From contig CAZFGR010000022.1 in NCBI GenBank assembly GCA_964518475.1, forward strand, positions 1 to 25,847: a stretch of DNA of 25,847 nt, read 5' to 3'. The stretch comes from an uncultured Nitrososphaerota archaeon. GTDB lineage: Archaea; Asgardarchaeota; Njordarchaeia; Njordarchaeales; Njordarchaeaceae. Below, piece after piece: positions 1 to 25,847 of the stretch. Each line of letters begins with the position of its first letter. The stretch's first letter is position 1. The notes beneath the pieces are model-generated. The model saw nothing but the letters and a program-made list of their open reading frames with translations, was not told the DNA's origin and made no database searches. The translations under genes were made by a program, and so were the position numbers.

Positions 1-2
1 GA

Positions 3-281
3 AGCATCACAATAAACAATGGCCAAAACTGCTGCGGAACCTCAAACCCCCAAATAACAAGAAAATTCCCGGCCTTCAAACTACATAACAGCGCCGCCAT
101 CAGCACTCTCCTGTCACTCTTCAAATCAAAGAAAACCGTGTCCCTCGATGACGTAAAACAGAACCTATTCTGCGTAGACTGGAAAACCTATGAAAAACTA
201 TGGCCCAAACTCCACCTCTACGCAAAGGAACTAAAATGTGTTTCAAGAACTGACAAATGTTCTTATGTTCTTATTGTTTGA
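3..281 (+). CDS. 3' end of a hypothetical protein entering from the left edge (partial)
   Basis: Frame 3 is open from the window edge to TGA 279-281: SITINNGQNCCGTSNPQITRKFPAFKLHNSAAISTLLSLFKSKKTVSLDDVKQNLFCVDWKTYEKLWPKLHLYAKELKCVSRTDKCSYVLIV. It is absent from the ORF track, presumably because its start lies outside the window. Confidence 0.65.
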   Translation, partial: SITINNGQNCCGTSNPQITRKFPAFKLHNSAAISTLLSLFKSKKTVSLDDVKQNLFCVDWKTYEKLWPKLHLYAKELKCVSRTDKCSYVLIV

Positions 282-405
282 CTGATTATCTAAAGCGTCC
301 TTTTAAAGATGTTTTTGCAACGTATAAATGATAAACAATACCTCCTCTTCGAATAGCAATTATTCACTTCTTAACCTGCCTTTAATCATTTCCTGTCATC
401 TGAAT

Positions 406-420
406 AGAGAAATTTTATAT
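406..420 (+). promoter_or_regulatory. Archaeal BRE/TATA promoter for the helicase gene, probably leaderless
   Basis: Purine-rich AGAGAAA followed by TTTTATAT (413-420), ending 25 nt before ATG 445. No SD motif is present. Confidence 0.55.
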
Positions 421-444
421 TTATCAGCTTAATTGCTATATCAC

Positions 445-3400
445 ATGAAACCTGAGCTTAAGAGTGGTACAATCATACAGGCTCCTTTCTGGCCGGAACC
501 TGTAAAAATCGAAAAGATAGAGGATTTAGGAGAATACTTGAGAATAATTGGGGCCACAATAAACAGTAAACAATATATTGATACTATAATCCGAAAGGAA
601 GAATTAAATGGAATAAAAATTCTCACGCTTGAAGCAGATTTTTCGGCAGATCCTGAAAATGTCTTTCTAGCATTAGAGGCATATCGCTTTAAACTTGCCT
701 CGTTATTTGACCCCATTCTTGCTATGAACGTCTCAAAAATAGACCCTCTACCGCATCAAATAGAAGCCGTTTATGGATATATACTCAAATTGCCAAGAAT
801 TAGATTTCTGATTGCCGACGACCCTGGTGCAGGAAAAACCATAATGGCCGGCTTAGTTATTAAAGAATTAAAGCTTAGAGGTTTGGCAAGAAGAATACTA
901 ATAGTAGTCCCTGGGCATTTGAAGGATCAATGGAGAAGAGAACTTAAAGAAAGGTTTTCTGAGAATTTCGTAATTGTTGACAGAAGCGTAATTGAAGCAC
1001 ATTATGGTGAAAACGTTTGGGAGAAGGAAAACCAAATCATTACATCAATTGATTTTGCTAAACAGGAGGATATTCTTCCATCATTACAAAGCGTTCACTG
1101 GGATTTGGTTATAGTCGATGAAGCACATAAAATGGCAGCATATCGTTATGGTGATAAACTCGTGAAAACGGCAAGATATAAGCTTGGAGAAGTATTATCT
1201 AAAACCTCCGAACATTTACTATTTTTAACCGCAACACCACATAAAGGAGATCCGGAAAACTTTAGATTATTTCTCGATTTGCTCGAACCAGGCTTCTTTT
1301 CATCGGCAGAAATGCTTAAGGAATCCATCAAGAACCGTGATAACCCCCTCTTCATCAGAAGGCTCAAGGAAGATTTGAAAGATTTCGAAGGTAGACCGCT
1401 CTTCCTTCCACGGCACGTTAAAACAATAAAATTCAGAATTACCGACGAAGAAATGAAATTGTACAACGAATTGTCAAAGTATGTTATAACTCAATATAAT
1501 AAAGCTCTACAAAGGGATAAAAAGAGAAACATTGCCTTTGCTTTATTAATTCTGCAGAGAAGAATGGCTTCAAGCGTATACGCAGTTAAACGCTCACTTG
1601 AGAGAAGAAAGAAAAAATTAGAAGAGCTTCTGAGAGGAAAGAGAGAGAAACCTATCAAAGTGGTTTTTGACATTGAAGAAATTGACGATTACGATGAACG
1701 ACAAAGATGGGAAATTGAAGAGAGTTGGGAAACTCTAAGTGTGGCGGAGAATAAGGAAGAACTCGAAAAAGAAATAAGAACCATCGATAGACTGATAAAA
1801 ATGGCTGATGAAATAATAAAGAAAGAGAGCGAGATTAAACTCAAGGAACTCAAGAAGTTAATGACATCTAAAGAATTAAAAGATCAAAAGATCCTAATTT
1901 TTACAGAATCAAGAGATACTCTCGAGTACCTTGTTGATAAAATACGATCTTGGGGTTACTCCGTTACATACATCCATGGTGGTATGAAACTTGAAGATAG
2001 AATAAGAGCAGAACAAATCTTTAAAAATGAAGCACAAGTCATGGTTGCAACTGAAGCGGCTGGAGAGGGTATAAACCTACAATTCTGTAACATCATGATA
2101 AATTACGATATCCCATGGAATCCAAGTAGACTCGAACAAAGAATGGGTAGAATCCATAGATACGGACAGACAAAGGAGGTTTTCGTTTTTAATCTTGTCG
2201 CCGAAGATACGAGAGAGGGTAAAGTTTTAGCAAAACTGCTGGATAAACTCGAAGAAATTCGAAAAGCTTTGGGAACAGATAAAGTCTTTGATGTAATTGG
2301 TGAGATATTCTACGGAAAAAGGTTGTACCAACTTGTGCTCGAAGCCGCAGCAAACGCAAGAGACATCGATGAAATATTGAAAGAAATCGACATCAAAGTT
2401 GATGAAGAATACATAGCAAAGGTTAAGGACGCATTGGGTGAAAGTCTCGCAACGAGATTCATAGATTACACGAGAATAAGAGAAATGGCGGAAAAAGCAA
2501 AAGAGTACAGACTAATCCCAGAATACACAGAAGCATTCTTTGTAAAAGCATTCGAAAAGGCCGGAGGTAAAATCGTTAAAATCGGTAACTTTTACAGAAT
2601 AGATTCTATACCGTATGAAATTAGAAAAATAGCCGAAGAAACTTCATTTAAGAATACTTGGGGCGTTTTAGCAAGAAAATATGCAAAAATAACGTTTGAC
2701 AAAGACATAGCCATGAGACATAGTGACGCTGAATTCGTTTCATTCGGACATCCGCTATTTGAAGCGGTTATAGAGTGGGTTCTTAGGAAGTTCTTAGGGG
2801 AATGTATGAAAGGCGCCGTCTTTAAAGATCCCTCCGGCAAATACAATGGAACTATTTGGTTCTTCGAAGGAGAAGTTAAAGACGGAAAAGGTGTAATCGC
2901 TGGAAAAAGACTCTTTGCAATATATGACGACGGAAAAAATCTGACAGAAATAAATCCATCCTTAATTTGGGATCTAGCACCATTCCGTGGAAGCTTCAAG
3001 TTTGATGAGAACAGGAAAAAAGAAGCAGAAAAATATGCAATAAAAGCTCTCATGGAGTTTAAAGAAGAACTTATGAAGGAAAGAATAAGGCAAGCAAAAA
3101 TAAAAGAGAAGTACGGTGTAAGATCTCTCGAAAAATTGATTTCTGAACTGGATTCAAAACTCATGGAGTATTATGAAAGAGCCGAAAAAGGCGAGAAAAT
3201 GGATTTAGCCATCCAGATGGCCGAGAGAAGGAAAAAAGAATATGAACAAGCCCTAAAAGAACTTAGGGATGAAATCGAAAAAGAAAAACACCTAACAATT
3301 ACTATGCCTAAACTGATCGGCGTAATACGAGTTATTGCCGGAGATGAAATGATAAGTGATGAGGAAATCGAGAAAATAGGTATGGAAATTGCTATGGCAT

Positions 3401-3744
3401 ATGAAAGAATGCAGGGACGAGAACCAGAAGACGTTTCAAAGGAAAACCTTGGATATGATATACGATCAAGGGGTAAAGGAGAAATTAGATATATTGAGGT
3501 CAAAGCAAGAGCAACAACCGGAGATGTAGCTCTAACACCAAATGAATGGTTCAAAGCCAAAAGATTCAAAAACCAATACTGGCTATACATCGTTGAAAAT
3601 GCCGCAACAAACCCAACGCTCTATATCATAAATAATCCAGCCGAAAAACTTAATGTGATAGAGAAAGTCGAAACTGTTAGAATACTTGTACCTTATAACG
3701 AGTGGAAGAAGAAATCAAAGGTTGAAAAAGTCCAATTTCATTAA
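445..3744 (+). CDS. SNF2/SWI2-family helicase (DNA translocase) with C-terminal DUF3883 PD-(D/E)XK-like nuclease domain
   Basis: Q motif LPHQ, Walker A ADDPGAGKT, DEAH, motif III TATP, EAAGEGINLQ, motif VI QRMGRIHRYG, a coiled coil, then GYDIRS...YIEVK typical of DUF3883. ATG 445 is preferred over TTG 433 because of TATA spacing. Confidence 0.93.
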   Translation: MKPELKSGTIIQAPFWPEPVKIEKIEDLGEYLRIIGATINSKQYIDTIIRKEELNGIKILTLEADFSADPENVFLALEAYRFKLASLFDPILAMNVSKIDPLPHQIEAVYGYILKLPRIRFLIADDPGAGKTIMAGLVIKELKLRGLARRILIVVPGHLKDQWRRELKERFSENFVIVDRSVIEAHYGENVWEKENQIITSIDFAKQEDILPSLQSVHWDLVIVDEAHKMAAYRYGDKLVKTARYKLGEVLSKTSEHLLFLTATPHKGDPENFRLFLDLLEPGFFSSAEMLKESIKNRDNPLFIRRLKEDLKDFEGRPLFLPRHVKTIKFRITDEEMKLYNELSKYVITQYNKALQRDKKRNIAFALLILQRRMASSVYAVKRSLERRKKKLEELLRGKREKPIKVVFDIEEIDDYDERQRWEIEESWETLSVAENKEELEKEIRTIDRLIKMADEIIKKESEIKLKELKKLMTSKELKDQKILIFTESRDTLEYLVDKIRSWGYSVTYIHGGMKLEDRIRAEQIFKNEAQVMVATEAAGEGINLQFCNIMINYDIPWNPSRLEQRMGRIHRYGQTKEVFVFNLVAEDTREGKVLAKLLDKLEEIRKALGTDKVFDVIGEIFYGKRLYQLVLEAAANARDIDEILKEIDIKVDEEYIAKVKDALGESLATRFIDYTRIREMAEKAKEYRLIPEYTEAFFVKAFEKAGGKIVKIGNFYRIDSIPYEIRKIAEETSFKNTWGVLARKYAKITFDKDIAMRHSDAEFVSFGHPLFEAVIEWVLRKFLGECMKGAVFKDPSGKYNGTIWFFEGEVKDGKGVIAGKRLFAIYDDGKNLTEINPSLIWDLAPFRGSFKFDENRKKEAEKYAIKALMEFKEELMKERIRQAKIKEKYGVRSLEKLISELDSKLMEYYERAEKGEKMDLAIQMAERRKKEYEQALKELRDEIEKEKHLTITMPKLIGVIRVIAGDEMISDEEIEKIGMEIAMAYERMQGREPEDVSKENLGYDIRSRGKGEIRYIEVKARATTGDVALTPNEWFKAKRFKNQYWLYIVENAATNPTLYIINNPAEKLNVIEKVETVRILVPYNEWKKKSKVEKVQFH

Positions 3745-4053
3745 ACTAACTAATATTTTCCCTGTTTAATTTACTAAAAATCAAATTTTAGAAGGTTATA
3801 ATTGACAAAATCAAGATCTTGTTACCAAAAGCCTACTTCAAATAAGGTTATAAAATGCATCAATTTTCATCTTGAGACCGCACTTAAAGCCGAAGAAATA
3901 GTCATAATTTACCAAATAAAACTAAAGATAGTGTTATTTGCGTAATATTGTTACCTTTAAATTTGTAACGGATTAAGTTAATTAGTAACAAGCTTGAATT
4001 TCATCTAAAATGTGGAGAGGGAGTTTCGATCACTAAAATATAAAGGTGATCAA

Positions 4054-6816
4054 ATGGAAGAGTTCCCCATCAAACGCTCATTCATCGAGGAAACATTTCC
4101 AGTTAAAGAAGTAAGCGAGGAAAGCGCAAGAGAAAAGAACATAAGACATGGACACATTTCAACCCTGCACATATGGTGGGCTCGCCGCCCCTTAGCAGCC
4201 TCAAGAGCTACTGCATATGCAGCACTAATTCCAGCACCTAAAAGTATTGAAGAAGCAGAGAAGGTGAAAAATTTCATAGCTCAACTTTGCAAATGGGAAA
4301 ATTCACTTAATCCTACCTATATTGAAAAAGCAAGGGAAGATATAAGAAAAGCCTTAGGATATACACCTCGTGTGCTCGATCCTTTTGCTGGTGGGGGCTC
4401 GATTCCTCTTGAGGCATTAAGATTGGGATGTGAAGTCTATGCGGGTGAATATAATCCCGTTGCAGTTTTGATTCTTAAATGCGTTTTGGAGTATCCACAA
4501 AAGTATGGGAGAGCCACGAGAAAAAATAAACTTGGGCTAGAGGAAGAGTATAATCCTTTACTTGAAGATTTCAAAAAGTGGGGAGAGTGGGTCTTACAAG
4601 AGGCTAAAAAGGAAATTGGAAAGTTTTATCCACCAGATGATGACGGCTCTATACCAGTATGTTATTTATGGGCAAGAACTATTCCATGTCAAAATCCCTC
4701 TTGTGGTGCGGAAATTCCGTTAATAAGACAATTCTGGCTGGCTAGGAAGGACAAAAAGAAAGTAGCCTTATATTTATACGTTGAAGGTAAAGAAGTGAAA
4801 TTCAAAATTGTTGGAACGGGATATGAGCCTATGCCAGAGGGGTTTGATCCATCAAAAGGAACTGTTAAAGGTGCTAAGGTCATCTGTCCCGTGTGTGGAA
4901 TGACTATCGATGATAGAACCGTTAGAAGGTTGTTCCAACAAGGAAAAGCGGGACAAAGGATGATTGCAGTTGTATTATATCATCCCGATAAGAAGGGAAA
5001 GATCTATAGGGTTGCAAATAAGGAAGATATTAAGATCTATAAAGATGCCGAGAAATATTTAGTTAAAAAGATTGAAGAACTTAAAGAGAAGTGGGAGATT
5101 GAGCCTATACCGAATGAACCCTTACCAACCCCAGAGATGAAAGAGTTTAAAGGTAAAGGTGATTTATTCTGGAACTTTGCTCCTATTGTAATTTATGGTA
5201 TGAAAAAATGGGGGGACATATTCAATTCGAGGCAGAAACTTGCTTTAATTACATTTGTTGATAAGATTAGGGAAGTTTATTATAAAATGATCGAAGAGGG
5301 ATACAATAAAGAGTATGCAAAGGCTATTGTAACATACTTGGCCTTGAATTTCGATATGATGGCGGTATCCTGTAATACTTTAGGGAGATGGGAAGGAAGT
5401 AGAGAGTTAATTGCAGATGTTTTTTCAAGGCAAGCTATACCAATCACATGGGATTATCCAGAATTAAATCCGTTCAGTGGGAGTTCTGGTAGTTGGGATA
5501 GAGTAAAGACATATTTTGAAAAATTCATTGAACGAGAATCTAAGATTCATGCAATCGAGTGTTGTCCTTTTCAAGCATCTGCCACTGAACTCCCGTTTCC
5601 GGATAATTACTTTGATGCCATCTTTACAGACCCGCCTTACTATGATAATGTTCCATATTCGTATCTTTCAGACTTCTTTTATGTTTGGTTAAAGAGGACA
5701 ATAGGAGATTTTTATCCTGAACTTTTCTCAACTCCACTAACTCCGAAATCAAGAGAAATTATAGCAAGTTTACCACTCCTTAGGGGAATGCCAAAAGATA
5801 AAGCAGAGAGGGTAGTCAAATCATTAAAATCTCAAAAAGACTTCGAGGAAATGCTTAAAAAATCTTTTCAAGAAATTTGTAGAGTTTTAAAACCAAATGG
5901 TATAGCAATCATAGTATATGCTCATAAAACTACCTCTGGTTGGGAGACTCTCATCAATTCTCTTCTTGATTCGGGCTTAGTAATCACAGCATCATACCCC
6001 ATCCATACAGAAATGAAAGCTCGTCTTAGAGCTAAAGAATCTGCTGCATTAGCCTCCTCAATTTACATAGTATGTAGAAAGATGAAGAGACTACCAACAG
6101 GATGGTTTAATGAAGTAAAGGAGGAACTGAAAAGGTATCTCCATAAAAAGCTCGACCAACTATGGAAGGAAGGAATAAGTGGTGCAGATTTCTTCATATC
6201 TGCAATAGGTTCTGCCATTGAAGTATTTGGAAAATACGAAAAGATCATGGATTATGAAGGGAATGTTATCAGGGCAGATAAGCTTCTTGAGTATGTTAGA
6301 GAAATAGTAACAGATTATGCTGTCAAGCAAATTTTACAAGACGGTATTGCTTCAGAATTATCGCCTTTATCAAGATTTTATTTACTATATCGTTGGAGTT
6401 ACCAAACTGCTAAAGTTCATTTTGATGAGGCCCGCAAACTGGCTCAGAGTGTTGGCGTCGATTTAGAAAAAGAATGGAACAAGGGTTTCATAGTTAAGCA
6501 GAAAGAGTATATATATCTCCTTGGACCGCATGAAAGGACTCTACAGGAACTTGAAAATGCAAGAGAACTTGTAGATGTATTGCATAAAGTTCTGTTACTA
6601 TGGGAGAAAGGTAGAAGAGAGGAAATTGTTGAGACACTGCAAAAGACTGGTTGGCTTAAGGATAGTTTCTTTAGATATGCTCAGGCAATTTCGGAGTGTT
6701 TACCTAATGATAGTAAAGAAAAGAAGTTACTCGACGGATTTCTAACCGGAAGAGAAAGGATAATTAGTGAGGCAAAAACTAGGGAAGCAAAGTTGACAGA
6801 GTACATTAGAAGATGA
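4054..6816 (+). CDS. DUF1156-domain adenine-specific (N6) DNA methyltransferase with Zn ribbon (COG1743-like)
   Basis: N-terminal HISTLHIWWARRPLA (DUF1156), motif I VLDPFAGGGSIP, Zn ligands CQNPSC...CPVC and catalytic motif IV TDPPYY. SD AGGTGAT at 4044-4050 favours ATG 4054 over GTG 4012. Confidence 0.93.
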   Translation: MEEFPIKRSFIEETFPVKEVSEESAREKNIRHGHISTLHIWWARRPLAASRATAYAALIPAPKSIEEAEKVKNFIAQLCKWENSLNPTYIEKAREDIRKALGYTPRVLDPFAGGGSIPLEALRLGCEVYAGEYNPVAVLILKCVLEYPQKYGRATRKNKLGLEEEYNPLLEDFKKWGEWVLQEAKKEIGKFYPPDDDGSIPVCYLWARTIPCQNPSCGAEIPLIRQFWLARKDKKKVALYLYVEGKEVKFKIVGTGYEPMPEGFDPSKGTVKGAKVICPVCGMTIDDRTVRRLFQQGKAGQRMIAVVLYHPDKKGKIYRVANKEDIKIYKDAEKYLVKKIEELKEKWEIEPIPNEPLPTPEMKEFKGKGDLFWNFAPIVIYGMKKWGDIFNSRQKLALITFVDKIREVYYKMIEEGYNKEYAKAIVTYLALNFDMMAVSCNTLGRWEGSRELIADVFSRQAIPITWDYPELNPFSGSSGSWDRVKTYFEKFIERESKIHAIECCPFQASATELPFPDNYFDAIFTDPPYYDNVPYSYLSDFFYVWLKRTIGDFYPELFSTPLTPKSREIIASLPLLRGMPKDKAERVVKSLKSQKDFEEMLKKSFQEICRVLKPNGIAIIVYAHKTTSGWETLINSLLDSGLVITASYPIHTEMKARLRAKESAALASSIYIVCRKMKRLPTGWFNEVKEELKRYLHKKLDQLWKEGISGADFFISAIGSAIEVFGKYEKIMDYEGNVIRADKLLEYVREIVTDYAVKQILQDGIASELSPLSRFYLLYRWSYQTAKVHFDEARKLAQSVGVDLEKEWNKGFIVKQKEYIYLLGPHERTLQELENARELVDVLHKVLLLWEKGRREEIVETLQKTGWLKDSFFRYAQAISECLPNDSKEKKLLDGFLTGRERIISEAKTREAKLTEYIRR

Positions 6817-6921
6817 TTACGTACTTTAAACCTTTAATTTCCATAGACGGGCCATATAGACGTTGACTAAGCACAATTTAATTTATATATGCAATGAACA
6901 CTAGAAGTGTGGGGGTTAAAT

Positions 6922-9564
6922 ATGAAGCCCTTTCATCTCATTGCAACTCCTCACAGAGACATTCTCGAAGGCAGACTGACGATGGACATATTTGCGGCAG
7001 ATTTATGGGAGGTCTTTAAGGGGAGGGCAGTTGAGGACTATCAGGATCCTGATATCTTCTTCAGGAAAACGTACCTTACTGCTGGACTTAAGAATCTGTT
7101 AAAAGTTGCCTCTAAAAGGCTTAAAGGGGAAGGTGGAGACCCTGTTATTCAAATTCAAACACCTTTTGGTGGTGGAAAGACGCATGCTCTAATAACTCTG
7201 TATCATGCGTTTACAAATCCCGAAATAGCGAAAAAATATGTTGGTGAGGTTATTAAAGCCAATGTAGTTGTTTTAGTCGGTACCGCGATAAGTCCTAAAG
7301 AAGAGAACGGTAAAATTGTTGGTACTCTCTGGGGAGAGATTGAGAGGCAACTTGAGGGAGAGGTTAGAAAGCTTAGCAGTCCGATTTCTCCGGGTAGAGA
7401 AGTGCTAAGAGAATTATTAGAGAAGCATCAACCTCTTTTAATTCTCATAGATGAAATTCTCGAATATGTTGCAAAGGCTGCTGGAATTAAGAAAGGATAT
7501 AAAGAGCTAAAGATTGGAGATACAAATCTTGCGGCTCAAACGATTGCCTTCATGCAAGAACTAACTGAGACAGTAAAATCTCTTGATAAGACATTACTCG
7601 TTGTAACGTTGCCATCGAGTGTAGTAGAATATGCTGACGAAGAAGCAGCCCAAAAATTGCTCATGAAGCTTCAAAAAGTCGCTGGTAGAATTGAGAAAAT
7701 TTACACGCCAGTAGCAGGGGAAGAAATTTATGAGGTCATAAGAAGAAGACTTTTTTCAAATATAGACGAAATTGCCGCAAGAGAAATTGTCAATGAGTTT
7801 ATTAAATATTACGAGAGAGAAGGAATAATTGTGGATAAAACGGAGTACAGAAACAAGATGCTTCGTAGCTATCCGTTTCATCCGGAGGTTATTGATGTTC
7901 TTCATCATAGATGGGGTAGCATTCCAACTTTTCAAAGAACAAGAGGAGTTCTGAGAATACTCTCTCTTGTAGTTTACAAACTAAAGGACTCAGAAGTTCC
8001 GCTAATCCGACTCTCTGATTTCGATTTGAGCTTCAGCGAACTTGCAGAGGAGTTAGTAAAGCATATCGGCAGAGAATACGAAAGTGTTTTATCAGCAGAT
8101 ATAACTGCTAAGGATGCGAACGCAAAAAGGGTCGATAGATCTCTTGCAGATACATATCAAGGGTTAAAGCTCGGAACTAAGCTTGCTACAGCGGTATTTC
8201 TATATTCTTTCTCTGGTGGAGAGAAGGGTGTAACATTAGGTGAACTTAAACTCGCATGTGCGGATATAAACATACCTTCAAGCGTAATTACTGATGTGCT
8301 GGATAAGCTAAAGAGCACCTTGCATTACTTGTGGATAGAAAATGGAAAGTATGTTTTCAAGAGCATACCTAACTTAAATAGGATAATAGCGTCAAAGATG
8401 TCTGAGATTGATGCTGATACTATAAATTCTGAGATAAAATCCCTACTTAAGAAATATGCAGGAAGCGCTCTTCCGGTGTATATATTTCCGAAGAATTCTA
8501 AAGATGTGCCCGATACAGAGGAACTAAAACTCGTTATTTTACAATCTCAAGACTTAGAGTTTATGAAAGACATTATCGAAAATTACGGTAATAATCCGAG
8601 GGTTAATAAAAACACAATCTTTTTCCTTTGTCCATTAGAATCTGAAAGGTTAAGTTTTGAGAATTGGCTTAGAAGAAAACTTGCATGGGAAAGTATAGCC
8701 AATGATAAGTCTCTAAACCTTACTGAAAGCCAAAAGAAAGATGTCGAAAAGAACCTTAAGGAATTTAAGAGAGATGAGAGACACCAATTAAGAAGTCTAT
8801 ATAGGCTTGTTTATGTTCCGGCAAAGGAATTTAGAGAAATAGATCTAAAAACTCCAGTTTACGGAGATAAACGACCTATAAGTAAAGAAGTTTTTGAAAT
8901 TTTGAGAGCTGAAGGGGAAATTGTTGAAAAACTGTCACCACATCTAATTTTGGAGAAGTATCTTGGGAACAGAGATTACTTGGAGATAAAACAACTTTAT
9001 AAGACCTTACTGACGACCCCTGGAGAGCCAAGAATATCGAAACAGAACTTCATAAAATCAATTAAGGATGGCGTTAAGAACGGTATTTTTGGCTTTGGCA
9101 TTATGAGAGACAACACCATCGAGTGTACAAAATTTAAAGAGATTCCGGACATAAATTTTGAAGATTACGAGATAATACTCAGAAAAGAACTTTGCGAAAG
9201 AAAAGAGGAAACTAAGGTTGAGGCTAAGGGTGCTGATGTTACCATTACTGCCGAGCCAACTACTACAATTATACACGAACATGTACCTGAACAGGCAGAA
9301 ACACCCTCCTCTAAAATCACCCCTCCAATACAAGAACCTACTTTAAAGAGTATTATGCTGAAAGTTAAAATACCCAAAGGAAAGTTTTCTGATTTCTATA
9401 GAGGAGTAATAATGGCATTAGAAAGATCTTTTGAAAAAACAGACATTACAATCGTAATAGAAGCCAATAAAGGGTGTCTGAAGAAGAGCGATTATGAGAA
9501 TAAAATTAGGGAAACACTTCTTCAAATAAATGCAAGTATAATCGAGGAAAAGGTAAAAGAATAA
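6922..9564 (+). CDS. DUF499-family AAA+ ATPase (COG1483-like)
   Basis: N-terminal TPHRDI...FAADL, Walker A TPFGGGKTH, Walker B LLILIDE, YPFHP and FQRTRGVLR signatures, then a Pro/Thr-rich linker before a small C-terminal alpha/beta domain. A G-rich SD precedes ATG 6922, and a TATA-like TTTATATA lies at about 6882-6889. Confidence 0.92.
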   Translation: MKPFHLIATPHRDILEGRLTMDIFAADLWEVFKGRAVEDYQDPDIFFRKTYLTAGLKNLLKVASKRLKGEGGDPVIQIQTPFGGGKTHALITLYHAFTNPEIAKKYVGEVIKANVVVLVGTAISPKEENGKIVGTLWGEIERQLEGEVRKLSSPISPGREVLRELLEKHQPLLILIDEILEYVAKAAGIKKGYKELKIGDTNLAAQTIAFMQELTETVKSLDKTLLVVTLPSSVVEYADEEAAQKLLMKLQKVAGRIEKIYTPVAGEEIYEVIRRRLFSNIDEIAAREIVNEFIKYYEREGIIVDKTEYRNKMLRSYPFHPEVIDVLHHRWGSIPTFQRTRGVLRILSLVVYKLKDSEVPLIRLSDFDLSFSELAEELVKHIGREYESVLSADITAKDANAKRVDRSLADTYQGLKLGTKLATAVFLYSFSGGEKGVTLGELKLACADINIPSSVITDVLDKLKSTLHYLWIENGKYVFKSIPNLNRIIASKMSEIDADTINSEIKSLLKKYAGSALPVYIFPKNSKDVPDTEELKLVILQSQDLEFMKDIIENYGNNPRVNKNTIFFLCPLESERLSFENWLRRKLAWESIANDKSLNLTESQKKDVEKNLKEFKRDERHQLRSLYRLVYVPAKEFREIDLKTPVYGDKRPISKEVFEILRAEGEIVEKLSPHLILEKYLGNRDYLEIKQLYKTLLTTPGEPRISKQNFIKSIKDGVKNGIFGFGIMRDNTIECTKFKEIPDINFEDYEIILRKELCERKEETKVEAKGADVTITAEPTTTIIHEHVPEQAETPSSKITPPIQEPTLKSIMLKVKIPKGKFSDFYRGVIMALERSFEKTDITIVIEANKGCLKKSDYENKIRETLLQINASIIEEKVKE

Positions 9565-9566
9565 CT

Positions 9567-10274
9567 GAAAAATTTGTTTTCTTTAAGCCAAAAGATATTA
9601 TTGTCCACGAATATGCTTTTTGCCTATGCACTAATAGAGATGGTTCGAAGAAAATCGTTAAAAATCAAATTCTAAACGAATTAGATAATAAACATCCCAA
9701 AATATACATTCGAGACGTAATATGTTGAGACGTTGCAAGATTATCTCGGAATATATTCTTATAACTTGTGGCAAGTAGATGGACATGGACGTATGGACTG
9801 GGGGAAGAAATGGTCTATTTTGATGAAGTATTAAAGGAAGTAGGGAACTTATATGCTACTTGTACGAATATGGACGTATGGAAAAAGCTTTTAGAAATAT
9901 TACATGACCAAAAGTACTTTGAGGCGCGCCTTACCCCCGAGGTTCAGTTCTTCGAGAAACTCTCAGAAAATATTCGTAACAAAGTTAAGAAGGTGGTCTT
10001 AAACGCCTGGCGGGCTGTTTTAGGCGAAAGTACTATATTGTCATCAAGTTCTTCTGAAGATTACAAAGCAGTTAAAGAATTTGGTGTTCACATTATTCGT
10101 GTCAATAGAGCATGGAGTAACTTCTTAAAACATATCGGGATCCCGACATCACGCGACATTATTTACGGAAATTTCTGTAAAGTAAATAAGAGGATAAGAA
10201 TGCCGACTCAAAATAAAGGAACGTCTTCTGAAATTATTTTTAAGGAGAGAATTCTGAAAGATTCTTGTTCATAG
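9567..10274 (+). pseudogene. 5'-truncated, doubly frameshifted gene remnant, possibly the C-terminal part of a GHKL-type ATPase
   Basis: An open frame with no start codon runs from just after the DUF499 stop (EKFVFFKPKD...HPKIYIRDV, to about 9719). It continues in the +1 frame (YVETLQDYLGIYSYNLWQVD, 9721 to about 9780) and returns to the original frame in the listed ORF 9768..10274 (MVYFDEVLKEVGNLYA...). Confidence 0.55.
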
Positions 10275-10396
10275 AAGTTCAAAAATGTAAAAAGTTTAGC
10301 AATGTCGAGGCATCTTTAAAAAGTATTTGAATTATCATCACGACGAAAATAAGATAAGGTGTATATGTACGGTATACGTAAATGGGGTAATACAAG

Positions 10397-11131
10397 ATGA
10401 GTACTGTAACATCACAACGACCAATAATAAAGGGAGTACTCAGGACAATAAATGTAGGTATTCAGCGTTATTTTTTGGGCTATACAAGAGATGAGGATAG
10501 AAAAAAGATATTAAGAAGTTTCCTTAAACGCAAACTATACACCTGTATTCGTACATCACAATACATCAATAGCGGTGGTCCTATTGACATTCAAGATTAC
10601 TGTGATCGTTATAATGAGTGTAAGATGGTAGGTGTCTACGAGACTGTTAAAAGATGGATAAACGATCTTCTACAAGGTTTGAGAAGACCTGGCTGGAGTC
10701 CGGGTCACTATCCCCCAACAGCTCCGGCCCCACCTATCGAAGCTATAGGAGCACTGGGTGAGGGAGTAGCGGGTTATATTATGGAAAATCACTTCAACTT
10801 TCGTTTACTTTATAGGCCAGTAAGATCAAGTCCAGACGCTATTCTTTTAAGGCAAGATCCGTACGAGATAGGACTAATGGAAGTAAAGACTACCGTCAAA
10901 TTTCCTTGGAATATTAGTAAAATACCGCGGTTAACGAATAACTTAACAAAAATTATCCTAGACGGTGCAATGACGCTGATTGATTTTTGGGCAAAAATAT
11001 ATCATATAACAGGCAATATACCCTATGCAGCTTATTCTATCGGCGTAGCAATAAAAAATATCATATGCGAAAATATTAATCAAGAAGTATTGCTTGTAGA
11101 AGTTGGTGTGATGAGGTTGGAACTGCAATGA
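10397..11131 (+). CDS. PD-(D/E)XK superfamily nuclease-like protein
   Basis: IGALGEGVA...SPDAILL...LMEVKTT supplies the E...PD...ExK catalytic pattern. Confidence 0.75.
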   Translation: MSTVTSQRPIIKGVLRTINVGIQRYFLGYTRDEDRKKILRSFLKRKLYTCIRTSQYINSGGPIDIQDYCDRYNECKMVGVYETVKRWINDLLQGLRRPGWSPGHYPPTAPAPPIEAIGALGEGVAGYIMENHFNFRLLYRPVRSSPDAILLRQDPYEIGLMEVKTTVKFPWNISKIPRLTNNLTKIILDGAMTLIDFWAKIYHITGNIPYAAYSIGVAIKNIICENINQEVLLVEVGVMRLELQ

Positions 11132-11595
11132 AATGGAGAATTAGAGGAGGTTGGACGGAACTAATCAGAAATGGACAATTAAGGGATGCTGTAGCTATTC
11201 TTACGAAAGATTATGTTACAGCTGTACTTGCAAATGATCGGTATCTAAGCAGTATCATATTTGAAGAGCTGTACAAGGCCTTATGTGAAAGTAAGAAAAT
11301 ATTGCCAGAAAAACCCGGCATTAATGTTTTTAAGATTTTAGAATTAATGAGAAACATGGTTGTAGAAGAAGTTTTTAGAAGAGGAGAGGATGTTGAGTTA
11401 ATTATAGAGGATTTTAAGCTAAATTCTGAGTTCTTATTGAAAAAGTATGCCGATAAAGAATTCAGAAAAATATTAAAAGAAGATCTGCTTAGAGATGCGT
11501 TTGATCTTGATGATGAAAAGTATAAAGAGAAAAGAGAAAGGGTTTTAAGAATATTAGAGGATCTGCTGGAAAAGGACTATTGTATACCTCCTTAA
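11128..11595 (+). CDS. Hypothetical charged alpha-helical protein coupled to the nuclease gene
   Basis: ATGA overlap with the upstream stop, GAGGT SD-like motif upstream, and 155 aa of E/K/L-rich helical sequence. Confidence 0.75.
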   Translation: MKWRIRGGWTELIRNGQLRDAVAILTKDYVTAVLANDRYLSSIIFEELYKALCESKKILPEKPGINVFKILELMRNMVVEEVFRRGEDVELIIEDFKLNSEFLLKKYADKEFRKILKEDLLRDAFDLDDEKYKEKRERVLRILEDLLEKDYCIPP

Positions 11596-11794
11596 AAGTG
11601 AAATTGTCAAATTTCCATAGATAAAATCTTAGAAAGATAAAAGATTCCAAATAAACGTGAAAGAATTTGCGCAAACAGTTGTTCCCGAGATGGAGGAGAT
11701 AGACTCAAATTAAGGATTTTTCGATTGCTCTTTTATTATTCTCTTGTCAGTAAATTATTAGCGCATTTGAGAGTTTCTGTAACAATATCTTTTT

Positions 11795-12034
11795 TCAACA
11801 GCATTCTTTCAAATCTTTATAAAGTCTCCCTTTATGTAACTCAAATTTGACATAATCCTTGATTTCCTTAATGTTATATTCTACTCTATGCTCTAGGAAG
11901 TCCCTATTTATGCCTTGAAGGATTGCCCTTCTGCACCTCTGTGCAGCATTTTTGCAAGTGACGGCCGCGTAAATCTTTCGCCTTTCTCGAGAAGGAGTTC
12001 CAGAAGCACTAGAATTAGAATTTATTGAAGGCAT
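11795..12034 (-). CDS. Short hypothetical ORF or gene fragment
   Basis: 79 aa ORF in an otherwise ORF-poor 800-nt gap. The C-terminal half looks protein-like, but no family is recognisable. Confidence 0.25.
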   Translation of the reverse strand: MPSINSNSSASGTPSRERRKIYAAVTCKNAAQRCRRAILQGINRDFLEHRVEYNIKEIKDYVKFELHKGRLYKDLKECC

Positions 12035-12423
12035 ATGGTTGGATTGTTTATTTTCTTTTGCATGCTATTAGTAATAGGAGCTACATAAATAGTAATATTT
12101 TTACATCATCAAAGCACCTCGAAGTGACTTTTTTTGAATGGGTATTAGACTCTAAAGATAATTCCTCATGATCGTCATATCGCTCAAAAATGTGCTCATA
12201 GTACGAATAAAATTGATAACGTCGATAAATAGGTTAGAGAGTTACATAATACAACCATAAAATCACGCGTAAATTCGACCGTACAGATCTTGGTAAGTTC
12301 TAACGGAGATAGACGATAGATGAGTTGGGGGTTAGTGAAAAGAAAGAAGAGGTTAAGTTAGTAAGGAGTTCAATATGATATTAAGACTCAAATTTAAATT
12401 ATCATAAGATGGAATGAAGCAAT

Positions 12424-13314
12424 ATGACAAAAACTACTATAGACGTGGTAATTTATCGTGATAAGAACTATCCATCATCGTGGATAGATGAAAAAGCAGG
12501 ATATCCGGATAAGATTGCTAAATTTCTGCAGGAAAGAGGCTTTGAAGTTGTAAATGCTGAAGAATTAAGAAAATTCATTGTTAAGAGCATCGAGGATGAA
12601 GATTCTCATAGAAAACTCGTCGTTTTTGCTCAGGATATAATTCCCGATACAATAGTTGAAGACGTTATCGACCCTTCGAATACAACTCTGAGAGAATTTT
12701 TGGACCAGGGTGGAAGCATCCTCTAGATAGGTGATATTCCTGCATTCTATATTGGACAAAAAGAAAAGGAAATTATTAATTCTTGGGAATATGGAGCTCC
12801 AGTATTTATGTTAGGTGTAGTTCCTGTATTTGCGAATTCTATAAAAACGGCTGTGAAAATTACTAGAGAGGGTAAAAAATTGGGCTTAAAACATAAATGG
12901 AGCGGCATTAGACCTATTCTTCCTGATGACGATGTTATATCCTTAGCCGAATCCGAGGCCATATTTGCACAGCCCTATATTAGGGATATCATTAAGAAGG
13001 ACGTAGTGGAACTTCTTAAGAGGCCTACTTATGAGAGAGCGATTAAAGAATTAGAAGGACGTATTCCATTGATTAAGCCTAAATTCGTAAAGGTTAAAGA
13101 AAAAGAACCTCCCGAGATAAGCTTTCAATATCTCCATGAGACGTTTATAAATGCTTGGTTCAAAAGTTATAATGAAGATTATTCGGATTCTGGTTTCTTC
13201 AGAATCTGGGATTTTGGTCCAAGGAACTTAACTATATGGATGTTAGACGAATTGTACGAAATCATAAACAACATTTGTAGGAGATTGATAAAGCAACGAA
13301 ATAAAATGAAGTAA
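12424..13314 (+). pseudogene. Single 296-codon gene interrupted by an in-frame TAG; class I glutamine amidotransferase-like (flavodoxin-like) fold suspected
   Basis: ORFs 12424..12726 and 12808..13314 share a frame, and TAG 12724-12726 is the only stop between them: ...LREFLDQGGSIL*IGDIPAFYIGQKEKEIINSWEYGAPVFMLGVV... The pattern LxxFxxxGGxxxxxG is typical of GATase1-like domains. A TATA-like TTTAAATT lies about 28 nt before the ATG. Confidence 0.8.
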
Positions 13315-13432
13315 TTTCTCTGCTGTGCGATTATATGCTGATCCCTAGAATTTCTTCTCTAACAATTTTATAATGTTACTAGTTTGTCGGAAATAAGGTA
13401 CTATAAAGTGAATTTATTGATGGAGACAGATC

Positions 13433-14419
13433 TTATTTGCATTTTTGCAAACTTATGAAGAAGATCAATGCTTCTGTGACTTTGTATAGAAACATTATTG
13501 GATCGTCATGAGGGTACGAAATGGATATGGGGAGGTCGCCCTTAGAGATGGCATCGATTATGGAGTTGTATTTTTCTTCGATGAAAGGTCCAACTATACT
13601 TTCTAGGAAACTGCCACGCAGATCATCTTCCATGCCGTGGGGATAAAGTAGTATGGTTTTTCTAAAAAGATGGTCGACGCTGAGAATTAGTGATATTTCG
13701 GAGAATATGCTAGGGGTATCTCGTTTAAATCCGATGAGTAGGGGAAGGATGTAATCGCATATCCATAGTAGTTTAATTTCGTTTTTCAGGTTTTGATCGA
13801 GTTTGTTCCATATGTGATGGAGGTGGGCGTCTTTCGCAAGATCGTATTCGTTTATACTTTGCATGCGTTCTAGTATTTTCTTTTTACAATGGTTATAGTG
13901 ATGGGGTAAGTTATTTGGGTAATCTTCTGGAAAGATCGCGTACATTCCGATTTTATTAAGAAAGTTTTTTAATAGTCTTCTGAATGAAGCTTCTGGGAGT
14001 CTTTTTGGATTTGGGCCCAGTATTATTACTATTATGTTTTTTCTGGATATTTTGCGAAGCGTGTTAGGGGTGGGATTGTATAGAATATTTACTATGCGGT
14101 AATCGTATTTGGGATCCACGATAATATTATAAGTGTCATCAGATATATGCTCGATTAGGCCGTTTTTGAGGAGTTCCTTAATATGATTTCTTATTTGTTC
14201 TTTAACCGTCATATCCACACGTTTTTTACATTCCTCGGTGTCCGATCCTTTTTCTTCGAGACACTCCTCGTAAAGGAGGTCATAAGGGATTATTCTTTTG
14301 AAGAATTCGAGAATTTCATCGACAGAAATTGTTGTATTAGATTCTGTTTGCGATCTGGATTTCACAATTTTTAAGAATTTCATTATGTGCTTAACGCAAT
14401 TTGAGGATAGAATTTGCAT
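13433..14419 (-). CDS. Hypothetical protein with a probable N-terminal winged-helix region and a C-terminal nucleoside-deoxyribosyltransferase-like (retron Ec86/St85 effector-like) domain
   Basis: IKELLKNGLIEHISDDTYNI resembles a wHTH wing. IIILGP...RRLLKNFL...AIFPED...NEIKLL..CDYI...PSIFSEIS...RKTILL...SFLESIVGP follows the NDT-like effector pattern. The start could be ATG 14383. Confidence 0.6.
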   Translation of the reverse strand: MQILSSNCVKHIMKFLKIVKSRSQTESNTTISVDEILEFFKRIIPYDLLYEECLEEKGSDTEECKKRVDMTVKEQIRNHIKELLKNGLIEHISDDTYNIIVDPKYDYRIVNILYNPTPNTLRKISRKNIIVIILGPNPKRLPEASFRRLLKNFLNKIGMYAIFPEDYPNNLPHHYNHCKKKILERMQSINEYDLAKDAHLHHIWNKLDQNLKNEIKLLWICDYILPLLIGFKRDTPSIFSEISLILSVDHLFRKTILLYPHGMEDDLRGSFLESIVGPFIEEKYNSIIDAISKGDLPISISYPHDDPIMFLYKVTEALIFFISLQKCK

Positions 14420-14550
14420 GAGAGTGCACCGGTTAATTATAGTGAATTACGTTAAGGTGTTATGTGGTGGCCGTATTTTTTACTAGGGGTCATTTCTGAC
14501 ATTATTTATTATAAAAAGTTTACGAGATGGGCTTATGACAAGATACAAAA

Positions 14551-14600
14551 TTTTTATATGTGTATAAAACTCAAATATATTTGAGTCAAATGAAATTGAC
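14551..14600 (+). promoter_or_regulatory. TATA box plus tandem palindromic operator upstream of the ArsR-type regulator
   Basis: TTTTTATAT at 14551-14559, a perfect 18-bp palindrome ACTCAAATATATTTGAGT at 14569-14586, and a second TCAA-N6-TTGA copy at 14586-14599. Confidence 0.7.
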
Positions 14601-14623
14601 AAATGCTTGGTGGGGGTGATCTG

Positions 14624-14932
14624 GTGAAGAAGTACACGTCTGAGGATGTTTTTGAAGTAATAGAAACTGTTATGAATGATATTAGGAGGAGCATCTTGAA
14701 GCATCTTAGCAAAGTTAAAAAAATGAAATTTAGCGATATTCTAGGCGCGTTGGAGGAGGAGTTTGGATCTGATAGAGTAAAAAGCAACACGTTAGCGTAT
14801 CATCTGAAAATAATGTTGGAGGTCGGACTTCTCAAAAATGAGAGAGTGAGAAGGGAAAGTTACTATTCATTAAGTGAACGGGGAGAAAAGCTCCTAAGAG
14901 CAATAGAGAGGCTTGAGAAGTCCCTGCTCTAG
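14624..14932 (+). CDS. ArsR/SmtB-like winged helix-turn-helix transcriptional regulator
   Basis: NDIRRSILKHL...KFSDI...SNTLAYHLKIMLEVGLL...YYSLSERGEKL is a classic archaeal ArsR-type wHTH. SD GGGGGTGAT favours GTG 14624 over ATG 14603. Confidence 0.88.
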   Translation: MKKYTSEDVFEVIETVMNDIRRSILKHLSKVKKMKFSDILGALEEEFGSDRVKSNTLAYHLKIMLEVGLLKNERVRRESYYSLSERGEKLLRAIERLEKSLL

Positions 14933-15161
14933 ATTTGTTATAAACTAAACGATGATGATTTTCTTATAATTAGAAGGTGAAAGCGTTACTTATCTGGTAA
15001 CCAAAAATTCTGTATGGACAGTTGCGGTAGCGGTATTTGGTGGAGTGAAAATGGAGATTGGAGAGGGGGACCGAATGCTGGCTACAATCTCCTAAGATTG
15101 CGAATTACTGTCTTCACGTTTCTTCATGTGATACTAAAGCACGATTAAAATCTTAATAGAG

Positions 15162-16055
15162 TTAAGTAGAATCTTGCTCTTTGTATTGCACTCTTCCGGT
15201 TTTTATTTTATTAGCTATATACGTACTAATGGCTATAGTAAGTTCCTTAGCCAGAATTGCTTCATCCATTCCACCTGATGTTCTGTAATGTTCTCCGAAA
15301 TTACTAAGAAGGCCATATACTTTTGAGAGACAATCTCTTAATCCTTCGGCTCTACTTTCAATACCATCTATACTCTTTATTTCTTTTAGATGCGTCTTTA
15401 AACCTTCAATTGCCTTTCTAAAGAATTTTATAGCTCCCTCGAAATCTCTCTCGTTCAGTCTTCTCAATCCCTCAGAAATCTCAGAGGAGCAGTCTTCTAA
15501 CCCGACTTCAGACAATAAAGGGACGACTTTATACGTCTTAGAAATTCTCTTGATGTTCTCAATTTCGTCTAAGATTTTCCTTTTTAGATTGTCCGGCACT
15601 TTCAGATCGAGTTTTGTTTCATTAGGGTAGATCGTATACTTTCGGTTATCTATGACGAAATTCAGAAAGATCAGTTCAACATAATATCCTAATGGAATGC
15701 CATATTCTTCTAGTGCCACGTTCTCTAAATCAATATAGTAGGAGTCTCCAATTCTTTCTACGTAGAACCTATACACCTTATCGACTTCACGAATTAAGTT
15801 TCCCTCCTCGTTGTAAAATCTTCTAATACAGACATCGATACCGATTTTGGGGCGGTGTGTAGGGAAAAGAGAGGTGCTGGGAATTGAAAGATGTCCTGAG
15901 AGAGGAAGTTCTAAGGATGGACCGACTGAGAGTTTTAATGCCGAGAAAATGTTCTCGACGGAGAAAACTCTTCTGTAATCGTTATATAACTTATCCAATT
16001 GGATGCGGTAATCATTTTGTAATTTTTTGACAGAAATAAGAGGCACAACATTCAC
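15162..16055 (-). CDS. Hypothetical protein with a beta-rich N-terminal domain and a C-terminal HEPN-like (Abi_C/DUF4145-like) helical domain
   Basis: EGLRRLNERDFEGAIKFFRKAIEG...YGLLSNFGEH...DEAILAKELT matches the Abi_C-like pattern, with SxxxxH in place of RxxxxH. SD GGAGAGGTGA; the start is GTG 16055 or 16046. Confidence 0.65.
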   Translation of the reverse strand: MNVVPLISVKKLQNDYRIQLDKLYNDYRRVFSVENIFSALKLSVGPSLELPLSGHLSIPSTSLFPTHRPKIGIDVCIRRFYNEEGNLIREVDKVYRFYVERIGDSYYIDLENVALEEYGIPLGYYVELIFLNFVIDNRKYTIYPNETKLDLKVPDNLKRKILDEIENIKRISKTYKVVPLLSEVGLEDCSSEISEGLRRLNERDFEGAIKFFRKAIEGLKTHLKEIKSIDGIESRAEGLRDCLSKVYGLLSNFGEHYRTSGGMDEAILAKELTIAISTYIANKIKTGRVQYKEQDST

Positions 16056-16063
16056 CTCTCCTT

Positions 16064-16744
16064 TTAGGTATACATGATAATAGCATTTTCATGAGCCTCT
16101 TTCTCCAATTGTTTGGCTCTTTCTGGGCCGTATTTTACTTCCGCTACAGCAAGCAATATCTCTTTCTTAAGTTGGCGTTCCTTCATAGGATCAAGTTCAC
16201 ATAGGTTCTTGACATATGCTATCAGGCTGTTTACTGTTCTTTTAAAGGCCTTTAGAGTATATTTGAGGAGTCTTTCCGAGAATGTGAATCCTCTTCTTGT
16301 TTTTAGTTTTTCATAGGCTTCTTCGCAACCAAACTCCTTCAATAATTCTCTTATTTTTAATGTTAATTCTCGCCTCTTCTTATTGTAATCATTCATGTTG
16401 TAGGGTTCTTTACCCACCTGTTCGAATAAATATTCGATCTCTATGTCCATCCTCAACTCCTCTCGGACATCTTTTATCATTTTGATAAAAGCGTCTGCTG
16501 CATTTTTTATATCTTCAAATAGCATGATCAATCTAGAGAGGGGTACTCCTGAAGAGACCATCATCCCAATAGCCTGCCTTATAGCTTTCTCCGTAGCCCT
16601 TTCTGGACTATCGCCCTGCATTATCCAGTATCTTCTTAATCTAATCGCCGATATGAGTGCGGATTCCGCATATCTATCCAATATTTCCGAAATTGGAGGT
16701 AAGCGTCCTGGCCATCCATGAGTTCTTCTTTTACTAACACCCAT
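16064..16744 (-). CDS. Hypothetical all-helical protein, first gene of a two-gene operon
   Basis: 226 aa ORF with a GGGGA SD and a TTTTTATATA box upstream. It ends 8 nt before the next gene. Confidence 0.8.
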   Translation of the reverse strand: MGVSKRRTHGWPGRLPPISEILDRYAESALISAIRLRRYWIMQGDSPERATEKAIRQAIGMMVSSGVPLSRLIMLFEDIKNAADAFIKMIKDVREELRMDIEIEYLFEQVGKEPYNMNDYNKKRRELTLKIRELLKEFGCEEAYEKLKTRRGFTFSERLLKYTLKAFKRTVNSLIAYVKNLCELDPMKERQLKKEILLAVAEVKYGPERAKQLEKEAHENAIIMYT

Positions 16745-17158
16745 AACCTATGTCCCCTATACCACTATAAATTGACTATATAAAAATGTTATGGTTTGTG
16801 TCAGTGTTCTGCTTTCAATTATCATATTTTATCGTATTTATTATACAAATTACTATTAGCACATAACCGTAAAAAGGCGATATAATTGACTATCATATCA
16901 GATTTTCATCGAATACGTGAATCATATCGGCTAACTAGTTTTAATTCACCACTCTTACCACGACAAATTCCTAAAAAATAGTTAAATGATGATATCCTCG
17001 AAGAATCAACTTTAGTGAAGTTAAGTGGTCTGCAGATGCTTGCCTTAAATATGTCGCCTTTAAAGACCTTAAAAGTCAAAGGCTAGTAGTATCACTCACT
17101 TTTGTTGATAAAATTAAAAATGCAAGTCGGTATTTTTAACTAGGTAAGGGGATGAAGG

Positions 17159-18520
17159 ATGAGCACGCGGGTGGATTATCTGTTCATAGAGAATGCCCTT
17201 AGAGATACATGGATGGATTTTCGAAGTGCACCGGAGTATAATACATTCTCACGAAAGATTAATGAGTTGAGGAGGAAGTATCCTGATCTTAAACTATTTT
17301 TAGTTATAGGAGGGAGCTATTCTGAGCGGATGATGACTCCGCATAGCGATATAGAGTTCTGGTTATTCGTATTTTCTGAGCGAATGAAAAGTCTTGAGGG
17401 TTATAAAGATTTAAACCGTATTTTTAAGAAAATGATAGCTGATCCGTTTATTCGGAAAGTTCAGACACGATATCCGGATATGAAGTTATGTATGCATTCT
17501 GTGAAATCATTTGCTTATTATACTGAAGGTGCACTTAGAATAAAAGATTATAAGAGGCGTAAGAGAAGAATTAGTGGAGGTTTAACTGTCATAACTTTCG
17601 GTAGAGTGGTGGAGGTTCCTAAAGAACCATTATTGGGCTCGACTAGAGAGTTCTTGGAAGTGAGGCGTAAGTTTAAGGAATTCTGGGAGGCTCATGGAGA
17701 AAAGTTGTATGAAATCTACGGACTTGACAAAATATCTAATAGTTTAGAAAGAGCACTACGTAATTTAAGACAATACAAGGGAAAATCTCTTTATAGAGTT
17801 GTACAACTTGCTGTTAGAACAATATGTGAAGCCTATGGCATGCCTGAAAAGGTATCGAAGCAGCTAGATCTTAAGGAAAAATTAATTGGCTGGTGTGGAC
17901 GTCCTAGGTTCGCGAGGCACCAGTTAGTCGAGTTAATCGATATGATTGATCATTTAAGGCATACTGGTAAGAGAGTTAGTGAACTAGGTGAAGATTTTCA
18001 GAGAAAATTGCAGCAAAAGCTCGAATTATTCAAGGAAAACCTTTATGAACCATTTAAAAAGTGGTACCATTTGCGATCGGCGCTAATAAATATCTTTGAA
18101 AAGCAAAACATTAAAGTACAGTACATTGGTTTTGCCAAGACACATATTTACATAATTTTTCGAGATAACATGTTTTCTCACATAAAAGGTGTAGATATTG
18201 AGCAAGAAAATGACGATTTGGTATTTCTTGCTAATATAGGTCGGCCTAAGAACAAGAAGGTCTTAAGCGAAGTACTAAGGTATAAGCATATCTATCCCGT
18301 ATTTACGGAAATAAGAGACGAATACGAGGAGGTATTTCATAAAGAGTTAGTAAATTTGAGTGAATACAAGTTTTGGAGTCGTATACACCTATTGATTGCC
18401 AGATACTCTGTAACTGAAATTGCTAACGAGGACGAGAGACTTTCGAACCAATTATTCAACAAATTGAAAGAGATAGACAATATTATCGAAGAGTTGAGTA
18501 AGGTCAGCAGTAATGAGTAA
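17159..18520 (+). CDS. Pol-beta superfamily nucleotidyltransferase-domain protein with additional helical and C-terminal alpha/beta domains
   Basis: LVIGGSYSERMMTPHSDIEFWLF gives the hG[GS]-x-DhE NTase signature. 453 aa, with an AGGGGATGA SD-like motif upstream. Confidence 0.75.
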   Translation: MSTRVDYLFIENALRDTWMDFRSAPEYNTFSRKINELRRKYPDLKLFLVIGGSYSERMMTPHSDIEFWLFVFSERMKSLEGYKDLNRIFKKMIADPFIRKVQTRYPDMKLCMHSVKSFAYYTEGALRIKDYKRRKRRISGGLTVITFGRVVEVPKEPLLGSTREFLEVRRKFKEFWEAHGEKLYEIYGLDKISNSLERALRNLRQYKGKSLYRVVQLAVRTICEAYGMPEKVSKQLDLKEKLIGWCGRPRFARHQLVELIDMIDHLRHTGKRVSELGEDFQRKLQQKLELFKENLYEPFKKWYHLRSALINIFEKQNIKVQYIGFAKTHIYIIFRDNMFSHIKGVDIEQENDDLVFLANIGRPKNKKVLSEVLRYKHIYPVFTEIRDEYEEVFHKELVNLSEYKFWSRIHLLIARYSVTEIANEDERLSNQLFNKLKEIDNIIEELSKVSSNE

Positions 18521-18552
18521 ACGTTTTATCTCCAAAAAATGCCATCAAGCAA

Positions 18553-19227
18553 TCAAATTGCAGGCAAAATTTTGAGTCTCAGCGGGTATCTATCGTAAAT
18601 TCCTCTTTCTCCGATGTGTTCGCAGTAGTGATAGTACACGTACCATTCTGGTATGTAACCTCTCTTATATTCGAAGCCTATTGGTTTGATTTCTTTCCAG
18701 CTGTGAACTGGCCTATCGAGGGTGCTTTCTAGGAGGTACCATTTACCGTCGATGAACACTTCGATCCATGCATGTCCGTCATCGTAATACTTTCCCAGTA
18801 CTACTCTTACATGTCTTTTATTCACACCTAATGCTAGTATTAGTGATGCCAGGAGAAAGGATGTGTCTTCGCAGTCTCCCATGCGATTTTCTAGAGTTTC
18901 GCATGGGAATTGCCAGTATTCTGGGAGTCCGCGGAGCTGTTTATCGGAAACGTATCTTATTCTTGTGCTGACGAAGTTGAACGCTGCCAATATACGGCTT
19001 CTCAAATCGCGATGTGCTCTCATGATTTGCGATGCGACTTGTCTTACACAATCGTCGTATGGTCTTAGGGATGCATTCACCCTGTATTTGCGTCCCCCTC
19101 TATTGATCACTGGGCATAGTTTGAGAAGGTCATGGATAGATGCTAGAAAGCCATCTATTAATTCAATTATCAACCTGTAGCACTGCGCATCTTTTTTTGT
19201 CCGATAATTGTTCGTCTCACTGATCAA
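18553..19227 (-). CDS. Transglutaminase-like (papain-fold) cysteine protease
   Basis: YVSD...EYWQFPCETL...GDCEDTSFLLASL...GHAWIEV...WYLLEST gives a Cys-His-Glu triad. The true start is uncertain and may lie downstream of TTG 19227. Confidence 0.85.
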   Translation of the reverse strand: MISETNNYRTKKDAQCYRLIIELIDGFLASIHDLLKLCPVINRGGRKYRVNASLRPYDDCVRQVASQIMRAHRDLRSRILAAFNFVSTRIRYVSDKQLRGLPEYWQFPCETLENRMGDCEDTSFLLASLILALGVNKRHVRVVLGKYYDDGHAWIEVFIDGKWYLLESTLDRPVHSWKEIKPIGFEYKRGYIPEWYVYYHYCEHIGERGIYDRYPLRLKILPAI

Positions 19228-19562
19228 ATATAAAGCTTTAGAATGTGAGAGGTCTGCAGCACGTTATTGCGGGTATTTTACTTTTAGACTAAGAAGTCTG
19301 GGTTGTACTTTTTACATTATTAATTTTTGCCCTTAATTTCCTGTCTTCGGCAATGATCCCTGTAAAGTGTGACCTGTTAGCAGGTGACGGGGAGTCTGCC
19401 TCTTAACAGGGATTCCAGTTCTGTGCGTGTCATCTTTAGGGGTTTAGTTTTCGGGGTTCGTAATAATATGTAGTAGTCAAAGGATGTAACTGAAACTATA
19501 ATTGTAAAAGATTTTGCAGCAAAATGAAACTTTGCGAGTATTAGGTGTGAGGCTTAGTTAAA

Positions 19563-20510
19563 ATGTTGGCGAAAGTAAGAAAGGCTCTTAGGAGATTGCC
19601 TGAATTGAAACACTTCTTCAGTTATCCAGGGGTCTCACTGATAGTCATGGGGGTATTAATGCTATGCCTTGGAATATTTCTTGTTAACATGTTACCCTCA
19701 ACAATTGCAGGAGTGATTATTGGTTCAGCGACATCAGTATTAGCCTTAGGTATCGATCGCGTCATAGATTTTCGAAAATCGACAGCAACTCTTAGTCTCC
19801 GGGGTCTCGACCTGGAAATCTTTCGAAATAGAAGCGTAGATAGGGGTGGTGGCAAAGTCGAAACTGGCTATGATATATACAGGGCCTCGGCGCTGGTATA
19901 CAATGAGGGTGCCGTTATAATTAAGGATGCCAAAGCGGTGGTAAAATTAAAAGATTTAGACATAAACGCATTGAAGAAAATGCTTGTTTCGAAAAGTAAT
20001 GGTGGTTGTAGAGTGAATTGTCCCGTCCCGGTAGATTGTGGTCCTCCTGAGAGAAGTAGGACGTACTTAGTAAATGCCGATAGTCCTAGGATCGAAGGTG
20101 ATTTACTTCCGTGGGCATGTCCTGAGAAGCCCGTACCCAGGCCTAGATCTGCAGATTACACACATATGACCTCCATATCACCGCATCAGGCTTCTAGGCT
20201 TCTGCTTTTCGAATTTATACCTATACCTGCGGAGGAGGGCAGATATCTTGTGAGGATATTTAGCGAATATGGCGCTCCGGGGCCAAGCGATGAATATCCT
20301 AGGCACTTCAGGGCATGTCTCATTATGGGGGAAGAAGATGTTCTTAAACTAAAGGTTACAGTAGCTGGTGAGGGACTCAGAAAACCATGTGAATTTCTTG
20401 TGGAAGTCCACGGTAGAGTATTAAGCGAGATTCATAAGTTACTTGAGAACAATAAAGTTAGTGATGCTTTAGAAAGGTTACAGCAACTTTCACGAACAAC
20501 CCCCACATAA
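19563..20510 (+). CDS. Hypothetical membrane-anchored protein (two N-terminal TM helices, beta-rich soluble domain with Cys cluster)
   Basis: Hydrophobic segments VSLIVMGVLMLCLGIFLVNML and IAGVIIGSATSVLALGI, a CRVNCPVPVDC motif, and an SD-like GGTGTGAGG upstream. Confidence 0.78.
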   Translation: MLAKVRKALRRLPELKHFFSYPGVSLIVMGVLMLCLGIFLVNMLPSTIAGVIIGSATSVLALGIDRVIDFRKSTATLSLRGLDLEIFRNRSVDRGGGKVETGYDIYRASALVYNEGAVIIKDAKAVVKLKDLDINALKKMLVSKSNGGCRVNCPVPVDCGPPERSRTYLVNADSPRIEGDLLPWACPEKPVPRPRSADYTHMTSISPHQASRLLLFEFIPIPAEEGRYLVRIFSEYGAPGPSDEYPRHFRACLIMGEEDVLKLKVTVAGEGLRKPCEFLVEVHGRVLSEIHKLLENNKVSDALERLQQLSRTTPT

Positions 20511-20787
20511 AAAAGGCGAATCTCCCTTCACAAATATATAATTTTGAATCTAATAAACAACTCATTAATCGGTTTTTTGGAATAAAATCGGCAAGTCACT
20601 CATTTATAGCAACATTATGTTAGAGCAGTTGGACAAGCGAAAAATATACAGTAATAATGATGATGCCTAAGATGTGACAGTCACAAACAACTTCCAAAGA
20701 TAGTATTAACCGTTGATATAAACATAAAAAGAATGATAAAATAGCCGATTAGTGTGTTTCATTTTTATTCTACGATATTTTGATCCA

Positions 20788-20815
20788 TTTAAAATGCTTT
20801 GCGGAGTATTTTAAA
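20788..20815. repeat. 11-6-11 inverted repeat, candidate operator or recombination site
   Basis: TTTAAAATGCT-ttgcgg-AGTATTTTAAA with 10 of 11 arm positions complementary, 100 nt upstream of the operon at 20915. Confidence 0.4.
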
Positions 20816-20914
20816 ATTGGAATGCCATCCCGATAGAATTAAAAATGTTGATTATATTGCCGCTTTTAGTTGATTTTTAAATAATACGATGTCACACTAT
20901 CTGGGGGGACAAAA

Positions 20915-21190
20915 ATGGAACTTGAAAATAAAATCTGCAAGCTTGTACGGGAGAACCCTCGTTACGCGGGTATACTTAAGAGGGCCATTGAAGTGGAAGA
21001 AAAGAAAGCTAATGATCGGTATTTCTTGGGATGGGAGTGGCATGATGTGAGAGCGTGGCCAGCCGAGTTGATGAAGTTGGTTAGAGAGGGTATTGTTGAT
21101 ATAACTTACAAGAGCAGGAGATATACCCATTACAAATTAGCGGATCGTGAGGCTGTAAAAAGAGCTCTCAGGAGGTGCGCTTTAGAGTGA
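20915..21190 (+). CDS. Small winged-helix-like protein
   Basis: GWEWHDV...ELMKLVREGIVDITYKSRRYTHYKL is a recognition helix plus wing. TATA-like TTTTTAAATA at about 20874-20883 and a GGGGGA SD. Confidence 0.75.
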   Translation: MELENKICKLVRENPRYAGILKRAIEVEEKKANDRYFLGWEWHDVRAWPAELMKLVREGIVDITYKSRRYTHYKLADREAVKRALRRCALE

Positions 21191-21849
21191 TAAAGATTCT
21201 GAAGATCGCACCAACTGAGAACCTTAAGGAATTCTGGAATCCCATTTTTGAAGGAATTATGATAATAAACGCTGAAGAAGTAAGAGCAGCGCGTCCTTCT
21301 GGAATCCCGGGTTATCCTTCCCTTAGCTATCCTTTTACGATATTAAATTTAGAGGTGGAGGGTCTAGTGGGGCTTAGGGTTCTCGATCGGAAACTTTACG
21401 TTGGAATATTAAAGGGGCACATGGAACAATTTCCAGTTCAAGTAACAAATGCTCAGCAACCATTGCAAGTTACGTTTAGGATAATAGTTAGCAGGCAGAG
21501 TTATTTGGATTCTGTTACGCTATTAAAGATTGGCCAGAACATCGAAGAAAGCGATGGAGTGCGACTAATACTTGATGATCTTATTTTAAGGGCGTATTAT
21601 TTTAAATCGCAAACTCCTCCGAATGAGGGATGTCTTGTAAAGAGGACAAATTTAGAGGTTCAGATAAGGTCAATCGACTGGTTGAGTCCATTGAGCCTTA
21701 TAGAAGGCTATCGAGTAGTCCTGATTTCTAATGATACTTATCAGAGGCTCAAAGACCTTGCTAGGCGCATAGGTCTTTCTTCTCATCTAACCATAGATGA
21801 TATCTTAGCGAAAATCTTTGAGAAATTTAAAGAGGGAGAAGGCTCGTGA
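21187..21849 (+). CDS. Hypothetical protein with a beta-rich N-terminal domain and a C-terminal ribbon-helix-helix-like (antitoxin-like) segment
   Basis: GTGA overlap with the upstream stop and SD GGAGGTG at 21171-21177. The C-terminus RVVLISNDTYQRLKDLARRIG...TIDDILAKIF fits the strand-helix-helix pattern of archaeal RHH proteins. Confidence 0.7.
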   Translation: MIKILKIAPTENLKEFWNPIFEGIMIINAEEVRAARPSGIPGYPSLSYPFTILNLEVEGLVGLRVLDRKLYVGILKGHMEQFPVQVTNAQQPLQVTFRIIVSRQSYLDSVTLLKIGQNIEESDGVRLILDDLILRAYYFKSQTPPNEGCLVKRTNLEVQIRSIDWLSPLSLIEGYRVVLISNDTYQRLKDLARRIGLSSHLTIDDILAKIFEKFKEGEGS

Positions 21850-22601
21850 GCAGATGTGTAGATCGGTGCAGATATTATAAATTTGTAATAATAGAACAGG
21901 AGGATAACGTTGCACTATGGTACCATTACTGTTCGAAATATGACAGGTGGTTTCTTAGTATCTCCAAAATGGAAGATTTTGCTAGGAGAGAATGCTCTGA
22001 ACAAGTGATTAACGTAGATTATCAGAGCCTTGTAAGCGAAGTTTTTGGGCTTATTAAGAAGTGTAATCAGCAATTTCAGTTACTGTGTAAAAAATGCAAC
22101 ATCACAGAGGGAGTGCTCTTAAGGGAGGACTTTGAGATAGCTAGCGCTCTTACAAAGCTTCCTGCTGGTGAAGATGATTTCTGGAATCAAACTGCGAGTT
22201 TAGCTAAATTATTTGATATATCTGCCAATAGTATGAGGGAATTTGTGCGTCAAGAAGCCGCTAAAAGGCATATAAATCTCGAGAATCTTACTAAAAGAAT
22301 ATTTAGCGGCGACTCCTTTGAAAATCTAGGCACAATAAAACTCCTTAAAATTTTAGCTACAATAACTAATGATTCTCGGTATGAACATGTTTTCAAAATA
22401 TGGAGTGCCATACGACGCCTAAGACATCTTAGAGCCCATATCCTTGAGGGAAAATCCCTAAAGGAAGTAGCGGAGGCCTTAGAAACGTTTGGCGAGAACT
22501 ATCCACCGAGAAATTATCTTAATTTATGGACTAAAGTAATTCAGGAACTTAAGGCATCACTTGAAATGATGTCCGAACTTCTTAAGGAATTACAAAAATA
22601 A
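21846..22601 (+). CDS. HEPN-domain putative RNase with N-terminal Cys-rich (Zn-binding) segment
   Basis: GTGA overlap with the upstream gene, N-terminal CxxxC...C...C, and the R-x4-H motif RHLRAH (22422-22439) in a helical C-terminal domain. Confidence 0.7.
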   Translation: MSRCVDRCRYYKFVIIEQEDNVALWYHYCSKYDRWFLSISKMEDFARRECSEQVINVDYQSLVSEVFGLIKKCNQQFQLLCKKCNITEGVLLREDFEIASALTKLPAGEDDFWNQTASLAKLFDISANSMREFVRQEAAKRHINLENLTKRIFSGDSFENLGTIKLLKILATITNDSRYEHVFKIWSAIRRLRHLRAHILEGKSLKEVAEALETFGENYPPRNYLNLWTKVIQELKASLEMMSELLKELQK

Positions 22602-23123
22602 TAGGTCTTCCAAAAATTGCGATGCTACCAGCTATCAGATAAGTACAACTTTACCTAAAAGAGCAGGTAAGAAGTCAAAGAAGTCTTGGGAATTTTAAAG
22701 TAAATCGATCTTTACCTTAGTATATTTCAGAGGTGATGATAGAGAGGTCGTGTTGTATGAAACCATTGTCTCCGCTTTTTTAGAAGCAATATAGTTCCAT
22801 ACGCAGAGGTCATCGTATTTTGTTGATAGTTCGACTTCCAGTCGTAGGTGTAGCTTCGCCGAGGTGCACTCTCATCACGGTTTCGGCCTTCTAGAGGAGT
22901 TTATAGCCTACCGTTTTTACCATCTCGCAGAACTTTTGAGGATGATCTCTCCCATATGTCGATAGCTCAGTGGGATACCAGCTAATTATTTTTTGTGGTA
23001 TTTTAAGCAAATACTATTTGTCGTCATATAGCTATTATCCAGCAGGCTGATAATTTCGTGCAATCCACGGTGCGATTACTTTCTTTCACGCGGATATAGA
23101 GTATGCAATTCTTGTAGTTAATG

Positions 23124-24586
23124 TTAAGTATTTTTGTCTAAGAAGGATTTTACGACTATAATTACTCCGTAGAAAAAATAGTAAATGGTGATGATAGTTC
23201 CTATTATGAAATACGACAGTATGATTGCTATTAAAGTACTCATTACGAAGTACTCGACGAGAACTTCTATAGAAATTCTTATTGGTGTCTGTAAAAGCCG
23301 TGTAAATATTATCTGCAGTAGCGGAGTAATGATTGTTGGTAATATTACGGATATGAGAACATTTAGCCGTTTATTCTTTAATGATGAATCGGAATTTAAG
23401 GATTTGGAGATGAATTCTGTACGTTTTACTTCAATAATTTTGGGAGTTGTTTTTCTTGTAAAACCGACCCGAGGTCAATGATTATATGTATAAGTTTGTC
23501 GAAGTCACTTCTATGCAAGGCATCTTTTCTCAAAATCTCTTTCATCTTGTACAATTTTTTGATGATTTCGTCCTTATAGTTTATATTTATGTGCATTCCT
23601 GCTATGATTTTCGAGAAGACATCTTTTATGCTGTCGACGTCTATTCCTGTGCTTTCCATTAATAATAGGTATGGAGGATACACCTTTTTGAGCAACAAAT
23701 CTAAACTTTCGGCGAAATCTTCCACAGTTTCTTGAAATTTGAAACTTTTGAATGTATAAGACTTCGTATCTGAGTGTGTAATATAATTACTCGTCAATTC
23801 ATTGATTATTTCCTCTAATGCGTTATAAGCTATTTGTTTATGAGGCATAACCATTATTTCCAAATCATCTATGTACACAGCATAGATTGCTAGTAGAGAT
23901 AGAGCAACCAATGAAAAATCAACAAATATTGATCGTCTTGCAGGCATGAGGTCAGGTAATATGAACATTGCAATAAACGGTAATAATACCGCGATCATAA
24001 TAAGGGGCCAAAAAACACTTTCGAAGGCATTGGCATTTCGGTAATTTCTAAATATCAGCATCGCATATTTCGCATCTGCATGCTTTAGACATTTAGCTTT
24101 TATGTGTTTAAAGAGGAAAGGAGTAAGAATTGCAAGTATTATGTATACTGATAAGAGGATATTTGCGATTAAGAGACATCGTTTAAATACGATATTGTAG
24201 GAGATTATGCGCATAATGTCGAAAAGGAAGAAAAAACGAGTAATGGGAGCAATTATTAGGAGAAGAGGGAATATTCTTTCACAAATATGTGCTAATACAT
24301 AAAATGCTACAAAGTGCATCTTACTAATCTTTAATTCTCTTAATGCGGAAATCTTGTTGTCTATACGATTGCCAGCATCGGAAATATTTTTCAACCCCCA
24401 ATACCTCAGCAATCGGTTATCATCGGAGATCAAGGAGGTATCGCATAAAAAGTAGGGTATTATAAACTCGCACATTGATGAAAGTGCGGGAAGAAGTGGA
24501 TCCATGTCGTAGTAAAGAAGTATTGTCGACAAGTTGATTGTTATTGTTATAGAAGTTTGAAAAACAAATTGAAAGTAGGTCTTCAT
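23124..24586 (-). pseudogene. Polytopic membrane protein of about 487 codons with a -1 frameshift near codon 380
   Basis: ORF 24586..23426 has several TM segments. The -1 frame is open from about 23476 to TAA 23126-23124 and adds PKIIEVKRTEF...VLISVILPTIITPLLQIIF...YFVMSTLIAIILSYFIIGTIITIYYFFYGVIIVVKSFLDKNT, i.e. about two more TM helices. Confidence 0.7.
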
Positions 24587-24663
24587 TTTATCCTATGTTT
24601 CTTATACATCGAAATCTTCTGGTATCGATTTTTCGGCAAATCATTATGTGGAGACTATGATTG

Positions 24664-25846
24664 TTAAGTGTCGGTTAATTCTATTTTCAGAACTTGTTCC
24701 TTAATGTTCTCCACGGTTTCCGATTCTTTTACAATTTCGAACTGGCATGGTCCGGTGTGGGCGATCACTCCCAGGTTTCTGGCGGCGGGGTCCTTAGCTT
24801 TTTCCATTTCCTCTGCGAATGGGACGGCCGCGTAGGATGGCAGTACTATGAAGACCTGGTTGAAGAGTTTCGATAGCATCATTCCGCAGAGTTCGCGCAC
24901 TGTGCGCTCGTATAGTAATTTGCCTCCTCTCAAGTCTCGTGCGCTTTTTACCTCATAGCCCTTGATAATGCCATTCTTATCCATGGAGATGACGTCTACT
25001 GTTACTCCGGGAGGTGCCATGTCTATTGCGTAGGACCACCATCCGTGGGGTTCCCATTGGACGATTCCGTATTTGCTGCTGATAACCAATTTATCTGGGG
25101 CGTAGACTTTATGCTTTGAATAAGAGATTGGAATTTCGAACGAAACAAGTTCGTTTCTTTTCCAGAGCCATACTGCGAGTTCGTATTGCATACGTGAGTG
25201 GAATTCGAAGGATCCGGGGGTTCCGTACTGGAGGGAGATATCGTACAGTGGTTCGAATTTTCCTTTGAAGAAAATATCTGATGCTTCTATTTCACCAGTT
25301 ATGGGGTCGACTTGAACTAATCGGTCGAAGATTCTATCCCATTCTCCGTACTCTCTGTAGATTTCCTCGTTTTGAGTTGTGATTATGGATTTCCACAGTA
25401 CTACGAAGGAGGCCATGCCGAGTTCTTGCTCGTATTTGTAGGCGTGTGATACTATTTCCGAGATTCTTCCGGTCCCCCTTGTAGAAGTTTTCGCATTCTA
25501 GGATGATGTTTTTATCGAGCCAGACCAGGTCGGGCTTCAATCTTCTTCCGATGACCTCCGGTTCCAATAACGCTTGGGCTTGTAACTTTTCTAGAGTTTC
25601 GAAAAGTGCGTACTTTAGGTAATCCTCGTTGTATGGGAACAGCAACTTGGGAATTGTGATTTTTGGCTCTTCAAATAGGATTGGGGCTCTAATTTTCATT
25701 TTAGAAAGGGAATGTTCTTTTTCGGGAGGTTTGCCGCTTATGATTGCAGGAGTACGTTCTTTCTTACATCCATGGCTTTCGGGCAATCGATACTCTTCAC
25801 AGAAGAATTGTCCACACACGCTACAGCGGAAGGCATTAAGGAAACT
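24664..25846 (-). pseudogene. AN1-type zinc finger plus two tandem PD-(D/E)XK nuclease domains; one frameshift; 5' end outside the window
   Basis: The frame is open from the right edge: FRCSVCGQFFCEEYRLPESHGC (AN1-like), then E...KPDLV...IILEC. The frame of ORF 25416..24664 is open back to 25497 (TSTRGTGRISEIVSHAYKYEQELGMASF...) and contains HSRMQ...VDVI...GYEVKS. Confidence 0.72.
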
Positions 25847-25847
25847 T

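Follow-up and report, generated by a model that had tools for sequence, protein, structure and literature searches.

A conserved archaeal three-gene cassette led by a family common to many defence cargoes and carrying a proposed zinc-headed HEPN-type effector

A cassette of three overlapping genes, P1, P2 and P3, occupies part of a 25,847-nt stretch of archaeal DNA (the window). We find that this trio is a real, conserved cassette and that no named system has such a layout. What is new here is the P1 family as the leader of many archaeal defence cargoes, rather than as a component specific to the trio. On balance, we lean towards the trio being a toxin or abortive-infection pair, P2-P3, placed under the regulation of P1 behind one promoter.

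A preliminary description of this DNA had proposed three genes with one promoter and two GTGA start/stop overlaps, and all of these elements can be read directly from the plus strand (Table 1). Besides the TATA box, no other promoter for the trio is evident. A second in-frame GTG for P2, at 21175, is also open; we fixed the P2 start at 21187 because overlaps recur at the same junctions in relatives, where they are ATGA or GTGA (-4 in L009, ATGA in L076). The three genes also co-occur elsewhere, as had been anticipated: the trio with its translational coupling was found again in two diverged metagenome contigs, L009 and L010, and a decayed remnant lies at L076. Amino-acid identities of P1, P2 and P3 to the window copies are 80, 50 and 57% in L009 and 80, 49 and 52% in L010, with dN of 0.12-0.39 and saturated dS, a pattern of purifying selection. 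Because the copies retain this identity at such dN and dS, the three genes are more than chance open reading frames. The P2 homologs, at 50% identity, were missed by a word-index search and were recovered by tblastn on the fetched loci. An Hma system is present in the same window, 11 kb upstream of the trio, and the arrangement is best explained as a single transcription unit lying within a defence island.

None of the three proteins has a meaningful match in Pfam, NCBIfam, PADLOC or PHROGs, and none reaches a curated family threshold. At E<=1, PADLOC-DB v2 returned 0 families for each of the three, in line with the earlier remark that no named system has this layout, and a search of PDB sequences gave nothing for the single proteins or for the profiles A2, A3 and A4.

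Table 1. Features of the trio locus, in window coordinates
Feature	Position	Strand	Remarks
TATA box TTTAAATA	20876-20883	+	consensus archaeal TATA box, 39 nt upstream of P1 ATG, read directly
CA-rich tract GTCACACTATCTG	20891-20903	+	between TATA box and start codon
P1	20915-21190	+	91 aa, ATG start
Shine-Dalgarno-like AGGAGGTG	21170-21177		5-10 nt before P2 internal start
P2	21187-21849	+	220 aa from GTG overlapping P1 TGA
Shine-Dalgarno-like GAGGGAGAAGG	21831-21841		5-10 nt before P3 internal start
P3	21846-22601	+	251 aa, GTG start overlapping P2 TGA
P3 N-terminal Cys4 module (C4, C8, C29, C50)	21846-21998	+	conserved Cys
P3 all-helical domain, residues 55-251	22008-22601	+	bears HEPN-type motif
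Rx4H motif R193-H194-L195-R196-A197-H198	22422-22439	+	codons

P1 is a member of a highly conserved ~90-aa protein family with the signature GWEW...LMKLVREGIV...YKSRRYTHY (44 clusters at 54-99% identity, aligned as A2). Its sequence suggests that P1 is probably a winged-helix DNA binder and a leader or regulator gene. In hhalign comparisons, P1 gave a weak profile match to the TrmB wHTH in the register of the recognition helix and wing (P=0.0048), as strong as that of the calibrator pair TrmB and Cdc6_C (P=0.0076), while P1 against Cdc6_C gave P=0.1. P1 has no Pfam hit, including to WYL, Xre or any other Pfam HTH, and likewise none in NCBIfam or PADLOC at E<=1; the ESM Atlas offered sub-threshold, weak leads only (DsrD and MarR_2), on which we do not rely. 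The DsrD lead, together with alternating purine-pyrimidine tracts, had prompted consideration of P1 as a Z-DNA-binding (Z-alpha-like) protein. This candidate was dropped, the Atlas score being at chance level, and what we take to be the Z-alpha wing signature is missing from P1. Also set aside as a P1 relative was L008. This RadA/Sms-like protein from Chloroflexi matches at 35% over 66 aa, probably by chance or through very remote kinship.

P1 is not confined to the trio: members of its family lie directly upstream of many unrelated cargoes, often overlapping them. Among the 86 P1 loci tallied, some of them redundant, a co-directional gene lies no more than 60 nt away in 44, and in 4 P1 is part of a fusion. 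By Pfam, these cargoes include type I, II and IIG restriction-modification (R-M) enzymes (HsdM/HsdS, N4/N6 MTase, MmeI/Eco57I-like type IIG), HerA+NurA+N6-MTase, PLD+SNF2, GmrSD+HNH, CAP12-type TIR, radical SAM and a small AAA+ ATPase of MCM-like type, the last sometimes as a fusion with P1. P1 heads at least 27 different cargo clusters, mostly R-M and other defence modules, and most of the identified cargo is bona fide defence; several cargoes have no annotation at all, for example L019:662-4716. About one quarter of P1 loci lack a linked downstream gene and some sit in MGE-like settings, so P1 is not exclusively a leader of defence operons.

These distributions bear on the proposal, made in the preliminary description, that P1 could act as a decoy or sensor. 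A free P1 would mimic the DNA-binding domain of invader MCM-like ATPases, sense or titrate the invader protein and thereby free the HEPN toxin from P2. The ATPase fusions expected under this proposal do exist: in 10 loci a P1 domain is either fused to an MCM-like AAA+ gene or overlaps one. Some of these settings resemble those of viruses or MGEs, with one fusion near a Pox_A32/HerA-type packaging ATPase amid arrays of small ORFs, and the second P1 copy of the window's genome resides on a small, element-like contig. However, P1 also leads R-M cassettes of type I, II and IIG as well as HerA-NurA, TIR and GmrSD cassettes, and many of its cargoes, such as R-M enzymes, are not known to require such a trigger. 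Moreover, searches of IMG/VR, INPHARED and PLSDB found no P1 homologs, and nothing ties P1 physically to P2 or P3. Given this diversity of cargo, P1 better fits a general regulator than a decoy for invader replication proteins, and we consider the decoy or sensor role very unlikely.

P1 promoters have elements in common, namely TTTAAATAG and ACACAC-type tracts. In both other trio loci, L009 and L010, the TATA region is kept as TTTAAATA[GA]TACG, and CACAC[TC] is present in 3/3 trio promoters; CACTATCTG is common to the window promoter and to that of L034, where the cargo is a type IIG R-M enzyme. Against a background of mostly coding DNA, TAAATA occurs in the 60 nt preceding 26/53 non-redundant P1 genes versus 34/1560 random windows (p=8e-26), ACACAC occurs in 12/53 P1 promoters versus 14/1560 controls (p=3e-12), and purine-pyrimidine alternation is enriched in P1 promoters (p=7e-8). 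The tract GTCACACTATCTG is a candidate operator or conserved leader element. The CA tract of the window itself is short.

The third gene encodes the proposed effector. Its Cys4 module is, from the pattern of its residues, probably a zinc-binding beta domain: the Cx2-3C...C...C pattern is retained in P0002, P0003, P0049, P0050, P0055 and P0059, and other members of the P3 family carry Pfam zinc ribbons at the N-terminus. AF2 confidence is low across this module, and pLDDT is >90 over most of the helical domain. The intact RxxxxH motif reported earlier (R193...H198) is conserved in distant homologs. A profile search gathered 53 representatives of this unannotated family, with the motif LRNxPxH, in which the R is present in 53/53 and the H in 52/53, at a spacing of 4; the residue after the R is N in 36/53 and otherwise Q, D, H or R, and is H194 in the window. 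Conserved together with R193 and H198 are N74, W186, I189 and L192. As for the second conserved acidic residue of HEPN domains, often within Ex3[KR], E94 is kept in 37/53, and E137-x3-R141 is invariant only in the three close homologs, where it lies inside a clade-specific insert. The HEPN superfamily signature is Rx4-6H with a polar residue (N/D/H) directly after the R (PMC3710099), and both the spacing of the P3 motif and its polar residue agree with this published definition.

Profile and fold comparisons of P3 are weaker. Against HepT (PF01934 members), hhalign aligned the R and H on the catalytic RNxxxH at low probability (P=0.0024), with P=0.13 against DUF4145; the calibrator pair, HepT and DUF4145, gave P=0.007, a weaker match than that of P3 and HepT. 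In VIA, as a check for the four-helix, two-hairpin fold of solved HEPN domains, the P3 model matched HepT 7ae2_A at Z 5.5 (127/141 aligned), 5yep_B at Z 4.8 and Roquin 4txa at Z 6.3, HEPN matches that were no better than those to generic helical bundles, the best of which was adenylosuccinate lyase at Z 9.0. P3-like domains also occur in fusions: one is C-terminal to an AAA_23/SMC_N-type ABC head in L091, a distant relative of 537 aa, and others are C-terminal to a Ras GTPase in Asgard archaea.

It may be that P3 is not a nuclease, that its R/H pair binds a ligand or nucleic acid within a non-HEPN helical domain, and that the trio has a non-conflict function. Such a protein would account for the lack of any HEPN Pfam family hit among the 53 members, for a Foldseek search with the P3 model that returned no match, for the dominance of generic bundles in VIA and for the low hhalign probabilities. 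Yet the motif fits the HEPN definition down to the polar residue after the R, the in-register HepT match beats that between two true HEPN families, fusion to ABC-ATPase or GTPase modules is a usual trait of regulated defence effectors, and the genomic setting is a defence island. We regard a non-nuclease P3 as quite unlikely and propose, from its sequence, that P3 is an HEPN-type RNase effector. The earlier assignment of P3 as a Zn-HEPN RNase is supported by the conserved motif and Cys residues, with in-register but weak HepT matches, and finds no counterpart in HEPN family hits.

P2 is an orphan protein, with homologs only at the trio loci L009 and L010 and at the remnant L076. In the AF2 monomer (pLDDT 74.5; 1/5 models confident), residues 1-160 form an N-terminal beta-sandwich, followed in the C-terminal segment 172-220 by a low-confidence extended stretch (173-181) and two helices. 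The model matched 3but (AF_0446) in Foldseek (E=4.9e-5), and in VIA it matched LEA14 1xo8 (Z 7.9) and TMEM106B 8b7d (Z 7.8); a sub-threshold ESM Atlas lead, DUF6084, is not relied on. An RHH domain had been ascribed to this middle protein as the second of two DNA-binding modules. We could not uphold it: P2 has no Pfam RHH hit, and its hhalign comparison with RHH_1 (P=0.03) scores no better than negative controls (0.013-0.085). Of the two modules, the P1 wHTH retains weak profile support, whereas the P2 RHH has nothing beyond secondary structure; the extended stretch and two helices of the AF2 monomer would suit an RHH but do not identify one. We propose that P2 may be a partner or neutraliser of P3.

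In the favoured reading of a P1-regulated P2-P3 pair, P1 most likely binds its own conserved promoter, at TTTAAATAG and the CA-rich tract at the transcription start, and would in this way autoregulate and set the expression level or timing of whichever cargo comes next. In many different archaeal defence cassettes that move horizontally, the P1 family serves as the leader nearest the promoter, and its role would be analogous to that of the C proteins of R-M systems or of CapW/BrxR-type regulators of bacterial immune operons. P2, made in a fixed ratio to P3 through the start/stop overlap, would keep P3 inactive until an infection cue. Once released, P3 would be a toxin or abortive-infection effector, a metal-independent RNase whose toxicity brings the cell to arrest.

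The same pair could instead be an addiction (toxin-antitoxin) module that stabilises a mobile element and is not antiviral, with P1 as the element's transcription- or replication-control protein. Its spread is patchy and horizontal-looking (among Asgard genomes, P1 is in 3/400, P3-like proteins in 6/400 and P2 in none but its own genome), and the decayed copy at L076, the MGE-like contexts of P1 and the TA-like coupling all suit a module of this kind. On the other hand, within the window no integrase or replication gene adjoins the trio, the setting is a defence island with Hma, and the identified P1 cargo is mostly bona fide defence; in addition, a TA role would not preclude one in abortive infection. 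We consider a purely addictive role unlikely.

A wider reading, which we put forward as a real though not a probable possibility, is that P1 is an undescribed, portable leader of archaeal defence cassettes with interchangeable cargo, that P2-P3 is a new abortive-infection system and that the other unannotated cargoes are new as well. The portable unit would comprise the conserved strong promoter, the CA-rich/alternating purine-pyrimidine element and the ~90-aa winged-helix protein, the latter derived from, or common to, the DNA-binding head found on a small, MCM-like AAA+ protein that mobile elements encode. Immune cargo would be exchanged behind this unit among Thermoproteota, Bathyarchaeia, Nitrososphaeria and Asgard archaea. 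P2-P3 would represent a new Zn-HEPN family with a new beta-sandwich partner, and unannotated cargoes (e.g. L019:662-4716) could be found with P1 as bait.

Beyond CRISPR and R-M, the immunity of archaea has been little mapped, and a recent survey covering 7,747 archaeal genomes asks for archaea-adapted discovery strategies (PMC12988326). If P1 regulates diverse archaeal defence operons, it would be the first archaeal counterpart of the bacterial immune-operon regulators, a simple bait for finding new archaeal systems through guilt by association, and a handle on how toxic effectors are restrained in archaea. With P3, the HEPN RNases would gain a new zinc-headed branch, one with PrrC-like ATPase fusions and Asgard Ras-GTPase fusions.

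Several known systems resemble the trio in part. Like a type II TA pair with an RHH antitoxin, its partner genes are adjacent, co-transcribed and translationally coupled (GTGA/ATGA). The fold of P2 residues 1-160 resembles LEA_2/WHy-type beta-sandwiches (AF_0446 3but, LEA14 1xo8 and the TMEM106B luminal domain; VIA Z 6.6-7.9), but P2 has no sequence similarity to them and its model is of moderate confidence; we know of no role in toxin control for LEA_2/WHy-type proteins. The anticodon nucleases PrrC and RloC consist of an ABC ATPase with a C-terminal HEPN domain and are linked to R-M. There, too, HEPN effectors act alongside R-M systems, and the P3 relative L091 has a like layout, an ABC head followed by a P3-like domain; the P3 of the window, however, has no ATPase, and the likeness is one of layout, in L091.

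HepT/HEPN-MNT and other HEPN toxin or abortive-infection modules (Anantharaman et al. 2013, PMC3710099) share with the trio an Rx4H motif with its polar residue, an all-helical domain, a coupled partner gene immediately upstream and a defence-island setting. The trio differs in that the partner P2 is a beta-sandwich rather than a nucleotidyltransferase, that P3 has an N-terminal Cys4 module, a larger helical domain (~190 aa) and no Pfam HEPN hit, and that a third gene, the leader P1, is added. For that leader, the closest parallels are the regulators CapW/BrxR, CapH-CapP and CapK-CapS, whose genes precede a variety of bacterial immune operons (PMC9122589, PMC13373217), and the C proteins. P1 is likewise small, first, co-directional and often overlapping with unrelated defence systems, and it has a conserved promoter element; its family, in contrast, is different, unannotated and archaeal, and is also fused to the MCM-like AAA+ ATPase. 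By analogy, P1 may work as the C protein and CapW/BrxR regulators do, while not being a member of their families.

The three consecutive genes of the cassette (P1, P2 and P3) share a GTGA at both junctions, where each start codon overlaps the stop codon of the gene before it, and Shine-Dalgarno-like purine runs precede both junctions (21170-21177 and 21831-21841). Together with these two overlaps, the promoter claimed in the preliminary description can be read in the sequence, as the TATA box TTTAAATA. The public automatic gene call for P3 (P0001) starts at Met42; because the 41 residues preceding it contain Cys conserved among homologs, GTG 21846 is the better start. The window carries a complete helicase-methylase-ATPase (Hma) system, with HmaA comprising SNF2 and NOV_C domains, HmaB a DUF1156 methylase and HmaC a DUF499 ATPase, and is therefore a defence island. 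The immediate neighbours of the trio are without any annotation. A gene for a transglutaminase-like protein lies between Hma and the trio.

Positions of the features discussed, in the window unless a related locus (L) or genome (G) is given
Feature	Position	Strand	Description
TATA box TTTAAATA	20876-20883	+	perfect archaeal match, 39 nt 5' of P1 ATG
P1	20915-21190	+	91 aa ORF
P2	21187-21849	+	220 aa ORF
P3	21846-22601	+	251 aa ORF
Hma system, complete	433-9564		PADLOC: HmaA 5e-205, HmaB 4e-127, HmaC 3e-138
Transglutaminase-like cysteine protease domain protein	18553-19227	-	Transglut_core 3e-11
Decayed trio	L076:193-593		P1 3' half and first 72 P2 codons
ABC-ATPase + P3-like	L091:1174-2787	-	537 aa; AAA_23, AAA_15, SMC_N head; C-terminal P3-like domain with LRHDFSH
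Ras-family GTPase + P3-like	L095:6273-8171 (G034, complete Asgard genome)		632 aa; C-terminal helical domain, RxxxxxH
P1-ATPase fusions	L061:3583-4614; L077:4926-5972; G314:C6:639792-640037; G029:C52:10483-10704
Second P1 copy, window's genome	L102:2392-2679 (G000, contig C76)		4.2-kb contig
P1-headed four-gene cargo	L019:662-4716		213, 209, 273, 665 aa; overlaps -16, -14, -4
P1 homolog beside MNT-HEPN pair	L007:4389-5288		Thermoproteota MAG

None of the three proteins has a match in Pfam, NCBIfam, PADLOC, PHROGs or PDB sequences. Whether the genes co-occur elsewhere had been raised as a check in the preliminary description, and the whole trio does recur. When metagenomes were scanned with the P1 family as the seed, two contigs of one hydrothermal-sediment metagenome (L009 and L010) proved to carry P1-P2-P3 in the same order, with identities of ~80%, 50% and 52-57%, respectively, and with the 4-nt overlaps retained. 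Among the trio copies, dN is 0.12-0.39 while dS is saturated; thus the arrangement has been kept by purifying selection over long divergence. A decayed copy, with an ATGA overlap but with P3 missing, indicates that the cassette is evidently both gained and lost.

Among 1.8 billion representatives, a profile search returned 53 P3 relatives, all unnamed metagenomic proteins. The RxxxxH motif, described beforehand as intact, is also conserved: R193 is invariant and H198 is present in 52 of the 53. The family consensus, W..I..LRN.P.H, fits the HEPN signature as published (PMC3710099), Rx4-6H in which R is followed by N, D or H, and N74, W186, I189, L192, F215, P220 and W228 are conserved as well. 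Several relatives bear N-terminal zinc ribbons, and the window's subfamily retains Cx2-3C...C...C (C4, C8, C29, C50). In an hhalign comparison with 28 HepT (PF01934) sequences from related genomes, P3 scored P=0.0024, with R/H placed on the catalytic RNxxxH of HepT; under the same set-up, a true HEPN pair (HepT versus DUF4145) gave P=0.007 and P3 versus DUF4145 gave P=0.13. The AF2 model (pLDDT 86.9) has a confident nine-helix body and a poorly defined beta head. An exhaustive VIA search with this model placed generic bundles on top (adenylosuccinate lyase, Z 9.0), and lower in the list were the HEPN-containing Roquin N-terminus (Z 6.3) and the HepT toxins 7ae2_A (Z 5.5, 127/141 residues) and 5yep_B (Z 4.8). 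That P3 is a non-nuclease is a live rival reading; no member of its family matches a Pfam HEPN family, and Foldseek returned no matches to the model.

P3-like domains in Asgard genomes take three forms: fused to an ABC-ATPase, fused to a Ras-family GTPase, or stand-alone, the last within another tightly packed three-gene set. The ABC-ATPase fusion has the same layout as PrrC/RloC, an ABC/SMC-type ATPase head followed by the C-terminal domain, and the GTPase fusion is possibly a GTPase-gated RNase in an Asgard archaeon. Taking motif, profile, fold matches and fusion partners together, the best reading is that P3 is probably a HEPN-type regulated RNase.

P2 has no detectable relatives beyond the trio loci, and a search covering 400 genomes from the phylum added none. 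The best AF2 model reached pLDDT 74.5 and the other four 55-60. Residues 1-160 are modelled as a beta-sandwich, with fold matches to AF_0446 (Foldseek E=4.9e-5), LEA14 (Z 7.9) and the TMEM106B luminal domain (Z 7.8), which bears out the beta domain of the proposed beta-domain-RHH fusion. The RHH half was not confirmed: hhalign against RHH_1 gave P=0.03, no improvement on controls. In the model, a low-confidence extended segment (173-181) precedes two helices, and this tail would have the look expected of an unpaired RHH monomer.

At the 90% identity level the P1 family comprises at least 44 clusters, and it is unusually well conserved (G39, W40, W42, K66, S67, T71 and Y73, among others, are invariant). 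Members occur in Thermoprotei, Bathyarchaeia, Nitrososphaeria, Baldrarchaeia and the window's Njord genome, but rarely and patchily (3 of 400 Asgard genomes); searches of IMG/VR, INPHARED and PLSDB returned none. The P1 profile matches TrmB-type wHTH domains at P=0.0048, with LMKLVREGIV-DITYKSRRYTHYKL on the TrmB recognition helix and wing, compared with P=0.03-0.06 for negative controls and P=0.0076 when two bona fide winged-helix families, TrmB and Cdc6_C, were aligned with each other. A wHTH fold is thus plausible. The second copy in the same genome precedes a 79-aa ORF and faces a 368-aa wHTH protein.

We examined 87 P1 loci, some redundant, and tallied 86 after setting L008 aside. In 44 of these, a co-directional gene (cargo) starts ≤60 nt from P1, very often at a spacing of -4. 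Cargoes form at least 27 mutually unrelated clusters, and those identified by Pfam are HerA + NurA + N6-methylase, type I HsdM/HsdS, N4/N6 methylase, MmeI/Eco57I-like type IIG enzymes, PLD + SNF2, GmrSD + HNH, a CAP12/Pycsar-type TIR protein, a radical SAM enzyme and a minimal MCM-like AAA+ ATPase. One four-gene cargo with zero Pfam matches is a candidate undescribed archaeal defence system; the L033/L036 (126 aa) and L006/L074 (87+212+116 aa) cargoes are comparable cases. Elsewhere, a P1 homolog lies directly 3' of a nucleotidyltransferase/HepT-like pair, a further P1-HEPN link.

The preliminary description had likened P1 to a domain N-terminal to AAA+/MCM-like ATPases of archaeal mobile elements, and such fusions (~345 aa) do exist, in four loci, two of them distinct; the fused protein may be a replication initiator or a regulator. 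A Pox_A32/HerA-type packaging ATPase is encoded 2 kb away from one of them (L061), amid small-ORF arrays, and these surroundings suggest a virus or mobile element. P1 and the head of this MGE-type AAA+ protein are clearly related, and a role of P1 as a decoy or sensor for invader replication proteins, as was proposed, is possible though unlikely; it leaves the position of P1 before R-M enzymes unexplained.

The P1 promoters share features of their own. Several k-mers are strongly enriched in the 60 nt 5' of P1 genes (53, non-redundant) relative to 1560 random windows (a background of largely coding DNA, the related loci not being independent): TAAATA occurs in 26/53 versus 34/1560, AAATAG in 19/53 versus 34/1560, ACACAC in 12/53 versus 14/1560 and GACACA in 13/53 versus 16/1560. 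Perfect purine-pyrimidine alternation of ≥12 nt occurs in 10/53 versus ~1% of random windows (p=7e-8). AC/CA steps 3' of the TATA box are 2.4-fold more frequent than at the remaining TTTAAATA sites of these loci. All three trio promoters contain TTTAAATA[GA]TACG...CACAC[TC]; CACTATCTG is common to the window and L034, which has a type IIG enzyme as its cargo, and the promoter of the second P1 copy contains TTTAAATAG and CACACTCACACACTCACAC. Perfect alternating runs of 15-23 nt lie between TATA box and start codon in L041 (23 nt), L051, L088, L003 and L011, among others; such runs might serve as an operator, as flexible DNA or as Z-prone DNA. The shared promoter element is a candidate operator or conserved leader.

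Extreme conservation over differing cargoes points to a constant target for P1, either promoter DNA or the basal machinery of transcription, rather than to cargo-specific contacts. A two-layer model is parsimonious. P1 would be a DNA-binding leader that, through its own conserved promoter, governs any cargo behind it; P2 and P3 would be a stoichiometrically coupled effector pair, in which P2 restrains the predicted toxic RNase P3 and possibly uses the P2 beta-sandwich to sense infection. A pure plasmid-addiction role for the trio is a live rival to this effector-pair reading. Of greater interest is the P1 family in its role as a general leader of defence cassettes in archaea, a description of which was not found in a limited search of the searchable literature, so prior work may exist. 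The trio itself represents new families in familiar logic (regulator, neutraliser, HEPN effector), and the proposed control by P1 of the genes that follow it resembles that exerted by bacterial C proteins and CapW/BrxR-type regulators.
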